A stretch of DNA of 64,000 nt from Sphingobacteriales bacterium (GTDB lineage: Bacteria; Bacteroidota; Bacteroidia; UKL13-3), in NCBI GenBank assembly GCA_021299635.1, contig JAJTFA010000001.1, forward strand, positions 283,842 through 347,841, in the 5' to 3' direction. Made by a program: the position numbers and the translations under genes. The notes beneath the pieces are model-generated. The model was not told the DNA's origin. It searched no databases and saw only the letters and a list, made by a program, of their open reading frames with translations. Positions 1 through 64,000 of the stretch are shown here, one piece after another; within the stretch, counting starts at the first letter, position 1, and each line of letters begins with the position of its first letter.

Positions 1-498
1 TTTCAGTAGTACCACCACCTATATCAATAATCATGTTGCCCATAGGCTCAAACACATCAATACCGATACCTATGGCAGCAGCCATTGGCTCATGAATGAG
101 GTAAACTTCTTTTGCTCCTGCGCGCTCTGCACTGTCTTTAACGGCACGTTTTTCTACTTCTGTAATACCTGAAGGTATACAAATAACCATGCGTTGTTGT
201 GGCTTGATGAGTTTACTGCTTTGCGGTATCATCTGAATCATGCCTCGTATCATATGCTCAGCAGCATTAAAATCTGCGATTACACCATCTTTAAGTGGCC
301 TGATGGTTTTGATATCTTCATGAGCTTTTCCATGCATTTGCTGCGCCTGACTGCCAACAGCAATTACATTACCGGTTCTGCGGTTTATGGCAATAATAGA
401 TGGCTCATCTACCACTACCTGATCTTTATGAATAATCAGCGTATTTGCTGTTCCCAGGTCTATAGCTAAGTCCTGTGTTAAAAAACTAAACATTCCCA
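1..498 (-). CDS. mreB: Rod shape-determining protein MreB (N-terminal ~166 aa; gene continues beyond window start)
   Basis: Reverse-strand translation from ATG at 498 reads MGMFSFLTQDLAIDLGTANTLIIHKDQVVVDEPSIIAINRRTGNVIAVG..IDIGGGTTE, classic actin-like MreB N-terminus; truncated by window edge. Confidence 0.85.
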
Positions 499-584
499 TG
501 TGTGCTTCTTTCTCTTAGGGGATTTAATGACCGCAAATTATAATAATATTCCACAATTCATAACAATCTGTTTTCCTCAGTTTG

Positions 585-2108
585 TTAATGTTTAAAATGT
601 CTGATTCCTGTAAAATACATGGCTATCCCATTTTCATTGCAATAGGAAACCGATGCATCGTCTTTAACAGAGCCACCGGGCTGTATCACCGCATTGATAC
701 CTTCTTTGCCTGCTATTTCTACACAATCAGGGAAAGGGAAAAATGCATCGCTACTCATTACGGCATCATTGAGGCTGAAATGAAATGCATGTGCTTTGGC
801 AATGGCACCTTTTAGGGCATCAACCCTTGATGTTTGACCACAACCAATGCCAATAAGTTGCTTATTTTTAGCCAAAACTATGGTGTTTGACTTGGTATGT
901 TTCACAATTTTATCTGCAAAGAGCATATCCTGTATTTGGCTGGCAGTGGCTTTATGCTTGGTTACCTGGTTAATTTCGCTATCCTTTAATATCACCGCAT
1001 CTCGGTCCTGTTCAATCACACCATTTAAGATGCTTCTGTAAAGTTTGTTTTGAGGTAATTTGCCATGTTGCAGCAATAAAATTCTATTCTTTTTACTTTG
1101 TAATATTTGCAGGGCATTGCCTTCAAAACCTGGTGCTATTAGCACCTCCATAAAAATTTTATCAATCTCTTTTGCAGTAGCCTCATCAATGGGTTGGTTG
1201 GCAACAATAATGCCTCCAAAGGCCGAAACAGGATCTCCGGCAAGAGCATCCAGCCATGCAGTCGAAATGTTTTCTCTTGAAGCTACTCCGCAAGGGTTGT
1301 TGTGCTTAATGATGGCAATTGTTGGTTCATCAAAATCAGCAATAAGATTTAACGCTGCGTCAATATCCAACAAATTGTTGTAAGACAGTTCTTTACCATG
1401 CAATTGGGTAAAAAGCCGGTTTAGATGGCCATAGAAAATACCCTTCTGGTGAGGGTTTTCGCCATAGCGCAATGCATTGGCAGGCGATACTGAGGCCTTG
1501 AAATTTGCCGGGGCGTCTTTATCAAAATACTGATAAATTAAACCGTCATAATGCGATGTAACATGAAAAGCTTTAGCAGCATAGCCTCTTCTCTGATTTA
1601 GGCTCAATTCTCCATTTTGCTTTTCGAGTATGTCTGATAATGAACCAAAGTCTCCTTTATCACAAATAATGGCGGTATCGTTAAAGTTTTTGGCGGCTGC
1701 CCTGATGAGTGAAACACCTCCGATATCAATCTTTTCAATAATTTTCGACTCATCAGTTGTGCTTTGCACGGTTTCTTCAAACGGATATAAATCTACCACA
1801 ATCAAATCAATAAAAGGAATTTCGTAGGCGGCTACTTCCTGCTTGTCCTGCTCATGGTCTCTGCGAGCCAGAATGCCACCAAAAACTTTTGGATGGAGTG
1901 TTTTTACCCTACCGCCCAAAATGCTTGGGTATCCGGTGAGGTCTTCAACACGATTCACGGGTATACCAAGTTTTTCAATATACTCTTGGGTTCCTCCGGT
2001 AGAATATATATTTACGCCAAGTTTGTGAAGCGTTTTGGCCAGTATATCTAGCCCATCTTTATAATACACAGACAGGAGAGCATTGTTAAGTTTACGCGAA
2101 CTGTTCAT
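585..2108 (-). CDS. purH: Bifunctional AICAR transformylase / IMP cyclohydrolase PurH
   Basis: 507 aa ORF; MGS-like N-terminal domain and AICARFT core motifs (GGTQEY.., KTLHPKV, HNNPCGVA) recognisable by eye. Confidence 0.9.
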   Translation of the reverse strand: MNSSRKLNNALLSVYYKDGLDILAKTLHKLGVNIYSTGGTQEYIEKLGIPVNRVEDLTGYPSILGGRVKTLHPKVFGGILARRDHEQDKQEVAAYEIPFIDLIVVDLYPFEETVQSTTDESKIIEKIDIGGVSLIRAAAKNFNDTAIICDKGDFGSLSDILEKQNGELSLNQRRGYAAKAFHVTSHYDGLIYQYFDKDAPANFKASVSPANALRYGENPHQKGIFYGHLNRLFTQLHGKELSYNNLLDIDAALNLIADFDEPTIAIIKHNNPCGVASRENISTAWLDALAGDPVSAFGGIIVANQPIDEATAKEIDKIFMEVLIAPGFEGNALQILQSKKNRILLLQHGKLPQNKLYRSILNGVIEQDRDAVILKDSEINQVTKHKATASQIQDMLFADKIVKHTKSNTIVLAKNKQLIGIGCGQTSRVDALKGAIAKAHAFHFSLNDAVMSSDAFFPFPDCVEIAGKEGINAVIQPGGSVKDDASVSYCNENGIAMYFTGIRHFKH

Positions 2109-2176
2109 GGTAATTGGTTTGAAGCGGGCAAAAGTAAGTTGCCTACAGGGCTTTTGCCTGATTATTTATTCATAAC

Positions 2177-2746
2177 TTATGCACCCAACACACGCCTTAT
2201 TGCTTCAGGGAAATATTGCATCTCCAACTTAGATATTTTCCGGGCAAGGTCTGCTTCTGTATCGGTGTCTTGCACGTCAAATCTGGCTTGGAAAATAGGG
2301 GGGCCTTCATCGTATTTTTCCGTTACGAAATGAATGGTTATTCCATGCTCTTTTTCTTTTGCTTCAATTACTGCGTGATGCACATGATGACCATACATGC
2401 CTTTACCCCCGAATTTTGGCAGCAAAGCCGGATGTATATTGATAATTTTGCGAGGAAAAGCATTAACCAGATAGGCGGGTATGAGCCATAAAAAACCAGC
2501 CAACACGATCAAGTCAGGTTCATAGCTTTGGATTTGTTCTAAGAAGCTTGCTTCATTTTCAAAATCAGCTTTGTTAAACAAATACACCGGTACACCGAAA
2601 GGCTTCATTTTATTAATAACACCGGCATTCGGGTTATTACAAAATAATGCCTTTACCTGTATGTTCGGGTTGTGCTCAAAAACCTTACAAATATTCTCTG
2701 CATTTGAACCGGTTCCTGATGCAAATATGATGACGTGTTTAGGCAT
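2177..2746 (-). CDS. purN: Phosphoribosylglycinamide formyltransferase PurN
   Basis: 189 aa; IIFASGTGSNAE.. N-terminus and formyl-transferase HPALLP/ HHAVIEA motifs; immediately upstream of purH. Confidence 0.9.
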   Translation of the reverse strand: MPKHVIIFASGTGSNAENICKVFEHNPNIQVKALFCNNPNAGVINKMKPFGVPVYLFNKADFENEASFLEQIQSYEPDLIVLAGFLWLIPAYLVNAFPRKIINIHPALLPKFGGKGMYGHHVHHAVIEAKEKEHGITIHFVTEKYDEGPPIFQARFDVQDTDTEADLARKISKLEMQYFPEAIRRVLGA

Positions 2747-4287
2747 TAGAATTCAAGTTCATCCAGCAAGGCTTTGCGGAATAATGAATCGATATTGTTA
2801 TTGCCATTGAGCCTTTGCAGTGGTAAAGAACAAAATATTAAATCGGCCTTGCCGGTGGAGACGCGCTTGCGTGCACTTAAAACATTAGAGGGGCCAATCC
2901 ATGCAGAAGTTCCAAGATTGGTTTGGTTGATAAGGTTTGCTCGGCAAAGTGAATCGTAGGAAAATAAACCTGAAGTTCCTGAAAAAGTAATAAAGGGTCT
3001 TGAGTTGGAAATAATGCTGGTTGATTTAAGTATCGGCCATCCGCTGCCGGGGTTATGAGGTGAAAAGATTTCATTTACATTCATTCGGATATTACCACCT
3101 GGAGTTGGCACAACCAATGATTCAACTGGTGTAAAACTCAGCACCGATGAAGTTGCAGGAAAATCATTTGAAATTTCAGCAGCAATAAACATACGACCGC
3201 CATTGTTAAAAAATTCGGCTGTATTTTGCTGACAGGTAGCCAACGTATTGGCATCATCAGTAATCCAGATGATATTTTTAAATAAATTAAATGTTCTTGT
3301 TTGGGTTACTGCATCATTGTATAATTCATCTTTATAAAACTGTGTACTTACGCCTATCAGTGTATCAAAAACAGCCAGATTTCCTCCTATATTTTTAAAC
3401 CTATTGGCGTAGAAATTAAATACCACGCTTGATGAAGAAGTTTGTGCATTTACCACCAGAAAATCTGATGCCGGTTTTTTAATCCAGATGCTATCTTTTG
3501 CCGTAATGGAAGTATTCCCGGTTTTATCAACAGCCTTTACATAAAAATAGTTCCATGCATCGTATTTTATTCCGTTTATCAACCCACTAAGAGCCGTGGT
3601 GCGGCTGCCAGTATATACACGGCACTGCGGCTGAAAAATGCCTGCATTCGCCACTCCTTCAAGCCTTATGCTGCTGGTATATACAGAATCACTAATGATG
3701 GCATCTGAGATATTGCCCGGTACTGCAAAAGTTCCGTTGGCAGCATCATTCATGTATATTTCAAATCTGTCTATGTCATTTCTTCCGTCAATGTCTGTGG
3801 TTGACCATGCAAGTTTCACAATTGGAAATGATTTTACAGGACGTTTATTGGATGTAAAATCAAAAGCAATTTTAGGTGCAGAATTTTTTATTGGAAAAAC
3901 CATGCGGGCGGGCGTAGGATCGATTTGCCCGATATTGTCAATTGCTCTTATATAAATAGGCAGCTCGCCTTTACTAACCCCAAAAGGTAGGTTTAAAAGA
4001 AAAGAACCTTTTTGTTCTTTGGTAAATAGCCAGGTTTGCTGGTTATCTGTTGAAATCTCATAGCCAGATATAAAACCTGTATTTGATTGTCCCCACCAAA
4101 AAGCACTTACAGTGGTTATGAGTAAGTTACTGCTGTCTCTGAGAACTGAGTCCACAACAACATAAGTTTCCGGTAAATCTTGTTTATTTCTGTCTCCTTC
4201 AAAATCTTTTTTGCAGCCTGCCATCAATGCGAATAACAGCAGGCAAAAGGTGAAATATAATGTTTTTATTTCTATGGATGATTTCAA
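2746..4287 (-). CDS. Hypothetical lipoprotein (513 aa), lipobox LMAGC
   Basis: Signal peptide MKSSIEIKTLYFTFCLLLFALMAGCKKD with Cys lipidation site; no recognisable catalytic motif; stop overlaps purN start by 1 nt (same transcription unit). Confidence 0.6.
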   Translation of the reverse strand: MKSSIEIKTLYFTFCLLLFALMAGCKKDFEGDRNKQDLPETYVVVDSVLRDSSNLLITTVSAFWWGQSNTGFISGYEISTDNQQTWLFTKEQKGSFLLNLPFGVSKGELPIYIRAIDNIGQIDPTPARMVFPIKNSAPKIAFDFTSNKRPVKSFPIVKLAWSTTDIDGRNDIDRFEIYMNDAANGTFAVPGNISDAIISDSVYTSSIRLEGVANAGIFQPQCRVYTGSRTTALSGLINGIKYDAWNYFYVKAVDKTGNTSITAKDSIWIKKPASDFLVVNAQTSSSSVVFNFYANRFKNIGGNLAVFDTLIGVSTQFYKDELYNDAVTQTRTFNLFKNIIWITDDANTLATCQQNTAEFFNNGGRMFIAAEISNDFPATSSVLSFTPVESLVVPTPGGNIRMNVNEIFSPHNPGSGWPILKSTSIISNSRPFITFSGTSGLFSYDSLCRANLINQTNLGTSAWIGPSNVLSARKRVSTGKADLIFCSLPLQRLNGNNNIDSLFRKALLDELEF

Positions 4288-4324
4288 GTAAAGTAGTTAA
4301 AAACGAAAGTTTCTATAAGCTTAT

Positions 4325-4819
4325 TCAATCAAGTAATCGTTGTTTCAGAAGAAACATTTTTAAGGCAGTTTCAGCGGCCTCTATACCTTTGTTTCCATAT
4401 TTCCCTCCGGCCCTTTGCTTTGCCTGTGTTAGATTATCGGTGGTAAGCACACCAAACACACAAGGTTTTCCGGTATTTAGGCCCACTTGCATCACACCAT
4501 TGGCGCAGGCATCGCATATAAAATCAAAATGTCTTGTTTCGCCTTGTATCACACAGCCAAGGGTTATCACAGCGTCTATATTTTTTTGAGCAGCCAGCCA
4601 TAGCGCAGCCTGAGGCAATTCATAAGAGCCAGGAACTTCTGCAATGAAGATATTTTTGTGCCTTACCCCCATATTCAGCAAAAACTCAACGGCACCTTCT
4701 TTAAGGGTGTTTGTAATTTCAGGATTCCAAGCGGAAACAGCTATTCCTACTCCTATTTTTTTAAAAACCTTATCTGGATTTAGTGAAGTTGAAGAAAGGT
4801 TTTTTAAATGTGTTGACAT
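4325..4819 (-). CDS. ribH: 6,7-dimethyl-8-ribityllumazine synthase
   Basis: 164 aa; lumazine synthase family signature (GVGIAVSAWNPEIT, ELPQAALWLA, ITLGCVIQGETRHFD). Confidence 0.9.
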   Translation of the reverse strand: MSTHLKNLSSTSLNPDKVFKKIGVGIAVSAWNPEITNTLKEGAVEFLLNMGVRHKNIFIAEVPGSYELPQAALWLAAQKNIDAVITLGCVIQGETRHFDFICDACANGVMQVGLNTGKPCVFGVLTTDNLTQAKQRAGGKYGNKGIEAAETALKMFLLKQRLLD

Positions 4820-4834
4820 GCTTCGTTCATTTTA

Positions 4835-5812
4835 TTATCGGTAAAGCACATCTTTAACTGCTTTCACAACTTTTTCAGTGCTGGGTAAAAATTCCTGGAC
4901 AAAAGTTGGTGCATATCCCAATGGTGTATCAGCTGTGGTAACACGTCTTACCGGAGCATCCAGATAGTCGAATGCATTTTTCTGAATCATGTAAGTAATT
5001 TCAGAAGAAATAGATGCCAGCGGCCAGGCTTCTTCAACCACAACCAATCGATTGGTTTTTTTAACAGATTCTATTATGGTAGCATAATCAATAGGCCTTA
5101 CGGTTCTTAAATCAATTACTTCGCAACTTAGATTTTCTTTGGCAAGTTCTTCTGCAGCAGCAAGAGCCACTTTCATTATTTTACCAAATGAAACGATGGT
5201 TACATCGGTTCCGCTCTTTTTTATATCTGCAACACCAATTGGAATGATGTATTCTTCTTCGGGTACCTCACCTTTATCACCATACATTTGCTCACTCTCC
5301 ATAAAAATAACGGGGTCGTTATCGCGTATGGCTGTTTTTAGAAGGCCTTTGGCATCATATGGGTTTGATGGAACCACTACTTTTAAGCCAGGGCAGTTGG
5401 CATACCAATTTTCAAAAGCTTGCGAGTGCTGGGCAGCAAGCTGTCCGGCAGAGCCTGTTGGTCCTCTGAAAACCATTGGAATATTAAATTGACCACCGCT
5501 CATCTGATACATTTTGGCAGCAGAGTTGATTACTTGGTCTATGGCAACCAATGAAAAGTTAAAAGTCATAAATTCAACCACAGGTCTCAGGCCATTCATA
5601 GCAGCACCAACTGCAATTCCTGCAAAACCTAATTCGGCAATAGGGGTGTCTATTACCCTTTTAGGGCCAAACTCCTCAAGCATACCCTGACTTACTTTAT
5701 AGGCACCATTGTATTCAGCAACTTCTTCACCCATCAGAAAAATATTCGGGTCTCTGCGCATTTCTTCATTCATCGCCTCGCGCAAGGCTTCTCTGAATTG
5801 TATAACTCTCAT
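4835..5812 (-). CDS. 2-oxoacid (pyruvate/acetoin/branched-chain) dehydrogenase E1 component beta subunit
   Basis: 325 aa; transketolase-like pyrimidine-binding and C-terminal domains typical of E1 beta (DTPIAELGFAG, VVEEAW); no E1 alpha gene adjacent in window. Confidence 0.85.
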   Translation of the reverse strand: MRVIQFREALREAMNEEMRRDPNIFLMGEEVAEYNGAYKVSQGMLEEFGPKRVIDTPIAELGFAGIAVGAAMNGLRPVVEFMTFNFSLVAIDQVINSAAKMYQMSGGQFNIPMVFRGPTGSAGQLAAQHSQAFENWYANCPGLKVVVPSNPYDAKGLLKTAIRDNDPVIFMESEQMYGDKGEVPEEEYIIPIGVADIKKSGTDVTIVSFGKIMKVALAAAEELAKENLSCEVIDLRTVRPIDYATIIESVKKTNRLVVVEEAWPLASISSEITYMIQKNAFDYLDAPVRRVTTADTPLGYAPTFVQEFLPSTEKVVKAVKDVLYR

Positions 5813-5994
5813 GCTTAAAATTTAAGGGTACAAAAATAGCAGTATATACTAGCTTTCAAAGCAGGTTTAGAAAATTTGAAACCTTAAATAATAACTTATT
5901 CCTGATGCTGCACATTCAGTTTAGTCAGCATCTTAACGATGAATTGCCAATGGTTTGATATGGCACTCGTATTGATACCTGATAGGAAAGATGC

Positions 5995-6762
5995 CTAATG
6001 CGGGCCGATTAGGCGAAATGTATGCTTAAGATGAGAAAAGTGGCTTCTGCTTACTTCAAGGGGTTTATTGATTCCTTTAAGAAAAATAATTCCGGTATCG
6101 TTTGAGCCTCTTTCTATTTTAATAACATGATGCAGATTAATAATAGTAGACCTATGGATGCGGAAAAAATCATGTATAGGTAATTTATCATCCCAAATTC
6201 GAATCAAGCCATATGCAGTAAAGGTGGTGCCATCATCCATATGTACTGACGTATAGTTTCCTTTAGCCTCAATATAAACCAAGCTATTTACCTTAATGAG
6301 CTTCAATTCATGGTCAACATTTATTAATACAAGATTATCCATTGCTAACCTTGGATGGCTGTTTCCGTTATGCTGAGTACTTTGTGCTTCTTGTCTTGCT
6401 TTAACCTTCTTTAGTGTTTTATAAAGGCGGTCAATGCTTACCGGTTTGATAATATAGTCAATAACATTATAATCAAATGATTTTAAAGCCAAATCAGCGT
6501 TATTTTCTATGAAGCAGATTTTGGTTTGCGGGCTAATATTGCTAAGCAGGTTCATCCCATCAGCATCATGCATGTTAAGATCAATAAAAACCAAATCAGT
6601 TTTGTCGTAGTTGTCAGCTATCAGTTCTTTGGCAGATTCATAGGAATAGGCACAACCCAGAACTTCAATAAATCCAAAATCCTTTAACAGATCCTTTAAA
6701 TGAGCGCTTGCAGCCGTATCGTAATCAATAATGATGGCATTGAGTATCAATTTGGATTCCAT
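5995..6762 (-). CDS. LytTR-family two-component response regulator (orphan)
   Basis: 255 aa; N-terminal receiver with phospho-acceptor Asp in LVFIDLNM, C-terminal LytTR DNA-binding domain; no histidine kinase neighbour. Confidence 0.75.
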   Translation of the reverse strand: MESKLILNAIIIDYDTAASAHLKDLLKDFGFIEVLGCAYSYESAKELIADNYDKTDLVFIDLNMHDADGMNLLSNISPQTKICFIENNADLALKSFDYNVIDYIIKPVSIDRLYKTLKKVKARQEAQSTQHNGNSHPRLAMDNLVLINVDHELKLIKVNSLVYIEAKGNYTSVHMDDGTTFTAYGLIRIWDDKLPIHDFFRIHRSTIINLHHVIKIERGSNDTGIIFLKGINKPLEVSRSHFSHLKHTFRLIGPH

Positions 6763-6823
6763 AGGACTGGTTTAGTATGGTAAAAATAGAAATTTAAATT
6801 AAATTCTAAAATATATAAGCAGG

Positions 6824-7753
6824 ATGATTTATGCGCTTACCTTGATAAGAATTAGATTTGCATTCAAAGTTAAATTGATGAATTATATAAAAATACTTAA
6901 ACCGGAGCATTGGTCAGGTTATGAATTAATGGATTGCGGGGGTGGTGAAAAGCTTGAAAAGTTTGGCCAGTTTATAATCATTAGGCCTGAACCACAGGCT
7001 ATTTGGCAAAAGCAGCTTTCAGAGAAAGAATGGCTTCAATTGGCTCATGTAAAGTTTATTCAAAAAGGGAGTCACTCAGGGGCATGGAAAAAGTTGAAGG
7101 AAATGCCAGATAAATGGAAACTTCAATATAAGCATGAAGAATTAAATGTGGCTTTTAACCTATCTTTAACATCATTTAAGCATGTAGGTGTTTTTCCAGA
7201 GCAAGCGGTTAATTGGGATTATATCTATAGCCAAACCAAAAGAATAGGGAAGGGAGCAAGGGTACTAAATTTATTTGCCTATACCGGTGGTGCATCTCTA
7301 GCCGCAAAAGCTGCGGGTGCTGATGTTACGCACGTAGATTCAGTGAAACAGGTTATCAGTTGGTCAAGAGAAAATATGGAGAGCAGCGGCCTCAAGGATA
7401 TCAGGTGGGTAGTAGAGGATGCTCTCAAATTCGTAAAGCGAGAGGTGAATCGTGGGAAAAAGTATCATGGTATTATATTGGATCCGCCTGCCTATGGCAT
7501 TGGTGCCAATGGTGAACGTTGGAAGCTGGAAGAGCTCATCAACGAAATGCTTAGCGAAATAAAATTATTACTGGATGAAGCGCATCACTTTTTGGTGTTG
7601 AATATGTACTCACTTGGCATGAGCCCACTGATTACGGAAAACCTAATAAATACGGTATTTAATCCTGAAAACCCTGAGGTGGCTGAGGTTTATCTTCCTG
7701 CTAAATCGGGTGTGAAATTGCCATTGGGCATTTTGGCCCGTTTTGCCCGCTAA
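6824..7753 (+). CDS. Class I SAM-dependent methyltransferase (RlmI/YccW-like, COG1092-type); probable true start at 6878 (MNYIKIL)
   Basis: Rossmann SAM motif VLNLFAYTGGASL and DPPAY catalytic motif; product family inferred. Confidence 0.6.
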   Translation: MIYALTLIRIRFAFKVKLMNYIKILKPEHWSGYELMDCGGGEKLEKFGQFIIIRPEPQAIWQKQLSEKEWLQLAHVKFIQKGSHSGAWKKLKEMPDKWKLQYKHEELNVAFNLSLTSFKHVGVFPEQAVNWDYIYSQTKRIGKGARVLNLFAYTGGASLAAKAAGADVTHVDSVKQVISWSRENMESSGLKDIRWVVEDALKFVKREVNRGKKYHGIILDPPAYGIGANGERWKLEELINEMLSEIKLLLDEAHHFLVLNMYSLGMSPLITENLINTVFNPENPEVAEVYLPAKSGVKLPLGILARFAR

Positions 7754-7758
7754 TCTCT

Positions 7759-7827
7759 TTAATTAATGCATCATCGGAGTCATCGAATTCGGCCTCTTGC
7801 GCTGCAACAGCCTCAGGCCTCATTTGA
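7759..7827. repeat. Copy 1 of 69 bp tandem direct repeat (diverged duplicate of lysS 3' end)
   Basis: ttaattaatgcatcatcggagtcatcgaattcggcctcttgcgctgcaacagcctcaggcctcatttga; 66/69 identical to 7840-7908; contains nested GC hairpin ggcct..gctgcaacagc..aggcc. Confidence 0.9.
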
Positions 7828-7839
7828 ATGACGGGTTGA

Positions 7840-7908
7840 TTAATTTATGCATTATTGGAGTCATCGAATTCGGCCTCTTGCGCTGCAACAGCCTCAGGCC
7901 TCATTTGA
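7840..7908. repeat. Copy 2 of 69 bp tandem repeat = authentic 3' end of lysS (codes ..QMRPEAVAAQEAEFDDSNNA*)
   Basis: Direct comparison of the two copies, 12 bp spacer atgacgggttga. Confidence 0.9.
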
Positions 7909-9401
7909 GGGAAAAGCAGAACATCCTGAATGGATGGCTGGTTGGTCATAATCATTACCAGCCGGTCTATACCAATGCCAATACCTGCTGTTGGAGGCAT
8001 ACCATACTCAAGCGCACGAAGAAAATCATGGTCAATGAACATTGCCTCATCATCGCCTCTTTCCATAAGTTTCATCTGCTCCTCAAATCGCATACGTTGA
8101 TCAATGGGGTCATTTAATTCAGAGTAAGCATTCGCAAGCTCTTTGCCGTTTATCATCAGTTCAAAACGCTCTACCAATCCCGGTTTACTACGGTGCTTTT
8201 TGGTTAGTGGGCTCATCTCAACAGGATAATCTGTTATAAAAGTTGGTTGAATAAATTGAGCTTCGCATGTTTCGCTGAATATTTCATCAATCAGTTTGCC
8301 TTTGCCGATATTAGAGTCTACCTCAATCTTCAGCTGTTTGCAAACTGCTCTCAGCTCATCCTCTTCCATTCCGCTGATATTGATTCCGGTATGATCCTTT
8401 ATGGCATCAAACATAGTAATGCGCTTAAAAGGGCGTTTAAAGTCAATCAACTTATCACCCACTTTTACTTCAGTGGTTCCATGCAGCTCAAGCGCAATTT
8501 TTTCAAGCAATTCCTCAGTTAAATCCATCATCCAATCATAATCCTTATAGGCAACATACAGCTCCATTACTGTAAACTCAGGATTATGTGTGCGATCCAT
8601 TCCTTCATTTCTGAAATTTCTTGAGAATTCATAAACGCCATCAAACCCTCCAACAATCAGTCTTTTTAGGTAAAGTTCATTGGCAATGCGCAGGTACATC
8701 GGAATATCGAGTGTATTATGGTGCGTAACAAAAGGTCTTGCAGCCGCGCCACCCGGTATGGCTTGCAGTACCGGTGTATCTACTTCCAGATAACCTTTGT
8801 CATTATAAAATTTTCGTATGGTGTTCATAAGCCGGGTGCGCTTTTCAAAGGTGTCTTTAACTACAGGATTGATGATTAAATCAACATAACGCTGACGGTA
8901 TCTAAACTCAGGATCGGTAACAGCATCAAATGTTTCACCATCTTTCTCTTTTACAATAGGCAGCGGTTTTAATGCCTTTGATAGTAATTTCATCTCCTCC
9001 ACATGAATGGTGGTTTCACCCATTTTTGTGGTAAATACAAAGCCCGATACACCAATTATATCACCAATATCTAGTAGTTTCTTAAAAACAGTATCATATA
9101 AAGTTTTATCATCTGTTTTGCAGATATCATCTCTTCTGATGTAAACCTGAATTTTTCCTGTGGCATCCTGCAATACTGCAAAGGCTGCCTTGCCCATGTC
9201 TCGCACACTCATTATCCTTCCTGCAAGACTTACATTTTTAAATTCAATTTTTTCTGCATGATAATGGGTAAGAATATCGCGTGCCGAAGTATTGATTACA
9301 AAGCTTTCTGCCGGGTAGGCATCAATACCAAGTTTGTTTAACTCTGCTAGTTTTTCTCTTCTTTGTATTTCTTGTTCACTTAAATGGCTATGGGGATGCA
9401 T
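7845..9401 (-). CDS. lysS: Lysine--tRNA ligase (class II)
   Basis: 518 aa; OB-fold anticodon-binding N-term and class II aaRS motifs (FRNEG.., GIGIDRLVM). Confidence 0.95.
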   Translation of the reverse strand: MHPHSHLSEQEIQRREKLAELNKLGIDAYPAESFVINTSARDILTHYHAEKIEFKNVSLAGRIMSVRDMGKAAFAVLQDATGKIQVYIRRDDICKTDDKTLYDTVFKKLLDIGDIIGVSGFVFTTKMGETTIHVEEMKLLSKALKPLPIVKEKDGETFDAVTDPEFRYRQRYVDLIINPVVKDTFEKRTRLMNTIRKFYNDKGYLEVDTPVLQAIPGGAAARPFVTHHNTLDIPMYLRIANELYLKRLIVGGFDGVYEFSRNFRNEGMDRTHNPEFTVMELYVAYKDYDWMMDLTEELLEKIALELHGTTEVKVGDKLIDFKRPFKRITMFDAIKDHTGINISGMEEDELRAVCKQLKIEVDSNIGKGKLIDEIFSETCEAQFIQPTFITDYPVEMSPLTKKHRSKPGLVERFELMINGKELANAYSELNDPIDQRMRFEEQMKLMERGDDEAMFIDHDFLRALEYGMPPTAGIGIGIDRLVMIMTNQPSIQDVLLFPQMRPEAVAAQEAEFDDSNNA

Positions 9402-9460
9402 GTTTATACAACTTTATTATGGCGCAAAAATAGAAATCTAAATACCATTTACTAACTTTT

Positions 9461-10564
9461 TTGAGCCACGATGCCATTATGCTATCTTTGCAAGACATGC
9501 AGGCAGATACAATTAAAAAAGATATTCGCTCTATGTCGCTTGAGGAGCTATCTCAAGCCTTGTTACAGTTAGGGGAGAAGCCATTCCGGGCCAAACAAAT
9601 TTATGAGTGGTTATGGAAGAAATCAGCTTGGTCTTTTGATCAGATGTCAAACCTTTCCGTTGAACTCAGGAAAAATCTTTCAGAAGGGTATTGTATAAAT
9701 CATGTATCGGTTCATGAAAAACAAATTAGCAAAGATGGAACCATTAAAAACAGTCTTCGCCTGTTTGATGGCTATGAGGTAGAGGGTGTGCTAATTCCAA
9801 CTGAAACACGCATGACTGCTTGTGTATCCTCTCAGGTCGGATGCAGTTTAACTTGTAAGTTTTGTGCTACCGGAACGCTTGAGCGTAAACGCAACCTCAA
9901 CGCAGATGAAATTTATGATGAGGTGGTGCTCTTAAGCAGGCAGGCAGAGCAATATTATCAGAAGCCACTTACCAATATTGTATTTATGGGAATGGGTGAA
10001 CCGCTGCTCAATTACCGCAATGTATTGCTTGCTATTGATAAGATTACCGGAACGCATGGTTTGAATATGGCCACCGACAGAATAACCGTTAGTACCGCAG
10101 GCATTGCTAAAATGATAAAACAATTGGGCGATGATCAGGTAAAGTTTAATCTGGCTTTATCTCTTCATGCAGCTAACGATGAAAAGCGTAATCGCATCAT
10201 GCCAATTAATGAATCAAATAATTTGCATGTTTTGGGTGAAGCACTTGCTTATTTCTATGCCAAAACCAAAAATATGGTAACTTTCGAATATATTGTTTTC
10301 AAGGATTTGAATGATACCATAGCGGATGCAGAGGAGTTATTTCAGTTTTCAAAATATGTTCCTTCAAAAGTTAACCTGATTGAGTATAATTCTATAGATG
10401 GGGGAGAGTTTCAAAATACCTCAGGTAACAAACTCCACCGTTTCAAGGCTTACCTGGAAGATAAGGGCCTTACGGCCACCATCAGAAGAAGCAGAGGTAA
10501 GGATATTGATGCCGCCTGCGGGCAACTGGCAAACAAGAAGAATAAAGATGCGATTTTAAACTAA
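9461..10564 (+). CDS. rlmN: 23S rRNA (adenine2503-C2)-methyltransferase RlmN (radical SAM)
   Basis: 367 aa; radical SAM CSLTCKFCATG motif and RlmN/Cfr family N-terminal helical domain. Confidence 0.85.
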   Translation: MSHDAIMLSLQDMQADTIKKDIRSMSLEELSQALLQLGEKPFRAKQIYEWLWKKSAWSFDQMSNLSVELRKNLSEGYCINHVSVHEKQISKDGTIKNSLRLFDGYEVEGVLIPTETRMTACVSSQVGCSLTCKFCATGTLERKRNLNADEIYDEVVLLSRQAEQYYQKPLTNIVFMGMGEPLLNYRNVLLAIDKITGTHGLNMATDRITVSTAGIAKMIKQLGDDQVKFNLALSLHAANDEKRNRIMPINESNNLHVLGEALAYFYAKTKNMVTFEYIVFKDLNDTIADAEELFQFSKYVPSKVNLIEYNSIDGGEFQNTSGNKLHRFKAYLEDKGLTATIRRSRGKDIDAACGQLANKKNKDAILN

Positions 10565-10640
10565 TCAATATCAGTTTTTAAGATGATACAGGTCATAATT
10601 TAATATAGTCCACACATCCAAATTTGTATCTCTAAAATTT

Positions 10641-11090
10641 ATGGAGGACACAATTATGACACCTAGTAAAAAAGACGTATGGAATTTACCATCACTAAAT
10701 GATCTGTTTGATAACAGCCGTTTTATTTCTGACTTTTTTGGCAAAGCCAACGCAATGAATTTACCTGCAGTAAATATTAAAGAATCAGAAAAGCACTTTG
10801 AAGTTGAGCTGGCTATCCCCGGAATGAAAAAGGAAAACATCAGTATTGAAATGAAGGATGATATGGTTACCATTTCAGGAGAAAGAAAGGAAGAACATGA
10901 AGAGAAAGATGAAAAATACCACCATAGGGAATTTTCTTACGGTTCATTCTCTCGTTCTTTTACCATTCCTGAAGGGGTAGAGGCTGATAAAATCAAAGCC
11001 AATTTTGATAATGGCGTGCTGCATCTTATGATTCCAAAAAATCATCATATTGAAGCAGCTATCAATGCCAAAAAAATAAGTATAGCTTAA
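10641..11090 (+). CDS. Hsp20/alpha-crystallin family small heat-shock protein (likely start 10656)
   Basis: 149 aa; alpha-crystallin domain pattern (FEVELAIPGMKKENISIE..ISGERK..GVLHLMIPK). Confidence 0.85.
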   Translation: MEDTIMTPSKKDVWNLPSLNDLFDNSRFISDFFGKANAMNLPAVNIKESEKHFEVELAIPGMKKENISIEMKDDMVTISGERKEEHEEKDEKYHHREFSYGSFSRSFTIPEGVEADKIKANFDNGVLHLMIPKNHHIEAAINAKKISIA

Positions 11091-11106
11091 CATTGATTTC
11101 AGGTTT

Positions 11107-11970
11107 TTGTGCTTGATTTGTTCTGTAATAATTATTTTAACCCTTATGATAACTCATATTTTAATTCCTACTGATTTTTCTGCTGTGGCAAATAATGCTT
11201 TGACCTATGCCATTGATCTTGCTAAAAAGACAGGTGCACAAATTCATGTATTGCATGTAAAACATGTTCCGGTTATGGATGCCAGTTTTCCTGCAGAAAC
11301 CTATCAGATTTACTTGGATGAAATTGACAAAGCAGCAAAAATGGGAATGGAAGAACTGGAGAAAAACATTTTAGAAACTTCAGGGGTGAAGTATGATTTG
11401 CAAACCGTTATGGGTTTTGTTCATGATGAGTTGCAGCATTTTGTTAAGAGACATGATATTGATTTGATTGTGATGGGAACAACCGGTGCTAGTGGATTGC
11501 AAGAGATATTTATTGGAAGCAACGCAGCTTCTGTGGTTTCAAAATCTGAAGTCCCGGTAATGGTGATACCGCATTTAGCCAAGCCTTCAGATTTCAAGCA
11601 TCTGTTATATGCATCGGATTATAACGAGCCTGAGTTTCCTGCAGTTTCACGTCTTATCTATTTTGCAGATTTATTTCATTCCAAAATTACGGTATTGCAT
11701 GTTAAAACGGAGTATGATTTTTATATGAATTCGGAGCGAAACTTCTTTAAAAGAAACAAAGACAACATAAGCCACCACGATATCACAGTGGTGAACATGG
11801 ATAAAGTAGAGACAACGGATGCCATTAATCAATTAATAGATGAAAAACAGGTGGATTTGCTGGTGCTTGCCAAACATAACCGCAGCTGGTTCGACAGATT
11901 GTTTCACCGCAGTTTTAGCAAGAGAATGGCTTTTCATACCAAAATTCCTTTGTTGGTACTGAATAAGTAG
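11107..11970 (+). CDS. Universal stress protein, tandem UspA domains (likely start 11146 MITHILIPTDFS)
   Basis: Two Usp domains with ILIPTDFS..HVLHV and VMGTTGASG motifs. Confidence 0.8.
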   Translation: MCLICSVIIILTLMITHILIPTDFSAVANNALTYAIDLAKKTGAQIHVLHVKHVPVMDASFPAETYQIYLDEIDKAAKMGMEELEKNILETSGVKYDLQTVMGFVHDELQHFVKRHDIDLIVMGTTGASGLQEIFIGSNAASVVSKSEVPVMVIPHLAKPSDFKHLLYASDYNEPEFPAVSRLIYFADLFHSKITVLHVKTEYDFYMNSERNFFKRNKDNISHHDITVVNMDKVETTDAINQLIDEKQVDLLVLAKHNRSWFDRLFHRSFSKRMAFHTKIPLLVLNK

Positions 11971-12070
11971 ATGGTAATAGTTATAAGGGTTAAAGGAAAG
12001 GGCTGCATTACATCCGGTGTTGCAGCCCTTTAATTTTTTTAATAGGTCAGGATTCGTTTTAAGAAATTGA

Positions 12071-12646
12071 TTAGGCGCCTTGAGCAACCACTTCCTTTAC
12101 CTCAGGAATCATGCGGGTAAGCATGCCTTCTATTCCTCGTTTTAGGGTGATTGTAGAAGATGGACAGCCACTGCATGAGCCTCTTAATTCAACTGTAACA
12201 ATTCCGTTTTCAAAATCTTTAAAAACGATTTGTCCGCCATCTGTTTCAACAGCTGGTTTTACATAGGTATCTAATATTTCCTGAATTTTGGATACGATAT
12301 CATTATCTGCACCGAAATCGGTTTTAGCTGTGCTAGCTGCTTTGTATATAATGGGCTCACGGGCCGAGACATATGATTTTAAAAACTCTTTTGTGATGGG
12401 AATTATTTCTTCCCATTCAATACCTTCTTTACGGGTAATGGTAACAAAATTGTTCATGATGAAAACCCCATTTACAAAACTGAATTCGAAAAGATTTTTT
12501 GCAAGGGGCGACATGTCTGTACTTCCTTTTGTAGGAAAATCGGCACTGTCATCCGGCAAAATCATTTTGTTGAACACAAACTTCATGGTTTCCGGATTAG
12601 GAGTCGATTCGCTATATACATCAAGAAATTCGTTCACTTCGTTCAT
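12071..12646 (-). CDS. NifU/Nfu-family Fe-S cluster scaffold protein
   Basis: 191 aa; C-terminal Nfu domain with CSGCPSS motif (CxxC), N-terminal scaffold-like domain. Confidence 0.8.
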   Translation of the reverse strand: MNEVNEFLDVYSESTPNPETMKFVFNKMILPDDSADFPTKGSTDMSPLAKNLFEFSFVNGVFIMNNFVTITRKEGIEWEEIIPITKEFLKSYVSAREPIIYKAASTAKTDFGADNDIVSKIQEILDTYVKPAVETDGGQIVFKDFENGIVTVELRGSCSGCPSSTITLKRGIEGMLTRMIPEVKEVVAQGA

Positions 12647-12710
12647 AATATTTACAATTGAATCACAAATATAACAACATTATGTGCGTATTGGTTCGGA
12701 GCAATATGTT

Positions 12711-13187
12711 TTACATCAATTTGTTCAGCATGTCCCAGGTGAGGTCGGGCTCAAATCCTTTGGCTATTAGGTAGCGTGAGGCTTTTAGTTTCTTTACCCT
12801 GCTATCTTTGTCTTTGCTGTCTTTTAATTTTTTTCTTACTTCTGCCTCCAGTACTTTCAAATAATCATCACCATCAATTTCAAGCATGGCTTTGGCTAAA
12901 CAATAGTCAGAAATTTCACGTTGGCGCAATTCAATTTTAATTTTGTTCCTTCCCCATTGCTTGGTTCTGAATTTACCACCGGCAAAGGCTCTGGCAAAAC
13001 GTTCTTCATTCAGGTAGTTTTGCTCAATAAGCTGCAATACAATGTTTTCGGCCTCTTTGCCCCATAAGCCCCATTCAGCCAGTTTGGCTCTTACCTCTTT
13101 CTGGCATCTTTCCTGGTAGGCACAATAATGTGCTGCCTTAAGCAATGCTTGAGAAGGGGTAAGTGATTGTGTTTTATCGCGCTTCAT
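12711..13187 (-). CDS. recX: Regulatory protein RecX (start taken at internal MKRDKTQS; ORF extends to 13289)
   Basis: RecX three-helix repeats (ALLKAAHYCAYQERCQKEVRAKL..); start choice avoids overlap with divergent MFS gene. Confidence 0.7.
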   Translation of the reverse strand: MKRDKTQSLTPSQALLKAAHYCAYQERCQKEVRAKLAEWGLWGKEAENIVLQLIEQNYLNEERFARAFAGGKFRTKQWGRNKIKIELRQREISDYCLAKAMLEIDGDDYLKVLEAEVRKKLKDSKDKDSRVKKLKASRYLIAKGFEPDLTWDMLNKLM

Positions 13188-13261
13188 ATATGTGGAGAAA
13201 GAATTATGCTTTACTTGCTTGCACGCCCGCAAATGTAAAACTACTTTAGCAGCAATAACAA

Positions 13262-14530
13262 ATGAATCAGCATTCAAACCGGCACGCATTATGGCTGCTT
13301 TATACGGCTAACGGCATCAGTGGTTTTGCTCAAGGGGTAAGCATGCTTGCGATTCCTTGGTATTTTGCACGTAGTGGTGAAATGAGTTATTATAATACCT
13401 GCTACGGTATTATAACTTTTTTGGTATTATTCTTTGGCCTGTATGCGGGTACACTCGTTGATAAATACAGTCGGAAAGATAATTTTCTTGTAAGTAATCT
13501 GGTTGCCGGATTTGTTTTATTAGCCATTTCTGCAATTGGATTTTATTCAGGCAATTTGCCTGATATACTGGTAATTTCAGTGTTTGCCATCACGATGCTT
13601 AGTTACAATATTCACTATCCAACATTATATGCTTTTGGGCAGGAAATTACTGAGCCGGCCTATTATCATCGCCTCAATTCCAATATTGAAATTGTGGGTC
13701 AAAGCACCTCTGTTTTAAGCGGAGCCTTTGCAGCCATTTTGTTAGAAGGCGTGGCTGTCGGTGATACCCGTTTATTTGGGCTCAATGTGTGCATGCCGTT
13801 TGCTATTCCTGAATGGAATATTTGGGAGATTTTTGTAATGGATGCCATTACTTATTTTATTTCGGCCATGTTGATTTATTTTATCAGATACACGCCCAAT
13901 CCTGCCTTGCATAAGCAGGTTGATACTATTTCACAACGGGTTAAAGCAGGCTTTGTGTATTTGAAACAACATACAGCATTTCTTATTTTTGGCATATTCA
14001 GCTATGCAGTTTTTGCCATGCTTATTGTAGAGATTTTTTCTTTACTGCCGGCATATGTAGAAACGCACTTGCATGAGCAGGGTAGTGTTTTTGCTATGGC
14101 TGATGGTATTTATGCCTTTGGTGCTCTGGGTGCAGGCTTATTTGTAAATAAAGTTTTTGCCTCAACCAATAAGGTAAAGGCAGTGATAATACTAACACTT
14201 GTTACAGCTGCTATTTTCTTCTGGATGTTTACAAGTAAAGCCGTTTGGGTTGTTTATATTGTCTCACTTATTTTAGGGTTTACCAATGCCGGAATTAGGG
14301 TGCTGCGTTTAACCTATTTGTTTAATCACGTCCCCAATGAATTAATGGGACGCGTTAACAGTATTTTTAATATGGTAAACGTACTTACGCGTGCCGGGTT
14401 TATATTTCTCTTTTCCACTTCATTTTTTACCTTTGGCAATCATGTGATTTGGGCCTACTTTGTGATGTCAATATTTTTGCTCATTTCTGCATTGGTATTA
14501 ATTTTTAATTACAATAAAATCAACAACTAA
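13262..14530 (+). CDS. MFS transporter (12 predicted TM helices)
   Basis: 422 aa hydrophobic; MFS-like loop GTLVDKYSRK between TM2-3. Confidence 0.75.
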   Translation: MNQHSNRHALWLLYTANGISGFAQGVSMLAIPWYFARSGEMSYYNTCYGIITFLVLFFGLYAGTLVDKYSRKDNFLVSNLVAGFVLLAISAIGFYSGNLPDILVISVFAITMLSYNIHYPTLYAFGQEITEPAYYHRLNSNIEIVGQSTSVLSGAFAAILLEGVAVGDTRLFGLNVCMPFAIPEWNIWEIFVMDAITYFISAMLIYFIRYTPNPALHKQVDTISQRVKAGFVYLKQHTAFLIFGIFSYAVFAMLIVEIFSLLPAYVETHLHEQGSVFAMADGIYAFGALGAGLFVNKVFASTNKVKAVIILTLVTAAIFFWMFTSKAVWVVYIVSLILGFTNAGIRVLRLTYLFNHVPNELMGRVNSIFNMVNVLTRAGFIFLFSTSFFTFGNHVIWAYFVMSIFLLISALVLIFNYNKINN

Positions 14531-14544
14531 TCGGTCTGCTAACT

Positions 14545-17019
14545 ATGTCATACGCCATACAGGAAATTGCTGAAATTGTTCAAGGCAAATTGGTGCATCA
14601 GGCTGCAGGTTTAGGCATTGCCGATAGGGTTGAGCATCTGCTCATTGATTCGCGCAAGGTTGTTTATCCTGAAACTTCTTTGTTTGTTGCCATAAAGGGC
14701 GAACGAAATGATGGTCATGCATATCTTAAAGATGTGTATGATAGCGGGGTGCGTAATTTTATGCTACAGCAATTTACTGCAGATGCATTACCGGCCGATG
14801 TAAATATTATCTTAGTGCCTGATGCACTGCATGCCTTGCAGACATTGGCAGGTTATCACCGCAAACACTTTGCCTATCCTGTGGTTGGTATCACGGGTAG
14901 CAACGGCAAAACCATCGTGAAGGAATGGCTTTATCAACTCCTTAAAGATGATGTAAATGTGGTGCGTAACCCTAAAAGTTATAACTCACAGGTTGGTGTG
15001 CCGCTATCTGTATGGCAAATGCAGGGTTACCATCAATTGGGTGTTTTTGAAGCCGGAATTTCTATAAAAGGAGAAATGGGCAAGCTAGAGCAGATGATTA
15101 AGCCCGATATTGGTATTTTTACCTATCTAGGTTCAGCACACGATGAGGGCTTTTATTCACGCAAGGAAAAATTACATGAAAAGCTGCAGCTATTTAAAGC
15201 TGCCGGTTTACTTATATATAGTAGAGATTATGAAGACGTAGAGGAGGGTGTTATTCAGTTTTTGCCAAGGCACCCTAATCTTAAAACTTTTACGTGGAGT
15301 CTTTCTGGTATTGCTGCAGATTGTAATTTTCAGGCGGAAATCAAATCAGGACAAACTCAAATCAAATGGCGCAGGGGCTCACACGTGCTTAGCATAAGCA
15401 TTCCTTTCACCGATGAAGCATCCATTAACAATGCTTGCTCTTGTTTTGCTTTTCTTGCCGCTGTAAACAGACTATCTACCGATGTGCTGAAACGTTTTGA
15501 AGCCTTGCAGGCCATAGAAATGCGTTTGCAGCTCAAAGAAGGAAATAATAATTGTATACTGATTAACGATAGCTACAACGCTGATATCAATGCCTTGCAA
15601 ATTGCACTCGATTTTATGGAGCAACAAAGTGCAGGCTACCAAAAAACAGTGATTTTATCCGATATTTTGCAAAGTGGTGTATCAGAAAGTGATTTGTATA
15701 AACAGGTTGCCGCATTGCTGAGGCATAAGAATGTGTCCCGCATTATTTGTATTGGTCCGGTTATGTGCCGCAATAAGCAAGTTTTTGATGCACATACGCA
15801 GTTTTATGAATCAACTGCACAATTTATTCAGCATTTTAAAAGTTTAGATTATCTGCATCAGATTATTTTAATTAAAGGTGCACGTGAATTCCGCTTCGAG
15901 AAAATAAGTTCATTGCTTGAAAAACGTATTCATGAAACCATTTTTGAAGTAAACCTAAACGCCTTGGTACATAACCTTAATGTTTATCGCAAGCATATTG
16001 CCCCGCAGGTAAAGCTAATGGGTATGGTTAAGGCATACAGCTATGGTGCGGGTAGCTATGAGATAGCAAAGGTACTTGAGTTTAACAGGGTTGATTATTT
16101 AACTGTTGCGTATGCAGATGAAGGCGTTGTATTGCGCAAGGCCGGTATAAAATTACCCATCATGGTTATGAATCCTGAAGCATCTGCCTTCGATCAGATT
16201 CTGAAACATAACCTTGAACCAGAGATTTATAATTTTCATATACTCGATCAGTTAATTAATGCTTGTGATGGGGAAGAAACAGGTATTCATATTGAGTTGG
16301 ATTGTGGCATGAAACGTTTGGGTTTTGATGAGGATAAGCTGGACTTGCTGATTGATACATTAAAGCAAAATCCTAACATCAGGGTTCGAAGTGTTTTTGC
16401 CCATCTTGCCGCTAGTGAAGAAAAAAAGCATGATGAGTTTACACATGAGCAAATTTACCGTTTCAATCAAATGAGCAATCAATTAATGGCTGCTTTTGAT
16501 TATCCGGTTCTACGCCATATCTTAAATAGCAGCGGCATTGTTCGTTTCCCTGATGCACAATTCGATATGGTGAGGCTAGGAATTGGTTTGTATGGAATAG
16601 ACCCTTCAGGCAACATGCAGAAGGAATTACAGCACATAGGTGTATTGAAAACCGTTATTTCTCAGTTGAGGCAAATACGCTCGCACGAAACGGTTGGATA
16701 CAGCAGAAAAGGAAAAGTAACCCGTGATACTATGATTGCAACTGTTGCCATTGGTTATGCCGATGGGCTTAATAGAAGATTGGGAAATGGCAGGGGCTAT
16801 ATGTTGGTTAACGGTAAACGTGCGCCCATTGTTGGGAGTATTTGTATGGATATGACCATGCTGGATGTAACAGATATTGCATGCAAAGAAGGTGATGAGG
16901 TAATTGTTTTTGGCAAGGAGCCAGGTATTATGGAAATAGCAGATAAAACCGGAACCATTCCTTATGAAGTACTTACTGCCATATCTCAGCGCGTAAAACG
17001 CGTATATTTTTGGGAGTAA
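14545..17019 (+). CDS. murF: Bifunctional UDP-N-acetylmuramoyl-tripeptide--D-alanyl-D-alanine ligase (MurF) / alanine racemase (Alr) fusion
   Basis: 824 aa; N-terminal Mur ligase (GITGSNGKT P-loop) and C-terminal PLP alanine racemase (VKAYSYGAG, catalytic K). Confidence 0.9.
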   Translation: MSYAIQEIAEIVQGKLVHQAAGLGIADRVEHLLIDSRKVVYPETSLFVAIKGERNDGHAYLKDVYDSGVRNFMLQQFTADALPADVNIILVPDALHALQTLAGYHRKHFAYPVVGITGSNGKTIVKEWLYQLLKDDVNVVRNPKSYNSQVGVPLSVWQMQGYHQLGVFEAGISIKGEMGKLEQMIKPDIGIFTYLGSAHDEGFYSRKEKLHEKLQLFKAAGLLIYSRDYEDVEEGVIQFLPRHPNLKTFTWSLSGIAADCNFQAEIKSGQTQIKWRRGSHVLSISIPFTDEASINNACSCFAFLAAVNRLSTDVLKRFEALQAIEMRLQLKEGNNNCILINDSYNADINALQIALDFMEQQSAGYQKTVILSDILQSGVSESDLYKQVAALLRHKNVSRIICIGPVMCRNKQVFDAHTQFYESTAQFIQHFKSLDYLHQIILIKGAREFRFEKISSLLEKRIHETIFEVNLNALVHNLNVYRKHIAPQVKLMGMVKAYSYGAGSYEIAKVLEFNRVDYLTVAYADEGVVLRKAGIKLPIMVMNPEASAFDQILKHNLEPEIYNFHILDQLINACDGEETGIHIELDCGMKRLGFDEDKLDLLIDTLKQNPNIRVRSVFAHLAASEEKKHDEFTHEQIYRFNQMSNQLMAAFDYPVLRHILNSSGIVRFPDAQFDMVRLGIGLYGIDPSGNMQKELQHIGVLKTVISQLRQIRSHETVGYSRKGKVTRDTMIATVAIGYADGLNRRLGNGRGYMLVNGKRAPIVGSICMDMTMLDVTDIACKEGDEVIVFGKEPGIMEIADKTGTIPYEVLTAISQRVKRVYFWE

Positions 17020-17494
17020 TTTGTTCGAGTTTCAATAATATCACTCCGTTTGTACATTCGCTGTATTTCTAATTTGAATGTTTCTAACTACTAAAGTTTT
17101 ATCACCAAGGCACTGAGAGTAAGTCGAAGGATGAAGGACCGCTGCATTGAAAGAGAAAGAATAAAGCCGTGAGAAACGAGAAGTGAGGATCGAGCGAATA
17201 AAATCTAAGCCTTTCTAATTTCTAACTTCTAATTTTCTTAACTACAAAGACTGCTTTGTTGAAACTCATCATCACATTGACACATTATTACATCAACTCA
17301 TTATTACATTAATAAGATTTTACTCTTCTAATTTCTAATCTCCAACAACCAAAAGCCAAAGGCTAAAAGCTGAACATTCAATGTTAAGTTAAAAAGGCTT
17401 CGAATATCGAACGCTAAATATCGAATATTTAATAATGAATGTCGAATGTGGAAGTAGGGAGGATAACTTTAGATATTAGAACTGTAATAATCTC
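17020..17494. repeat. 475 bp AT-rich intergenic region between two converging genes, with three copies of a degenerate ~35 nt motif (ttctaatttctaa...ctaac..aaag) and several short palindromes
   Basis: Motif copies near 17064, 17213, 17325; palindromes aacattcaatgtt and ttcgaatatcgaa near 17375-17440; no ORF >20 codons of note. Confidence 0.6.
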
Positions 17495-18514
17495 TCAATT
17501 TTTGAATCCTTCGATCCTTGCATCCATCAAACTAAACCATAAAGGCGGTATGGCAGCAACAAAAAACAACCCTGCATAACCGCTGGGAAGTTCAGGACTT
17601 TTTTCATAGCTCAATAATGTATGGTAAGGTTTAGAAGCATGGTAATGATGATCAGCATGGCGGCTTAAATCAATAAGCAGAAACCGACTTACAGGAATAT
17701 CACTTTGCCAACTATGCAATTCTGTTACTCTTTCTTTCTCATCACGACTCAAGCCATAATGCTCTATATAATTTACATACTCAAGCAGAAAGTTAGCTAC
17801 TACACAATGTAAAACAAAGCCAAGCAATGCAATGTAGCCAAGCAAGTACCAGATTAGCACATCAAGCAACAGATGCAATACAACCTGTCTCACTACATAA
17901 TGATTTAAACTCCAAATTGATTTACCTGCTTTTCTTAAGCGTTCACTTTCCAGTTGCCAAGCACCTTTAATCTGACCCATGCCACTGCTTAAAAAGAACG
18001 AATATAAGTTCTGGCCTTTTCTGGCTGTAGCCGAATCTTTTGATGTGCCAACCCATTTATGATGCACGCGCAGATGCTCTATAAAAAAGTAAAAATTGCC
18101 TGCGGTAAAAAGTAGCCATCTTCCAAAAAATTGCAGGTGTCTTTCTTTGCGATGAATGAGCTCATGTGCAACTACAATGGCAGCAGAGCCGGTATTTACA
18201 CCCATACTGATTGCAGCAGCCCAAATCCAGTAACCCTGCAGGATATTGCTGTATATGCCATAAAAATAGCTTGCTAGGCACAATGCCTGAAGTGGTAAAT
18301 GCAGATACAGGATAAATGCAGGAAGTGCATCATCCTTTTCGCTATGGTTATTCTGTTTATTAGGTCTTAGGAGCCATTCAGCTGCACCAAGCACAACAAG
18401 CGAATAAATGAAATTAAGTATGCTATACCAACCGCCCTGAAGGTTTCCTAAAATAACGGCAAGGCCGGGAGTGAGGCTAAGCAGGTAAGCAAAGTTTCTG
18501 ATTTTCGTTCTCAT
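17495..18514 (-). CDS. AlkB-type membrane non-heme di-iron hydroxylase / fatty-acid desaturase family protein
   Basis: 339 aa, multiple TM; three His boxes HELIHR, EHLRVHH, HADHHYH diagnostic of the AlkB/desaturase superfamily. Confidence 0.8.
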   Translation of the reverse strand: MRTKIRNFAYLLSLTPGLAVILGNLQGGWYSILNFIYSLVVLGAAEWLLRPNKQNNHSEKDDALPAFILYLHLPLQALCLASYFYGIYSNILQGYWIWAAAISMGVNTGSAAIVVAHELIHRKERHLQFFGRWLLFTAGNFYFFIEHLRVHHKWVGTSKDSATARKGQNLYSFFLSSGMGQIKGAWQLESERLRKAGKSIWSLNHYVVRQVVLHLLLDVLIWYLLGYIALLGFVLHCVVANFLLEYVNYIEHYGLSRDEKERVTELHSWQSDIPVSRFLLIDLSRHADHHYHASKPYHTLLSYEKSPELPSGYAGLFFVAAIPPLWFSLMDARIEGFKN

Positions 18515-18604
18515 TGTTTATCAAAGTAAATGAAGCTTTTTTATAAAACAACAAATTACTTTATCTTATTCCTTTTGGAACCAGATTATAGCTTAGATAA
18601 AATT

Positions 18605-20107
18605 TTACCAGATGGTACTGCATTGGTTTAAAAAACGGAAGGATAGTTCCAAATCTTCATACAAGGCTCTATCTACTTTTATAAACGGAACTGTCTTCCT
18701 GTAATTTGCAACCAACTTTTCAAGATGAGGTGAGGTTTTATGTGGCCTTCTGAATTCCAGTGCTTGTGTGGCATTAAGCAGTTCAATTGCTAAAATACGT
18801 TGCACATTATTTAACACTTTATAGCATTTTGTTGCTGCATTGGCTCCCATACTTACATGATCTTCTTGTCCGTTGCTGCTCACAATACTGTCTACTGATG
18901 CGGGTGTGCACAATTGTTTATTCTGACTAACAATAGAAGCAGCTGTATATTGCGGTATCATTAAGCCTGAATTTAAACCTGGGTTCGAAACCAAAAATGC
19001 AGGCAATCCTCTTTGCCCTGATATGAGTTGATAGGTTCTGCGTTCTGAGATATTGCCCAACTCTGCGCAGGCTATGGCTAGATAGTCCAAACAAAGGGCC
19101 AATGGTTGGCCATGAAAGTTTCCACCGGAAAGAATTAAATCATGGTTGGGAAATACATTTGGATTATCGGTAACTGAATTGATTTCTATTAGCACTACCT
19201 GCTGCGCAAATTCAATGGTATCTTTACTTGCACCATGTACCTGTGGTATGCAACGAAATGCATACGGGTCCTGTACCTGTGTTTTGGGCTTTGCAGCTAT
19301 TTCACTATCTTGTAGGCAAGCCAGTATTTCTTGTGCTGTATGAACCTGTCCTTTGTGGTGTCTGATCATATGCAAAGCCGGATGAAAAGGGTCCAGTCGG
19401 CAATCAAATGCATCTAGTGATAAAGCAGCAATTTTATCCGCAAAAGCAGCAAGTTTATTAGCACGCATAACGCACCACAGTGCATACGCAGCCATAAATT
19501 GTGTGCCGTTTATTAATGCAAGACCTTCCTTTGATTTAAGTGCAATGGGTGTTAGTTGGTGCCGTTTTAGCAGCAGGTCGGCAGGAACTTTTTTCCATTC
19601 GCCTTCTTGGAGGTTCCACACTTCACCCAATCCAAGCAAGGGTAAACACAAGTGCGCCAGTGGAGCCAAATCTCCGCTTGCACCAAGAGAGCCTTGCTCA
19701 TATACCACAGGCAAAATATCTAGATTAAAAAAATCAACCAAACGCTCTACTGTTTGCAACTGAACCGCACTATGCCCATAGGCCAGTGATTGAATTTTAA
19801 GCAGCAGCATCAGTTTAACTATTTCTCTGGGAGAAGTATCACCGGTTCCGCAGGCATGTGAAAGCAACAAGTTTTTTTGTAATTGCTCCAAATCTTCTGC
19901 ACCAATTTTGGTGTGATGCAATGCCCCAAATCCTGTATTGATTCCATAAACGGGCTCACTGCTTGAGACCATTTTATCATCCAGATATTTGCGACAAGCA
20001 TTAATTTTTTCCTTAGCATCCGATGATAGGCGAATCTGTTTATTGTCTTTCAGGATATGTGCAATATCATGAAATGAAAGTTGATGGTGTATCTCAAAAG
20101 TGTTCAT
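18605..20107 (-). CDS. hutH: Histidine ammonia-lyase (MIO-dependent aromatic amino-acid lyase family)
   Basis: 500 aa; MIO-forming GSLGASGDLAPLAHL triad motif; selectivity switch reads Ser-His (LLSHACG) as in HAL rather than His-Leu (TAL) or Phe-Leu (PAL). Confidence 0.85.
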   Translation of the reverse strand: MNTFEIHHQLSFHDIAHILKDNKQIRLSSDAKEKINACRKYLDDKMVSSSEPVYGINTGFGALHHTKIGAEDLEQLQKNLLLSHACGTGDTSPREIVKLMLLLKIQSLAYGHSAVQLQTVERLVDFFNLDILPVVYEQGSLGASGDLAPLAHLCLPLLGLGEVWNLQEGEWKKVPADLLLKRHQLTPIALKSKEGLALINGTQFMAAYALWCVMRANKLAAFADKIAALSLDAFDCRLDPFHPALHMIRHHKGQVHTAQEILACLQDSEIAAKPKTQVQDPYAFRCIPQVHGASKDTIEFAQQVVLIEINSVTDNPNVFPNHDLILSGGNFHGQPLALCLDYLAIACAELGNISERRTYQLISGQRGLPAFLVSNPGLNSGLMIPQYTAASIVSQNKQLCTPASVDSIVSSNGQEDHVSMGANAATKCYKVLNNVQRILAIELLNATQALEFRRPHKTSPHLEKLVANYRKTVPFIKVDRALYEDLELSFRFLNQCSTIW

Positions 20108-20119
20108 ATAAGTAATGCC

Positions 20120-21559
20120 TCACACAAGGTGAGATTGGATATGTGTTATTATATCTGCCAAGCTTAGTTCTTGTTGTGTTCCCGCTGTTAAATTTTTCAA
20201 TACCGGTTTGCCTGATTTGATTTCATTTTCACCTATGATAACAGCAAATGGGATATTGAGCGCATTGGCATAGTCTAGTTGCTTGCCTATTTTTTTTACC
20301 ACATCCGGATATACTTCTGTGGCAATACCGGCCTGACGCATTTGAGCAGCCGCATTTATCGCATAGGCCTGACCTGATTTATCAAAATAGCAACATAAGA
20401 TACGGGTTGTGCTTGCTTGTAATGAATCTGGGAACAATGAGAGGTCTTCCATCACATCATAAATCCTGTCTAACCCAAATGAAATACCTACACCTGAAAC
20501 ATCCGGTAAACCAAATATGCCGGTGAGGTTATCATAACGACCACCGCCACCAATACTACTTTTAATAGAACCTGCAGTAGCAACCACTTCAAAAATGGCG
20601 CCTGTATAATAGGTCAAACCCCGGGCCAGTGAGAAGCAAGTTGATAGGTTTACAGGTTTATTGGGTAACGCAGCTATTGTATGGATGATGTGCTCTAGTT
20701 CTTCTATGCCCTTTAAGCCTTCGGCCGAATCCTTTAATTTTATTTTCAGTTCATCAAACTGCTGTTCTCCTTTGCTTTGAATAATTTCAAACAACAACTG
20801 AATTTCATTTTGGGTAAATCCATATTTGCTCAATTCATTTCTTACACCTTCATCACCCACTTTATCAAGCTTATCAATTGAAAGCGCAATTGCATTCATC
20901 TGATCTTTGCCTTTCACTACTTCTGCAATTCCTGTCAGCACTTTTCTGTTATTTAGTTTGATTTCGTAGGGAACAGCCAATGCTGTAAAAACTTCTGCAT
21001 AAATAAGAATTAAATCAATTTCATTTAACAAGCTATTGCTGCCAATCACATCTGCGTCACACTGCCAGAACTCACGGTAGCGACCTTTTTGTGGCCTATC
21101 AGCCCTCCATACAGGTTGCATTTGATATCTTCTGAAAGGAAAAGTAATTTCATTTCGGTTCATCACCACATACCTTGCAAATGGAACGGTAAGGTCATAA
21201 CGCAATCCTTTTTCAGCAAGAAATTTTATGGAGGCTTTAGCATCCAGGTCTTTTAATTTGCCACTGATGGAAGGAAGAAAAGTTCTATCCATGCTTTCAT
21301 CAGCCAGCATACGGTCAGTATAATCTTTCAGTTCTTTCAGGTAGTCACCAGAATTCAATATTCTAAACAATAACTGATCGCCCTCCTCACCATATTTGCC
21401 TTCAAGCGTAGAGAGATTCTCCATAGCAGGTGTTTCAATAGGCATGAAACCATATTTCTTGAAAACCAGTTCAATGGTTTGCAAAATATATTTTCTACGC
21501 TGCACCTGCAGTGCATTAAAATCACGAGTGCCTTTGGGCAAAGTTGGTTTGTGGCTCAT
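20120..21559 (-). CDS. hisS: Histidine--tRNA ligase (start at MSHKPTLPKGTRDF; ORF extends to 21589)
   Basis: class II aaRS motifs and HisRS-specific GTRD/ RYDLTVPFARY motifs. Confidence 0.9.
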   Translation of the reverse strand: MSHKPTLPKGTRDFNALQVQRRKYILQTIELVFKKYGFMPIETPAMENLSTLEGKYGEEGDQLLFRILNSGDYLKELKDYTDRMLADESMDRTFLPSISGKLKDLDAKASIKFLAEKGLRYDLTVPFARYVVMNRNEITFPFRRYQMQPVWRADRPQKGRYREFWQCDADVIGSNSLLNEIDLILIYAEVFTALAVPYEIKLNNRKVLTGIAEVVKGKDQMNAIALSIDKLDKVGDEGVRNELSKYGFTQNEIQLLFEIIQSKGEQQFDELKIKLKDSAEGLKGIEELEHIIHTIAALPNKPVNLSTCFSLARGLTYYTGAIFEVVATAGSIKSSIGGGGRYDNLTGIFGLPDVSGVGISFGLDRIYDVMEDLSLFPDSLQASTTRILCCYFDKSGQAYAINAAAQMRQAGIATEVYPDVVKKIGKQLDYANALNIPFAVIIGENEIKSGKPVLKNLTAGTQQELSLADIITHIQSHLV

Positions 21560-21743
21560 AATTATAGTCAGCGAAAATAGCATATTCATTTCACCTAATA
21601 GGAGTATTTTTAATAAAAATATTAGCTTTTATCTTGTTTAAGATGAGGTGTTTATTATATTTACCAAAACATATACCCGAGCAATTATGGCACATTTGGA
21701 TGTAGTTTCTAAACGCTGCTGTGTATACTTAAAACAGGATACC

Positions 21744-24149
21744 ATGAAACACTTTTTGTTATTTTTTTTATTGCAGTTAAATCTGCTTGTTTTTGCTCAA
21801 GGGGGTAAAGAACTGGGTGCAGGCAACGAGTTTAAACAGTTTGTTGCTGATCCTGCAAGCTTAGGCAATCAATCACTCGCATTTAATAAGAAGCAACATG
21901 GCTACTTTGCCTATGCGGCAATGCTTCCGGGTCAATCACCGCATACCCCTGGCCCCATTATTATTAAATGCGATACCGGAAACGGATGGTACGATTTAGC
22001 AGACCTATCCTATTTTGGAGCAGGTATTAAACCTATAGTAACCTTTGATAAGTTTGATACGTTACATATAGCATTTTATAACCAAACAGGTATTACTGTG
22101 CTCAAGCACCGAAATACCTATTGGGAGCGTATGGGCTTTCAGGATTTTCCGCTGGGTTCAAGCCAGGTTTCTGATATAGTTTTAAAATTTGACGCCAATA
22201 ATAAACCCTATATAGCAGGACTGACAGCTGACAGTTCCATTATTATAAAATCATACGATGGTTGGGATTGGTATACAGTGCATGCCTCCGGTAACCTGAA
22301 ATTACTGGGAAAAGACTTTGATTTAGGAATACCGGATGGTGATACAGCACTTTACATAGCAGGGTGTCAGAAAGGGTATAGCGGCTCCAGAGCAGCAACC
22401 ATACTGCGTATGCGTGCACCAGCCTATATTTGGGATACCGTGGCTAACGAGGTCTTTAAGGATACTTCTACAAATAATCCGGTTGATCAGATAGGATGTA
22501 AAATTATTTTTTCTAAGAATGGAAAACTTAATCTTTATCTGAGTTATGCTGATAGTAGTTCAAAAGTATTTTCAATCAATCAACTCTTGGAATGGAAAGA
22601 AGAGGCAAGCCTGCCAAAAAACTGCTCCAATTTCCAAATAGATAAAAATGGTAGATTTTATGCAATTCAAAATGAAGAGAATCAATTCTCACTCATTTCT
22701 ATACAAGATCAGGAATGGCAAAAATTGGGTCAATCTTCCTATCATCAATGGAGCCATGAATTTACTTATGCTTTTAATGATACAATTCCTTATCTGGTAT
22801 TACATAGGCCTCTCCTTAAGCCTGAAATGGTTAAGCTTTCTGGTGCGATCTGGGAAAGAGCAGGCGGAAGTACTGAGGGTAAAGTAGGATTTTCTGACTC
22901 TTCCGTATTTCACTTGAGCATTGCTATAAATCCTCTTATTAACTTTCCATATGCGGCATATACTGATCCTGCTGCTCAAATGAGAACGGTAGTAAAGGCA
23001 TGGAATGGCATTGAGTGGCAAACCATAGGAAGTGAAATTTCTTCTGGCCCTTCAAAGGATAACAAAATTACATTTGATAATGACGGTGTGCCGTATGTTG
23101 TTTTCTCTGATTCTGCTTTCGGATATAAAAATATAGTTAAGAAATACGATGGTACAGAGTGGGTAATGCTTGGAACCCATCCTATTTCAGAAAATGAGGC
23201 TTCAGGAAATCAACTAATCATGACCCTCAATAATAAACCGGCAGTAATTTATTCGGATGCTGGAATGGGCAATGCAATTGCATTGAAGTTTTTTGAATCC
23301 GGTAGTTGGCAACTTTTTGGAGGTAGTAATGTATCAACTGGTGCTGCATCAAAGCCTCAGATCGTTGCCGGTGATGCAGGTGAGTTTATTGTAGCTTATA
23401 TTGATGATACAGATAATAACAAGGTTAAGATAAAGAAGAGTAATGGTATTAGCTGGACGGATTTTTCATCTATGGAGGCTTCTAATGAAGCATTGATTGA
23501 TTTGGGGATGAAACGAAATACCACAGGTGATGTATTCATGATGATGGTTGATGAGCCAGGAAGGAAAATGACTATCAAGAAACTTGAAAACGGTGGAGGA
23601 GAATGGATTGATATGGGTGGTGCTAAAACAAAAGATTCCGTTGGCGGCTCGCCATCTATTGGTTTAGATAGGGTTGGTGCGCCCGTTGTGGCTTATCCAA
23701 ATCCTAAGGCTGGCAACAAACTATCAATAAGAAAATGGGAAGGTACAACATGGCAAAATGTTGGTGTAATGGGAATATCAGCGGGCAGTGTAAGGGATGT
23801 TAATATGGTTATTAACGATAAAAATGATGAAACGTTTGTCGGTTATTCTTCTGTTCAGGGTTTTGTTAGAAGTTTTAACAATACCAATGTAGGCAGTAAG
23901 AAGTTGTTTGCTCCAGACGAACGTTCTGCTTTAAAAGTATATCCAAATCCTGCTTCATCTCACTTTTTAATTTCAGCACCGATGCTGTTCACTCAAGATA
24001 TTGAGTTGTTTGATTTGCATGGCAAGTGTGTACTTAAAATAGCCGCTAAAGGAAAGCAAGAGTTGCTCATAAATAGTACTGGTCTCTCAAACGGTATGTA
24101 TTTACTTAAGAGTGGACTGCAAAGTTCAAGACTCGTTATTGTAAGGTAG
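21744..24149 (+). CDS. Secreted repeat protein with T9SS C-terminal sorting domain (start at MKHFLLFFLL signal peptide; ORF begins 21648)
   Basis: Signal peptide then ~8 repeats of a W-centred motif (xKxxNGxxWxxxG) suggesting beta-propeller; C-terminal ~80 aa Por/T9SS sorting domain (KVYPNPASSHFLI...LVIVR). Confidence 0.7.
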   Translation: MKHFLLFFLLQLNLLVFAQGGKELGAGNEFKQFVADPASLGNQSLAFNKKQHGYFAYAAMLPGQSPHTPGPIIIKCDTGNGWYDLADLSYFGAGIKPIVTFDKFDTLHIAFYNQTGITVLKHRNTYWERMGFQDFPLGSSQVSDIVLKFDANNKPYIAGLTADSSIIIKSYDGWDWYTVHASGNLKLLGKDFDLGIPDGDTALYIAGCQKGYSGSRAATILRMRAPAYIWDTVANEVFKDTSTNNPVDQIGCKIIFSKNGKLNLYLSYADSSSKVFSINQLLEWKEEASLPKNCSNFQIDKNGRFYAIQNEENQFSLISIQDQEWQKLGQSSYHQWSHEFTYAFNDTIPYLVLHRPLLKPEMVKLSGAIWERAGGSTEGKVGFSDSSVFHLSIAINPLINFPYAAYTDPAAQMRTVVKAWNGIEWQTIGSEISSGPSKDNKITFDNDGVPYVVFSDSAFGYKNIVKKYDGTEWVMLGTHPISENEASGNQLIMTLNNKPAVIYSDAGMGNAIALKFFESGSWQLFGGSNVSTGAASKPQIVAGDAGEFIVAYIDDTDNNKVKIKKSNGISWTDFSSMEASNEALIDLGMKRNTTGDVFMMMVDEPGRKMTIKKLENGGGEWIDMGGAKTKDSVGGSPSIGLDRVGAPVVAYPNPKAGNKLSIRKWEGTTWQNVGVMGISAGSVRDVNMVINDKNDETFVGYSSVQGFVRSFNNTNVGSKKLFAPDERSALKVYPNPASSHFLISAPMLFTQDIELFDLHGKCVLKIAAKGKQELLINSTGLSNGMYLLKSGLQSSRLVIVR

Positions 24150-25305
24150 ATTCCGAGATATCCAAGGCAGCATCGAGATAAACAAAGATATCTTCCGGCA
24201 ATTCATCTCCGGCTTTGGGCGCGCGTCTATGGCCATAGCGCACCACAATCAAGTTAAGTGAGGGTATGGCAAATACATATTGCCCCCTAATGCCTCGCAT
24301 ATAAAAAATGGGATGTCCTTTATGTTCCATCAGCCACCATTTAAATCCATATTTATTATTGGGCTTACCTTCTCTGTCAACCAGATTAGCCGGTATAACA
24401 GATTCCGCCACATAGGCTGAGTCAATAATCTGTTTACCATTCCATTTTCCATACTGCATCATAAGTTTTGCAAGCCTGGCAAAATCTCTGGCATTGGTAT
24501 ACCAGCAGCAACTAACTTTTTCCATTCCCTTATCATCTATGCTCCAGAAAGCAGTCTTTTCTGCGCCAATGGGTTTCCAAAGTTTTTCTGTGGCGTAGGC
24601 TGCAACGGTTTTACCTGTTACTTTTTTCAGTATCATGCCCAGTAGTTGGGTATCTCCACCCTTGTAATGCCAAACTTTTCCGGGCGCTGTTACCACATCT
24701 GCTTTAAGTGTAAGTGTGTTTACATCCGGTCCGTAATAAGACTCTGCAGGCCATGCAAGCGGACTTACATAATCTTCTTTGAAATCCAAACCGCTGCTCA
24801 TGGTAAGCAAATGTCTTATGGTAATCTTGCTTTTTTCACCTTCTGTAAACTCAGGTAAATAATTACCAACGGGTTCGTCTATGTTCTTTATTAATCCTTC
24901 TGTAACTGCGCATCCGATGAGCATACCTGTAATACTCTTAGCCATTGAAAAAGAGTTGGCCACACTTGCCGAATCATAGTTTTCCCAATATTGCTCATAA
25001 AGCAGGCTGTCGTTTTTTATAACAAGCAAAGCAACTGTTTGGTAATAATTTATCTTATCTGAAATGGCATTGTTTATAGTCGACTGATTATAGGAAGCGG
25101 CATAGGGCCAGGGTTGTGCAGAATCAGCTTTAACTTCATTAAAAGGAAATGCATTCACCTCATCAATATCAGGACTCATTTTACCGCTAAAAATGGTCAG
25201 TGCTAAAACCTTGTTTACATAGGTATTACCCGTGGCAAGCAGCGCTATTTCAAGCAACAAAATAATAAGGATAAGGCTAATGCCAATTCGTTTGAGTATC
25301 TTCAT
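24136..25305 (-). CDS. Serine hydrolase, beta-lactamase/penicillin-binding-protein-like family
   Basis: 389 aa; N-terminal signal anchor, SxxK active-site motif (SMAKS) and YxN-like region. Confidence 0.75.
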   Translation of the reverse strand: MKILKRIGISLILIILLLEIALLATGNTYVNKVLALTIFSGKMSPDIDEVNAFPFNEVKADSAQPWPYAASYNQSTINNAISDKINYYQTVALLVIKNDSLLYEQYWENYDSASVANSFSMAKSITGMLIGCAVTEGLIKNIDEPVGNYLPEFTEGEKSKITIRHLLTMSSGLDFKEDYVSPLAWPAESYYGPDVNTLTLKADVVTAPGKVWHYKGGDTQLLGMILKKVTGKTVAAYATEKLWKPIGAEKTAFWSIDDKGMEKVSCCWYTNARDFARLAKLMMQYGKWNGKQIIDSAYVAESVIPANLVDREGKPNNKYGFKWWLMEHKGHPIFYMRGIRGQYVFAIPSLNLIVVRYGHRRAPKAGDELPEDIFVYLDAALDISESTLQ

Positions 25306-25398
25306 ACCTACAACATTAGTAAAATTTCAATACAGATAGATGTAAAATAAAAAAGCCTGAACCGATTCGATTCAGGCTTTTTTTGTATCTGTTTAAGA

Positions 25399-27341
<1,943 letters not shown>

Positions 27342-27705
27342 AATTGTTATGTTGTTTTATGTGTTTTTAGGTTGTTAAATATGCGATGTCGCTATCAGAA
27401 CTTATGCCAACAGGAAAATGCTGACACTTTTTCGCAGGGGCGGCAAACATAAGCCGAAAAATTGGCAAATAAGGCTGACAAAATAGATTTTTTCGAGGAT
27501 TTATTAGTAACGGAGCATAAACGCATGTAGCTAAGGCTTTGGCAGATTAATTACTTCTTATTGATTTATGTTATTTTGAATCTTAAAAACCACATTTTCA
27601 AATAAATAAGTTAAAAATGATTGTGTTGATAGTCCATTCCAATCAGATCAATTGGCCTACTTAAATAGTTGAAGCATACTTCAAGGTCTGCGCATATGAT
27701 ATGCT

Positions 27706-28428
27706 ATGAAGCATTATATTGGATCAACATTTTACTGGTGCATGACTAAACGAATTCTGATTACCGGACACAGCAAAGGCATAGGTGCTGCCCTTACCCA
27801 ACAATTATTGGAACAAGGATATGAGGTGCTGGGTATTGCCCGAACACAAACGCCTGCACATTCACAACTCACGCAATGGGCTTATGATTTAAGCAAGCAG
27901 GATGAGGTGATGAAAGTATGTGAACGATTGAGTAATGAGAAATTAGATGTAGCGGTGCTCAATGCCGGTTGGAATGATATCAGACCTGCCGAGGCATATA
28001 CCACAGAAGAAATATTTCAAATTACCACACTTAATTTTGCAGCGCATGCAGCCATTATCCGTGCCACCATTCCTGCATTGTTGCAAACAAGCGGCTGGTT
28101 AATGGGTGTAAGTAGTTTTTCTGCAATGGAGGTAGCAAGGTGGAATAATTATTATGGTGCAGCCAAAGCTGCTTTGCAACATTTGCTGCAAAATATTTTT
28201 GAGCAATACCGCAAGCAAGGATTAAGGGTAACTACGATTGTTCCTGATATAACGCAAACAGATTTTTATAAGCACCAACAATTTGAGCCAACAGATGCTG
28301 CAGAAACATTTTTAAAACCAGAAGTGGTGGCCCAAGTTATTTCAGGTTTCATCATCAATGAACCGGCTTATGTACCTTCTCAGGTAGTGCTGCGACCGCA
28401 ACGGTTTGAGCTGAGAAGGAAGGAATAA
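27706..28428 (+). CDS. SDR-family oxidoreductase (probable start 27742 MTKRILITG)
   Basis: TGHSKGIGAAL Rossmann motif, NAG motif and YxxxK (YYGAAKAAL) catalytic motif. Confidence 0.8.
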   Translation: MKHYIGSTFYWCMTKRILITGHSKGIGAALTQQLLEQGYEVLGIARTQTPAHSQLTQWAYDLSKQDEVMKVCERLSNEKLDVAVLNAGWNDIRPAEAYTTEEIFQITTLNFAAHAAIIRATIPALLQTSGWLMGVSSFSAMEVARWNNYYGAAKAALQHLLQNIFEQYRKQGLRVTTIVPDITQTDFYKHQQFEPTDAAETFLKPEVVAQVISGFIINEPAYVPSQVVLRPQRFELRRKE

Positions 28429-28473
28429 AAAAAGGTGCCACAAAGCACCTTTTTCTATGTATGTATGATGGTA

Positions 28474-29745
28474 TTAATTAATCACCTCAAAACCGGTATA
28501 AGGCACCAGGGCTTTAGGAATGATGATGCCATTGGGTGTTTGGTTGTTTTCAAGCAAGGTGGCCACAATACGTGGCAAGGCCAAAGCACTGCCATTTAAG
28601 GTATGCACCAGTTGGTTTTTGCCTTCTTTGTTTTTAAAGCGGCATTTTAAACGGTTGGCTTGAAAACTTTCAAAGTTAGAAGTGGAGCTTACTTCCAGCC
28701 AGCGTTGTTGTGCAGCACTGTAGGTTTCAAAATCATAGGTAAGGGCAGAGGTAAAGCCCATATCGCCACCACATAAACGCAAGATGCGAAAAGGCAATTC
28801 CAGTTTGGTTAGCAAGCCTTTTACATGCTCCACCATTTCATCTAATATGCGGTAAGAGTGCTCGGGGTGTGCAATTTGCACAATCTCTACTTTTTCAAAC
28901 TGGTGCAGGCGGTTTAGGCCGCGCACGTGTGCACCCCAACTTCCGGCCTCTCTTCTAAAACAAGGTGAGTAGGCTACATTTTTAATAGGCAACTCTTCTT
29001 CCTTTAAAATTACATCACGGTAAATATTGGTAACCGGTACTTCGGCTGTAGGTATCAAATATAAATCATCTACTTGTGCATGGTACATTTGCCCTTCTTT
29101 ATCGGGCAACTGGCCTGTTCCAAATCCGCTATCGGCATTCACCAGGTAAGGCGGAACAATTTCAGTATATCCTGCTTTCAGTGCTTCATCTAAGAAAAAG
29201 TTAACCAAAGCACGTTGCAAACGTGCGCCTTTGCCTTTGTATACAGGAAATCCGGCACCGGTAATTTTGGTGCCCAGTTCAAAATCTATTAAATCATATT
29301 TGGTAATTAAATCCCAATGCGGCAACGCTCCTTCCGGCATGGCTATGGCGTTTCCTTGCTCAAATATGTTTACATTCTCCTCAGCGGTGCTGCCTTCCGG
29401 CACGGTGGCATGTGGTGTGTTGGGAAGCGTAACTAGTGTATTGAATAATTGATCTTCCGAGATTTTTAATCTTTCTTCCAGTTGCTTGCTCTGTTCTTTA
29501 AGTGCGGCTGTTTTACTTTTCAGTTCTTCCGCTTCGGCCTTTTGTCCGCCCTTCATCAGCTCCCCAATTTTTTTAGCCAACTGGTTGGCTTCAGAAAGGT
29601 TGGCTTCCAGGGTTTGCTTAATCTTGCGTGTTTCTTCATCCAGTTTTAAAACCTCATCCACCACCGCAGCAAACTTTGGGTTGCGTTTGTTCAGTCGTTG
29701 TTTTATTTCTGTTGTGTTTTCTCTTATTTGTTGAATCTGTAGCAT
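28474..29745 (-). CDS. serS: Serine--tRNA ligase
   Basis: 423 aa; N-terminal coiled-coil arm and class II core (FRREAGS.., GSALALPRIVATLLENNQ). Confidence 0.93.
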   Translation of the reverse strand: MLQIQQIRENTTEIKQRLNKRNPKFAAVVDEVLKLDEETRKIKQTLEANLSEANQLAKKIGELMKGGQKAEAEELKSKTAALKEQSKQLEERLKISEDQLFNTLVTLPNTPHATVPEGSTAEENVNIFEQGNAIAMPEGALPHWDLITKYDLIDFELGTKITGAGFPVYKGKGARLQRALVNFFLDEALKAGYTEIVPPYLVNADSGFGTGQLPDKEGQMYHAQVDDLYLIPTAEVPVTNIYRDVILKEEELPIKNVAYSPCFRREAGSWGAHVRGLNRLHQFEKVEIVQIAHPEHSYRILDEMVEHVKGLLTKLELPFRILRLCGGDMGFTSALTYDFETYSAAQQRWLEVSSTSNFESFQANRLKCRFKNKEGKNQLVHTLNGSALALPRIVATLLENNQTPNGIIIPKALVPYTGFEVIN

Positions 29746-29761
29746 CTGGACTTACTTAATT

Positions 29762-30196
29762 TTATTCGTTCACTGTAATCTTCAAAATCTTATCACCTTG
29801 TCTTATCTGGTCAATTACCTCCACACCACCTACTACTTTGCCAAAGCAGGTATGATTTCTATCCAGGTGTTGGGTGTTTTGTCTGTTATGGCATATAAAA
29901 AATTGTGAACCACCGGTATCGCGGCCTCTGTGGGCCATAGAAAGTACCCCCTTATCATGGTATTGGTTACCACCGGTAAGTTCGCACTTAATGCTGTATC
30001 CCGGTCCGCCTGCACCTGTTCCGGTTGGGTCGCCACCTTGCACCACAAAGTCAGGAATTACGCGGTGAAAAGTGGTATTATCATAATAACCACTCTTGGC
30101 CAGTTTGCAAAAATTTTCAACGGTGTTTGGCGCATCCGTTTCATAAAAATCTACATGCATTACACCTTTATCGGTGTGTATTTCAGCTGTTCTCAT
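29762..30196 (-). CDS. Peptidyl-prolyl cis-trans isomerase, cyclophilin type (start at MRTAEIHT; ORF extends to 30250)
   Basis: FHRVIPDFVVQGGDP, MAHRGRDTGGSQFFI cyclophilin motifs. Confidence 0.88.
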   Translation of the reverse strand: MRTAEIHTDKGVMHVDFYETDAPNTVENFCKLAKSGYYDNTTFHRVIPDFVVQGGDPTGTGAGGPGYSIKCELTGGNQYHDKGVLSMAHRGRDTGGSQFFICHNRQNTQHLDRNHTCFGKVVGGVEVIDQIRQGDKILKITVNE

Positions 30197-30298
30197 AAGT
30201 AAGTAAATAGGCTTCGAAAATAAGTAAATACAACTGGTTTTGCCCAACATTTTAAGAATTCAATTATTCAGTTAAATTGCACCCAAATTAAATAACCA

Positions 30299-31687
30299 AT
30301 GAATTACGATGTAATAGTTATTGGCAGCGGCCCCGGAGGATATGTTGCCGCTATCAGAGCCAGTCAGTTAGGTTTAAAAACAGCCATTGTTGAGCGTGAA
30401 AGCCTGGGAGGTATTTGCCTCAATTGGGGTTGCATACCCACCAAAGCATTATTAAAATCTGCTCAGGTTTTTGAGTATGTAAAGCATGCTGCCGATTATG
30501 GCATTTCTATTAAAGATGCCTCGCATGATTTCGGTGCCGTTATTAAACGCAGCCGTGGTGTGGCAGATGGCATGAGCAAAGGCATTGCCTTTTTAATGAA
30601 GAAAAATAAAATCGATGTTATTATGGGCTCAGGCAAGGTAGCAGCCGCATCCAAAGTAGAAGTTACAGATGCTGCAGGTGCCAAAAAAACCTACGATGCC
30701 AAACATATTATTCTGGCAACAGGAGCCCGCAGCCGCGAGTTGCCAAATATTAAAATTGATGGTAAAAAAGTAATCGGCTATCGTGAGGCAATGACACTTC
30801 CAACTCAGCCAAAATCTATGATAGTAATGGGTAGCGGAGCCATTGGCTGTGAGTTTGCCTATTTCTACAATACCATGGGAACCAAAGTTACCATCGTGGA
30901 GTTTATGCCTAATATCTTGCCAATTGAAGATGAGGATGTATCCAAAGAAGTAGCTAAATCATTTAAAAAATCCGGTATCGAAATCATGACCGATGCTGCT
31001 GTTGAGTCGGTAGACACCAAAGGCAATACCTGCAAGGTTAAAGTTAAAACCAAAACCGGTATGGTAGATCTGGAGGCCGATGTGGTGCTATCTGCCGTAG
31101 GTGTGCAAACCAACCTTGAAAACCTGGGATTAGAAACCTTGGGTATTAAAACAGATAAAGGCAAAGTTGTGGTTGATGATTTTTATGCAACCAATATTAA
31201 AGGCATTTATGCCATTGGCGATATTGTAAAAGGCCCGGCCTTGGCGCACGTTGCCAGTGCCGAGGGTATTATTTGTGTAGAAAAAATTGCCGGACATCAC
31301 CCCGAGCCTTTAAACTATAACAATATTCCTGGCTGCACTTATTGCCTGCCGGAGGTAGCATCGGTTGGGTATACAGAGAAGGCTGCAAAAGAAGCAGGCT
31401 ATCAAATTAAAGTGGGTAAGTTTCCTTTTAGTGCCAGCGGAAAAGCCAGCGCAGCCGGAGCCAAAGAAGGTTTTGTAAAAGTAATTTTCGATGCCAAGTA
31501 TGGTGAGTTTTTGGGCGCACACATGGTAGGAGCCAACGTAACAGAAATGATAGCCGAAGTAGTTGCAGCACGCAAACTAGAAACCACCGGCATGGAAATC
31601 ATCAAAACCGTACATCCGCATCCAACCATGAGCGAGGCCGTAATGGAAGCCGCAGCCTTGGCCTATGGCGAGTGCATTCACTTATAA
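30299..31687 (+). CDS. lpd: Dihydrolipoyl dehydrogenase (E3)
   Basis: 462 aa; FAD GxGxxG (VIGSGPGGY), redox-active disulfide GGICLNWGCIPTK, NAD motif, C-terminal HPHPT. Confidence 0.93.
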   Translation: MNYDVIVIGSGPGGYVAAIRASQLGLKTAIVERESLGGICLNWGCIPTKALLKSAQVFEYVKHAADYGISIKDASHDFGAVIKRSRGVADGMSKGIAFLMKKNKIDVIMGSGKVAAASKVEVTDAAGAKKTYDAKHIILATGARSRELPNIKIDGKKVIGYREAMTLPTQPKSMIVMGSGAIGCEFAYFYNTMGTKVTIVEFMPNILPIEDEDVSKEVAKSFKKSGIEIMTDAAVESVDTKGNTCKVKVKTKTGMVDLEADVVLSAVGVQTNLENLGLETLGIKTDKGKVVVDDFYATNIKGIYAIGDIVKGPALAHVASAEGIICVEKIAGHHPEPLNYNNIPGCTYCLPEVASVGYTEKAAKEAGYQIKVGKFPFSASGKASAAGAKEGFVKVIFDAKYGEFLGAHMVGANVTEMIAEVVAARKLETTGMEIIKTVHPHPTMSEAVMEAAALAYGECIHL

Positions 31688-31712
31688 TCATTCACACACA
31701 CGATACAAACAA

Positions 31713-31741
31713 AAGGCCGCCTGTAAAAGGTGGCCTTTTTT
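31713..31741 (+). terminator. Rho-independent terminator of lpd
   Basis: aggccgcctgtaaaaggtggcct hairpin (8 bp stem incl. one G-U) followed by tttttt. Confidence 0.8.
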
Positions 31742-31745
31742 ATTG

Positions 31746-31880
31746 GGCGTTCCCCTGATGCTTGCGCCATCGCATGCGCCTGCGCAAGCAATATCAGGGT
31801 CGGGCTATGCGTTGCAAGTCCTCGTTCCCTCCGCTCACTGCGGGCTTTCCACTGCTATCCCTAACGCGATTTTTAATAGC
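31746..31880. other. GC-rich highly structured ~135 nt element of unknown function (candidate small RNA or REP-like element)
   Basis: Nested inverted repeats cctgatgcttgcgc / gcgcaagcaatatcagg, gcatgc core, ccgctcactgcgg hairpin; much more GC-rich than surrounding DNA; no credible ORF. Confidence 0.4.
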
Positions 31881-32014
31881 ATCATAATCGTTGAAACATA
31901 ACCTAATCATAATGAGTAATTATTCACTGCGCTTAAGGGCTTTCGTAAGGTGGGAAGTTAAATTAAACAGATGGCATTCCTCAACGGAATAATATGCTCC
32001 TTACAAAACAAAAG

Positions 32015-32045
32015 CGAGCTTTATTAAAACTCGCTTCATTTGTTT
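32015..32045 (-). terminator. Terminator-like hairpin downstream of degenerate tRNA-Asp fragment (paralog of 32365-32395)
   Basis: agcgagctttattaaaactcgctt hairpin flanked by A/T runs; similar sequence context to hairpin after intact tRNA-Asp. Confidence 0.55.
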
Positions 32046-32062
32046 AACCAATATTGGTTATT

Positions 32063-32104
32063 TAGCGGTGCGGACGCCCCGAGTACTCGGGGGAACCCGC
32101 GACC
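32063..32104 (-). pseudogene. Degenerate duplicate of tRNA-Asp 3' portion (variable loop to acceptor 3' strand) with 16 nt palindrome ccccgagtactcgggg inserted in T-loop
   Basis: agcggtgcggacg[ccccgagtactcgggg]gaacccgcgacc aligns with tRNA-Asp tggcggtgcggacgggactcgaacccgcgacc; also 50 bp of downstream flank is duplicated. Confidence 0.8.
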
Positions 32105-32105
32105 A

Positions 32106-32357
32106 CTAGATTAAGCCCGAAATCCTACGGTAAAATGACTTGTTCTTTTGAGCCTTTAGAAACTTTTCTCTCCGCAACGCATCTACTTGTGAATCGAAAG
32201 TTTCATGATAAACCAGGCGCCACGGTTTTTTGGCCTTTGTTGATTTGGTTAGACCGGTATTATGCTCCAGTAATCGCCTTTCTAAAGCAGTTGTGTAACC
32301 TATATAAAATGAATCGAAATTATCTGAATAAAGAAGATAAACGAAGTGCATATGCAT
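32106..32357 (-). CDS. Mini GIY-YIG nuclease-family protein (~84 aa; start at MHMHFVYLLYS; upstream part of ORF track entry is read-through into tRNA-Asp)
   Basis: GIY-YIG motif VYLLYSDNFDSFYIGYTTALERRLLEHN..; start codon directly abuts the U-tract of the tRNA-Asp terminator; stop abuts the pseudo-tRNA fragment. Confidence 0.8.
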   Translation of the reverse strand: MHMHFVYLLYSDNFDSFYIGYTTALERRLLEHNTGLTKSTKAKKPWRLVYHETFDSQVDALRREKFLKAQKNKSFYRRISGLI

Positions 32358-32364
32358 AAAAAAA

Positions 32365-32395
32365 GCGAGCTGTTTAAAAAGCTCACTTTCTGTAT
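32365..32395 (-). terminator. Intrinsic terminator immediately after tRNA-Asp
   Basis: minus-strand RNA agugagcu-uuuuaaac-agcucgcu 8 bp stem followed by UUUUUUU. Confidence 0.7.
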
Positions 32396-32405
32396 TTAAC
32401 CATTT

Positions 32406-32482
32406 TGGCGGTGCGGACGGGACTCGAACCCGCGACCCCATGCGTGACAGGCATGTATTCTAACCAGCTGAACTACCGCACC
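32406..32482 (-). tRNA. tRNA-Asp (anticodon GTC), CCA encoded
   Basis: Manual cloverleaf: acceptor ggtgcgg/ccgcacc, D-arm gttc..gaat, anticodon stem catgc/gcatg loop cuGUCac, T-arm gcggg uucgagu cccgu, discriminator G + CCA; 77 nt. Confidence 0.93.
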
Positions 32483-32501
32483 GTTCCTCTTAAAAGGGAT
32501 G

Positions 32502-32531
32502 CAAATATAGGATTTTCATGTATTTTGTCAA
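32502..32531 (-). promoter_or_regulatory. Bacteroidota sigma-A type promoter for tRNA-Asp (TTG-N19-TATATTTG)
   Basis: minus strand TTGacaaaatacatgaaaatccTATATTTG ending ~21 nt before tRNA 5' end. Confidence 0.55.
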
Positions 32532-32596
32532 CTCTTATTTAAAACTTTTTTATCTGCTTTTCTTCTTATTTTGCAGCCCGTTAGAAACCATTACCT

Positions 32597-33553
32597 ATGG
32601 CCAATTATTTCGATTTCGAAAAACCGATTCAAGAGCTTGAAGAGCAAATAGAAAAAACCAAGCAATTATCACAGAAAAACAAGCTTGACCTGAACGCTAC
32701 CATCAAAGATCTGGAAGCAAAAATGCTGGCTGAAAAAAAACGTATCTACAGTAGCCTTACTGGTTGGCAGCGTGTGCAGATTTCACGCCATCCGGAAAGG
32801 CCATATACACTTGATTACATTGAGCATTGCTTTGAGGACTTTATCGAACAACATGGCGACCGCAATGTAAAGGATGACAAGGCAATTGTTGGTGGTTTTG
32901 CTAAATTGGGCAACCAAACCGTAATGGTTATTGGTCATCAAAAAGGTCGCAATACCAAACAAAGACAGTTGCGCAACTTTGGTATGGCTAACCCTGAAGG
33001 ATATAGAAAGGCCTTGAGGTTAATGAAGCTTGCAGAGAAATTCAATAAGCCTATTATTACCCTTATCGATACACCCGGTGCTTCTCCGGGTTTGGAAGCA
33101 GAAGAACGCGGCCAGGGTGAAGCCATTGCTAAAAATCTGCTAGAGATGTCGGTATTAAAAGTTCCTGTAATCTGTATCGTAATTGGTGAAGGTGCTTCAG
33201 GAGGTGCTTTGGGGATTGGTGTGGGTGATAAAGTGCTGATGTTGGAGAATACGTGGTATTCGGTAATATCTCCTGAGTCCTGCTCATCGATACTTTGGCG
33301 CAGTTGGGAGCACAAGGAAAAAGCTGCAGAAGCACTCAAGTTAACCGCACCGGATATGCTCAAAAACGGATTAATTGATGGTGTAATACCTGAACCTTTG
33401 GGCGGTGCTCACAATGACACGAACGAGATGTATTCGCGCATAAAAGACGAGCTTACCAAGGTTTTGAACGATTTATCTAAACTGGATTCAGAAAAATTGA
33501 TAGAACAACGCATTGCCAAGTTTTCGGCAATGGGTGCATTTACAGAAACTTAA
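32597..33553 (+). CDS. accA: Acetyl-CoA carboxylase carboxyltransferase alpha subunit
   Basis: 318 aa; crotonase-fold CT-alpha motifs ([21 protein letters not shown]). Confidence 0.93.
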
Positions 33554-33557
33554 TAAA

Positions 33558-33578
33558 AAAAGCCCCTTCGGGGCTTTA
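33558..33578. terminator. Bidirectional hairpin terminator (accA on + ; GIY-YIG/pseudo-tRNA on -)
   Basis: aaaaaaagccccttcggggcttt: 6 bp GC stem, A-run one side T-run other. Confidence 0.75.
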
Positions 33579-33700
33579 GTGGAGGATAACGGAGTCGAAT
33601 CCCGAAACAGTGCCTTTTGAAAAGGCATACTGTTTCGAGGACCCTCGAAAAATTAAGAAATGCAAGCATTTCTATTTTTCGGGGCCGATGACCTCATGAA
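33576..33700 (-). pseudogene. Duplicate of tRNA-Ala 3' portion split by an 85 nt multi-hairpin insertion in the T-loop
   Basis: tttagtggaggataacggagtcgaa [tcccgaaacag...tttcgggg] ccgatgacctc matches intact tRNA-Ala tttagtggaggataacggagtcgaaccgatgacctc exactly outside the insertion. Confidence 0.85.
33600..33684. other. 85 nt structured insertion element: outer stem cccgaaa/tttcggg enclosing three hairpins
   Basis: hairpins aaacagtgcctttt/aaaaggcatactgttt, ttcgagg/ccctcgaa, agaaatgc/gcatttct; closes on itself; located exactly at T-loop position of the pseudo-tRNA. Confidence 0.6.
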
Positions 33701-33956
33701 ATTTAAATCCATTCTTAAGACAAAAATCATTTTGTCTGGCTCTTGATTTTAAGTTTTTGAGTTTACGCTCCATACTCAAAGCTTCAGTTCTGGATTGCAC
33801 TGCAAGAGAAGCAAATAAAACCCATGGCACCGCAGTTTTAGTTGATTGGTTTTTACCTGAATTGTGTTTTCTTATTCTTTCAGTTAAATCAGCTGTCTGG
33901 CCGATGTACCTTTTATCAGTAGAATGGGAATAGATTATGTAAACCCAGTATTTCAT
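33672..33956 (-). CDS. Mini GIY-YIG nuclease-family protein (94 aa), paralog of 32106-32357
   Basis: MKYWVYIIYSHSTDKRYIGQTADLTERIRKHN GIY-YIG motif; ~40% identical to the first copy; start codon 5 nt after tRNA-Ala terminator U-tract; last ~9 codons are encoded by the insertion end plus tRNA-derived ccgatgacctc. Confidence 0.8.
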   Translation of the reverse strand: MKYWVYIIYSHSTDKRYIGQTADLTERIRKHNSGKNQSTKTAVPWVLFASLAVQSRTEALSMERKLKNLKSRARQNDFCLKNGFKFHEVIGPEK

Positions 33957-33961
33957 TAATG

Positions 33962-33982
33962 AAAAAGGCCCAATGGGCCTTT
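33962..33982 (-). terminator. Intrinsic terminator immediately after tRNA-Ala
   Basis: aggcccaatgggcct 6 bp GC stem followed by uuuuu on minus-strand RNA. Confidence 0.75.
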
Positions 33983-33984
33983 AG

Positions 33985-34141
<157 letters not shown>

Positions 34142-34225
34142 AATTTTTTTTCTTCACTGATGACCTTCCCGATTTCATCGGGACGCTCTAGCCATCCCGA
34201 TTATGATCGGGAGAACTAATCCCCC
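34142..34225 (-). repeat. Pseudo-tRNA unit 2 (near-identical tandem copy of unit 1; D-loop hairpin tcccgatcataatcggga)
   Basis: ~95% identical to unit 1 over 83-84 bp, head-to-tail. Confidence 0.85.
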
Positions 34226-34237
34226 TTGGGGAGGCGG

Positions 34238-34267
34238 CAAATATATGAAGTAAGTTTTATTGTGCAA
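34238..34267 (-). promoter_or_regulatory. Bacteroidota sigma-A type promoter (TTG-N19-TATATTTG) upstream of pseudo-tRNA units and tRNA-Ala
   Basis: minus strand TTGcacaataaaacttacttcaTATATTTG ending 12 nt before pseudo-tRNA unit 2; same architecture as tRNA-Asp promoter. Confidence 0.5.
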
Positions 34268-34550
34268 ATTTAAACAGCACAATAATAAGCCCGTAAATAA
34301 GCGTAGATAGAATGATACCTCTGGCTATATAAAGCTTATCCTTGTTTAAAAACAGATAGAATAATCCCAGGTTTATTACTGCACATAAGCTCAACAAGGG
34401 TGATAATAGTTTTTTTGAAATGGCAAGGTCTAAAAATTCCATAAGCCCGCTGTGCCTGAATTCTGATAGGTAGAATCCAAGCGCACCCAGTAGTGGTCCG
34501 ATTAAACCTACAATAATTCCAATAGCTATATGATCTTTAATGTTGCGCAT
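34257..34550 (-). CDS. Small membrane protein (97 aa, 3 predicted TM), hypothetical
   Basis: hydrophobic segments; overlaps surE stop region; no known motif. Confidence 0.5.
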   Translation of the reverse strand: MRNIKDHIAIGIIVGLIGPLLGALGFYLSEFRHSGLMEFLDLAISKKLLSPLLSLCAVINLGLFYLFLNKDKLYIARGIILSTLIYGLIIVLFKFAQ

Positions 34551-35331
34551 GTGTTGCTATGTTTAAATTCCAGTTATTCAATTGCTGCATGGCATGATAG
34601 GCTGTTAGATCAAAATGCACCGGAACCACAGATGCAAAGCCATTTGCCAGTGCCCATTCATCGGTGTCTTCCCCTTTATCCATATTGATGAATTTGCCTG
34701 TTAGCCAGAAATACCTTCTTCCGTTTGGATCTTTTCTCTCATCAAATTCCTCTTGCCATTTAGCATTTGCCTGTCTGCAAATTTTAAGTCCGGCAAACGC
34801 TTCAGCGTTCACATTTGGAATATTTACATTGAGCAGTGTCCCCACCGGTAATCCGTTTTGAATAATATTTTTTGCAATGGTTTGTGCCACCGATACAGCT
34901 AATGAAAAATCGGCATCATATGCATAATTGCATAATGAAAATCCTACACTTGGTATGCCTTCTATCGCACCTTCCATAGCTGCACTCATGGTGCCTGAAT
35001 AAAGAACATTAATAGAAGAGTTGGAACCATGATTAATTCCAGAAACCAGTAGGTCCGGTTTGCGATGCAATACCTTATCTACAGCCAGCTTCACACAATC
35101 TGCCGGAGTGCCTGAGCATTGATAAGCAGTAAGCTCACCGTAAATATCTGTTTTTTCAAGTCTAAGTGGTTTGCTAATGGTAACTGCGTGACCCATGCCG
35201 CTTTGTGGGCTATCCGGAGCAACAATAATAATTTCTCCAAGCGGTTTCATGGCTGCTACCAAGGCACGTATACCAGGAGCAGTGATGCCATCATCATTTG
35301 ATATTAATATAAGTGGTTTATCTTGCTTCAT
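34537..35331 (-). CDS. surE: 5'/3'-nucleotidase SurE
   Basis: 264 aa; N-terminal LILISNDDGI metal-binding motif characteristic of SurE. Confidence 0.9.
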   Translation of the reverse strand: MKQDKPLILISNDDGITAPGIRALVAAMKPLGEIIIVAPDSPQSGMGHAVTISKPLRLEKTDIYGELTAYQCSGTPADCVKLAVDKVLHRKPDLLVSGINHGSNSSINVLYSGTMSAAMEGAIEGIPSVGFSLCNYAYDADFSLAVSVAQTIAKNIIQNGLPVGTLLNVNIPNVNAEAFAGLKICRQANAKWQEEFDERKDPNGRRYFWLTGKFINMDKGEDTDEWALANGFASVVPVHFDLTAYHAMQQLNNWNLNIATHAQH

Positions 35332-35403
35332 TCAAGGGCGAAAATAGAATAATCTGCATGTGTTTGTATCTACATGCGGTTAAATTTTGTATCACTTGTG
35401 CCG

Positions 35404-35952
35404 TTACCTCAATATTTTCAGTAAATCCTTTTCCATGGTCTTATCGGGTGATTCGATAATCCGTCCAATTTCTATTCCATTCCGATAAAGAATAATCAGC
35501 GGTACAAATGTTACTTTATAGGGTTCAATATTTACTGTTGAGCTTACTTTCTTTTTATTTACACCTATAAATTTGAGTTCTTTAAGACCGCTTTCATCAC
35601 AAATTTTAAGTAATGCCGGAACATGCTCCTTGCTATCGCTACACCAGGTTCCTAAAATAACTAGCACAGATACGTCTTGATGTTTCCTTAACTTCTTTAT
35701 AATTGTTTTTGCCGGTTTATAAGCGTTGTAATTTTTAAAGAACCAACTATATGATTCAATTTGTTGTCTGCCAATATAACCATCTGCAATAACCGTGTCT
35801 GCAGGGGCAGGTTGTTGTGCCTTCATAGTTAATGCAAACGCACATAGCAAGAGTAACATAAGAAATAACCTGATTTCCCGGGTCATTGTGGTCATGAAGT
35901 TATGAGTGAACATTATATAATGTGTTGCTCTTAAAGATGATATTAACAACAC
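35404..35952 (-). CDS. Thioredoxin-fold (TlpA-like) secreted protein with monothiol WCSDS (CxxS) motif; signal peptide suggests start near 35886
   Basis: LGTWCSDSKEHVPAL in thioredoxin-fold context, N-terminal hydrophobic leader. Confidence 0.65.
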   Translation of the reverse strand: MLLISSLRATHYIMFTHNFMTTMTREIRLFLMLLLLCAFALTMKAQQPAPADTVIADGYIGRQQIESYSWFFKNYNAYKPAKTIIKKLRKHQDVSVLVILGTWCSDSKEHVPALLKICDESGLKELKFIGVNKKKVSSTVNIEPYKVTFVPLIILYRNGIEIGRIIESPDKTMEKDLLKILR

Positions 35953-35982
35953 GCACCTGTATTTGAAATGATTATCTTGTGA

Positions 35983-36996
35983 TTAGGAAGTAGCATTCAT
36001 AAAGCCCAGGGCCTTGTTCACCATATTTTCAGAGCCAATAAAAATAGGTACACGCTGATGCAACTCTTTTGGCTGCACATTTAATACACGCTCGGTTCCT
36101 GTGTGTGCTTTACCTCCGGCTTGCTCTACAATAAATGCCATGGGTATACATTCAAACATTAAACGCAATTTACCATTAGGTGCTTTTGAAGTAGGCGGAT
36201 AAATAAAGATACCTCCCTTCAATAGATTCCGATGCAAATCTGCAACCATTGAGCCTATATAACGTGCGCTGTATGGGCGTGAGGTGTTCTTATCTTTTTC
36301 CTTGCACCATGCAATGTATTGTTGCACCCCTGCAGGGAAATCAGCAGCATTGCCTTCGTTTAGGGAATATATTTTACCGTCTTTTGGTACCTGAATATCT
36401 GGATGGGAAAGGCAGAACTCACCAATAGATGGATCTAGTGTAAATCCGTTTACACCTTTACCTGTTGAGTAAACAAGCATGGTGGATGATCCATAAATAA
36501 CATAACCTGCCGCAACCAGTTTGTTCCCCGGTTGTAGCACATCTTCAAGCGTTGGTTCTGTTCCGGCAGGTGTCACCCTTCGATAAACCGAAAAAATGGT
36601 TCCAATTGAAACATTAACATCAATATTCGATGAGCCATCTAGCGGATCAATGCAAACAATATAGTTTCCGTGTTTTGAGTAGCTACCTTTTAGCGGTATC
36701 ATATTATCTTCTTCCTCAGAAGCAAATGCACATACCTCGCCACCGCGCGATAGGGTAGTGGTAAACATTTCGTTACCTATCATATCAAGCTTTTTCACAT
36801 CTTCTCCCTGCACGTTTACCTCTCCGGTGTCGCCAATAATTTCAGCAATACCGGCTTTATTAACTTCTCTGCTTATCACTTTAGCGGCAATACCAATATC
36901 TCTAAGTATTCTGGAAAGTTCTCCTTTGGCGTAAGGGAATTCGTCCTGGCGTTCAATGATAAACTGCCCGAGTGTGGTGAAATTAAATTGAGACAT
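35983..36996 (-). CDS. fbp: Fructose-1,6-bisphosphatase class I
   Basis: 337 aa; FBPase class I motifs ([16 protein letters not shown]). Confidence 0.9.
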
Positions 36997-37108
36997 TGTT
37001 CAATATTATTGGTCTCCGCAAATATAAGGCCTTCATTCATTTACAAAAGACTTTATAAGTCTTAATTAAATTTATAATTTCGAAACAAAATTTTGGAGGA
37101 ACATCAAC

Positions 37109-38368
37109 GTGAGAGTATTTAAGTTTGGAGGGGCTTCTGTTAAAGATGCAGATGCTGTTGCAAATGTGGCCCGCATCATTCAAATGCATGCCGGTAGTGA
37201 GCTGTTGGTAGTGGTATCAGCAATGGGTAAAACCACAAATGCGCTTGAGAGGCTTGCAAAAGCATATTATGAGCACGCTACGCAGGAAAAAAATAAAATT
37301 TATGCCGAAATTAAGCAGTTCCATGATGAGATAATCAGTGGTTTGCTTAAAACCAAGAATAGCCATGCTTATGACGATATCGAAAATCTTTTTATTGAGC
37401 TGGAGTGCTTGCTTGAGTCTGAACCTGATGAGGCTTTCGATTATTACTATGATCAAATAGTAGGCTACGGTGAAATTTTTTCTACACGCATCGTAAGCAC
37501 GTATATGAATGAAAACGGAATTAAAAACCGTTGGATGGATGCACGCACCTTTATATCTACTGATGCTACTTTTCGTGAGGGCAAGGTAAACTGGGAGCAC
37601 ACCTGCCTCCTCATAGATAAAAAGTTGAAACCCATCGTGCATAAACAAATAGTGGTTACCCAGGGCTTTATAGGCCAGAATAACGATAAGCAAACCACAA
37701 CACTGGGCAGAGAAGGTTCTGATTACTCTGCGGCAATTTTTGCATATGGACTCAAGGCAGAGTCGCTAACCATCTGGAAGGATGTGGCCGGGGTAATGAA
37801 TGCCGACCCAAAGAAATTTAAAGAGGCTGTTAAACTGGATGAGCTAACCTACACGCATGCTATAGAAATGGCCTACTATGGGGCTACCGTTATTCATCCC
37901 AAAACCATACAGCCTTTACAGAGCAGACATATTCCATTATATGTAAAATCATTTATTGATCCTGAGGCCAAAGGAACAGTGGTGTATGATGGAGTTAAGG
38001 AAAAGCGCATTCCGGTAATCATTGTAAAGAGTAACCAGGTATTGCTCTCTATTTCAAGTAAGGATTTTTCGTTTATTGTGGAAGAGAATCTCAGTAGAAT
38101 TTTTTCAATCTTTGCAGAGCATAAAGTTCGTATTAATCTGATGCAAAATTCAGCAATTAGTTTTAGCATATGTGTGGATGAGGCAGGAGAAAAAATAGAA
38201 CGACTAAAGTCTGAATTGAGCATACATTATCAACTAAAATCAAATGAGCCTGTTGACTTAATTACCATTAATAATTATGATGAACAAACGCTTGCTCAAA
38301 CAAAATTAAACAGAGAGGTTTTACTGGAACAAAAAACCAGGGCAACTGCCCAAATGGTATTAAAATAA
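37109..38368 (+). CDS. lysC: Aspartate kinase
   Basis: 419 aa; amino-acid kinase N-terminus VFKFGGASV, C-terminal ACT domains. Confidence 0.88.
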   Translation: MRVFKFGGASVKDADAVANVARIIQMHAGSELLVVVSAMGKTTNALERLAKAYYEHATQEKNKIYAEIKQFHDEIISGLLKTKNSHAYDDIENLFIELECLLESEPDEAFDYYYDQIVGYGEIFSTRIVSTYMNENGIKNRWMDARTFISTDATFREGKVNWEHTCLLIDKKLKPIVHKQIVVTQGFIGQNNDKQTTTLGREGSDYSAAIFAYGLKAESLTIWKDVAGVMNADPKKFKEAVKLDELTYTHAIEMAYYGATVIHPKTIQPLQSRHIPLYVKSFIDPEAKGTVVYDGVKEKRIPVIIVKSNQVLLSISSKDFSFIVEENLSRIFSIFAEHKVRINLMQNSAISFSICVDEAGEKIERLKSELSIHYQLKSNEPVDLITINNYDEQTLAQTKLNREVLLEQKTRATAQMVLK

Positions 38369-38379
38369 TTATATATAAT

Positions 38380-39573
38380 ATGAGAAAAACCTATTTTATC
38401 ATTATTGCTATTTGCTTTTGTTGGCTGTCTTCTGCATCTCAGGTAGCTTTTCAAAAAGATGAGCCAATTGAGAATACAGCATCACTTACTCCGGCTGCTT
38501 CTAATGGTGAAGAAGTATTTACACTTTATTTATTTGCACATACAGATGAAATAATCAGCCAGGCTCTGCTTCAATATGTATTTAATAACAATCCCGGTTT
38601 TGCTTCCTATGTAAACAGTAAATTCAAACCGATACTGATTACGCAAAATGATGAGAAATGGGAGCAATGGGCTTGCAAACTTCGCCTTAGAAAATTACCT
38701 GCAATTGCAGTTTTTAATCAGGAGGGTTTTCTGCTTGGTCAGGTTTGGGGTTACAAATCTGCTGAGGAGTTCCAGCGGTGGCTTTATTTTACAACCGGTA
38801 AACGAATGGTATCGATGGCTTTTCAATCCAAGTCAAAAGAAATGTATCCGGATTTTTACAAGGCTTCAATGGTCCGTAAGGAAGCGACACTTATAGATAC
38901 CCCAACTGTAACGGCTTATTTAGGCAGGTTTGGCACAACTCCGGATGAGGTGGTTTGGAACTTAGCAAGGGAATATATGCCTTTGTTGGGCCCTCAAGCC
39001 TTAAGATTATATGATAACCAAAACTTTTTATTTCAACATTTTGGAATTGATTTTATGCTGATGCAATATGACCATGCTACCTATATTGCCGATACGCTTA
39101 AACTCGGTACAGATAAGAATCTTCAGAATACTATTATACCGCAACTAAGGAGTTTTGGTTTTTCAAATATAGATCAGTGGGAAAGATTTATTTTGGCACA
39201 TCAGGCTGTCTACAGAAAAGACTGGAAAAATGTTCCGGTAGCGTTAGCTACTTATGCGGCTGATTCTACCTCTTATTTATTTAGATTGGATTCGTTGGCT
39301 TCCTGGTGTCGTTCTGTTTATGAAAACAGCACAGATAAACAATCTTTATTCATGGCTGAGAAGGTTCTGAGGGAAAATAAATTAACTCATTCACGCCCTG
39401 ATTACCTTGCATTGCTTGGGCTAATACAATGTAAGAATCAAAAGTGGTATGATGCAGAGGTTTCATTAAAACGTGCACAAAATCATCCCCTGCTAATCAT
39501 GCCGGATGAGCAGAAAATAACGATGGCACTTGCTGAAATAGAAGCAAAGAAGAACAAAGCTAAAAAGAAATAA
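38380..39573 (+). CDS. Secreted hypothetical protein with N-terminal Cys-less thioredoxin-like fold and helical C-terminal region
   Basis: signal peptide; thioredoxin-fold spacing (FTLYLFAHTDEI...KLPAIAVFNQEG...) lacking CxxC. Confidence 0.5.
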   Translation: MRKTYFIIIAICFCWLSSASQVAFQKDEPIENTASLTPAASNGEEVFTLYLFAHTDEIISQALLQYVFNNNPGFASYVNSKFKPILITQNDEKWEQWACKLRLRKLPAIAVFNQEGFLLGQVWGYKSAEEFQRWLYFTTGKRMVSMAFQSKSKEMYPDFYKASMVRKEATLIDTPTVTAYLGRFGTTPDEVVWNLAREYMPLLGPQALRLYDNQNFLFQHFGIDFMLMQYDHATYIADTLKLGTDKNLQNTIIPQLRSFGFSNIDQWERFILAHQAVYRKDWKNVPVALATYAADSTSYLFRLDSLASWCRSVYENSTDKQSLFMAEKVLRENKLTHSRPDYLALLGLIQCKNQKWYDAEVSLKRAQNHPLLIMPDEQKITMALAEIEAKKNKAKKK

Positions 39574-40052
39574 TGCCAATTGTATATTTGCTAACAGGTG
39601 GCAATATTGGTAACACCAATCTTGAACTAAGTAAAGCTGCCGCAATGATTCATGAAAGGGTGGGGGGTGTAAGAAAAGCATCCGAAATATATAGAACGGA
39701 GCCATGGGGTAATCCAAATCAGCAGTATTTTCTGAATCAGGTATTAGAAGTTGAATCAGTGATGAAGCCTGAAGACATCATGAGCAAGTTGCTTGCCATA
39801 GAACAGGAAATGGGCCGGGTAAGAGATAAGAAATGGGAGCCTCGTGTAATTGATATAGATATGCTGCTTTATGATAATTTGATTCATGAATCTGATACGC
39901 TAACGCTGCCTCATCCACATTTGCATAAAAGGAACTTTGTATTGGCGCCACTTGCCGAGCTGGCTCCAGATTTGATACATCCGGTTTTGCAACAAAGCAT
40001 AGCCCAATTGCTGCAGCACAGTGCCGATAAAGGATTGGTGGAAAAAATGTAA
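39573..40052 (+). CDS. folK: 2-amino-4-hydroxy-6-hydroxymethyldihydropteridine diphosphokinase (HPPK)
   Basis: 159 aa; HPPK motifs (YRTEPWG, RVIDIDML, LPHP). Confidence 0.88.
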   Translation: MPIVYLLTGGNIGNTNLELSKAAAMIHERVGGVRKASEIYRTEPWGNPNQQYFLNQVLEVESVMKPEDIMSKLLAIEQEMGRVRDKKWEPRVIDIDMLLYDNLIHESDTLTLPHPHLHKRNFVLAPLAELAPDLIHPVLQQSIAQLLQHSADKGLVEKM

Positions 40053-40086
40053 GTATTACCAGTTTTACAAACCCCACATTTGTCTA

Positions 40087-40743
40087 ATGGCCCAAAAACC
40101 TTTTCATTCTTACATCGCTATTGAAGGCAATATCGGTGCAGGTAAATCCTCTCTTGCCAATAGATTGGCTGCATCGTTTGGTGCCAAAATTATTTTGGAG
40201 GAGTTTGAGGACAATTCTTTTCTTCCAAAATTTTATGCAGATCAAAGACGCTATGCCTTTCCTCTTGAAATGAGTTTTTTAGCAGCACGCTTTAATCAAC
40301 TCAAAAGGCAATTGATGGAGGGTGATATATTTAATAACTTTATAGTTAGCGATTATATTTTTGCGAAATGTATGCTCTTTTCAAAGGTTAACCTGGATGA
40401 TGATGAGTATGATCTGTATTTAAAATTGTTTGAAATCATTAATCTTCAGTTACGGCAACCGGACTTGCTGGTATATCTGCATAACCCCATTGAAAAACTG
40501 CAATGGAATATTGCCAATCGAGGCAGACCATATGAACAGCAAATTACATCAACTTATTTGCAGCAACTTACCGATGGATATATGCAGTTTATTCAAGCAA
40601 ACCAACACCTACGTATTCTCATAGTAGATTGTGCCTCGATCGATTTTGTTAATAATACCGATCATTACAACAATCTGGAATCCCTTATCTGCAAGGAATA
40701 CAAACCGGGAGTTCATTATATTAATTGGCTGTTGGAAACATGA
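40087..40743 (+). CDS. Deoxynucleoside kinase (start at MAQKPFHS; ORF begins 40021)
   Basis: P-loop IAIEGNIGAGKSS and dNK family ERS/DRY-like motifs. Confidence 0.8.
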   Translation: MAQKPFHSYIAIEGNIGAGKSSLANRLAASFGAKIILEEFEDNSFLPKFYADQRRYAFPLEMSFLAARFNQLKRQLMEGDIFNNFIVSDYIFAKCMLFSKVNLDDDEYDLYLKLFEIINLQLRQPDLLVYLHNPIEKLQWNIANRGRPYEQQITSTYLQQLTDGYMQFIQANQHLRILIVDCASIDFVNNTDHYNNLESLICKEYKPGVHYINWLLET

Positions 40744-41351
40744 AATCTCAAACCGTTTTATTGTCTGCACACTATTTCCCCTGCACAGCATGGTTTCGCA
40801 ACTACTTGCAGCATGAGCAGGTAATGATTGAGCAGCATGAGCATTTTTTGAAACAAACATACCGCAACCGAACTGTAATACTTTCAGCAAACGGACCGCT
40901 TGCACTCACCGTTCCGGTTTCAAAACTTCATGCCAAAACAAAAGTTCACGAAATGCGAATAGATTATTTCGATAAATGGCAACACCGACATATGGAAGCT
41001 TTACGTTCTGCTTACAATTCATCGCCATACTTTTTATATTACTCTCATCATATTGATGCATTCTTTGGTCAGAAATATGAAACATTACTTGAGCTAAATT
41101 TGGCTTCATCGTTATTATTACTTAAATTGATAAAGCAGCAACCAAAGCATCAATTATCAGAATCATACATACCAACAACGGATGCTTTATTGGATACTCG
41201 TGAATTAATACATCCTAAGAGGTATTGGGAAGGTGAATATAAAAGCTATCTGCAGGTGTTTGCTTCTAAGTATCCTTTTGCGCCAAACTTAAGTGTGCTT
41301 GACATTCTTTTTAATTGTGGCCCTGACAGCACTCAATATATACTTTCCTGA
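40740..41351 (+). CDS. WbqC-like family protein
   Basis: LLSAHYFPCTAWF N-terminus typical of WbqC family; function unknown. Confidence 0.6.
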   Translation: MKSQTVLLSAHYFPCTAWFRNYLQHEQVMIEQHEHFLKQTYRNRTVILSANGPLALTVPVSKLHAKTKVHEMRIDYFDKWQHRHMEALRSAYNSSPYFLYYSHHIDAFFGQKYETLLELNLASSLLLLKLIKQQPKHQLSESYIPTTDALLDTRELIHPKRYWEGEYKSYLQVFASKYPFAPNLSVLDILFNCGPDSTQYILS

Positions 41352-42250
41352 TCCTTGGTTGGCACAATCAAGTGTAATGAGGAAGGAAGGATGCGTATGT
41401 TTACGTCTTTTTCCATTTCAACAGGTTCTCCGTCTATATTAAATACTTCAGCTTCCGGTCTGATGATGGTAACATTCCGGCCCCTAAAGTAATGTACATA
41501 AGGTGATTGACTGAACTTTTTTAGAAATAGGGCTGCACCAATAAAAGGCATTTTATACACTTTAAAAGGTTTCATAATACTCACATCAAATAGGCCATCG
41601 CTAAGTTTGGCATCAGGAGCGATAAACGCATTATTGCCATATTGAGAACCATTGGCTACACAAACGATAAATGCAGGGAGTACCAAATTTTGACCGTCAA
41701 TATTAATCTTATACAAACGCGGTTTATATCTAGCAAATTCATTAAGTGATATTTTAGTATATGACCAGAAACCACGTTTGGGTGCTTTGGCAAACATATG
41801 GCTAACATGTGCATCAAAACCGGCACCGGCTACATTAATAAAAAAATAATCATTGGCCATCCCTGTATCAATTGTTCTATAATTTAATTGATTGATTAAT
41901 GAGAGTGCTTTTATATTATCAATGGGAATATGCAAATGCCTGGCTAAACCATTGCCTGAACCTTGCGGTATAATACCAAATATCACAGGCGTTTTCACTA
42001 AATATTTGGCAACATTATTTATGGTTCCATCACCGCCAACGGCTACCACAATATCTTTCTTTTGCTCAACAGCCTGCTGAGCCAGTTCCAGGTTGTGCGA
42101 AGCCGAGCGGGTAAAATTAATTTCTACATCAAACCGGTTCCTGTCTATTATTTTACCAATAAGTGCCGGGAAGTTGTCTTTTCTTATTCCTCCGGAAATC
42201 GGGTTAATGATAAAGGCAATTGTTTTTTTCAAGTTATATAAATTTTCCAT
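41333..42250 (-). CDS. Diacylglycerol/lipid kinase family protein (YegS-like)
   Basis: DAGK catalytic domain GGDGT motif (VVAVGGDGTINNV). Confidence 0.85.
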   Translation of the reverse strand: MENLYNLKKTIAFIINPISGGIRKDNFPALIGKIIDRNRFDVEINFTRSASHNLELAQQAVEQKKDIVVAVGGDGTINNVAKYLVKTPVIFGIIPQGSGNGLARHLHIPIDNIKALSLINQLNYRTIDTGMANDYFFINVAGAGFDAHVSHMFAKAPKRGFWSYTKISLNEFARYKPRLYKINIDGQNLVLPAFIVCVANGSQYGNNAFIAPDAKLSDGLFDVSIMKPFKVYKMPFIGAALFLKKFSQSPYVHYFRGRNVTIIRPEAEVFNIDGEPVEMEKDVNIRILPSSLHLIVPTKDQESIY

Positions 42251-42317
42251 GCGAAAATAAGCATATCCTGCATGTCTATGCTAACTTAATGTTAAGTCTG
42301 AAACTATATTTGCATCC

Positions 42318-43544
42318 ATGATTAAAGCAGTCAAAGATATTTCAGTTGAATCTTTTGATTATCCATTACCCGAAGAACGTATTGCAAAGTTTCCTCTTCA
42401 TAAGCGCGATGAATCCAAGTTGTTGGTTTATCAACAGGGAAATATTTCTCATACGGTATTTAATAAGCTCCCTTCATTGCTCGCAGAAGGAAGTATGCTG
42501 GTGTTTAATAATACCAAGGTTATTCATGCACGGATGTTATTTCAAAAAGATACAGGGGCTGCTATTGAAATATTTTGTTTAGAGCCTGTAAAAGCCTATG
42601 ATTTCGAGGCAGCTTTCCATGCGCGTGGAAGTTCTAAATGGATTTGCATGGTAGGTAATGCCAAGAGATGGAAAGATGAGCAACTTATAAAACAAATTGA
42701 GATTAACGGTAAGCATGTGGATCTGAAAGCTGTAAAGATCTCGCAACAAGAGGCCTATTTTCAAATCGAGTTTTCATGGAATGAAACAAACTTAACCTTT
42801 GGAGAAATTATTGATGCTGCAGGTATATTGCCGCTTCCACCATATCTGAATAGAGAAACCACCCAATCTGACGAAACAGCTTATCAAACAGTATATGCTA
42901 AGCATAATGGCTCAGTGGCTGCACCAACAGCTGGTTTGCATTTTACAGATCAGGTTTTACAATCACTAAATCAAAATGGTATTAGGTCGGCCTACGTAAC
43001 CTTACATGTAGGTGCTGGAACTTTTAAGCCGGTCAAATCTGATACCATCAGCGGACATCAGATGCACGTAGAACATGCGTTTATTAGTTTAAATAGCCTG
43101 TTAGAAATTCATGGGCAACTAAAAAGCGGGAAACCGCTAGTTGCCGTTGGCACAACCAGCTTGCGTGTGCTTGAATCATTGTATTGGTTTGGCGTTAAGG
43201 TAATGCAGCAGCAATGGTTAAGTGAACTTCACGTGGAACAGTGGGAGCCCTATGAAATAATAACGGAGGCTACACCTATGCAAAGCATAGGTGCAATTAT
43301 TCAAATGATGCAGAATGCAGGCATGACTGAGCTGAGGGGTGATACCGGAGTGCTCCTTGCACCCGGATATAAAATAAGAATGGCAAATGCTATTGTTACC
43401 AATTTTCATCAGCCTAAAAGTACCTTAATTTTACTGATTGCAGCTATGATTGGGGAAGATTGGCGCAAGGTATACAATGAAGCATTGGCTAAAGATTACC
43501 GATTTCTGAGCTATGGCGATAGCTCTTTGCTTTGGCGCGCATAA
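42318..43544 (+). CDS. queA: S-adenosylmethionine:tRNA ribosyltransferase-isomerase QueA
   Basis: 408 aa; QueA motifs LVFNNTKVI, PTAGLHF, VTLHVGAGTF, AVGTTS, VTNFH; ~55 aa longer than E. coli QueA due to internal insertion. Confidence 0.88.
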   Translation: MIKAVKDISVESFDYPLPEERIAKFPLHKRDESKLLVYQQGNISHTVFNKLPSLLAEGSMLVFNNTKVIHARMLFQKDTGAAIEIFCLEPVKAYDFEAAFHARGSSKWICMVGNAKRWKDEQLIKQIEINGKHVDLKAVKISQQEAYFQIEFSWNETNLTFGEIIDAAGILPLPPYLNRETTQSDETAYQTVYAKHNGSVAAPTAGLHFTDQVLQSLNQNGIRSAYVTLHVGAGTFKPVKSDTISGHQMHVEHAFISLNSLLEIHGQLKSGKPLVAVGTTSLRVLESLYWFGVKVMQQQWLSELHVEQWEPYEIITEATPMQSIGAIIQMMQNAGMTELRGDTGVLLAPGYKIRMANAIVTNFHQPKSTLILLIAAMIGEDWRKVYNEALAKDYRFLSYGDSSLLWRA

Positions 43545-43571
43545 CAAGGGCCTTAAGCAAAGCAAAACGAA

Positions 43572-44642
43572 TTACATAATACTGCGTAATCGCTCCATTT
43601 GTTCTATAGTACCCAGTAGAATTAACTTGTCGGTTGGGTTTAGCACATGGTGCAAATCGGGATTAACCTCATAGGATCCATCTGCTCTTTTTAAACCAAT
43701 CACATTTACACCTGTTCTATGCCTGATATTCATTTCATGCAGTGTTTTGCCAGTAAATACAGTGGCAAAGCGCTCTATGCTTAATTCATCTAGCCTTACT
43801 TCATCTCCCTGACCTGAGATGATATCAATAAACTCTTTAATATCAGGATTAATCATTAAAGAAGCCATGTGTGCACCACCAATTTTATCCGGCATAATCA
43901 CATTGTCTGCCCCCGCACGCTTAAGTTTTGTAACCGAACTATCTGCAGATGCACGGCTAACAATGGTTAGTGTTTGATTTAACTCTCTTGCAGTTAAAGC
44001 CACATACACATTATCAGCATCATTTGGCAAGGTGGTAATTAAGCCTTTGGCCTCTTTAATTCCTGCTTCAAGCAGTACCTGCTCATTGGTGGCATCATCT
44101 TCAATAAAATGCATATAATCATCGGAGAGCAGATCAGCCAATGATTCTCCCTTATTCTCTAACAATACAAACTTTATTCGGTTTCGTCTCAGCATTTCGC
44201 AGGCTTCTTTGCCATTTCTGCCATAGCCGCAAACAATTACGTGGTTGCTAAGTTTAGCTATTCGGTTTTTCATTTTATTGGTTTTGTATGTTTCAAAAAA
44301 ATCACCTTGAATCAGGATGCTGGTAATAATAGATATGGCATAGGCAAAAATGCCCAGGTTGGTAATGATTAGTACAATGGTAAAAATGCGTCCGGAATCG
44401 GTTAGCGGCTTTACTTCCCCGTATCCGATGGTAGAAACAGTAATAACTGTCATGTATAAGGCCTCTAAGAATGAATACCCTTCAATGAGCATATATCCCA
44501 TCACACCAAAGCCAATAGACAATAAAATCAGCGCCATAGCCAATGCTATTTTATACCGTAACTGTTTAATTGCATTTTTGCGCATCATGCAATTTATCAT
44601 TCGCGCTTCACATATGCTAAAACGGATTGAAATAATAAGCAA
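43572..44642 (-). CDS. Potassium channel protein with RCK/TrkA domain (start may be internal Met ~44588)
   Basis: 2 TM + pore helix with selectivity filter TVSTIGYGE; cytoplasmic Rossmann RCK domain (VIVCGYGRNG). Confidence 0.8.
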   Translation of the reverse strand: MLIISIRFSICEARMINCMMRKNAIKQLRYKIALAMALILLSIGFGVMGYMLIEGYSFLEALYMTVITVSTIGYGEVKPLTDSGRIFTIVLIITNLGIFAYAISIITSILIQGDFFETYKTNKMKNRIAKLSNHVIVCGYGRNGKEACEMLRRNRIKFVLLENKGESLADLLSDDYMHFIEDDATNEQVLLEAGIKEAKGLITTLPNDADNVYVALTARELNQTLTIVSRASADSSVTKLKRAGADNVIMPDKIGGAHMASLMINPDIKEFIDIISGQGDEVRLDELSIERFATVFTGKTLHEMNIRHRTGVNVIGLKRADGSYEVNPDLHHVLNPTDKLILLGTIEQMERLRSIM

Positions 44643-44710
44643 ACACCTTAAAATATCGAGGATAAAATGTGGAAAAGTATGGTCTTTTAGCCTTATTAAA
44701 TTTAGGTTAA

Positions 44711-46711
<2,001 letters not shown>

Positions 46712-46773
46712 TATAAAATTGCTTAATCATAAATCCTCCGGCTTGTTAAGTGCGGAGGATTTTTTTATAATAA

Positions 46774-47352
46774 ATGTTAATGGAAATAAGAAGAATTGCA
46801 GTTTACTGCGGATCGGCCAAAGGCATTGATCCCATTTATGTTGAGCAGGCTAAGGCCATTATTCATGAGATGCATGCAAAAGGCATGGGTTTAGTTTATG
46901 GTGGTGGCAATGTTGGAATAATGGGTATCATAGCGGATGAAATGCTTAAACTTGGCGGAGATGTAATTGGTATAATCCCTCAGAAACTATTGGAAAAAGA
47001 AGTTGCTCATCACGGTATTACACAATTAATAGTGGTAGAAGATATGCACCAGCGCAAAGCTAAAATGTTTGAATTAAGCGATGCAATCATTGCATTACCC
47101 GGTGGGATTGGTACCATGGAAGAGTTGTTCGAGGCATTTACCTGGAGTCAGTTGGGGTATCATGAAAAGCCTTGTGGTGTGCTGAATGTGAAAGGCTATT
47201 ATAACCACCTGCATGAGTTTTTGCAACACATGGTAGACCATGGATTTTTAAAGCAAGAATTTAAAAATATGTTGTTGTTTGATTCAAATCCAACAGCCAT
47301 AATTGCCCGCCTGCAGGCATTTGAGTTTCCAAAAATGCTCAAGTGGTATTAG
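46774..47352 (+). CDS. LOG-family protein (cytokinin riboside 5'-monophosphate phosphoribohydrolase-like, TIGR00730)
   Basis: PGGxGTxxE motif (LPGGIGTMEE) and GGGxxGxMG. Confidence 0.85.
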   Translation: MLMEIRRIAVYCGSAKGIDPIYVEQAKAIIHEMHAKGMGLVYGGGNVGIMGIIADEMLKLGGDVIGIIPQKLLEKEVAHHGITQLIVVEDMHQRKAKMFELSDAIIALPGGIGTMEELFEAFTWSQLGYHEKPCGVLNVKGYYNHLHEFLQHMVDHGFLKQEFKNMLLFDSNPTAIIARLQAFEFPKMLKWY

Positions 47353-47475
47353 CCTATTTGGCTAGTCAAATCAATCACGTATAAATGCATACAAAAGGTG
47401 CCATACGGATATCTAAGTCTTTAACTGCTTAAAATGTTTGCGTTAGGTGCAGGAATATCCTAAATTGCACATCTT

Positions 47476-48177
47476 ATGGATTCAATGAGTTTACAATACA
47501 ATACCGAGCGCAGCAAAATGGTGATTGGTGAATATGGCCGCAACGTTCATAAAATGATTGCTTATGCGGTAGCAGAAAAGGATAGAGATCGCAGAAACAA
47601 GTTGGCTCAGGCATTGATTACGCTTATGGGCAATATGAATCCGCAGTTACGTGATGTGGCAGATTACAGACAAAAGCTGTGGGATCACCTGTTTGTAATG
47701 TCCGATTTTAAACTGGATGTAGATGCACCTTATCCAATGCCTGATCCGGCAAACATCAATAAAAGGCCTTCACCAATGAATTATCCGCAAAAGCGTATTC
47801 GATTCAAATTTTACGGTAAGAACATTGAACAAATGATCGAGAAAGCAGCTGAAATGGAAGATGGTCCTGCTAAGTCAGGTTTCATAAATATCATTGGCTC
47901 ATTTATGAAAAATGCCTGTAAAAACTGGAATGAAGAAATGCTGGCTGATGAGGAGATTCTGGCTCATTTGGAAATGCTTTCAGGTGGCCGCATCATCATG
48001 ACCCCAAGCGAAGATGTGCAATTTAATGCGCTTCAGCAGCAAGGTCATTATCACAAACGACCCGGAGGTGGTCAACACCGTGGCAAACAAGGCGGCAACC
48101 GAAATTTTAGAAACGGTGGAAATAACCGCAACAACCGAAATTTTAGAAACAACAATAACAGAAACAGGGGCAATTAA
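47476..48177 (+). CDS. DUF4290-like protein with C-terminal Arg/Gly/Asn-rich low-complexity tail
   Basis: 233 aa; tail GGGQHRGKQGGNRNFRNGGNNRNNRNFRNNNNRNRGN encoded by 18 nt direct repeat aaccgaaattttagaaac x2. Confidence 0.6.
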   Translation: MDSMSLQYNTERSKMVIGEYGRNVHKMIAYAVAEKDRDRRNKLAQALITLMGNMNPQLRDVADYRQKLWDHLFVMSDFKLDVDAPYPMPDPANINKRPSPMNYPQKRIRFKFYGKNIEQMIEKAAEMEDGPAKSGFINIIGSFMKNACKNWNEEMLADEEILAHLEMLSGGRIIMTPSEDVQFNALQQQGHYHKRPGGGQHRGKQGGNRNFRNGGNNRNNRNFRNNNNRNRGN

Positions 48178-48228
48178 GCCTCTGTTTTTATAACACAATA
48201 GCGCTAATTCTTATTGTAGCTTAAACGC

Positions 48229-51045
48229 ATGAGAGATTACGATTTTAAATCTATTGAAAAACGCTGGCAGGCAGAATGGGAGAAGCAGCACATTTACAAA
48301 GTATCTGAAGATCAACAAAAACCTAAATGCTATGTGCTGGATATGTTTCCTTACCCAAGCGGTGCAGGATTGCATGTAGGACATCCATTGGGCTATATTG
48401 CCTCAGATATCTATGCCAGATACAAGCGCCTTAAAGGTTACAATGTTTTGCACCCAATGGGCTATGATTCCTTTGGTCTACCTGCAGAGCAGTATGCCAT
48501 TCAAACAGGTCAGCATCCTGCTGTAACCACACAAAATAATATTCAGCGCTACAGGGAACAACTCGGCAAAATTGGCTTTTCGTTTGATTGGAGTCGCGAA
48601 GTTCGTACCTCTGACCCCAATTATTACCGATGGACGCAATGGATATTTATTCAACTTTATCAATCATGGTATAATCATACCACCGATAAGGCTGAGCCAA
48701 TCGAAACACTTATTGAGCAGTTCAATCATCACGGATTTACGGGTGTTGATGATACGGTTTTAACTGGTGGCATTGAGCTTGAATTTCCTCCGTTTACTGC
48801 AAAGGAATGGCAGGAATTTTCGCACCGCAAAAAAGAGGAAATCCTTCTGGGTTTCCGATTAGCCTATTTGAGTGAGGCTTATGTAAACTGGTGCCCTGCA
48901 TTAGGCACGGTGTTGAGTAATGATGAAATAAAGGATGGCGTAAGCGAACGCGGTGGCCACTCGGTTGAGCGTAAACTCATGAAGCAATGGAGTATGCGTA
49001 TAACTGCATATGCAGAGCGCTTACTCAATAATCTGGAAAATTTAGACTGGAGTGAAAGTTTGAAGGAGGCTCAACGCAACTGGATAGGTAAATCTATCGG
49101 TGCCAGTGTTTTTTTTAAGGTGCAGGATAGAAATTTCGATATTGAGGTGTTTACAACCCGGCCCGATACCATTTTTGGTGTTAGCTTCATTGCCGTTGCA
49201 CCGGAGTATGAGTTTATACACGCGCTAATGCAGCCTGAGCAGATGGATGAGGTGCAGGCTTACATCAGTTTGTCAAAAAATCGAAGTGAGCGCGAGCGCA
49301 TGGCAGATGTGAAGAGAATAACAGGCGTCTTTACCGGCTCCTATGTAATACATCCATTCACGGGAAAAGAGGTGCCTGTATGGGTTGCTGACTATGTTTT
49401 GGCAGGTTATGGCACAGGTGCAGTAATGGGTGTTCCTGCACATGATTCACGAGATTTTGCATTTGCCCGCTTTTTTGGTTTACCGGTATTGCCAGTGGTA
49501 CAGGCCCCTGAAACGCACAATTGGGAAGCCGAAAGCTATGATGCAAAGGAAGGCCGATTGATTAATTCCGATTTTCTAAATGGGTTTCAGGTAAAGCAGG
49601 CTATTAAGAAAGCAATAGATCACATTGAACAAAAAGGTTTTGGCAAAGGCAAAACCAATTATCGCTTAAGAGATGCCATTTTTGGCAGGCAACGCTATTG
49701 GGGTGAGCCCATACCTATCTACTATAAAGATGGTGTTCCGCATTGTTTACCGGAACATGTTTTGCCACTTGAATTACCCGCAATTGATAAGTTTTTGCCT
49801 ACCGAAACTGGTGAGCCACCGCTTGCACGAGCGGAAAAGTGGAAATGGAATGAATCTAAAGCTTGCACGGATATTGAAGGTTATCCGCTTGAAAACACTA
49901 CCATGCCTGGATGGGCCGGCAGCAGCTGGTACTTTCTAAGATATATGGATCCGACTAATAATACTGCTTTGGTTAGCACGGAAGCTGCAAATTATTGGGA
50001 AAGTGTAGACCTATATCTGGGTGGTAGCGAACATGCTACAGGACATTTGTTATATGTACGTTTCTGGACTAAATTTCTTTTCGACCGTGGTTTTATACCG
50101 GTTCAAGAGCCAGCGCAAAAACTCATTAATCAAGGGATGATACAGGGTCGTAGTAACTTTGTTTACCGTGTAAAGGGAACTGATCGCTTTGTTTCATATG
50201 GTTTAAAAGATGATTACGATGTGAGCGCGCTTCATGTAGATGTAAATCTGGTGTGTAATGATGAGTTGGATATTGAGGCTTTTAAAAAGTGGAGAGAAGA
50301 TTTTGCCAATGCCGAATTTGTGCTGGAGAGTGGCAAATATATATGCGGAGCTGAAGTAGAGAAAATGAGCAAATCAAAACACAACGTTGTTACTCCTGAT
50401 TCCATCATTGAAGATTACGGAGCAGATACACTGCGTTTATATGAAATGTTTTTGGGTCCACTTGAGCAAAGTAAGCCATGGAGTACCCAAGGCATAGAAG
50501 GGGTGCACAGATTTCTTAAGAAATTATGGAAACTCTTTTATAATGCTGAAGGTCAACTCTTGGTTAGCACTGATGTACCTGATAAAAAAGAGCTGAAAGT
50601 ATTGCACAAGCTCATCAAGAAAGTAGGAGAGGATATTGAGGGCTTTTCTTTCAATACATCTGTAAGTAGTTTCATGATTTGTGTGAATGAGCTTACCGAT
50701 TTAAAGTGTAGTAAAAAGGAAATCCTGCAAGCTATTCTGATTTGCCTTTCACCCTATGCACCTCATATTTCAGAGGAATTGTGGCATGCTTTAGGCAACC
50801 CAAATAGCATCATCAATGCTTCATTCCCTGAGTTTAATCCTGCTTACCTCATTGAAGATTCATTTAGTTATCCTGTATCAATAAATGGCAAGCACAGAAC
50901 CAATATTGAGTTTAGTTTGCAGGCATCACCTCAGGAAATGGAGCAGAAAGTATTAAGTGATGAAACCGTTTTAAAATGGCTTGAAGGCAAACCGGCTAAG
51001 AAGGTAATTATAGTAAAGGGTAAAATCGTAAACGTGGTGATATAA
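48229..51045 (+). CDS. leuS: Leucine--tRNA ligase
   Basis: 938 aa; class I HIGH (HVGHPLGY) and KMSKS motifs, CP1 editing domain. Confidence 0.96.
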
Positions 51046-51048
51046 TAA

Positions 51049-51621
51049 TTATGCTTGTCTTCGAGCCTCAGCAATCTCTTCCAATTCTGCATACCATTTT
51101 TCACCAAACTTCCTGATAAGCGCGTCTTTTAGAAATTTGAAAACAGGCATTTTATTTTCCTTTCCTAGTTTGCAAGCAGGTTTGCAGATATCCCATTTAT
51201 GATAGTTAAGCGCTTCAAATGTGCCAACCTTAGTAATACGAATAGGGTAGAGGTGACATGAGATGGGTTTTTGAAAAGTTATTTTTCCTTCTTTCCAAGC
51301 TTTTTCAATACCGCATCCCAATATGCCTTGCTTATCTCTGTAGGCAAAATTACATTCACCTGTAGGCAAACATGTTGTTACCAAATCCCCTTCTGAATCT
51401 TTTTCATATACACCTTTTTTCTTTAATGCTTTTTGTGATTCTTTTGTAAGGTATGGGAGAATCGCAGGCAGTTCTTTTTCAAGTAATTCAATTTCTTGCT
51501 TGCTTATGGGTGCGCCAAATTCGCCTTCAATACAGCATGCGCCTTTACATTTACTAAGGTCGCAAATAAATTGCTTGTCAAATAAGTCTTCTGAAATCAG
51601 TGTCGGTTCATGAATAATCAT
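51049..51621 (-). CDS. Cys-rich hypothetical protein (DUF3109-like)
   Basis: 190 aa with ~12 Cys in CxxC-like pairs; no catalytic family recognised. Confidence 0.55.
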   Translation of the reverse strand: MIIHEPTLISEDLFDKQFICDLSKCKGACCIEGEFGAPISKQEIELLEKELPAILPYLTKESQKALKKKGVYEKDSEGDLVTTCLPTGECNFAYRDKQGILGCGIEKAWKEGKITFQKPISCHLYPIRITKVGTFEALNYHKWDICKPACKLGKENKMPVFKFLKDALIRKFGEKWYAELEEIAEARRQA

Positions 51622-51629
51622 TAAAGCAA

Positions 51630-51660
51630 AAATAAAAAAGGCCGGAAAATTCCGGCCTTA
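51630..51660. terminator. Bidirectional terminator between rplQ and DUF3109 gene
   Basis: aaaaaaggccggaaaattccggcctt hairpin with A-run/T-run. Confidence 0.8.
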
Positions 51661-51678
51661 ATAAGTATATCTGAGAAA

Positions 51679-52155
51679 TTATTCTGCTGCATTTTCTGTA
51701 GCTGTATTTTCTCCTGCCGCTTCTTTTTTCTTGCGACCAGCCCTTCTGGTTGTTTTTTTAGCAGCACTTTTGCTTCCTTTTTCAGCAAGCATTGCCTCAT
51801 TAAAATCAACCAATTCCATAATTGCCATTTCAGCATTATCACCTTTACGGTTCATTAATTTAAGTATGCGTGTGTATCCTCCCGGACGCTCACCTACTTT
51901 TGGAGCAACTGCTGAAAAAAGTTCTTTTACAGCATCTTTATTCTGAAGATAACTGAAAACAACCCTACGCGAGTTTGTAGAATCTTCTTTGCCTTTGGTA
52001 ATGATAGGCTCAACATATTTTCTTAATTCCTTGGCTTTAGCCAGTGTTGTGGTTATGCGCTTGTGTATGATAAGCGAAGTAGCCATATTAGAAAGCAAAG
52101 CTTTGCGGTGTGATGCTGTTCTGCCTAAATGATTAACTGTTTTTCCGTGTCTCAT
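51679..52155 (-). CDS. rplQ: 50S ribosomal protein L17
   Basis: [25 protein letters not shown].. conserved L17 N-terminus. Confidence 0.95.
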
Positions 52156-52195
52156 GTCTCTTTGAACTTATTGTATTCCTTGCGTATTGCTGAAA

Positions 52196-53188
52196 TTATT
52201 CTTCGTTTGTCATGTATTTAGCCACATCCATGCCGAAAGTTAATCCTTTATCGCGAACCAACTCTTCAAGTTCTGACAATGATTTTTTACCAAAATTGCG
52301 GAACTTCAGTAAATCACCGATATCATAACTAACCAAATCAGAAAGACTCTTAATATCAGCAGCTTTTAAGCAGTTGTAGGCGCGAACTGATAAGTCAAGG
52401 TCTGAAAGTGGTGTTTTTAATATTTTGCGGATGTGCAATACGTTCTCATCAACCTCCTGAGGAGCTTCTTTAACTTGCGTATCAAGAGTTATCAATTCAT
52501 CAGAGAAAAGCATAAAGTGCTGTATAAGAATTTTAGCAGCTTCTTTCAATGCTTCTTCAGGATGAATTGAACCATCAGTTGTTATTTCAATAGAAAGTTT
52601 TTCGTAGTCGGTTTTTTGCTCAACACGATAATCTTCTACACTATATTTCACGTTTTTAATAGGGGTAAAAATAGCATCCATAGGAATCAATCCAATAGTT
52701 GCATCTTTAGGTTTGTTTTCATCTGCAGGGATGTATCCGCGACCTTTCTCAACTGTTATTTCCAGTTCGAGGTGGGTTTTAGGATCCATGTTGCAAATAA
52801 CCATATCAGGGTTTAATATTTTAAACGTGTTGGTATGCTTAGCAATATCACCTGCAGTAAACTGCTCTTGTCCTTTGATATTGATGAAAATTTTCTCACT
52901 GTCTATACCATCAACAACTCTTTTGAAACGCACTTGTTTTAGATTAAGCACCATTTCAACCACATCTTCAATCACACCTTTGATGGTAGAAAACTCATGC
53001 TCTACTCCGGAAATCTTCAATGAGGTAATAGCATAACCTTCCAAAGAAGAAAGCAGTATTCTGCGTAATGAATTACCTATAGTAACTCCGTATCCTTTTT
53101 CAAGCGGGCGGAATTCAAACTGACCAAAGAAGTCAGTTTCTTTATGCATGATAACCTTGTCCGGTTTTTGAAAAGCAAGAATGGCCAT
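52196..53188 (-). CDS. rpoA: DNA-directed RNA polymerase subunit alpha
   Basis: 330 aa; NTD dimerisation and CTD motifs; position in alpha operon. Confidence 0.95.
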
Positions 53189-53205
53189 TTACTTTTATTA
53201 TTTAA

Positions 53206-53814
53206 TTATTTAGAATATAATTCAACGATTAACTGTTCTTTAATGTTCTCTGGTATTTGATCCCTTTCAGGGTAAGCAAGGAAGGTTCCTGACATTTCTT
53301 TTTCATCCCAGTTTAACCAATTGTATTTTCTGGCGCCACCATGATTTAAAGAATCAGTGATAGTTTCCAAGCTTTTTGATTTTTCGCGAACACCAATAAC
53401 ATCGCCAGGGCGCAATGCACAAGATGCAATATTAACCACCTTACCATTAACGGTAATGTGGCGATGGCTAACCAATTGGCGAGCCTGATTGCGTGTTTGT
53501 GCAATACCTAGACGATATACGGTATTGTCTAAGCGGGCTTCAAGGAACTTCAATAGGTTTTCACCGGTTGCACCTTTTTTGCGCGCTGCCTCTTCAAATG
53601 TTTTGTAAAACTGACGCTCCAATACACCATAGGTATATTTCGCTTTTTGTTTCTCGTATAACTGAACAGCATATTCAGTTAACTTTGCTCTTTTTCTATT
53701 TAAACCATGTTGGCCTGGGGGATAATTCCTTCTTTCGAGAGCTTTATCCGGTCCGAAGATTGGTTCTTTAAATCTTCTTGCAACTTTGGTTTTAGGTCCT
53801 AAATATCTAGCCAT
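53206..53814 (-). CDS. rpsD: 30S ribosomal protein S4
   Basis: [15 protein letters not shown].. S4 N-terminus, S4 RNA-binding domain. Confidence 0.95.
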
Positions 53815-53842
53815 TGTATTATTTTATCGAAATGGATGAAAA

Positions 53843-54238
53843 TTAAACTCTTCTTGATTTTGGTGGGCGACAACCATTGTGAGGCAGCGGTGTAATATCA
53901 CGGATAGAAGTAACTTCTAACCCTGAAGCAGCCAATGTACGAATGGCAGAGTCTCTTCCTGAACCAGGACCTTTAACAAACACCTCAACTTTTTTCAAAC
54001 CCAATTCTACGGCAACTTTAGCGCAGTCTGCAGCAGCTGTTTGGGCAGCATAAGGTGTATTTTTCTTTGACCCTCTGAATCCCATTTTACCGGAAGAAGC
54101 CCAAGAAATAACCTGGCCTTGACTATTGGTAATAGAGATGATGATATTGTTAAATGATGCTTTAATGTGTACTTGACCGTTTGCGTCAATTGCCACATTT
54201 TTCTTTTTAGCAGCTTTTTTATTGGTATTAGTAGCCAT
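53843..54238 (-). CDS. rpsK: 30S ribosomal protein S11
   Basis: 131 aa; conserved S11 C-terminal [10 protein letters not shown]. Confidence 0.95.
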
Positions 54239-54258
54239 TCTCTGTATTTATTTAATGA

Positions 54259-54636
54259 TTACTTGGTAACTTTTTTCTTACCTGCAACTGTTTTACGTTT
54301 ACCTTTACGGGTGCGAGAGTTGGTACGAGTACGCTGACCACGAACTGGCAAACCTTTGCGATGGCGCAGTCCACGGTAGCATCCGATATCCATCAAACGC
54401 TTAATGTTTAATTGTCTTTCAGAGCGAAGTTCTCCTTCAACAGTTAAATCTTCGGTAATGAATTTTCTGATTTTGTTCAGTTCATCATCGTTCCATTCCG
54501 AAACTTTTTTACTCCAGTCAATTCCGCAAGCAGTTAAAATATGCTGGGCGGTTGATCTGCCTATTCCAAAAATGTAGGTGAGACCTATCTCACCGCGTTT
54601 ATTTTTTGGTAAATCTATACCTGATATACGAGCCAT
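54259..54636 (-). CDS. rpsM: 30S ribosomal protein S13
   Basis: [26 protein letters not shown]. Confidence 0.95.
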
Positions 54637-54645
54637 AGTTTTTAA

Positions 54646-54762
54646 TTATCCTTGACGTTGTTTAAACTTAGGGTTCTTCTTGTTAATAACGTATACTCTA
54701 CCGTTACGCTTAACGATTTTGCAGTCCTCACTGCGTTTTTTTACCGATGCTCTAACTTTCAT
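54646..54762 (-). CDS. rpmJ: 50S ribosomal protein L36 (38 aa; not in ORF track because <60 aa)
   Basis: Manual translation [38 protein letters not shown] with C-x2-C..C-x-H zinc ribbon spacing. Confidence 0.9.
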
Positions 54763-54763
54763 C

Positions 54764-54982
54764 TTATTTGTATCTGTAAATTATTCTACCTTTTGATAAG
54801 TCATAAGGTGACATCTCTACTGAAATCTTATCTCCGGGAAGGATTTTGATATAGTTCATTCTCATTTTTCCTGAGATATGAGCTATAATTTCGTGCCCGT
54901 TTTCAAGACGAACCCTAAACATGGCATTGGATAATGCCTCTGTTATAACTCCATCTTGTTTGATAAGCGCTTGTTTCGACAT
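54764..54982 (-). CDS. infA: Translation initiation factor IF-1 (start at [11 protein letters not shown]; ORF extends to 55054 overlapping secY)
   Basis: 72 aa S1-like OB fold sequence [31 protein letters not shown]. Confidence 0.93.
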
Positions 54983-55037
54983 ACCTTTTTTTATAAGGGT
55001 TGCAAAGATAATTGCTTTTTTATATTTGCCAATTATT

Positions 55038-56396
55038 TTATGCCGCCCCCACAACTGTTCTGCCCTTTATGCGGCCTGATTTCATCAAACCATCATAATG
55101 GCGCATAAGCAGATGACTTTCTATCTGTTGTAATGTATCCAACACCACACCAACAAGAATCAGCAAGGATGTGCCACCATAAAACTGGGCAAACTGGCTG
55201 TTAATGTTTAAAATACCTGCAAGTGAAGGAAGGATAGCAACAACTGCCAGAAATATTGCTCCCGGCAAGGTGATGCGTGACATTACATTATCAATGAAAT
55301 TTGCTGTTGCTTTACCGGGCTTTACTCCAGGTATAAACCCGCCATTTCGCTTCATATCATCAGCAATTTGGTTAGGATTTACGGCAATAGCAGTATAAAA
55401 ATATGTAAATACGATAATTAGCAAGGCAAACGTCATGTTATAACCGAATGAAGCCGGATTAATAAAAGTAGCCATTATGCCCTGCATAGTTTCATAATTA
55501 GGAAAAAACTGAGCGATTGTTGACGGTATAAACATAAGTGCCTGAGCAAAGATGATAGGCATTACACCAGCTGCATTTACTTTAAGCGGAATATACTGAC
55601 GAACCCCTCCGTACTGACGGTTTCCTACAATGCGTTTGGCATATTGTACAGGGATTTTACGAGTACCTTGTACCAGCATAATAACACCCATTATTACGGC
55701 AAACAAGGCTGCGAGCTCAACCAAGAAGATAACTAAACCACCACCTGATTCAGATAATTTGAAATTAAATTCATCTTTCAGGGCGAAGGGTAGGCGGGCT
55801 ATAATTCCTATCATGATAATGAGGGAAACACCGTTGCCAATTCCTTTATCTGTAATTCTCTCACCTAACCATAAAACAAACATGGTGCTTGCAGTGAGAA
55901 TGATTATAGAGGTAAGCATAAAGAAGAAATCACTTACCAATTCAGGATGTGTATTTGATATGATTGCTGCAGCATTTTCTGATTTTAGGTTTATAAGAAA
56001 CCCTACAGACTGAACTGCTGTAATAGCAATCGTTAAATAGCGTGTAATTTGGTTAATTTTTCTTCTGCCATCTTCACCCTCTTTTTGCATCTTCTGAAAC
56101 GAAGGTACAGCCATAGTAAGCAATTGCACAACGATAGATGCAGAAATGTAAGGCATGATGCCTAAGGCAAAAATAGAGCCTCTGGCAAACGCTCCACCTG
56201 CAAACATGTTAATTAACCCAAAGATACCTCCTGAGGCTTGTTTAGCCGATCCCTCAAGCATGTTTGGATCTACACCCGGTAAGGTAACATAAGTCCCAAC
56301 GCGGTAAATCAAAAGCATCCAAAAGGTTATCGCCAATTTATAACGAAGGTCCTCTATTCTGTAAATATTCTTTATGGTTTCAATGATTTTCTTCAT
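55038..56396 (-). CDS. secY: Preprotein translocase subunit SecY
   Basis: 452 aa, 10 TM, conserved SecY motifs. Confidence 0.95.
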
Positions 56397-56399
56397 GCG

Positions 56400-56849
56400 T
56401 TATATTTTAACGGCTGAACCACCTACGGCCTCAATATTTTTAATTGCTGTTGCTGAAAATGCGTGTGCTTTTATTTCAACTGCGGCTTTAATCTCGCCTC
56501 TGCCAAGTACTTTCACCAAATCTTTTTTAGAAACCAAACCATTATTGATTAAAGTTTCGATATCAATGGTTTTTAAGCCTTTGGCTTCTGCCAGTTTTTG
56601 AAGGGTATCCAGATTAATCGGGGTATATTCCACACGGCTTATATTTTTAAAGCCGAACTTAGGAATACGTCTGTATAATGGCATCTGACCACCTTCAAAA
56701 CCTCTTTTGGTTGAAGTACCTGAACGTGAGCCTGCACCTTTATGTCCACGTGCAGCAGTTCCGCCTTTACCACTTCCTTCACCGCGTCCTATGCGTTTTC
56801 CTTGCCTTTGTGTTGCACCTGCTGCAGGTTTTAATGAATGTAATTTCAT
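56400..56849 (-). CDS. rplO: 50S ribosomal protein L15
   Basis: MKLHSLKPAAGATQRQGKRIGRGEGSGKGGTAARGHKG. Confidence 0.95.
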   Translation of the reverse strand: MKLHSLKPAAGATQRQGKRIGRGEGSGKGGTAARGHKGAGSRSGTSTKRGFEGGQMPLYRRIPKFGFKNISRVEYTPINLDTLQKLAEAKGLKTIDIETLINNGLVSKKDLVKVLGRGEIKAAVEIKAHAFSATAIKNIEAVGGSAVKI

Positions 56850-56871
56850 GACTTGTTTACGCTATTAATAA

Positions 56872-57051
56872 TTAAACGTTTTCAACTTTTAATAAATGAG
56901 CAACCTGATTAATCATGCCCATTATCTGAGGAGTTGCTTCCTTCTCAATGGTTTGGTTAAGTTTGGTAAAGCCCAGAGCTCTGATGGTTCTTTTTTGAGT
57001 CTCAGGACGATCTATAATGCTCTTAACCTGTGTTATTTTAACTTTAGCCAT
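56872..57051 (-). CDS. rpmD: 50S ribosomal protein L30 (59 aa; manually found)
   Basis: Manual translation MAKVKITQVKSIIDRPETQKRTIRALGFTKLNQTIEKEATPQIMGMINQVAHLLKVENV. Confidence 0.9.
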   Translation of the reverse strand: MAKVKITQVKSIIDRPETQKRTIRALGFTKLNQTIEKEATPQIMGMINQVAHLLKVENV

Positions 57052-57052
57052 C

Positions 57053-57574
57053 TTATTGTCCGTTAAATACTTTCTTTAATCCGATACCTCTATGTTGTGA
57101 AATGGTGTACGCATCACGCATACTCAATAATGCATTGATAGTAGCTTTAACCACATTGTGCGGGTTTGATGACCCCTTTGATTTAGCCAATACATCAGTG
57201 ATACCGGCACTTTCCAGAACGGCACGCATCGCACCACCTGCTATTACACCTGTACCATGAGCCGCAGGCTTAAGAAAAACGCGACCACCGCAGAATTTAC
57301 CGCTTTGATCATGCGGTACAGTGCCTTTAAGTACCGGAACCTTCACCAAGTTTTTCTTTGCATCATCAATACCTTTCGTGATGGCATCTGTAACTTCATT
57401 GGCTTTTCCAAGTCCGTATCCCACAATGCCATGTCCATCACCAACCACAACCAGTGCAGAGAAACTGAAGGTTCTTCCGCCCTTGGTTACTTTGGCAACA
57501 CGATTGATGGCAACCACTCTTTCTTTGAGTTCGATATCGCTTGATTTTACTCTTTTTACGTTTGCTGTAGACAT
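57053..57574 (-). CDS. rpsE: 30S ribosomal protein S5
   Basis: 173 aa; S5 dsRBD and C-terminal domains. Confidence 0.95.
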
Positions 57575-57603
57575 ATCTTATTTTTTGTTCAGCTGTTGCT
57601 TAA

Positions 57604-57954
57604 TTAGAATTTTAAACCTCCTTCACGTGCAGCCTCTGCAAGGCTTTTCACACGACCATGATACAAGTATCCGTTACGGTCGAATGAACAGGTAATTATT
57701 CCTGCTTTCAAGGCCTTTTCAGCCAAATCTTTACCTACCAGAGCCGATTTTTCGGTTTTGTTGGTTTTATCGGTTAATTTTTTTGATGAAGATGCTGCAA
57801 TAGTTTTTCCATGCACATCATCAATTAACTGAGCATATATTTCCTTGTTACTGCGAAATACAGATAAACGAGGCTTCTCAGGGGTTCCGAAAACCCTGCT
57901 GCGTATTTTTGCTTTAATTTTTGTTCTTCTTGCAATTTTTCTAAGTACTGCCAT
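57604..57954 (-). CDS. rplR: 50S ribosomal protein L18
   Basis: 116 aa; position and conserved C-terminal GYLYHGRV-like motif. Confidence 0.93.
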
Positions 57955-57966
57955 AGTTGTTTACTT

Positions 57967-58521
57967 TTATTTAGCAGCTGTTTTACCAGCTTTACGTCTG
58001 AGAGCTTCTCCAACAAATTTGATACCTTTACCTTTGTATGGCTCGGGTTTACGTAAACCGCGTATTTTGGCGGCAACCTGTCCGATGAGTTGTTTATCGC
58101 AACCTTCAAGGGTAATAATTGGGTTTTTACCTTTTTCCTGCTCGGTTTTTACTTTTAATTCTTTTGGTATTTCAAAATAAATATGGTGAGAATAACCAAG
58201 TGTTAAATCAAGAACATTGCCATCATTTGCTGCTTTGTAACCTACACCAACCAATTCCTGTTTAACAGTATAGCCATTGGTAACACCAAATACCATGTTG
58301 TTTAATAACGCACGGTAAAGGCCGTGTAAGGCTTTGTGTCTTTTCTGATCGGTAGGGCGGGAGATATTAATCTCTTCGTTTTCAATATTAATTTTGATAT
58401 CAGGATTAATCTGCTGCTGCAATTCTCCTTTAGGACCTTTAACAGTAACCAGATTACTTGGTGAAACTTTTACTTCAACGCCTTTTGGCAATTTTATGGG
58501 TGCTTTTCCTATACGTGACAT
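57967..58521 (-). CDS. rplF: 50S ribosomal protein L6
   Basis: MSRIGKAPIKLPKGVEVKV. Confidence 0.95.
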   Translation of the reverse strand: MSRIGKAPIKLPKGVEVKVSPSNLVTVKGPKGELQQQINPDIKINIENEEINISRPTDQKRHKALHGLYRALLNNMVFGVTNGYTVKQELVGVGYKAANDGNVLDLTLGYSHHIYFEIPKELKVKTEQEKGKNPIITLEGCDKQLIGQVAAKIRGLRKPEPYKGKGIKFVGEALRRKAGKTAAK

Positions 58522-58542
58522 GTTTTTACCTCCTTCAGAATA

Positions 58543-58941
58543 TTAATAAACATAACATAAAACTTCTCCACCAACATTCAGTTTGCGGGCTTCCTTATCT
58601 GTCATTACACCTTTAGAGGTAGTAAGTATGGCAACACCAAGACCATTGATAACACGCGGCATAGTTGATACACCTGAATACATACGTAAACCGGGTGTAC
58701 TGATTCTTTCCAGGTATTTAATAGCCGGTGCCTTGGTTACAGGGTGATACTTCAAGGCAATTTTAATTGTGCCCTGATGGTTTTGAACATCATCGAACTT
58801 ATAGTTCAGGATGTAACCTTTTTCAAATAGAACTTTGGTAATCTCCTTCTTTAGTTTTGATGAAGGGATTTCAACAATGCGATGGTTTGCCTTGATCGCG
58901 TTGCGTAACCTTGTCAGATAATCTGCAATAGGATCTGTCAT
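58543..58941 (-). CDS. rpsH: 30S ribosomal protein S8
   Basis: MTDPIADYLTRLRNA. Confidence 0.95.
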   Translation of the reverse strand: MTDPIADYLTRLRNAIKANHRIVEIPSSKLKKEITKVLFEKGYILNYKFDDVQNHQGTIKIALKYHPVTKAPAIKYLERISTPGLRMYSGVSTMPRVINGLGVAILTTSKGVMTDKEARKLNVGGEVLCYVY

Positions 58942-59081
58942 AATTATTTTTTTGTACTTGCCGGCAGTAAGCCAAGGCTTTTACTCTTACCGGCTAAGTG
59001 GTTTTAAAATTTGAAACGAGGCGCGAATATACGGGAGTTATTTTAAAATCCTGTATCTCCGAGCAATATTTTTTGTTTGTC

Positions 59082-59351
59082 TTACCAGCTTGATTTGGTA
59101 ATTCCCGGTATCTTGCCCATGTTAGCCAGTTCGCGGAACTGGTTACGGCAGATGCCAAAATCGCGCATGTAACCTTTAGGACGACCTGTAAGTTTGCATC
59201 GATTTTTTAGGCGTACGGGTGAAGCATTGCGAGGCAATTTTTGAATTGCATCCCAATCTCCAGCAGCTTTTAATGCTTCGCGTTTTGCAGCATAGCGGGC
59301 TACCAATTTCTCTCTTTTAAGCTGGCGAGCTTTTACCGATTCTTTTGCCAT
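59082..59351 (-). CDS. rpsN: 30S ribosomal protein S14
   Basis: 89 aa; [18 protein letters not shown]-terminal [17 protein letters not shown]. Confidence 0.93.
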
Positions 59352-59353
59352 GT

Positions 59354-59908
59354 TTATTTATTCTGGTTTTTAAATGGTAATCCAAATTCCTTTAATAACG
59401 ACAAGCACTCTTCATCTGTTTGTGCGGTGGTTACAAAAGTTATATCCATACCGTTAATACGGTTTACTTTATCAATCACAATTTCAGGGAAAATTATTTG
59501 TTCTGTTACACCCATGGAATAGTTACCACGGCCGTCAAAACCTTTTTCGTTTAATCCGGCAAAATCGCGCACACGAGGAAGTGATATGGCTACCAAACGA
59601 TCTAGAAATTCATACATTCTATCGCCACGCAGTGTAACACGCGCACCAATAGGAAGGTTCTCTCTTAATTTAAAGTTAGAGATAGCTTTCTTTGATTTTG
59701 TGGCAACTGCTTTTTGGCCAGCAATAATGCTCATTTCTTCTACAGCCTGATCAACCAGTTTCTTATCGGCAACCGCAGCACCCACACCTTGGTTGATGCA
59801 TATTTTGGTAAGCTTAGGTACCTGCATCATGTTTCTGTAACCGAACTTTTCTTTTAAAGCCGGAATAACATCTTTGCTGTATTTTTCTTTTAACCTTGGA
59901 GTATACAT
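59354..59908 (-). CDS. rplE: 50S ribosomal protein L5
   Basis: 184 aa; conserved L5 core. Confidence 0.95.
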
Positions 59909-59913
59909 ATCTA

Positions 59914-60252
59914 TTATTCAATTACTTCACCTGATTTTTTTGAATAGCGAACCAACTTGCCTGCATCATTAAGTTTGCGGCCTATTCGGGTTGCATTCCC
60001 TGTTTTATCAACCACTTTAAGATTGGATATATTTACAGGAGCTTCTTTTTTAATAATTCCGCCTTGCTGGTTTTGCGCATTTGGTTTGGTATGGCGGCTT
60101 ACTATGTTTATACCTTCAATTAATGCGCGGTTTTGGGCATTCATCACCTCGATTACACGGCCTTTTTTGCCTTTGTCATCTCCGGCAATTACCATTACCA
60201 TATCTCCTTTTTTAATGTGGAGTTTTGCTTGTGTGTTATATTTCCTTGCCAT
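59914..60252 (-). CDS. rplX: 50S ribosomal protein L24
   Basis: KOW motif [20 protein letters not shown]. Confidence 0.93.
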
Positions 60253-60253
60253 T

Positions 60254-60622
60254 TTATAGTACCTCCGGTGCTAATGATACGATTTTCATAAATTGTTTTT
60301 CCCTCAGTTCGCGAGCCACCGGACCGAAAATACGGGTTGCTCTAGGCTCGTCCTGTGCATTTAGCAATACGCATGAGTTATCATCAAAGCGGATATATGA
60401 ACCATCTGCTCTGCGAATTTCTTTCTTAGTGCGCACCACCACTGCCTTAGAAACTGCTCCTTTTTTAACACCACCTGAAGGTATGGCTGATTTTACCGAC
60501 ACCACAATTTTATCGCCTACAGAGGCGTAGCGTCTGCCTGTACCTCCAAGCACTCTGATACAAAGTACTTCTTTTGCACCGCTGTTGTCAGCTACTTTTA
60601 GTCTTGATTCTTGCTGTATCAT
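60254..60622 (-). CDS. rplN: 50S ribosomal protein L14
   Basis: [27 protein letters not shown]. Confidence 0.96.
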
Positions 60623-60624
60623 GA

Positions 60625-60894
60625 TTACTTAGCTTTTTCAATTATTTCAACTAATCTCCATCTTTTATCCTTGCTCAACGGACGAGTTTCCATGAGTTTA
60701 ACCACATCATTGATGCTACACTCATTTTTCTCATCATGAGCCTTAAATTTCGAGGTCATTTTGATGAACTTACCATATTTTGGATGCATTACTTTACGTT
60801 CAACTGCAACCACTATGGTTTTTTGCATTTTATTGCTCACCACTTTTCCAATGATGACCTTGCGCGAATTTCTTATTTCTGCTGTTGTTTCCAT
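60625..60894 (-). CDS. rpsQ: 30S ribosomal protein S17
   Basis: 89 aa OB-fold, [18 protein letters not shown]. Confidence 0.93.
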
Positions 60895-60903
60895 TGTTTA
60901 ATA

Positions 60904-61104
60904 TTATTGGGCATTCGCTAATTGCCTCTTTTTCTGCTCAGTTAGCAGGCGTGCAATTGTTTTTTTGTTTTCTTTGAGTCTGTTCGGATTATCAAGCGGT
61001 GATACTGCATGAGTAAAGTTAAGCTTGGTTAAAGCCACTTTTTCTTCTTTAATGCGTACGGCTAATTCTTTATCCGACAATTCTCTGATTTCTGCGTTCT
61101 TCAT
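60904..61104 (-). CDS. rpmC: 50S ribosomal protein L29
   Basis: 66 aa; position between rplP and rpsQ, helical L29 pattern. Confidence 0.9.
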   Translation of the reverse strand: MKNAEIRELSDKELAVRIKEEKVALTKLNFTHAVSPLDNPNRLKENKKTIARLLTEQKKRQLANAQ

Positions 61105-61105
61105 A

Positions 61106-61525
61106 TTATTCAGTATAATCAGGTTTTACCACAAATTTTGTTGTTACCGGTAGTTTTTGAGCTGCCAGTCGCATAGCTTCTTTAGCTACTGCCATAGGTA
61201 CACCATCTATTTCAAACATGATGGTTCCGGGTTTGATTGGGGCTACCCAAAATTCTGGCGCACCTTTACCTTTACCCATACGTACCTCTGCGGGTTTGCG
61301 TGTCATTGGTTTATCAGGGAATATTCTAATCCACACCTGACCTTCCCGTTTCATAAAACGGGTTAGGGCCACACGTGCAGCTTCAAGCTGTTTAGAAGTA
61401 ATGTGGTTTGGTTCCATTGACTTAAGGCCAAATGAACCAAAGTCAAGGCTGTATCCGCGGGTAGCATTACCTCTGTTTCGGCCTTTTTGCTGCTTTCTGT
61501 ATTTTGTTCTTTTAGGCTGTAACAT
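61106..61525 (-). CDS. rplP: 50S ribosomal protein L16
   Basis: [16 protein letters not shown]. Confidence 0.96.
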
Positions 61526-61552
61526 TTCCTAAAACTATTATCTGGTTAATAA

Positions 61553-62311
61553 TTATTTTTTCTTTCTTCTTTTATCGCCACCACGTGGAGCTCTGTCGCC
61601 TCTGTCACCTCTTTCAGGGCGATCTCCGCCACGTTGTCCGCCACGTTCGCTGTTTGAGAGTCCAATGTTAGGAGAGAGGTCTCTCTTACCATATACTTCG
61701 CCACGGCAAATCCACACTTTGATACCAATTTTTCCGTACACGGTTAATGCTTCAGCAATGGTATAATCAATATCTGCTCTTAGCGTATGCAAAGGTGTGC
61801 GGCCTTCTTTGTAAGTTTCGGTACGTGCCATTTCTGATCCTGCCAAACGGCCTGAAACAGTAATCTTGATACCTTCAGCACCCATTCTCATGGTGGAGGC
61901 AATTGCGGTTTTAAGAGCACGTTTGTATGAAACACGACCTTCAATTTGGCTTGCAATGGTTTCACCAACCAAAGCTGCATCTAGTTCAGGACGTTTAATT
62001 TCAAAAATATTGATTTGAACATCCTTCTTGGTAAGCTTCTTAATTTCTTCCTTTATCTTGTCAACCTCAGCTCCTCCTTTACCTATAACAATACCCGGAC
62101 GGGAAGTGTGTATAGTAATGATGACGCGTTTAATGGTACGCTCAATAATAATGCGTGCTATACCACCTTTGCTGATACGGGCGTGCAAATACTTTCTGAT
62201 TTTCTCATCTTCAATGAGCTTTTCAGCGAAGTTATTTCCTCCGTACCAATTGCTTTCCCAGCCACGAATGATACCAAGTCTTAATCCTATCGGGTTTACT
62301 TTTTGTCCCAT
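61553..62311 (-). CDS. rpsC: 30S ribosomal protein S3 (with RGD/RGG-rich basic C-terminal extension)
   Basis: [14 protein letters not shown].. KH domain; C-terminal tail [30 protein letters not shown]. Confidence 0.95.
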
Positions 62312-62324
62312 TATCTTATGTTTT

Positions 62325-62708
62325 TTATTCCTGGTTAGTTGTTTCTGTTGCTACTGTGTTGGCTACTTTGCTATCAACAATCATGGTTACGTGGTTAGAG
62401 CGTTTTCTTACCCTGTAAGCCCTGCCTTGAGGTGCTGGTAAAACTCTTTTTTGCATGGCACCGCCATCAACAAAAATAGTTTTTACATACAGTTGTGCAT
62501 CTTCTACACGTGAGCCTTCATTTTTTTGTTCCCAATTGGCAATGGCCGAGCGGAGTAATTTTTCCAATCTGGCAGCATATTCCTGTTTGTTGTTAAAACG
62601 CAGGATACCAAATGCTTCTTCAACTCGTTTACCGCGAATCAAATCTACCACCAGGCGCATCTTGCGCGGAGAGGTAGGGCAATTATTCAATTTTGCTACT
62701 GCTTCCAT
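62325..62708 (-). CDS. rplV: 50S ribosomal protein L22
   Basis: 127 aa; [26 protein letters not shown]. Confidence 0.94.
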
Positions 62709-62710
62709 GC

Positions 62711-62977
62711 TTAGTCTTTCTTAATTGGGTGAGTTTTGAATGTGCGGGTAGGAGCAAATTCACCGAATTTATGACCTACCATATTCTCGGTAACATATAC
62801 CGGAATAAATTTATTTCCGTTATGAACCGCAAAAGTATGACCAACCATATCAGGAATGATCATAGATCTGCGTGACCATGTTTTAATCACAGATTTCTTT
62901 TTGTTTTCGTTCATGGCGCCAACTTTCTTAGAAAGCTTTACGTCAACGAAGGGTCCTTTTTTTAGTGAGCGAGTCAT
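62711..62977 (-). CDS. rpsS: 30S ribosomal protein S19
   Basis: [12 protein letters not shown].. Confidence 0.96.
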
Positions 62978-62986
62978 ATTCCTTTA

Positions 62987-63811
62987 TTACTTCTTACGTC
63001 TTTCAATGATGAATCTGTTTGAATATTTCTTAGGCGTACGCGTCTTGTATCCTTTAGATTTTAAGCCTTTGCGTGAGCGTGGGTGACCACCTGAAGCTCT
63101 ACCTTCACCACCGCCCATCGGGTGATCTACAGGGTTCATAGCTACAGCGCGGTTACGTGGCCTGCGACCTCTCCATCTGTTTGCACCGGCTTTACCTTTG
63201 CGTTCAAGAATGTGGTCAGGATTAGATACAGAACCTACGGTTGCCATGCAGGCTGCAACAATCATGCGGGTTTCGCCTGATGCCAATTTTACGATGGCAT
63301 ATTTCCCATCGCGGTTTAGCAACTGAGCAAAAGAACCTGCTGAACGCACAAGCTTACCTCCACGACCTGGTTGCAACTCAATATTGTGAACCAATGAACC
63401 AAGAGGGATTTGGCTTAGTGGTAAAGTATTTCCGATTTCCGGTGCTGCTTTTGGACCATTCACTATGGTTTGACCAACTTGTAAACCTTGAGGTGCCAAA
63501 ATATATCTTTTCTCACCATCGGCATAATGCAATAAAGCGATACGGCCGCTACGATTTGGATCATACTCAATAGAAGCAACTTTTGCAGGAATATCGATTT
63601 TGTTGCGTTTAAAATCAATAACGCGGTACTTCTTTTTATGACCACCTCCAAGATAGCGCATGGTCATCTTTCCGGTGTTGTTACGACCTCCGGAGCTCTT
63701 TTTTGACACCAATAGTGACTTTTCAGGAGTTGATTTAGTAATCTCCTCGAAAGTGTTGGCCGCTTTAAATCGCGTTCCTGGTGTGACTGGTCTGAATTTT
63801 CTAATTCCCAT
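62987..63811 (-). CDS. rplB: 50S ribosomal protein L2
   Basis: 274 aa; conserved L2 motifs. Confidence 0.96.
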
Positions 63812-63818
63812 TGTTCAA

Positions 63819-64000
63819 TTAAATGTTTGCAAAGAAGTCGATCTTTTGACCTTCTTTCAGTGTAACAATCGCTTTTTTGTAAGACGGTCTTCTTCCGCTG
63901 AAGATACCGCGTTTGGTGAACCTCGACTTGGTTTTTCCAGCATATATTGCAGTGCTGATATTCGTCACGCTCACTCCATACATTTTTTCAATCGCCTCTT
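63819..64000 (-). CDS. rplW: 50S ribosomal protein L23 (C-terminal part; continues beyond window end)
   Basis: position upstream of rplB in S10 operon; reverse translation of window end gives L23-like C-terminus ..[17 protein letters not shown]. Confidence 0.8.

Follow-up and report, generated by a model that had tools for sequence, protein, structure and literature searches.

A gene for a GIY-YIG protein of 83 amino acids lies between an intact tRNA-Asp gene and a palindrome-disabled copy of the 3' part of that tRNA in the 64-kb stretch of DNA that we analyzed (the window), and the same layout of tRNA, ORF and disabled copy recurs in dozens of distant bacteria. This recurrence suggests a very small selfish tRNA-gene cassette; the three-part arrangement looks like a so far undescribed DNA element that lives in tRNA genes. 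For the locus in the window, which we call module A, we give an even chance to the reading that it is a homing-like, integrase-free cassette of ~350 bp in which tRNA-derived repeats serve as arms for recombination and one tRNA always stays intact.

Module A has accA and a dihydrolipoyl dehydrogenase gene as neighbors and is read on the minus strand, as are all the features described below. Its sole evident promoter is a TTGACA-16-TATATT site at 32504–32531 that matches the consensus at 11 of 12 positions, overlaps a Bacteroidota-type TAtaTTTG and is conserved in the sister species L008. This promoter-like site lies upstream of an intact tRNA-Asp(GTC) at 32406–32482, which had been predicted from the sequence and which ARAGORN and Rfam (67.6 bits) both recovered. 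The gene is continuous, and a search for a group I intron at module A matched no intron family even at E ≤ 1. The intrinsic terminator that was expected after the tRNA is present at 32358–32386 as a hairpin (GTGAGC/GCTCGC, six pairs including a G-T pair, 10-nt loop) with a T7 tract, but it is weak and the consensus scan did not call it on the minus strand. The GIY-YIG ORF (32106–32357) starts where the original prediction placed it, its ATG at 32357 abutting the final T of the tract, although it encodes 83 amino acids plus the stop and not 84. No integrase or other recombinase was found between the repeats, where this ORF is the only one, in agreement with the earlier description of the locus as integrase-free.

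Right after the ORF stop begins a pseudo-copy of tRNA-Asp positions ~45–76 (32065–32105), hereafter tRNA*, which consists of TGGTCGCGGGTTC, the palindrome CCCCGAGTACTCGGGG and CGTCCGCACCGC. The palindrome, P, belongs to the family F1, is identical in L008 and is the perfect 16-nt T-loop palindrome that had been noticed before; it spans 32077–32092 and replaces the T-loop bases GAGTCC. The duplicated segment runs on through ~55 nt of the tRNA's downstream flank. This second flank copy holds another perfect palindrome, AACCAATATTGGTT (32046–32059), half of which is missing from flank copy 1 through a 9-nt indel, and ends in a strong terminator 2 with a 12-pair stem and a T-tract (32011–32037, consensus scan), a duplicate of that in the tRNA flank. 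The tRNA*/P region matched no known RNA family in Rfam.

The claim of a second copy of tRNA end, flank and terminator was upheld by alignment. The post-ORF region aligned locally to tRNA-Asp with a score of 41 (1000 shuffles: mean 14.5, maximum 26; z = 11.3), and inclusion of the downstream flank raised the score to 71.75, where no shuffle exceeded 25.75 (z = 22). Chance similarity or an assembly artefact at the repeat, in whose favor only the short length of the fragment speaks, is thus extremely improbable: none of the 1000 shuffles reached the score, and seven independent assemblies of the organism (L001–L007) show the same structure, as do dozens of other genomes.

The 83-aa protein carries the VYLLY and YIGYT motifs of the GIY-YIG superfamily and matches Pfam PF01541 over residues 4–74 (E = 2.4e-15); Y7, R28, H32 and E64 are invariant among 32 homologues. 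Its AlphaFold2 model (pLDDT 94) shows the element order E-E-H-H-E-H-H. Sequence comparison assigns it to the UPF0213/SLX1-like clade (1YWL, E = 7.6e-12; 1ZG2, E = 2.2e-10; SLX1, 1e-4 to 1e-6), and a Foldseek search with the model returned BH0048 and then SLX1 as the nearest solved structures (TMq 0.70–0.72, 34–36% identity), with UvrC at TMq 0.58 (14% identity) and I-TevI at 0.54 (15%). No second domain was found beyond the Pfam residues, the RING/zinc finger of SLX1 proper is absent, and 83 residues leave no room for a DNA-binding domain of the Seg or I-TevI type. Other matches were weak and N-terminal only, to TIGR01453 (E = 1e-3) and, for the module B protein described below, to a PHROG homing-endonuclease family (E = 9e-5). 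By these comparisons the module A protein is a predicted nuclease of the UPF0213/SLX1 clade that consists of the GIY-YIG catalytic domain alone. Its ORF is under purifying selection, with a dN/dS of 0.15 relative to L008.

The only other tRNA of the window, tRNA-Ala, bears a second module of the same design. At 34059–34225 this module B holds tRNA-Ala positions 1–50 copied twice in tandem, as pseudo-copies of 84 and 83 nt; in both, TCCCGAT-N3-4-ATCGGGA hairpins stand in place of the D loop and of the entire 17-nt anticodon arm, and the region folds as single-stranded DNA with z = −5.9. These copies are followed by the intact tRNA-Ala(GGC) at 33984–34058 (ARAGORN, Rfam), a terminator at 33962–33980 and a GIY-YIG ORF of 94 amino acids at 33672–33956, whose product is 38% identical to that of module A. 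The last codons of this ORF run through the tRNA-Ala fragment GAGGTCATCGG into the first of two long bulged hairpins (33684–33642 and 33640–33601), which separate the 5' strand of the T stem from the T loop in a pseudo-copy of the tRNA-Ala 3' part (33580–33695; fold z = −6.5). A second terminator, duplicated from the tRNA-Ala flank, lies at 33559–33577 (consensus scan). At the loci L183 and L184 the same stem feet as in these 3' hairpins were found with different inner hairpins. Palindromic hairpins in the window are confined to modules A and B.

A profile search for relatives returned 8264 protein clusters (50% identity) at E ≤ 1e-10. We analyzed 80 loci, which are the best-scoring relatives of the module A protein from several phyla and not a random sample of small GIY-YIG genes; within this set the mini GIY-YIG gene is essentially always found beside a tRNA and a fragment of that tRNA. 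A same-strand tRNA adjoins the ORF in 68 of the 80 (at ≤160 nt in 58), the remaining 12 being truncated by a contig end or mis-scored. A significant, near-identical pseudo-copy of the neighboring tRNA, with palindromic inserts, was detected at 64 of these 68 loci (median z = 18.5); among control tRNAs, 16 of 18 had none. The order of module A and its mirror image (pseudo-tRNA, ORF, intact tRNA) were seen at 29 loci each; in the mirror type the ORF sits in the tRNA 5' leader, and its stop codon is often inside the tRNA. Multi-unit loci make up 44 of the 80, with arrays of units that are 97–99% identical, repeat with periods of 332–368 nt and in some cases lack most of the ORF. The unit measures ~330–370 bp and the ORF encodes 80–90 amino acids; unit number differs between congeners (L019 versus L023, for example).

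At the related loci, one helix strand of the pseudo-copy is swapped for a GC-rich palindrome, most commonly TCCCGAG-NN-CTCGGGA. In its strict form the motif was counted 75 times across 233 kb of related loci, a single time in the window and never across 383 kb of control loci, and CCCGAGNNCTCGGG has its single occurrence in the window at module A. Protein clade, palindrome family and tRNA identity co-vary across the loci, and tRNA* is always host-specific in sequence; the 14–16-nt palindrome sequence is common to several phyla and to different tRNAs. The outer stem pair co-varies as well (T:A in 39 cases, C:G in 10). Within the tRNA copy the palindrome may occupy the D arm, the T loop or one or the other strand of the anticodon stem, and it may come before or after the ORF. 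The earlier view of the palindrome as an incidental lesion that disables the displaced tRNA end does not fit this conserved, clade-specific element at varied tRNA positions. P appears instead to be a conserved cis element, and the role that we infer for it is discussed below.

Several more specific proposals for P were considered. The long bulged hairpins of module B and its relatives raised the idea that only the foot of the stem is recognized; this was rejected on the main palindrome family, where a 4-nt spacer prevails (93 of 113 sites). With so uniform a spacer, P in the main family may be read as a rigid duplex palindrome. A natural P-like target within tRNA-Asp, CCGGAGGTCGCGGG at positions ~39–52, shares 10 of 12 bases with P but is a weak lead only, since the mean best match is 8.5/12 for tRNA-Asp and 7–8 for other tRNAs, barely a difference. 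A main role for P as an anti-deletion 'poison', by which recombination on the wrong side would destroy the only tRNA, was likewise discarded, as the homology at many loci lies mostly on the viable side of P.

Comparison with L008 bears on the history of the locus. L008 is 91% identical and carries both modules at the same loci. Against a background of ~94%, identity is 98.7% for tRNA-Asp, 77% for flank 1, 82% for the ORF and 96.8% for tRNA*, P and flank 2. A divergent patch of flank 1 and ORF is thereby bounded by the conserved tRNA and by conserved tRNA* and flank 2; dS is 0.73 for the ORF and 0.31 for accA. Alternatively, the patch could stem from an ancestral array whose units had diverged and were then lost differentially, and a remnant ORF in L008 partly resembles the ORF of the window. 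A conserved flank 2, which is the displaced copy, beside a diverged flank 1 would fit a model in which the inserted end is foreign and the displaced one native, as for the mitochondrial mobile ORFs discussed below; in L008, however, flanks 1 and 2 are alike, and the tRNA parts are identical. Near-identical strains showed no presence/absence polymorphism; L001–L007 all carry the module. As had been proposed as a check, we looked for orthologous loci without the cassette and found empty accA–tRNA-Asp sites, with a single terminator and neither GIY-YIG gene nor fragment, in L134, L146, L154, L163 and L165, relatives that share only 66–77% AccA identity with the window organism.

Vertical inheritance of both modules between the window organism and L008, together with purifying selection on the ORF, is what one would expect of a resident, non-mobile UPF0213-type host nuclease that is co-transcribed with tRNAs, perhaps to process structures at tRNA genes under heavy transcription. 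On this view the copies of the tRNA would be ordinary tandem duplications that decay by unequal crossing-over and quasi-palindrome correction; tandem tRNA-Asp genes are indeed common in these lineages, and housekeeping UPF0213 genes exist, such as yazA of B. subtilis, which shares its operon with a gene for a tRNA methyltransferase. This account is quite unlikely in our judgment. It is at odds with the patchy distribution and the empty orthologous sites, with near-identical tandem units and their ORF-deleted derivatives, and with the divergent patch bounded by repeats. The pseudo-copies show no random decay outside the palindrome, and local quasi-palindrome correction cannot yield the same palindrome in different tRNAs and phyla.

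The original prediction explained the locus as an insertion into the tRNA gene with an att-like duplication. One part of this stands, in that an intact tRNA has been rebuilt and a piece of it displaced; the other does not, as the repeat is a tandem unit that includes flank and not an exact att repeat. In its full form, a one-step integrative insertion in the T arm with P as a passive lesion that confers immunity, this explanation accounts for the order of tRNA, ORF and displaced 3' fragment and for the existence of empty sites, and P does destroy the T-loop motif recognized by SegB-type enzymes (PMC2330249). We nevertheless consider it unlikely. The repeat spans ~55 nt of non-tRNA flank with the terminator, and in L008 it reaches 28 codons into a second copy of the ORF, which indicates a tandem unit and not an exact duplication of the att type. 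A passive scar would drift, whereas the 14–16-nt palindrome turns up across several phyla, occupies four different positions in the tRNA and varies together with the protein clade. Moreover, the T arm of the intact tRNA is unchanged, so that the locus would not be immune.

A different kind of explanation places the module at the RNA level, with a hairpin-bearing, tRNA-like transcript as the antitoxin-like or regulatory partner of the protein, much as in type III toxin-antitoxin systems; the tRNA copies would then serve transcription and processing and not DNA mobility. The ORF has no promoter of its own and begins after a T-tract, or lies in a leader with its stop inside the tRNA, and tandem hairpin-bearing repeats precede the ORF in both module B and L040. 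The hairpins fold far better than shuffles, and the central dinucleotide of the palindrome is purine-biased on the sense strand (12 versus 3). However, the hairpin precedes the ORF at half of the loci and follows it at the others, and no toxin-antitoxin or defense model and no Rfam family was matched; PADLOC gave only marginal partial matches (E ≥ 2e-4, ~30 residues), by which we rejected a known defense or toxin-antitoxin system. Strand asymmetry gave no support to a sense-strand RNA hairpin either, since the stem mismatches, few as they are, comprise 6 G:T and 12 A:C and show no G:U preference. GIY-YIG enzymes are, to our knowledge, DNA nucleases, and the exact copying of the neighboring tRNA is left without explanation. 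We regard an RNA-level module as decidedly improbable.

The reading to which we give an even chance, that of a homing-like cassette, can be put as a mechanism. The cassette would consist of a GIY-YIG nuclease without a DNA-binding domain and of two direct copies of a host tRNA that flank the ORF, one intact and the other, tRNA*, with a helix strand swapped for the 16-nt GC-rich P. The nuclease would nick or break the DNA of a tRNA gene or the palindrome, and the tRNA-derived repeats would act as portable homology arms for homologous recombination, by which, once DNA has been transferred, the cassette could be copied into tRNA alleles that lack it and could also expand or contract in tandem, as with SegB. 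Because the arms are tRNA sequence, they would become host-specific. A functional tRNA would always be regenerated, as when a mitochondrial mobile ORF supplies a new end for its host gene. P would travel with the ORF, most likely as the cognate site of the nuclease, either as a duplex palindrome or as a stem-loop or cruciform, and would also keep the redundant tRNA copy non-functional and non-identical. Expression would come from the tRNA promoter, in the window probably by read-through of the weak terminator 1.

Homing of this kind meets difficulties. The intact tRNA is unaltered, so a carrier would not be immune if the tRNA were the target, and cuts at P would tend to erase P through conversion from the intact copy. 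On paper, drive is not self-consistent without extra assumptions, whether the break is placed at P or at the corresponding position of the tRNA, and it is for this reason that our confidence in a homing-like cassette goes no higher. A phage or plasmid vector was sought and rejected: tblastn searches of phage and plasmid collections returned only housekeeping UPF0213 genes (35–42% identity), and none of the 15 exact P matches in IMG/VR has a GIY-YIG gene or a tRNA nearby, so P there is unlinked to a cassette. A more far-reaching reading is that these ~350-bp units, each a bare SLX1-like domain with a cognate hairpin and without a recombinase, are the smallest autonomous mobile elements of bacteria. 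We advance it only tentatively. The nuclease would then recognize the hairpin, or secondary structure of the tRNA gene, as a DNA structure, and the universally conserved tRNA sequence would provide a self-renewing pair of homology arms.

Our literature search found no paper describing a cassette of tRNA, mini GIY-YIG gene and palindrome-disabled copy, which agrees with the earlier statement that such an element is undescribed, although the principle has precedents (PMC3630166, PMC2330249). The nearest analogues appear to be SegB of phage T4 and the mobile endonuclease ORFs of fungal mitochondria. SegB of T4 and T6 is a free-standing GIY-YIG homing endonuclease in phage tRNA clusters that recognizes a tRNA T-arm motif (PMC2330249), and with homologous recombination it gives rise to tandem amplification of tRNA+segB units, truncated segB included (PMC2330249, PMC13096335). 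The likeness lies in a GIY-YIG gene amid tRNA genes, strongly co-localized with tRNAs of many isotypes. SegB, however, is a phage protein with a DNA-binding region, whereas the cassette is chromosomal and its protein is a bare 83-aa domain from a different GIY-YIG clade; for SegB no conserved palindrome has been described by which a tRNA copy is disabled.

The fungal mitochondrial mobile ORFs (Allomyces atp6; Glomus atp6, atp9, cox2 and nad3) create gene hybrids and have been interpreted as homing with co-transfer of flanking sequence (PMC3630166). Their order of gene core, inserted replacement 3' end, endonuclease ORF and displaced native 3' end is also that of module A; the ORF can abut the gene piece or be in frame with it, and that of Glomus atp9 is a GIY-YIG ORF. 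Their hosts are mitochondrial protein-coding genes, however, their ORFs are 3–5 times larger, and no palindromic cis element, mirror (5'-end) order or tandem arrays have been described for them.

The best sequence and structure matches of the protein are to UPF0213 (YhbQ, YazA) and the SLX1 domain, and UPF0213 proteins are of fitting size. SLX1 cuts branched and stem-loop DNA, an activity that would suit a hairpin or cruciform partner. It has a RING domain and requires SLX4, however, and the cassette has neither; housekeeping UPF0213 genes lie away from tRNA genes, as does B. subtilis yazA in the trmNF-yazA-rsmI operon. Integrase-encoding islands and prophages also duplicate att sites in tRNA genes (PMC9897764), but the cassette has no integrase or other recombinase, and its insert is ~0.3 kb as against 9 kb to >100 kb (PMC9897764). 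Its repeat, furthermore, is split by a palindrome and runs on into the flank, and 5' and 3' versions are equally common. In REP/RAYT and IS200/IS605 systems a small HUH/Y1 transposase gene is likewise tied to short, conserved GC-rich hairpins, but these are dispersed in the genome; the cassette lacks such a transposase, and the hairpins of the window stay within its two modules. ToxIN resembles the cassette in its succession of repeats, leaky terminator and nuclease gene, but the cassette protein is no ToxN-type RNase and PADLOC gave no match beyond the marginal ones.

The finding would explain recurrent tRNA-gene fragments and contig breaks beside tRNAs, and would add a third route to prokaryotic tRNA fragments besides integrases and CRISPR. 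P offers a concrete candidate substrate for the specificity of a bare GIY-YIG catalytic domain, and the combination of a 250-bp nuclease gene and a cognate site of 16 bp would make an interesting minimal tool. The 8264 clusters are annotated merely as 'GIY-YIG nuclease family protein', and those that share the architecture would gain both a function and a genomic logic. If the units are indeed the smallest mobile elements of bacteria, tRNA genes would be universal landing pads across phyla, and insertion would be guided by structure and armed by homology, in a manner distinct from homing endonucleases with DNA-binding domains, integrases and transposases.

On the minus strand, a strong promoter-like site (32531-32504) precedes a tRNA-Asp(GTC) gene (32482-32406), followed by a terminator (32386-32358; GTGAGC/GCTCGC stem, 10-nt loop, T7) and a GIY-YIG ORF (32357-32106) whose ATG is the first base past the terminator T-tract. 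Immediately 3' of the ORF stop the same strand reads TGGTCGCGGGTTC[CCCCGAGTACTCGGGG]CGTCCGCACCGC; a related flank with a second palindrome, AACCAATATTGGTT, comes after this fragment, also on the minus strand, together with a strong terminator (32037-32011, minus). All features of this module A were present as in the original prediction, except that the first terminator is weak and the ORF encodes 83 rather than 84 amino acids; the protein is a GIY-YIG domain alone (PF01541, E = 2.4e-15, residues 4-74). The proposed tRNA similarity of the post-ORF fragment exceeded that of shuffled controls: the alignment of tRNA-Asp alone scored 41, whereas none of 1000 shuffles scored above 26 (z = 11.3), and tRNA-Asp with its flank gave z = 22. 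We conclude that the fragment is not a product of chance. About 140 nt downstream of the second terminator, the Flavo-1 RNA motif is matched below threshold (31794-31872, minus; 31.4 bits, gathering score 42, E = 4.5e-4). An above-threshold match in locus L069 (match at 147-213) lies ~1.3 kb from the cassette there; across 20 loci, Flavo-1 showed no consistent link to the cassette.

Both tRNAs of the window bear such a module. The sole other tRNA in the 64 kb, tRNA-Ala(GGC) (34058-33984, minus), belongs to module B (33559-34268, minus), and tblastn revealed no further GIY-YIG genes in the window. Here tRNA-Ala is followed by a terminator, a 94-aa GIY-YIG ORF (33956-33672) with 38% identity to the module A protein, the tRNA-Ala 3' part and a duplicate terminator, two long bulged hairpins being inserted between T-stem and T-loop of the 3' pseudo-copy. 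Upstream of the intact gene, tRNA-Ala positions 1-50 occur as two tandem copies, each with TCCCGAT-N-ATCGGGA hairpins in place of the D loop and of the whole anticodon arm. Hairpin-bearing pseudo-copies thereby flank the intact tRNA-Ala on either side. The tRNA fragment and hairpin 1 supply the last seven codons of the ORF (EVIGPEK), and this C-terminus is kept in the 65%-identical homologue P0033.

A scan by pattern and tblastn, with an alignment of close homologues, across one genome per GTDB species yielded 516 confirmed relatives, the best 80 of which were retained for locus analysis. Their hosts are Bacteroidota, Ignavibacteria, KSB1, Acidobacteriota (including class Aminicenantia), Patescibacteria and some Gammaproteobacteria MAGs. 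As had been anticipated for such mini GIY-YIG genes, a same-strand tRNA adjoined the ORF in 68 of these best 80 loci and lay within 160 nt in 58 (ARAGORN); the 10 larger gaps belong mostly to inner array units (L014 is a scoring slip), and the 12 loci without a tRNA were cut by a contig end or reflect scoring errors. A pseudo-copy of the same tRNA was found in the flanking sequence of 64 of the 68 (median z = 18.5), usually across the ORF from the intact gene. Pseudo-copies are nearly identical to the host's own tRNA save for one helix strand of 6-13 nt, in whose place stands a ~16-nt GC-rich palindrome. The three-part architecture is near-universal in the clade. The control set, 80 metagenome loci centred on accA, gave two GIY-YIG matches in total and no palindrome motifs, and 16 of its 18 tRNAs had no pseudo-copy.

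Among loci with a close tRNA, 29 have the order of module A and 29 the mirror order, pseudo-copy, ORF, tRNA. The nuclease ORFs of mirror loci have no stop codon of their own, and often stop at the TAG of tRNA positions 8-10 (L019, L024, L038, L044, L049, L052, L054, L063 and L068, each with a 10-nt overlap of ORF end and tRNA start) or within the intact tRNA's D loop (L021, L026, L039, L050, L079). Since the stop codon lies inside the tRNA, a non-stop mRNA would result once RNase P cleaves the precursor. In control locus L155 (positions 1-122 on its minus strand), a pseudo-tRNA-Asp downstream of tRNA-Asp (123-197) and its terminator has the anticodon-stem 3' strand and variable loop swapped for a different hairpin (GTCTCGTC...GACGAGAC), which may represent another hairpin family; the contig ends before any ORF. 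In L115 (1800-1880), a tRNA-Asp 5' fragment (positions 3-28) with neither palindrome nor GIY-YIG ORF sits just upstream of an intact tRNA-Asp and may have been left behind by a cassette since lost.

The motif CCCGAG-NN-CTCGGG occurred 75 times in 233 kb of GIY-YIG loci and 0 times in 383 kb of controls; its single copy in the window is in module A. The pair flanking the palindrome core co-varies (T:A in 39 and C:G in 10 unique sequences), and the centre is free to vary. Its position in the tRNA differs: T loop in module A and L008-L013, D arm in L030 and L039, anticodon-stem 5' strand in tRNA-Val loci of Patescibacteria, and anticodon-stem 3' strand plus variable loop in L019, L021, L024 and L044. 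Acidobacteriota tRNA-Arg(ACG) loci carry TCCGCC-N3-4-GGCGGA instead, and a further tRNA-Arg clade CCTGCCTGCCGGCAGGCAGG. Protein clustering showed co-variation of protein clade with palindrome family and tRNA identity, and the tRNA arms are always host-specific; thus ORF and palindrome travel and are inherited together, whereas the tRNA parts are local. These data mark the palindrome as a specific cis element. It had been proposed to give immunity to re-cleavage; simple target-site immunity does not apply, since the intact tRNA that adjoins the cassette has an unaltered sequence, and we leave some weight to the palindrome as a passive immunity scar in the spare copy.

In relatives of module B (L183, L184; 65% protein identity), stem feet and single-base bulges are conserved and the inner hairpin parts differ, a sequence pattern that hints at stem-loop recognition. 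In the main family, however, 93 of 113 palindrome sites have a spacing of 4 nt, which makes recognition of the duplex palindrome equally possible. Some weight likewise goes to an RNA-level partner of the protein. In Melioribacter, a tRNA-Ser(CGA) (L067, 671-760, minus) has a long variable arm (CCCGAGTAATCGGG on the tRNA strand) that matches the palindrome consensus at 11 of 12 positions, and ARAGORN called a palindrome-bearing tRNA-Asp copy in L026 as a 79-nt tRNA; a variable-region palindrome can therefore mimic a class II variable arm.

Both modules also occur, at the same loci, in a sister species (L008; 91% DNA identity). Sequence identity to L008 was 93.8% in accA, 94.9% in the 3' part of the module B ORF, 98.7% in tRNA-Asp and 96.8% across pseudo-copy, palindrome and second flank copy, compared with 77.1% in the first flank copy and 82.1% in the module A ORF, for which dS was 0.73 against 0.31 for accA. 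The stretch between the tRNA-derived repeats thus differs in history from its surroundings; cassette exchange via the repeats could explain the divergent patch, as could differential loss from an ancestral array, and L008 retains a 28-codon remnant of a second unit. A dN/dS of 0.15 indicates that the ORF encodes a protein under constraint. Such purifying selection would also suit a resident host gene, to which we give some weight, and no strain-level presence/absence polymorphism was seen among same-species contigs and L008. On the other side, several hairpins or ORF copies were present in 44 of 80 loci, including arrays with periods of 368 nt (L060) and 332 nt (L023) and units 97-99% identical. 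Deletion derivatives comprise units with pseudo-copy, palindrome and merely the last ~20 ORF codons (L018, L040) and a solo pseudo-copy-terminator unit (L017). The empty sites that the original prediction called for exist: five relatives (L134, L146, L154, L163, L165) have a cassette-free orthologous accA-tRNA-Asp site with one terminator. Arrays, truncated units and empty sites are signs of a dynamic, selfish element.

Profile searches retrieved 8264 clusters (50% identity) at E <= 1e-10, and Y7, R28, H32 and E64 are invariant in 32 aligned homologues. The nearest solved structures are the UPF0213 proteins EF2693 and BH0048, then SLX1. A confident AlphaFold2 model (pLDDT 94) matched SLX1 nuclease domains with TMq 0.70-0.72 (34-36% identity) and I-TevI with 0.54 (15%), so the protein, which has no DNA-binding domain, belongs to the clade of structure-specific nucleases and not to the Seg/I-TevI homing clade. 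Defence-system models did not match the module proteins, phage families gave only weak N-terminal matches, phage and plasmid collections yielded no close relatives, and in IMG/VR the palindrome motif had no copy linked to a cassette. Some database entries (P0034, P0035, P0036; 166-214 aa) have two GIY-YIG domains and many others N-terminal extensions of 20-60 residues, probably an annotation artefact of gene calls that run on through array spacers of pseudo-tRNA sequence lacking stop codons. The housekeeping members of UPF0213, B. subtilis yazA among them, do not adjoin tRNA genes. In B. subtilis (L185; NZ_AP028965.1, 1256-3138), yazA shares an operon with trmNF, which encodes a tRNA(Val) m6A37 methyltransferase, and with rsmI, overlapping both genes, possibly an older functional tie between the nuclease clade and tRNA biology.

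We infer that the module is best read as a homing-like, recombination-dependent cassette, a mechanism on which our confidence is evenly divided, since no fully self-consistent drive could be worked out on paper. The predicted nuclease would break or nick either the tRNA gene or the palindrome, its putative cognate site, and the tRNA-derived repeats would serve homologous recombination that copies the cassette into empty tRNA alleles and amplifies it in tandem, every event regenerating one intact tRNA. Any break made at the palindrome would be expected to promote loss of that palindrome. The palindrome would also keep the spare tRNA copy inactive and non-identical. ORF expression must ride on the tRNA promoter, in module A by read-through of the weak terminator. 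In mirror loci the ORF lies between promoter and essential tRNA, and loss of its stop codon through RNase P processing would probably keep protein levels low.

SegB of T-even phages recognises a T-arm motif of tRNA genes (PMC2330249) and, with homologous recombination, produces tandem tRNA+segB units with some truncated segB copies (PMC13096335); insertion of mitochondrial mobile ORFs brings a replacement gene end and displaces the native one (PMC3630166). The only sources of prokaryotic tRNA fragments listed in a review of them are CRISPR and integrase-mediated integration (PMC9897764). In agreement with the original prediction, full-text search of openly accessible literature found no description of such a module. 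The principle, endonuclease-driven, homology-dependent gene insertion with terminal duplication, is known; a bare catalytic domain, a conserved, putatively cognate palindrome, tRNA-gene hosts, two mirror forms and a span of several phyla are unprecedented.

Follow-up and report, generated by a model that had tools for sequence, protein, structure and literature searches.

The window (a stretch of 64,000 nucleotides from a Sphingobacteriales genome) contains two modules, A and B, each comprising a tRNA gene, a short open reading frame (ORF) for a GIY-YIG nuclease, and partial copies of the same tRNA that carry palindromes. All parts of both modules lie on the minus strand and are given below, where L numbers denote related loci and D numbers denote repeat families.

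Module A (tRNA-Asp unit):
32502..32531, minus strand: promoter of the tRNA-Asp unit, TTGACA ... TATATTTG (sigma-70 scan, 11/12; 100% conserved in L011)
32406..32482, minus strand: tRNA-Asp (GTC) with encoded CCA (ARAGORN; Rfam tRNA, 67.6 bits)
32358..32405, minus strand: upstream repeat copy, with spacer, terminator-like hairpin (32364-32387) and T7 (32358-32364) (sequence, fold)
32106..32357, minus strand: ORF A, single-domain GIY-YIG nuclease (PF01541, 57.1 bits)
32065..32104, minus strand: pseudo-tRNA-Asp 3' fragment, GGTCGCGGGTTC followed by the palindrome CCCCGAGTACTCGGGG (32077-32092) and CGTCCGCACCGC (12-mer matches to the tRNA)
32004..32064, minus strand: downstream spacer copy with the palindrome AACCAATATTGGTT (32046-32059) and the native terminator (32011-32037) (terminator scan)

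Module B (tRNA-Ala unit):
34233..34275, minus strand: promoter region of the tRNA-Ala unit, TAAATTTG at 34272 and TATATTTG at 34245 (sigma-70 scan, -7 box)
34059..34225, minus strand: two tandem pseudo-tRNA-Ala 5' units, cores 34159-34225 and 34075-34141 (repeat family D1)
33984..34058, minus strand: tRNA-Ala (GGC) (ARAGORN, Rfam; identical in sequence to the tRNA-Ala of L011 and L180)
33957..33983, minus strand: upstream copy of the tRNA-Ala terminator, hairpin AAAGGCCC-ATT-GGGCCTTT (33964-33982) followed by TT and CATTA (fold, family D3)
33672..33956, minus strand: ORF B, single-domain GIY-YIG nuclease of 94 aa (PF01541, 55.7 bits)
33574..33695, minus strand: pseudo-tRNA-Ala 3' part, GAGGTCATCGG (33685-33695), an 85-nt two-hairpin insert (33600-33684) and TTCGACTCCGTTATCCTCCACTAAAG (33574-33599)
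33549..33577, minus strand: native tRNA-Ala terminator (hairpin 33559-33577), convergent with the end of accA (terminator scan)

Transcription of module A is predicted to begin upstream of tRNA-Asp, where an exact Bacteroidetes -7 box (TAnnTTTG) is found at 32509. The 3' end of the tRNA is followed by an 18-nt spacer, the hairpin AGTGAGCT/AGCTCGCT (32387-32364), T7 and, from 32357, ATGCATATGCAC. This hairpin has a stem of 7-8 bp with one G-U pair and a loop of 8 nt, and it folds at -16.2 kcal/mol with its A/U extension (z about -2.6); the spacer-hairpin copy is 76-81% identical to the downstream copy at 32004-32050 (families D6 and D7). ORF A encodes 83 aa from the first ATG (32357) and 81 aa from an in-frame ATG at 32351. 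The second start yields MHFVY, the most frequent N-terminus among relatives, but the L177 orthologue (81% identical) has a single ATG, next to T7. Immediately downstream of the stop codon, the pseudo-tRNA-Asp fragment forms a single long hairpin (46 nt, -28.4 kcal/mol, z -4.4) in which both 12-mers that flank the palindrome are identical to the real tRNA-Asp. The fragment also occurs in L171, L177, L178 and L179, with a diverged version in L011 and L091. The downstream copy of spacer and native terminator that follows folds at -21.5 kcal/mol (z -5.2) and is near-identical to both copies in L177.

Module B is more elaborate. Exact TAnnTTTG boxes at 34245 and 34272 precede the pseudo-tRNA/tRNA-Ala array, and the box that corresponds to the tRNA-Ala promoter sits directly before the single tRNA-Ala in L011. 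In the pseudo-tRNA-Ala 5' units (96% identity, period 84; -30.4 kcal/mol), an 18-nt TCCCGAT..ATCGGGA hairpin takes the place of three D-loop bases (AGC) and another of 17 nt that of the anticodon arm (17 nt), and both units end after AGGTCATC. In the hairpin between tRNA-Ala and ORF B, a stem of 8 bp closes a loop of 3 nt (-12.2 kcal/mol, z about -2.6), and the upstream copy to which it belongs is 88% identical over 43 nt to the native copy at 33557-33599, with a compensated stem change. Its U run comprises 5 T, three of which sit inside the stem, where they pair with stem A's, and it is therefore the weaker of the two. The 3'-most codons of ORF B are supplied by the pseudo-tRNA piece GAGGTCATCGG and by the beginning of the hairpin insert, and the resulting C-terminus, EVIGPEK, is conserved in P0067. 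Within the pseudo-tRNA-Ala 3' part, 26 nt are identical to 33979-34004, and the 85-nt insert folds at -43.6 kcal/mol (z -5.6); a homologous insert is present in L180/L181, and the inner stems covary. Thus, hairpins lie on both sides of ORF B, at 34084-34211 (upstream of tRNA-Ala and the ORF) and at 33600-33684 (downstream). The motif CCCGA..TCGGG occurs five times in the window, every time in a pseudo-tRNA piece, where 0.11 occurrences were expected.

The sequence-only reading of this DNA had drawn attention to the start codons of the two ORFs, and its description was accurate. The ATG of ORF A (32357) is the base after the seventh T of the tract at 32364-32358, and the ATG of ORF B (33956) comes 5 nt after the U tract of the tRNA-Ala terminator, in the order hairpin, TT, CATTA, ATG. 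Both upstream hairpins are G+C-containing stem-loops with a U run directly after the stem, as expected of intrinsic terminators, and both are diverged copies of the native terminators at 32011-32037 and 33559-33577; a simple terminator scan picked up the downstream copies (32037-32011 and 33577-33559) and missed the upstream ones. That reading also saw no space for an independent promoter, with which our scans agree: neither TAnnTTTG (up to one mismatch) between tRNA and ORF nor a sigma-70-like pair between tRNA start and ORF start was found in either module in a search for consensus promoters, and exact TAnnTTTG boxes were confined to the regions upstream of tRNA-Asp and of the pseudo-tRNA/tRNA-Ala array. 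An ATG shortly after a T run recurs at seven other Bacteroidota loci with related ORFs, at distances of 0-11 nt (0 in L177, 3 in L035, 4 in L091, 5 in L180/L181, 10 in L171, and 10 and 11 in L178 and L179). The arrangement therefore exceeds chance.

What does not follow is that the abutment is a device for minimal expression, as had been proposed. Each ORF starts where a duplicated segment (tRNA 3' part, spacer and terminator) ends, and its ATG therefore abuts the U tract; this repeat structure explains the abutment, and such a device is not needed. Moreover, in the L011 orthologue of A, CGCATTT and not a U tract comes after the hairpin. Outside the Bacteroidota, a gap of 1-25 nt separates the ORF from 13 of the 15 upstream tRNAs, and at L094, L159 and L093, whose proteins are closely related to A, the ORF is placed after the promoter and ahead of the tRNA, and no terminator intervenes. 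Since many relatives have no terminator between the tRNA or promoter and the ORF, read-through cannot be the general mode of the family. Rather, because L011 lacks a U tract and other clades lack the terminator, we predict that co-transcription with the tRNA is the family rule and that terminator read-through is a local by-product. We also considered whether the weakened upstream terminator copy is a sign of selection for read-through, and rejected this because the two copies are identical in L001/L007 and in L171/L177.

A direct repeat, made up of the tRNA 3' part, spacer and native terminator, flanks each ORF on both sides (families D3, D6, D7, D12 and D16). The upstream copy completes a tRNA that is predicted to be functional, whereas the downstream copy is a pseudo-fragment in which the T loop is swapped for hairpin DNA, followed by the native terminator. 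The two spacer-terminator copies of L171 and of L177 are 100% identical inside one genome and different between genomes, and the L177 repeat ends with TTTTTTTATGCA on both sides, which places the ATG within the repeat. The repeats of L178/L179 and L180/L181 continue into a second ORF copy that is truncated or GTG-started, forming tandem units. The same layout was identified in L091 and in L035 (Pedobacter sp. BS3, tRNA-Leu). No tyrosine or serine integrase gene was found between the repeats, where the only ORF is that of the 81-94 aa nuclease.

Presence of the modules at these conserved targets is polymorphic among close relatives. L011, from a sister species (accA 92% identical), has the promoter, a single intact tRNA-Ala, and a terminator that abuts accA at the same position as the native terminator in the window, with no ORF B between them; likewise, relatives L012-L017 have tRNA-Asp and lack ORF A. 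At the same time, module A is syntenic at one locus in at least five species and adjoins accA in the window, L011, L171 and L177, and such apparent vertical inheritance is also compatible with a domesticated gene. Across loci, the palindrome-bearing fragment is constant and the spacers and terminators are variable. The upstream spacer-terminator of module A shares 81% identity with the native, downstream copy in L011, and the two module B copies are identical in strains L001/L007 and differ in the window. Collectively, these observations indicate recombination at the repeats. Nothing of the empty allele has been lost from the filled one, which retains the intact tRNA, the spacer-terminator and the terminator-flank junction. 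In classical homing, the insertion disrupts or changes the target site and thereby makes the carrier immune; this model does not fit such full retention and was rejected, and for this reason any mechanism of integration is conjecture.

Proteins A and B are 38% identical to each other and match PF01541 at 57.1 and 55.7 bits, respectively (cut-off, 22.6 bits). The catalytic residues Y5, Y16, R26, H30, N31 and E62 of protein A, together with G18, are invariant across the sequences of 23 relatives. The dN/dS ratio is 0.14 for A compared to L177 and 0.21 for B compared to L180, and by this measure both proteins are under purifying selection; together with the invariant catalytic residues, this indicates that they are functional. 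The earlier view of the modules as parasitic cassettes holds in part: they are inserted cassettes, as the loci without ORF B (L011) or ORF A (L012-L017) indicate, and they may or may not be parasitic, given the synteny of module A and its dN/dS of 0.14. The proposed identity as homing endonucleases was not borne out. Enzymes of the I-TevI/Seg type join the nuclease domain to a C-terminal DNA-binding region and reach roughly 200-270 aa, whereas both proteins comprise a single domain of 81-94 aa with no such region, and they score 19-21 bits against TIGR01453 (cut-off, 56 bits). Their best matches among solved structures are UPF0213 proteins (BH0048, PDB 1ZG2; EF2693, PDB 1YWL; profile E 1e-16 and 3e-14) and the nuclease domain of SLX1 (1.5e-7); a search with protein A alone gave 4e-8. 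On sequence criteria, we classify the proteins as UPF0213/Slx1/Ssn-like and not as classical homing endonucleases.

Linkage to tRNA genes extends well beyond these two modules. A phmmer search recovered 7,349 family representatives at 50% identity. Among 80 metagenomic relatives, 64 of the 67 nearby tRNAs are on the strand of the ORF, and in hairpin-associated clades 39 of 46 loci have a same-strand tRNA within 300 nt, compared to a background of 0.036 tRNA per kb. Of the 34 loci whose ORF and same-strand tRNA are no more than 60 nt apart, 32 contain partial copies of this tRNA, and a GC-rich hairpin abuts the partial copy in 26 of these 32. The neighboring same-strand tRNAs belong to at least 13 isoacceptor types, and the G+C fraction of the loci ranges from 0.34 to 0.65. 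At several loci, the reading frame extends into the tRNA or pseudo-tRNA, where the D-loop TAG serves as its stop codon. Collectively, these data indicate that A and B are members of a widespread family, little studied so far, of nuclease cassettes that are associated with hairpins and reside in tRNA loci. A full-text literature search, with coverage too incomplete to prove absence, found no small bacterial GIY-YIG genes that had been linked to tRNA or pseudo-tRNA.

The hairpins also have a characteristic distribution. In the 80 relatives, three types of hairpin are over-represented at distances of up to 400 nt from the ORF, and hairpin type covaries with protein clade. Type 1, for example, was found 58 times in 76 kb near the ORF, compared to 13 times in 178 kb farther away and 20 times in 576 kb of background. 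The palindrome of the TCCCGAGTACTCGGGA type occupies different positions in different tRNAs (Asp T loop, Asp D arm and Val D arm), and L111 has a full-length pseudo-tRNA whose anticodon arm is swapped and which still scores 37.8 bits as a tRNA. Rfam scans of positions 31000-35000 (E up to 1) and of 12 related loci (E up to 0.05) returned tRNAs and a sub-threshold Flavo-1 match as the only known RNA families. Several possible sources of the elements were considered and rejected. That the palindromes arose locally, when the tRNA sequence underwent template switching or hairpin-end repair, was discounted on the grounds that their arms are not derived from the flanking tRNA and that the TCCCGAGTACTCGGGA type recurs in different tRNAs and tRNA positions. 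CCCGA..TCGGG is confined to the pseudo-tRNA pieces of the window and is absent from 576 kb of related genomes, and thus it is not a general dispersed, REP-like repeat. A phage origin or vector was dismissed because only two relatives were found in 2.9 million viral contigs, neither with an adjoining tRNA.

As an explanation of the whole, we favor, at a probability of roughly 55%, that modules A and B arose when a small cassette inserted into tRNA-Asp and tRNA-Ala, in the 3' part of each gene. This cassette would comprise the single-domain GIY-YIG nuclease gene and a tRNA-derived piece that carries a clade-specific palindrome. It may integrate by recombination inside the tRNA 3' segment, through a single crossover or break-induced copying from a cassette-bearing template, which would regenerate the tRNA and duplicate its trailer. 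Transcription of the ORF would then depend solely on the tRNA promoter and on polymerases that read past the terminator copy, and the ORF transcript would end at the second terminator, behind the stable pseudo-tRNA hairpin. By analogy to Ssn enzymes, the nuclease may recognize its own hairpin as single-stranded DNA, and its activity may promote recombination by which the cassette spreads or persists at heavily transcribed tRNA loci. A broader proposal, which we put forward tentatively and at somewhat short of even odds, is that Ssn-like GIY-YIG nucleases and their cognate hairpins constitute integrase-free mobile elements that colonize tRNA genes in many phyla, with tRNA-derived homology arms, a regenerated tRNA, displaced copies in which the D, anticodon or T arm has become the recognition hairpin, and dependence on the tRNA promoter.

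Other explanations were weighed against cassette insertion. It is unlikely that the terminator is a selected attenuator, by which a selfish homing-endonuclease gene would hold its expression minimal via rare read-through from a strong tRNA promoter. Attenuation would fit the hairpin and T run 0-5 nt before the ATG in both modules, the 0-11 nt spacing at the seven other Bacteroidota loci, and the compensated stem change in the module B copy, which suggests that the hairpin is maintained; in phages, free-standing endonuclease genes such as mobE rely on upstream transcription and hairpin controls. However, a terminator copy arrives free with the duplication, and the copy is identical to the native one in L171, L177 and L007, so no special tuning is visible. 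Nor would attenuation explain the missing U tract of L011, the position of the ORF between promoter and tRNA in L094, L159 and L093, the 1-25 nt between tRNA and ORF in 13 of 15 other loci, or proteins that lack the DNA-binding domain of homing endonucleases. An ORF promoter of non-consensus type, such as one for an alternative sigma factor, overlapping the tRNA 3' end or the hairpin, is highly improbable: in searches for consensus promoters, neither TAnnTTTG (up to one mismatch) nor a sigma-70-like pair occurs from tRNA start to ORF start in either module, and the spacers of orthologous loci are wholly different, which argues against a conserved promoter.

Somewhat unlikely, in our assessment, is a domesticated host function, in which an Ssn-like single-strand nuclease would control recombination or incoming single-stranded DNA, with tRNA loci serving as a safe, well-transcribed harbor and the pseudo-tRNAs being inert scars. 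Purifying selection, the synteny of module A beside accA (window, L011, L171 and L177) and the near-absence of the family from viral contigs (2 matches in 2.9 million) are all consistent with domestication, as is the finding that SsnA of Neisseria modulates transformation, for which its authors propose domestication (PMC11893778). This would leave unexplained why presence varies among close species, why both tRNAs of the 64-kb window are occupied when the proteins are only 38% identical, why tandem and truncated units occur, why the upstream trailer has been exchanged between lineages, and why the hairpins lie inside pseudo-tRNAs and not at random. A role at the RNA level appears improbable. 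Here, the hairpins and pseudo-tRNAs would be processing or stability signals, through tRNA-like punctuation or 3' protection, that both free the ORF mRNA from the tRNA precursor and stabilize it, and the "terminator" would be mainly a processing structure, as might be expected from the very stable structures that immediately follow the stops of the two ORFs (-28.4 and -43.6 kcal/mol; z -4.4 and -5.6), the covarying inner stems (window compared to L180), and the 37.8-bit tRNA score that the L111 pseudo-tRNA keeps despite its swapped anticodon arm. Yet most pseudo-copies lack one acceptor strand, so no cloverleaf is possible, and the D-loop TAG is the ORF stop in several loci, so RNase P cleavage would remove the stop codon. 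Furthermore, SsnA does not bind RNA (PMC11893778), and covariation is equally consistent with DNA hairpins.

Among characterized systems, the modules resemble Ssn enzymes, which cut single-stranded DNA site-specifically and whose genes have NTS/SRM hairpins at their flanks (Chenal et al., Nat Commun 2025, PMC11893778). Ssn proteins comprise ~94 aa with catalytic Y6, Y17 and E64, their genes are flanked by hairpin-forming inverted repeats of 20-50 nt, and the nuclease binds its own hairpin only as single-stranded DNA and cuts a few nt upstream; the role outside Neisseria is stated to be unknown, and the word tRNA is absent from the main text (PMC11893778). Shared features are a single GIY-YIG domain (Y6/Y17/E64 of Ssn compared to Y5/Y16/E62 of protein A), flanking hairpin-forming inverted repeats, which are found in both modules, and covariation of hairpin and protein; the Ssn architecture has been noted as insertion-sequence-like (PMC11893778). 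The Ssn SRM consensus HGTCWYN(0-2)YYVSBRHN(0-5)WNVSBRGN(0-2)RNCYNB, however, has no match in the window, the 80 related loci or the 576 kb of background. A further difference is that the hairpins described here replace or interrupt arms of partial tRNA copies, and that the gene lies inside a tRNA transcription unit. Among the closest structural relatives, Slx1 orthologues of prokaryotes have been discussed, along with a fusion that hints at a role in RNA metabolism (Dunin-Horkawicz et al., 2006, PMC1564403). SLX1 differs from A and B in its additional zinc-finger domain and its partner SLX4, and the UPF0213 structures carry no assigned function. To our knowledge, UPF0213 proteins have not been linked to tRNA.

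SegB of phage T4 is a free-standing GIY-YIG homing endonuclease within a tRNA gene cluster that promotes inheritance of the tRNA region and, according to work from 2026, segmental amplification of loci (PMC2330249; PMC13096335). As in the present loci, a GIY-YIG gene lies among tRNA genes, and the present loci likewise include tandem units. SegB differs in that it combines several domains, including a DNA-binding part, and cleaves double-stranded DNA at a specific site of a phage genome, and we know of no pseudo-tRNAs with hairpin-swapped arms described for it. Integrase-type islands and prophages at tRNA 3' ends likewise have a flanking direct repeat of the tRNA 3' end and an intact tRNA regenerated upstream; modules A and B differ in that they lack an integrase, the insert is merely 0.35-0.6 kb, the repeat runs through the spacer and terminator, and a palindrome has been inserted into the displaced copy. 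Class C group II introns take up positions just behind intrinsic terminators, where they do little harm and receive only read-through transcription. As selfish elements located right after a terminator hairpin, they resemble the modules, but they use ribozyme and reverse transcriptase machinery and do not duplicate a tRNA. Finally, REP/RAYT systems (REPINs), for which an analogy to Ssn has been drawn (PMC11893778), pair one nuclease gene with cognate short palindromes whose type tracks protein clade. RAYTs, in contrast, are HUH/Y1 enzymes, and REPs are dispersed intergenically, whereas CCCGA..TCGGG in the window occurs only in pseudo-tRNA pieces.

The abutment of start codon and terminator can be read as the footprint of cassette arrival. 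With an ORF that lies between two copies of a tRNA trailer, both the geometry of insertion and the reliance on the tRNA promoter become directly testable, as does the empty site. If the link to tRNA holds, it provides a concrete hypothesis for what Ssn-type single-stranded DNA nucleases do, and it would explain many "tRNA fragments", odd tRNA-like calls and spuriously extended gene calls in genome annotation, as well as offer natural enzyme-hairpin pairs for single-stranded DNA tools. If the elements are mobile, they would give the Ssn family a biological context outside Neisseria and would represent a new way in which tRNA genes are targeted.

The two modules, one built around tRNA-Asp and ORF A and the other around tRNA-Ala and ORF B, lie entirely on the minus strand, and their tRNAs are the only two in the 64-kb window. 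Each module also contains pseudo-tRNAs, that is, displaced partial tRNA copies in which an arm is replaced by or interrupted with a hairpin. The features are as follows.

32482-32406, minus strand: tRNA-Asp(GTC), Rfam 67.6 bits
32437-32358, minus strand: upstream copy of the module A repeat, 3' part and trailer (spacer plus terminator) of the real tRNA-Asp
Module A junction, minus strand: tRNA-Asp, 18-nt spacer, hairpin AGTGAGCT/AGCTCGCT at 32387-32364, T7 at 32364-32358, ATGCATATGCAC from 32357
32104-32004, minus strand: downstream copy of the module A repeat, immediately after the stop codon of ORF A
32077-32092, minus strand: perfect palindrome CCCCGAGTACTCGGGG, substituting the six T-loop bases GAGTCC in the downstream tRNA-Asp copy
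34225-34059, minus strand: two tandem 84-nt pseudo-tRNA-Ala 5' units between the promoter and the real tRNA-Ala
34058-33984, minus strand: tRNA-Ala(GGC), Rfam 59.7 bits
Module B junction, minus strand: tRNA-Ala, hairpin AAAGGCCC-ATT-GGGCCTTT at 33982-33964, TT, CATTA, ATG at 33956
33685-33695, minus strand: GAGGTCATCGG, pseudo-tRNA-Ala piece upstream of the 85-nt insert, encoding the end of ORF B
33600-33684, minus strand: 85-nt two-hairpin insert interrupting the T loop in the displaced 3' end of tRNA-Ala
33557-33599, minus strand: module B repeat copy, 43 nt of the tRNA-Ala 3' end plus terminator, 88% identical, family D3

The sequence-only reading had placed the start codon of ORF A directly after the seven-T tract and that of ORF B 5 nt past a U tract, and both placements are exact to the base. 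The terminator hairpins fold with energies of -16.2 (module A) and -12.2 kcal/mol (module B). Across the window modules and Bacteroidota relatives, the T run and the ATG are separated by 0, 0, 3, 4, 5, 5, 10, 10, and 11 nt; the abutment is therefore non-random and a regular consequence of cassette geometry.

Exact Bacteroidetes -7 boxes (TAnnTTTG) were identified at 32509, with TTGACA upstream of it, before tRNA-Asp, and at 34272 and 34245, before the array of pseudo-tRNAs and tRNA-Ala. From tRNA start to ORF, no TAnnTTTG match with one or fewer mismatches was detected in either module, and a sigma-70 scan likewise revealed no promoter there. With a gap of 0-5 nt and no consensus match between tRNA and ORF, the claim that no space exists for an independent promoter is upheld. 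This consensus argument makes it reasonable that the ORFs depend on the tRNA promoter.

A direct repeat brackets each ORF. In module A it comprises GGTCGCGGGTTC...CGTCCGCACCGC followed by a spacer, a hairpin, and a T run, in two copies (repeat families D6, D7, D12, and D16), and in module B the stem difference between copies is compensated. The 85-nt insert of module B folds as two long hairpins (-43.6 kcal/mol), and its first bases encode the C-terminus of ORF B (GPEK). The insert is kept in a 65%-identical relative (L180 1682-1764; L181 378-460), where the inner stems covary. Each tandem unit corresponds to the 5' two-thirds of tRNA-Ala (positions 1 to about 51); an 18-nt TCCCGAT..ATCGGGA hairpin takes the place of the three D-loop bases AGC, and a second hairpin, of 17 nt, that of the 17-nt anticodon arm. 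Neither the sister species (L011) nor L180 has these units, which may be what is left of cassettes with the ORF upstream of the tRNA, the ORF having been lost. Five CCCGA..TCGGG hairpins occur in the 64 kb versus 0.11 expected, all five within pseudo-tRNA pieces. Positions 31794-31872 (minus strand), which lie between the lpdA terminator and module A, match the Flavo-1 RNA motif below threshold (31.4 bits; gathering score 42), and a GC-rich inverted repeat comes after them (31745-31800); other species share this region (L177 1986-2064 and the colinear L011 stretch).

ORF A encodes 83 or 81 aa and ORF B 94 aa, with GIY-YIG domain matches of 57 and 56 bits, respectively, and 38% identity to each other; no third GIY-YIG copy was found elsewhere in the window. 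A mechanical ORF list extends A to 111 aa from an ATG inside the tRNA, a start also used by some public gene calls (e.g., in strain L006). The frame is open over 32106-32441 (minus strand), through the terminator, and the longer version is an artefact of the missing in-frame stop. Called N-terminal extensions of 20-50 aa on many family representatives may be the same artefact, and two called proteins with two GIY-YIG stretches each (P0068, 214 aa; P0071, 205 aa) are probably tandem cassette copies called as single genes. Alignment with relatives identified Y5, Y16, G18, R26, H30, N31, and E62 as invariant. Both proteins are under purifying selection, with dN/dS of 0.14 (A versus L177) and 0.21 (B versus L180). 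The family numbers 7,349 representatives at 50% identity (E up to 1e-3) and hardly occurs in viral contigs.

The accA gene separates the two modules, and scanning with its product AccA yielded 80 related genomes. The nearest, the Lake Mendota MAG L011 (AccA 92% identical), has an empty site at its tRNA-Ala locus: a promoter and one identical tRNA-Ala precede a terminator that adjoins accA, and both ORF B and the pseudo-copies are missing. Its module A is colinear with that of the window and encodes a protein 60% identical to A. More distant genomes (L012-L017) carry tRNA-Asp upstream of accA and lack the GIY-YIG gene. A protein index search identified A orthologues at the same accA-tRNA-Asp locus in L171 (70% identical) and L177 (81% identical), and L178/L179 represent a fourth relative with this layout. 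Within each of the genomes L171 and L177, the spacer-terminators preceding the ORF and following the pseudo-fragment are 100% identical; between these genomes the spacer-terminators are unrelated. The palindrome-bearing fragment GGTCGCGGGTTC-CCCCGAGTACTCGGGG-CGTCCGCACCGC is constant across these loci despite the unrelated trailers. Both copies in L177 end in TTTTTTTATGCA, such that the repeat closes with the start codon, and in L178/L179 the second repeat extends about 50 nt into another ORF copy. In the sole relative of B found (P0067, 65% identical; L180/L181), tRNA-Ala is followed by a terminator, a 5-nt gap, the ORF, a pseudo-3' end carrying the two-hairpin insert, another terminator, and a GTG-started second ORF copy. 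The same pattern occurs in L091 (tRNA-Asp) and Pedobacter sp. BS3 (L035; tRNA-Leu). L091 carries the palindrome core CCCCGAG..CTCGGGG in the T loop of its pseudo-tRNA as well as in the stems of both terminator hairpins (68-93, 362-377, 390-419), as if copied into pre-existing stem-loops.

The upstream spacer-terminator of the window (including ATGCATATGCA) shares 81% identity with the native, downstream copy in L011, and only 76-81% with its downstream counterpart in the window itself. Module B copies are identical through CATTA in L001/L007, strains of the species that the window comes from, and different in the window and L006-L010. These observations indicate that the repeats exchange sequence within and between lineages. 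Differences between strains of this species cluster in the downstream pseudo-tRNA/spacer/terminator copies (six of six in module A, nearly all in module B), with the ORFs and upstream copies unchanged between compared strains (window 32020-32073 versus L008; 33547-33573 versus L001/L007).

Linkage to tRNAs is family-wide. Among 80 metagenomic relatives (40-58% identical; G+C 0.34-0.65), 64 of 67 tRNAs are on the ORF strand. A same-strand tRNA lies no more than 300 nt away in 39 of 46 loci of the hairpin-carrying clades, where the background density is 0.036 tRNA per kb; it is at most 60 nt upstream in 14 loci and at most 60 nt downstream in 19. Partial copies of the adjoining tRNA were identified in 32 of the 34 loci with a same-strand tRNA at most 60 nt from the ORF, and a GC-rich hairpin abuts the partial copy in 26 of these 32. 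In many relatives (L094 1731-1994, L159, L110, L111, L100, L168) the ORF ends at the D-loop TAG of a tRNA or pseudo-tRNA, with C-termini ...SSVG, ...NSVG, or ...SSAG, so that gene and tRNA overlap by about 20 nt. Two loci (L096 2246-3067; L098 1040-1861) place a family member between tRNA-Ile(GAT) and tRNA-Ala(TGC), with a 54-nt tRNA-Ile 5' copy upstream; this tRNA pair is typical of the 16S-23S spacer in rRNA operons.

Perfect hairpins of three types are enriched near ORFs, as counted less than 400 nt from 80 related ORFs (76 kb), farther away (178 kb), and in background sequence (576 kb). NNCGCC-N3-GGCGNN (mostly TCCGCCNNNGGCGGA) occurs 58 times near, 13 farther, and 20 in background; CCCGAG(N0-3)CTCGGG 9, 2, and 0 times; and CCTGCC..GGCAGG 14, 4, and 1 times, respectively. 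In tRNA copies the hairpins replace, or are inserted into, the anticodon arm, D arm, or T loop. Hairpin type tracks protein clade: CCCGAG belongs to a Bacteroidota-like clade that includes A, NNCGCC and CCTGCC to a second clade, and none of the three is present in a third clade, whose proteins have long C-termini and whose loci are mostly without tRNA. A high-G+C clade without tRNAs or these types (L103, L117, L123) has its own recurring hairpin, CGCGTAAAAGGCTTCGCCTCACGCG / CACGTAAAAGCTTCGCTCACGTG, 150 nt upstream of the ORF, which may be its cognate repeat. The two hairpins flanking an ORF can be mutual reverse complements (L168 82-96 versus 507-521; L111 1994-2008 versus 2325-2339; L154); loops of GCA versus TGC and TTT versus AAA indicate the same short palindrome in both orientations.

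The sequence-only reading explained the junctions as minimal expression by terminator read-through of parasitic homing endonucleases. As a general explanation, minimal expression is not supported, and three results speak against it. The L011 orthologue of A is preceded by a stable hairpin (-15.4 kcal/mol) and then CGCATTT-ATG, with no U tract. The tRNA-ORF spacer is 1-25 nt in 13 of 15 upstream cases (one locus outside the hairpin-carrying clades included), leaving no room for a terminator. Close relatives of A (L094, L159, and L093) have a consensus promoter, a pseudo-tRNA 5' piece with hairpin, the ORF, and then the real tRNA, into which the ORF runs, stopping at the D-loop TAG; since the ORF sits between promoter and tRNA, tRNA synthesis there requires its transcription. 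Co-transcription with the tRNA is thus the family rule, and the terminator between tRNA and ORF belongs to the Bacteroidota layout, whose duplicated segment extends over the tRNA trailer. Nor are homing endonucleases supported as a general explanation: both proteins are single-domain, the only NCBIfam match, to group I intron endonucleases, is sub-threshold, and among solved structures two UPF0213 proteins, BH0048 and EF2693, come closest, with SLX1 next. The proteins are not homing endonucleases of I-TevI/Seg type.

T4 SegB, a GIY-YIG endonuclease inside a phage tRNA cluster, is a looser parallel. It is a multi-domain protein. The Ssn family, 94-aa single-domain GIY-YIG proteins with Y6, Y17, and E64 (Chenal et al., 2025; PMC11893778), is alike in protein size, positions of the catalytic residues, hairpins flanking the gene, and covariation of protein and hairpin; the window and related loci contain zero matches to the published SRM consensus. 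Ssn binds its hairpin repeat as single-stranded DNA only and cuts a few nt upstream, and ssn genes usually have their cognate hairpins on either side, 'NTS-ssnA-NTS ... identical to mobile genetic elements'; the role of Ssn outside Neisseria 'remains to be elucidated', and the main text does not mention tRNA (PMC11893778). No description of tRNA/pseudo-tRNA linkage for this nuclease family was found in the literature searched.

Cassettes would integrate through recombination in the 3' segment of the tRNA. One crossover on the 3' side of the palindrome, joining a cassette copy to an intact tRNA gene, would yield exactly the observed order of tRNA, trailer, ORF, pseudo-3' end with palindrome, and trailer. 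Transcription of the ORF would then start at the tRNA promoter and pass through the trailer copy. By analogy with Ssn, the nuclease may act on its own hairpin in single-stranded DNA, a form plentiful where tRNA genes are heavily transcribed, and may thereby drive or maintain the arrangement. The more interesting result is the wider pattern: Ssn-like nuclease cassettes reside in tRNA loci with hairpin-swapped pseudo-tRNAs, an arrangement that appears undescribed so far in a kind of nuclease that was itself recently described.

Follow-up and report, generated by a model that had tools for sequence, protein, structure and literature searches.

The window, by which we mean the whole stretch of 64,000 nt (64 kb) of Sphingobacteriales DNA that was analysed, contains two cassettes in which a small GIY-YIG gene is enclosed by an intact tRNA gene and a partial copy of that tRNA (Table 1). 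Read on the minus strand, the first cassette has the order tRNA-Ala, terminator, GIY-YIG gene, a tRNA 3' segment split by an 85-nt insert, the double hairpin (DH), and again a terminator. The 94-aa GIY-YIG ORF is the sole ORF in the 405-bp interval from tRNA-Ala to the displaced 3' copy. Its last codons read through the tRNA fragment, where 33685-33695 encodes E-V-I-G in the GIY-YIG frame, and it terminates within hairpin B of the insert (stop codon 33672-33674). The terminator-like hairpin at 33557-33579 and its copy at 33962-33983 show compensatory differences; the accompanying T-run lies with this hairpin beyond the DH and is separate from it. The second cassette is located 1.3 kb from the first and has the same layout, its GIY-YIG ORF being placed between tRNA-Asp and a tRNA-Asp fragment.

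Table 1. Features of the two tRNA/GIY-YIG cassettes (positions refer to the window).
Feature	Position	Strand	Description	Evidence
Terminator-like hairpin	33557-33579	.	Follows the tRNA fragment; common to the accA end	Within repeat D2
Duplicated tRNA-Ala T loop, T-stem 3' strand and acceptor 3' strand	33580-33599	-	tRNA positions 54-76	20/20 identity to 33985-34004
DH insert, 85 nt	33600-33684	.	Splits the tRNA-Ala 3' fragment at G53|T54	
Hairpin A	33600-33641		+ reading: TCC-CGAAACAG...CTGTTTCG-A-GGA, bulged A at 33638	MFE, consensus fold, covariation (28 relatives)
Hairpin B	33642-33684		+ reading: CCC-T-CGAAAAAT...ATTTTTCG-GGG, bulged T at 33645	MFE, consensus fold, covariation
Single-domain GIY-YIG ORF, 94 aa	33672-33956	-		ORF list; Pfam PF01541, E 6e-15
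Duplicated tRNA-Ala variable loop and T-stem 5' strand	33685-33695	-	GAGGTCATCGG	Repeat D16
Intact tRNA-Ala(GGC)	33984-34058	-	Source of the duplicated segments	ARAGORN; Rfam tRNA, 59.7 bits
Two 84-nt tandem repeats	34054-34221	-	tRNA-Ala 5' part	Repeat D1, 96% identity
tRNA-Asp 3' fragment	32065-32104	-	Positions 57-62 replaced by the 16-nt palindrome CCCCGAGTACTCGGGG (32077-32092)	Repeat D10
Second GIY-YIG ORF	32106-32357	-	83 aa from internal ATG; 38% identical to the first	Pfam, E 2.3e-15
Intact tRNA-Asp(GTC)	32406-32482	-	Head of the second cassette	ARAGORN, Rfam

Short palindromes with a common core accompany both cassettes. Each of the two 84-nt repeats of the tRNA-Ala 5' part is truncated at the T stem and contains two TCCCGAT..ATCGGGA hairpins, of which one lies in the D loop and the other replaces the anticodon arm. 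Such hairpins had been noticed in the nearby pseudo-tRNA repeats by the initial annotation of this DNA; four are present at 34083-34212, against a chance expectation of about 0.01. The same annotation had placed a shorter palindrome at the equivalent position of the second cassette. The palindrome does lie in the T loop of the tRNA-Asp 3' fragment, but 3 nt further in and with a 6-nt deletion. The CCCGA/TCGGG core ascribed to the insert and the nearby hairpins alike is indeed common to them, and perfect CCCGA..TCGGG hairpins occur in the 64-kb window at the two cassettes only.

The 85-nt insert is real, non-random and conserved. A repeat finder identified its flanks as two repeats, D2 (33557-33599 = 33962-34004) and D16 (33685-33698 = 34005-34018), which are contiguous in the intact tRNA-Ala(GGC) gene. 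Because of this contiguity, the 85 nt represent an exact interruption by which no base was duplicated or lost, and the precise insertion into a tRNA-Ala fragment that had been proposed earlier is borne out by the intact gene at 33984-34058. On the tRNA strand the break falls between the 5' strand of the T stem (ATCGG) and the T loop (TTCGA), i.e. at G53|T54. The predicted strong structure was also found: the fold of 33600-33684 has an energy of -40.2 kcal/mol on the plus strand (z -6.55 versus dinucleotide shuffles) and of -43.6 kcal/mol on the minus strand (z -7.70), and none of 200 shuffles folded as well. No second DH copy was detected within the 64-kb window by blastn-short and motif patterns. 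Rfam assigned no family to the insert at the gathering threshold; at E<=10, the region 33500-34300 matched tRNAs only, and 15 related loci likewise matched only tRNAs. The earlier view that the insert is no group I or group II intron agrees with the lack of an Rfam intron match. Characteristics of tRNA introns, whether group I or of the archaeal bulge-helix-bulge type, were not observed either, as the host is a 3' fragment, the site is 53|54 and no intron appeared in Rfam at E<=10.

The insert consists of two adjacent hairpins, A and B. Each carries a single bulged base 3 bp above its foot: whichever strand is read, this base is an A in the 3' arm of the hairpin that comes first and a T in the 5' arm of the one that follows. 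The fold was evaluated on an alignment of 28 relatives with pairwise similarity of at most 80% (alignment A3). RNAalifold recovered the two-hairpin fold; 14 of its 27 pairs show compensatory changes, and 95.5% of the cells in this structure are paired. Double-sided changes number 108 versus 29 in shuffles. The covariation that the initial annotation had suggested looking for across copies is thus present in these diverse relatives: the score of 0.364, compared with 0.092 for shuffled alignments, was reached by 0 of 500 shuffles and is far above all slid registers. The foot pair 63-120, which the DH search pattern left unconstrained, is CG in 19 sequences, GC in 7, UA in 1 and AU in 1, and is broken in none. 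A different topology had been described before, with a self-closing outer stem (cccgaaa/tttcgggg) around three inner hairpins, one of them ttcgagg/ccctcgaa. This four-stem topology is refuted by the covariation counts, because its outer and central helices have no compensatory change in A3 and every variant is pair-breaking (9 of 28 at pair 2-120 and 17 of 27 at pair 9-113). Since the CCCGAAA/TTTCGGG motif is repeated, the outer stem and the central ttcgagg/ccctcgaa helix are possible as alternative pairings, whereas minimum free energy and covariation both give two adjacent hairpins.

Relatives of the locus were gathered by DNA-level scans; a word-indexed protein search gave 2 clusters only. 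The exact 94-aa protein is found on 21 contigs, and the insert is identical in 9 orthologous loci save two hairpin-tip positions in one of them (L006; locus numbers are ours). Homologous inserts occur in L010, L011, L013, L018, L032, L039, L040, L134 and others. In L010 and L011, from other metagenomes, a 65%-identical protein is encoded in the same arrangement at tRNA-Ala. Their insert has 83 nt, its feet are kept, its inner stems differ yet pair, and the whole cassette is present twice in tandem. A scan of the GIY-YIG alignment against one genome per species yielded 79 loci, mostly of Bacteroidota (Bacteroidales/Marinilabiliales, Saprospiraceae and Lewinellaceae, Cytophagales, Flavobacteriales), with a few from MAGs of other phyla. 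In 56 of the 68 assessable loci a tRNA gene lies on the same strand within 300 nt of the GIY-YIG gene, upstream in 50 and downstream in 6, and the cassettes use at least 13 tRNA isotypes. Tandem arrays exist at 14 loci, the largest being 7.1 x 397 bp with 97% identity in Algoriphagus halophytocola and 3.1 x 415 bp with 99% identity in L040. In L060, the start of the repeat unit coincides exactly with the junction between the hairpin and tRNA position 44.

A copy of the tRNA 3' part usually follows the GIY-YIG ORF, and most cassette loci with such a copy have either a DH at 53|54 or a TCCCGA hairpin instead of the anticodon arm. The DH is positioned between the T-stem 5' strand and TTCGA in copies of tRNA-Ala (L010, L012, L013), tRNA-His (L022, L032, L039, L040), tRNA-Leu (L024, L037, L038, L056) and tRNA-Gly (L031), and within the T loop in L015, L016, L076 and L084. 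A single TCCCGA..TCGGGA hairpin replaces the anticodon arm in L045, L053, L060, L062, L070, L083, L089 and others. The tRNA copy has no insert in L014, L085 and L086, so the hairpin is dispensable for retention of the cassette. The second hairpin of the DH is of the TCC-T-CGA type or of the TGCTGAC..GTCAGCA type. An origin of the core from the local T arm, as an inside-out T stem, was considered and rejected, because the core remains TCCCGA even though host tRNAs differ in their T-stem sequence.

The DH is also a dispersed repeat family, which can be written as T-CCCGAAA...TTTCG-A-GGA followed by T-(C/G)C-T-CGAAA...TTTCGG-(G/C)A. The initial annotation had held that a single occurrence would favour a random insertion or deletion; the search for other copies returned numerous homologues. 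A scan of metagenome contigs with the pattern CCCGAAA-N-TTTCGAGGNTNCNCGAAA-N-TTTCGG identified at least 120 DH loci, with copies in several orders of Bacteroidota. Among the matches listed, 172 distinct DH sequences share a fixed foot motif. The feet have the motif TCCCGA(AA)/(TT)TCGGGA plus one bulged base each, and the inner stems vary but pair; at stem depths 9-11, 3-4 Watson-Crick pair types are found with 91-100% pairing. Viral contigs contained no copy (0 in 2.9 million), and a phage origin of the DH was therefore discarded. Among the matches listed, 35 of 128 copies are situated within 600 nt of a tRNA and 8 of 128 within 600 nt of a GIY-YIG domain. The remaining copies are in unrelated intergenic spacers, often in arrays of 7-10-nt tandem repeats and sometimes doubled. 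Several contigs of one sample contain near-identical copies, doublets occur in L094 and L162, and smaller hairpins are nested in DH tips. Neither a recurrent protein family besides GIY-YIG among 450 neighbouring ORFs nor a recurrent transposase was found beside DH copies among the matches listed. A housekeeping protein encoded beside one spacer copy has its nearest named relatives in Bacteroidales/Bacteroidota. In one orthologous spacer, the DH and a heptamer array are present in two strains, and a more distant strain has neither.

To locate insertion sites, the flanks of each DH copy were rejoined and aligned to the neighbouring tRNA. This placed 51 of 145 physical copies among the matches listed at defined tRNA positions, which form two groups. 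One is centred on linear positions 19-21 in the D loop, after G18G19 (G19|U20), in 5' fragments upstream of an intact tRNA. These D-loop copies mostly have no local GIY gene, as in L168 with its two tandem units; a D-loop copy with such a gene is found in L187, in the order fragment, GIY-YIG, tRNA-Pro. The other group is at linear position 54 (canonical 53|54) in 3' fragments downstream of a tRNA, where among the matches listed a GIY gene is always present. These T-loop copies follow a single-domain GIY-YIG gene of about 90 aa just downstream of the intact tRNA. The tRNA hosts of the DH are always non-functional partial copies. At all placed tRNA copies the insertion is exact, with no target duplication and no missing base; the flanks rejoin to the exact tRNA sequence, unlike those of a classical MITE with its terminal inverted repeats and target-site duplication. 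Non-tRNA flanks show a weak purine|pyrimidine preference only. The distribution of the DH suggests that it is mobile. The initial annotation had proposed a miniature palindromic mobile element that targets T loops. Its first part gains support from the many structure-conserved copies at many loci and from the copy-free related strain; the restriction to T loops does not hold, as D-loop (19|20) and intergenic sites are also occupied.

Several observations link the DH to the nuclease, which the initial annotation had aptly singled out as a possible binder or cutter of the palindrome. In the GIY-selected loci and the window, perfect CCCGA..TCGGG hairpins have a density of 0.78/kb within 300 nt of GIY domains versus 0.022/kb elsewhere, an enrichment of about 36-fold beside GIY genes, and 12 control cores gave almost none. 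Among hairpin feet next to GIY domains, TCCCGA ranks first (31 of 114). Both ORFs of the window encode a bare domain, with PF01541 covering almost the whole protein, and Y6, Y17, G19, R27, H31 and E63 are invariant in the alignment of the GIY-YIG protein (A2). The best solved relative of the window protein is UPF0213 BH0048 (1zg2, E 7e-8), and the model of group I intron endonucleases (grpI-intron) scored 21 bits versus a cut-off of 56. Since a GIY-YIG domain occurs within 600 nt in only 8 of the 128 listed copies, the local link concerns the T-loop subclass, and most copies would need the enzyme in trans.

The closest precedent is the Ssn system. SsnA is a 94-aa single-domain GIY-YIG enzyme with the catalytic residues Y6, Y17 and E64, which binds the hairpin repeat CGTCATTCCCGCG..CGCGGGAATC (core TTCCCGCG/CGCGGGAA) as single-stranded DNA only, cuts a few nucleotides upstream and is inactive on double-stranded DNA and RNA (PMC11893778). 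The ssn genes are flanked by hairpin repeats, which are also dispersed in hundreds of copies, and the arrangement was likened by its authors to REP/RAYT (PMC11893778; Chenal et al., Nat Commun 2025). The cassettes described here are similar in that their GIY-YIG protein is likewise a single domain of about 94 aa, with catalytic residues spaced as in SsnA (Y6/Y17/E63 in the window, Y6/Y17/E64 in SsnA), and in that (T)TCCCG...CGGGA(A) hairpins with a conserved stem foot and a free loop lie beside the gene as well as dispersed. The genes in the window are likewise flanked by hairpin repeats, namely the DH, the hairpins at 34083-34212 and the palindrome at 32077-32092. However, the published SRM consensus, HGTCWYN(0-2)YYVSBRHN(0-5)WNVSBRGN(0-2)RNCYNB, was matched nowhere in the window or in the roughly 400 kb of GIY-YIG loci, and the conserved and oriented GTCAT-like 5' flank of NTS repeats is missing, being seen in 3 of 165 cases. 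In addition, two long hairpins with one conserved bulge each make up a symmetric unit here, its copies sit at fixed points of partial tRNA copies, and the nuclease gene is coupled to a tRNA gene. The host organisms are Bacteroidota; neither Bacteroidetes nor tRNA is mentioned in the Ssn paper (PMC11893778). No plasmid-borne relative of the protein with canonical NTS repeats was found by tblastn. Judged by analogy, the DH system appears to resemble Ssn and REP-like hairpin repeats but to differ from published Ssn, from which it is set apart as a variant because the published Ssn motif is unmatched. In a literature search for tRNA-linked GIY-YIG cassettes with hairpin-split tRNA copies, or for hairpin repeats of Bacteroidetes, nothing describing the arrangement was found, and Ssn was the only close precedent.

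Other known systems share single aspects of this organization. Like REP/BIME repeats, REPIN-RAYT and the hairpin ends of IS200/IS605, the DH is a dispersed extragenic palindrome that occurs in doublets or clusters and causes no target-site duplication; the dispersal over at least 120 loci and the doublets in L094 and L162 are as in REP/BIME. The stem bulges are typical of single-stranded DNA hairpins recognized by proteins, and a small, putatively cognate nuclease gene flanked by the repeat is another trait in common with REP/RAYT and IS200/IS605. The enzyme here, however, would be a GIY-YIG hydrolase and not an HUH Y1 transposase, none of which was found among the 450 listed neighbouring ORFs, and hot spots in tRNA D and T loops together with partial tRNA duplications are foreign to REP elements. 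Double-hairpin elements reportedly also exist in the mitochondria of Allomyces and other fungi. Those elements resemble the DH in being short and mobile, in having two adjacent hairpins and in residing in intergenic DNA or in and beside structural RNA genes, but they are organellar, and the likeness is one of architecture. We know of no link of the mitochondrial elements to a single-domain GIY-YIG gene or to tRNA loop positions. Islands and prophages that integrate into tRNA genes (attL/attR) leave a comparable order of intact tRNA, foreign DNA and displaced tRNA 3' copy, but the unit here is about 400 bp long, encodes no integrase, is amplified in tandem and has its displaced copy split by a hairpin; instead of a tyrosine or serine recombinase, the interval contains only the 94-aa GIY-YIG ORF. 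Finally, SegB of phages T4 and T6 is reported to be a free-standing GIY-YIG homing endonuclease encoded beside tRNA genes and associated with nuclease-driven segmental amplification of a tRNA region (PMC13096335). The adjacency of a GIY-YIG gene to tRNA genes and the amplification of the tRNA region are similar to the situation here. Seg proteins differ in having DNA-binding domains, cutting double-stranded DNA, being phage-borne and having no hairpin repeats, whereas the DH is absent from viral contigs and the window protein has no room for a second, DNA-binding domain of the I-TevI/Seg type.

In light of the Ssn precedent, we propose with a probability of roughly 0.55 that the 85-nt insert is a DNA-level copy of the DH and would serve as the recognition site of an Ssn-like, single-strand-specific GIY-YIG enzyme at the junction of cassette and tRNA. 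In the single-stranded state, which might arise during replication, transformation or cruciform extrusion, each strand would fold into the two hairpins. The neighbouring GIY-YIG protein could then bind the hairpin foot and cut the single strand nearby. Repair or recombination of the break, relying on the tRNA homology at its flanks, would copy the cassette or shift it elsewhere, and copies of the hairpin would spread by this route. Only copies in dispensable partial tRNA duplicates or in intergenic DNA would survive, and those in functional tRNAs would be purged by selection. Such a course of hairpin formation, nicking and repair would account for the existence of tandem arrays, of partial tRNA duplications to either side of the tRNA and of non-autonomous copies. 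Binding and cleavage of the DH by the GIY-YIG protein, the single-stranded form of the DH and the way its copies may spread are all suggested by the resemblance to Ssn.

A broader proposal is more tentative, and we would put its odds clearly below even: the DH and the bare GIY-YIG protein may constitute an undescribed, hairpin-guided mobile system acting on single-stranded DNA. As a GIY-YIG counterpart of REP/RAYT or IS200/IS605, it would home to tRNA positions 19|20 and 53|54 and preserve the tRNA by bringing along, or duplicating, the part that is lost. It would also multiply as tandem units and release non-autonomous hairpins across the genome. If the hairpin is a nuclease site, Ssn-type nucleases for single-stranded DNA would extend to Bacteroidota, with a TCCCGA-foot double hairpin plus bulge as a novel and clearly delimited substrate. 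This would be their first tie to tRNA genes and would offer a ready pair of enzyme and site for single-stranded DNA tools. It would also account for GIY-YIG family genes and odd partial tRNAs beside Bacteroidota tRNAs, which confuse tRNA annotation, and would provide a tractable case of tiny selfish cassettes colonising essential genes without killing them. With fixed points at G19|U20 and G53|T54 and arrays that reach seven units, the mechanism is open to direct testing.

The main rival to a GIY-YIG recognition site, which we consider rather improbable, is a selfish REP- or MITE-like palindrome unrelated to GIY-YIG that would have been spread by another enzyme, or by replication slippage or template switching, and accumulated in dispensable DNA including dead tRNA fragments. 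Such an element would suit the 120 of 128 listed copies without a GIY-YIG domain within 600 nt, the many copies in 7-10-nt repeat arrays, the D-loop copies mostly devoid of a local GIY gene, the variable presence of the DH among orthologous spacers and the smaller hairpins nested in its tips. It is difficult to reconcile with the 36-fold enrichment of CCCGA hairpins beside GIY genes and with the GIY gene accompanying every 53|54 copy among the matches listed, where moreover no other gene family recurs as a neighbour. The hairpin is also found exactly at the cassette/tRNA junction in many independent isotypes, and these fixed junction positions make passive accumulation an unlikely source. Much less likely are readings of the insert as an immunity device, a structured RNA or a scar. 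In the immunity model, which appears distinctly unlikely, the GIY-YIG protein would be a homing endonuclease that attacks the T or D loop of tRNA genes in double-stranded DNA, and the hairpin would split the site and so spare the cassette end. Both hot spots indeed coincide exactly with conserved tRNA sequence, GG|TT for the D loop and GG|TTCGA for the T loop; the at least 13 isotypes fit the recognition of universal tRNA features, and GIY-YIG homing endonucleases adjacent to tRNAs are known, e.g. phage SegB. However, the adjacent intact tRNA keeps an uninterrupted site, so that nothing would be protected. The protein is a bare catalytic domain of 83-94 aa without a DNA-binding domain, the same DH is present at many non-tRNA sites, and mere disruption of a site needs no conserved motif, bulges or covarying stems.

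In the recognition-site reading, the DH acts as DNA. Its two strands share one architecture, which makes the element pseudo-symmetric, and the asymmetric (TGC-type) copies are found pointing either way with respect to the tRNA. G.U pairs occupy about 7 of 731 cells, and changes in the stems are almost all from one Watson-Crick pair to another. The strand symmetry, the two orientations, the scarcity of G.U and the location in unrelated spacers favour a DNA hairpin or cruciform. By the first three of these features, a structured RNA, which was among the options of the initial annotation, is disfavoured. Such an RNA could stabilise or terminate the GIY-YIG mRNA from within its 3'-UTR, or it could be processed into a small RNA or a tRNA-like element. 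Transcription probably reaches the region from the promoter of the tRNA or of the GIY gene, the ORF ends within the hairpin, and the hairpins are very stable and covary; nevertheless we regard an RNA function as very unlikely, as Rfam gave no match at E<=10, a separate terminator hairpin with a T-run follows the insert, and the fragment has no tRNA 5' half, so that no tRNA-like fold is possible. A one-off repair scar or a random palindromic indel, finally, would agree with the single copy in the 64-kb window, but the chance of it is negligible: hundreds of homologous copies exist, and the repair scar that had been suggested is rejected because one sequence motif and one architecture are found again and again, at different tRNA isotypes and in different orders.

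One intergenic spacer, between ygeW and a nitroreductase gene, was compared in three relatives, represented by L116 (7353-7503), L211 (2395-2672) and L214 (2389-2465; L-numbers denote loci collected from other genomes and metagenome contigs). The double-hairpin palindromic repeat (DH) and an array of heptamers are present in the L116 spacer, and both recur in L211, where YgeW is 95% identical and the spacer carries an additional inverted-repeat insert of ~125 nt. The spacer of L214, next to an 83%-identical ortholog, has neither the DH nor the heptamer array. DHs away from tRNA genes are often embedded on both flanks in arrays of 7-10-nt tandem repeats (L162:1080-1330, L094:1080-1390 and L116:7360-7500), the units of which include GGTCATTGAT, GGTTAAT, CAAAACT, and others. 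Several DH blocks are sometimes consecutive at such non-tRNA sites, a likeness to BIME clusters. At several loci (see table), small TCCCGAA..TTCGGGA hairpins lie inside the tip of a DH hairpin or substitute for part of it, and this nesting suggests that the tips are insertion targets in their own right. A complex pile-up of partial tRNA pieces was observed upstream of a tRNA-Met gene (L111:4050-4300), where a TCCCGAT hairpin within a T-arm-bearing fragment is followed by a fragment with a DH in the D-loop and then by short partial duplications of the D-arm.

Entire GIY-YIG cassettes are tandemly amplified, as at the three loci in the table. Cassette polarity also varies: in L063, L064, L066, L071 and L079, from Eudoraea and others, the GIY-YIG gene lies ~25 nt upstream of tRNA-Asp, the reverse of the window, where it is downstream of the tRNA. 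At 33672-33695 of the window, the tRNA fragment and the initial bases of the hairpin encode the C-terminal EVIGPEK of the GIY-YIG protein, whose stop codon falls within the DH hairpin. A 65%-identical homolog has the same ending, QEVIGPEKLQ.

Nested tip hairpins and tandemly amplified GIY-YIG cassettes
Feature	Position	Array	Preceding gene
Nested tip hairpin	L109:84-178		
Nested tip hairpin	L124:1119-1212		
Nested tip hairpin	L184:4178-4278		
Nested tip hairpin	L097		
Nested tip hairpin	L112		
Nested tip hairpin	L126		
Algoriphagus halophytocola array	L060:827-3646	7.1 x 397 bp, 97%	tRNA-Asn
L040 array	L040:2020-3316	3.1 x 415 bp, 99%	tRNA-His
Croceivirga array	L056:1463-2832	4 copies	tRNA-Leu

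Past the lpdA terminator, the window contains a GC-rich segment of ~130 nt with strong self-pairing (31745-31870), which has no match in Rfam. Its 80% conserved counterpart, L059:2985-3112, is likewise located immediately past a tRNA-Asp/GIY-YIG cassette. The terminators that follow the tRNA-Ala fragment (33557-33579) and the intact tRNA (33962-33983) show compensatory differences, with a stem of GGCCC/GGGCC in one and of GCCCC/GGGGC in the other. In some strains (L002, L006, L007) the outer-position terminator has the GGCCC form, a hint that the two terminators may have exchanged sequence.
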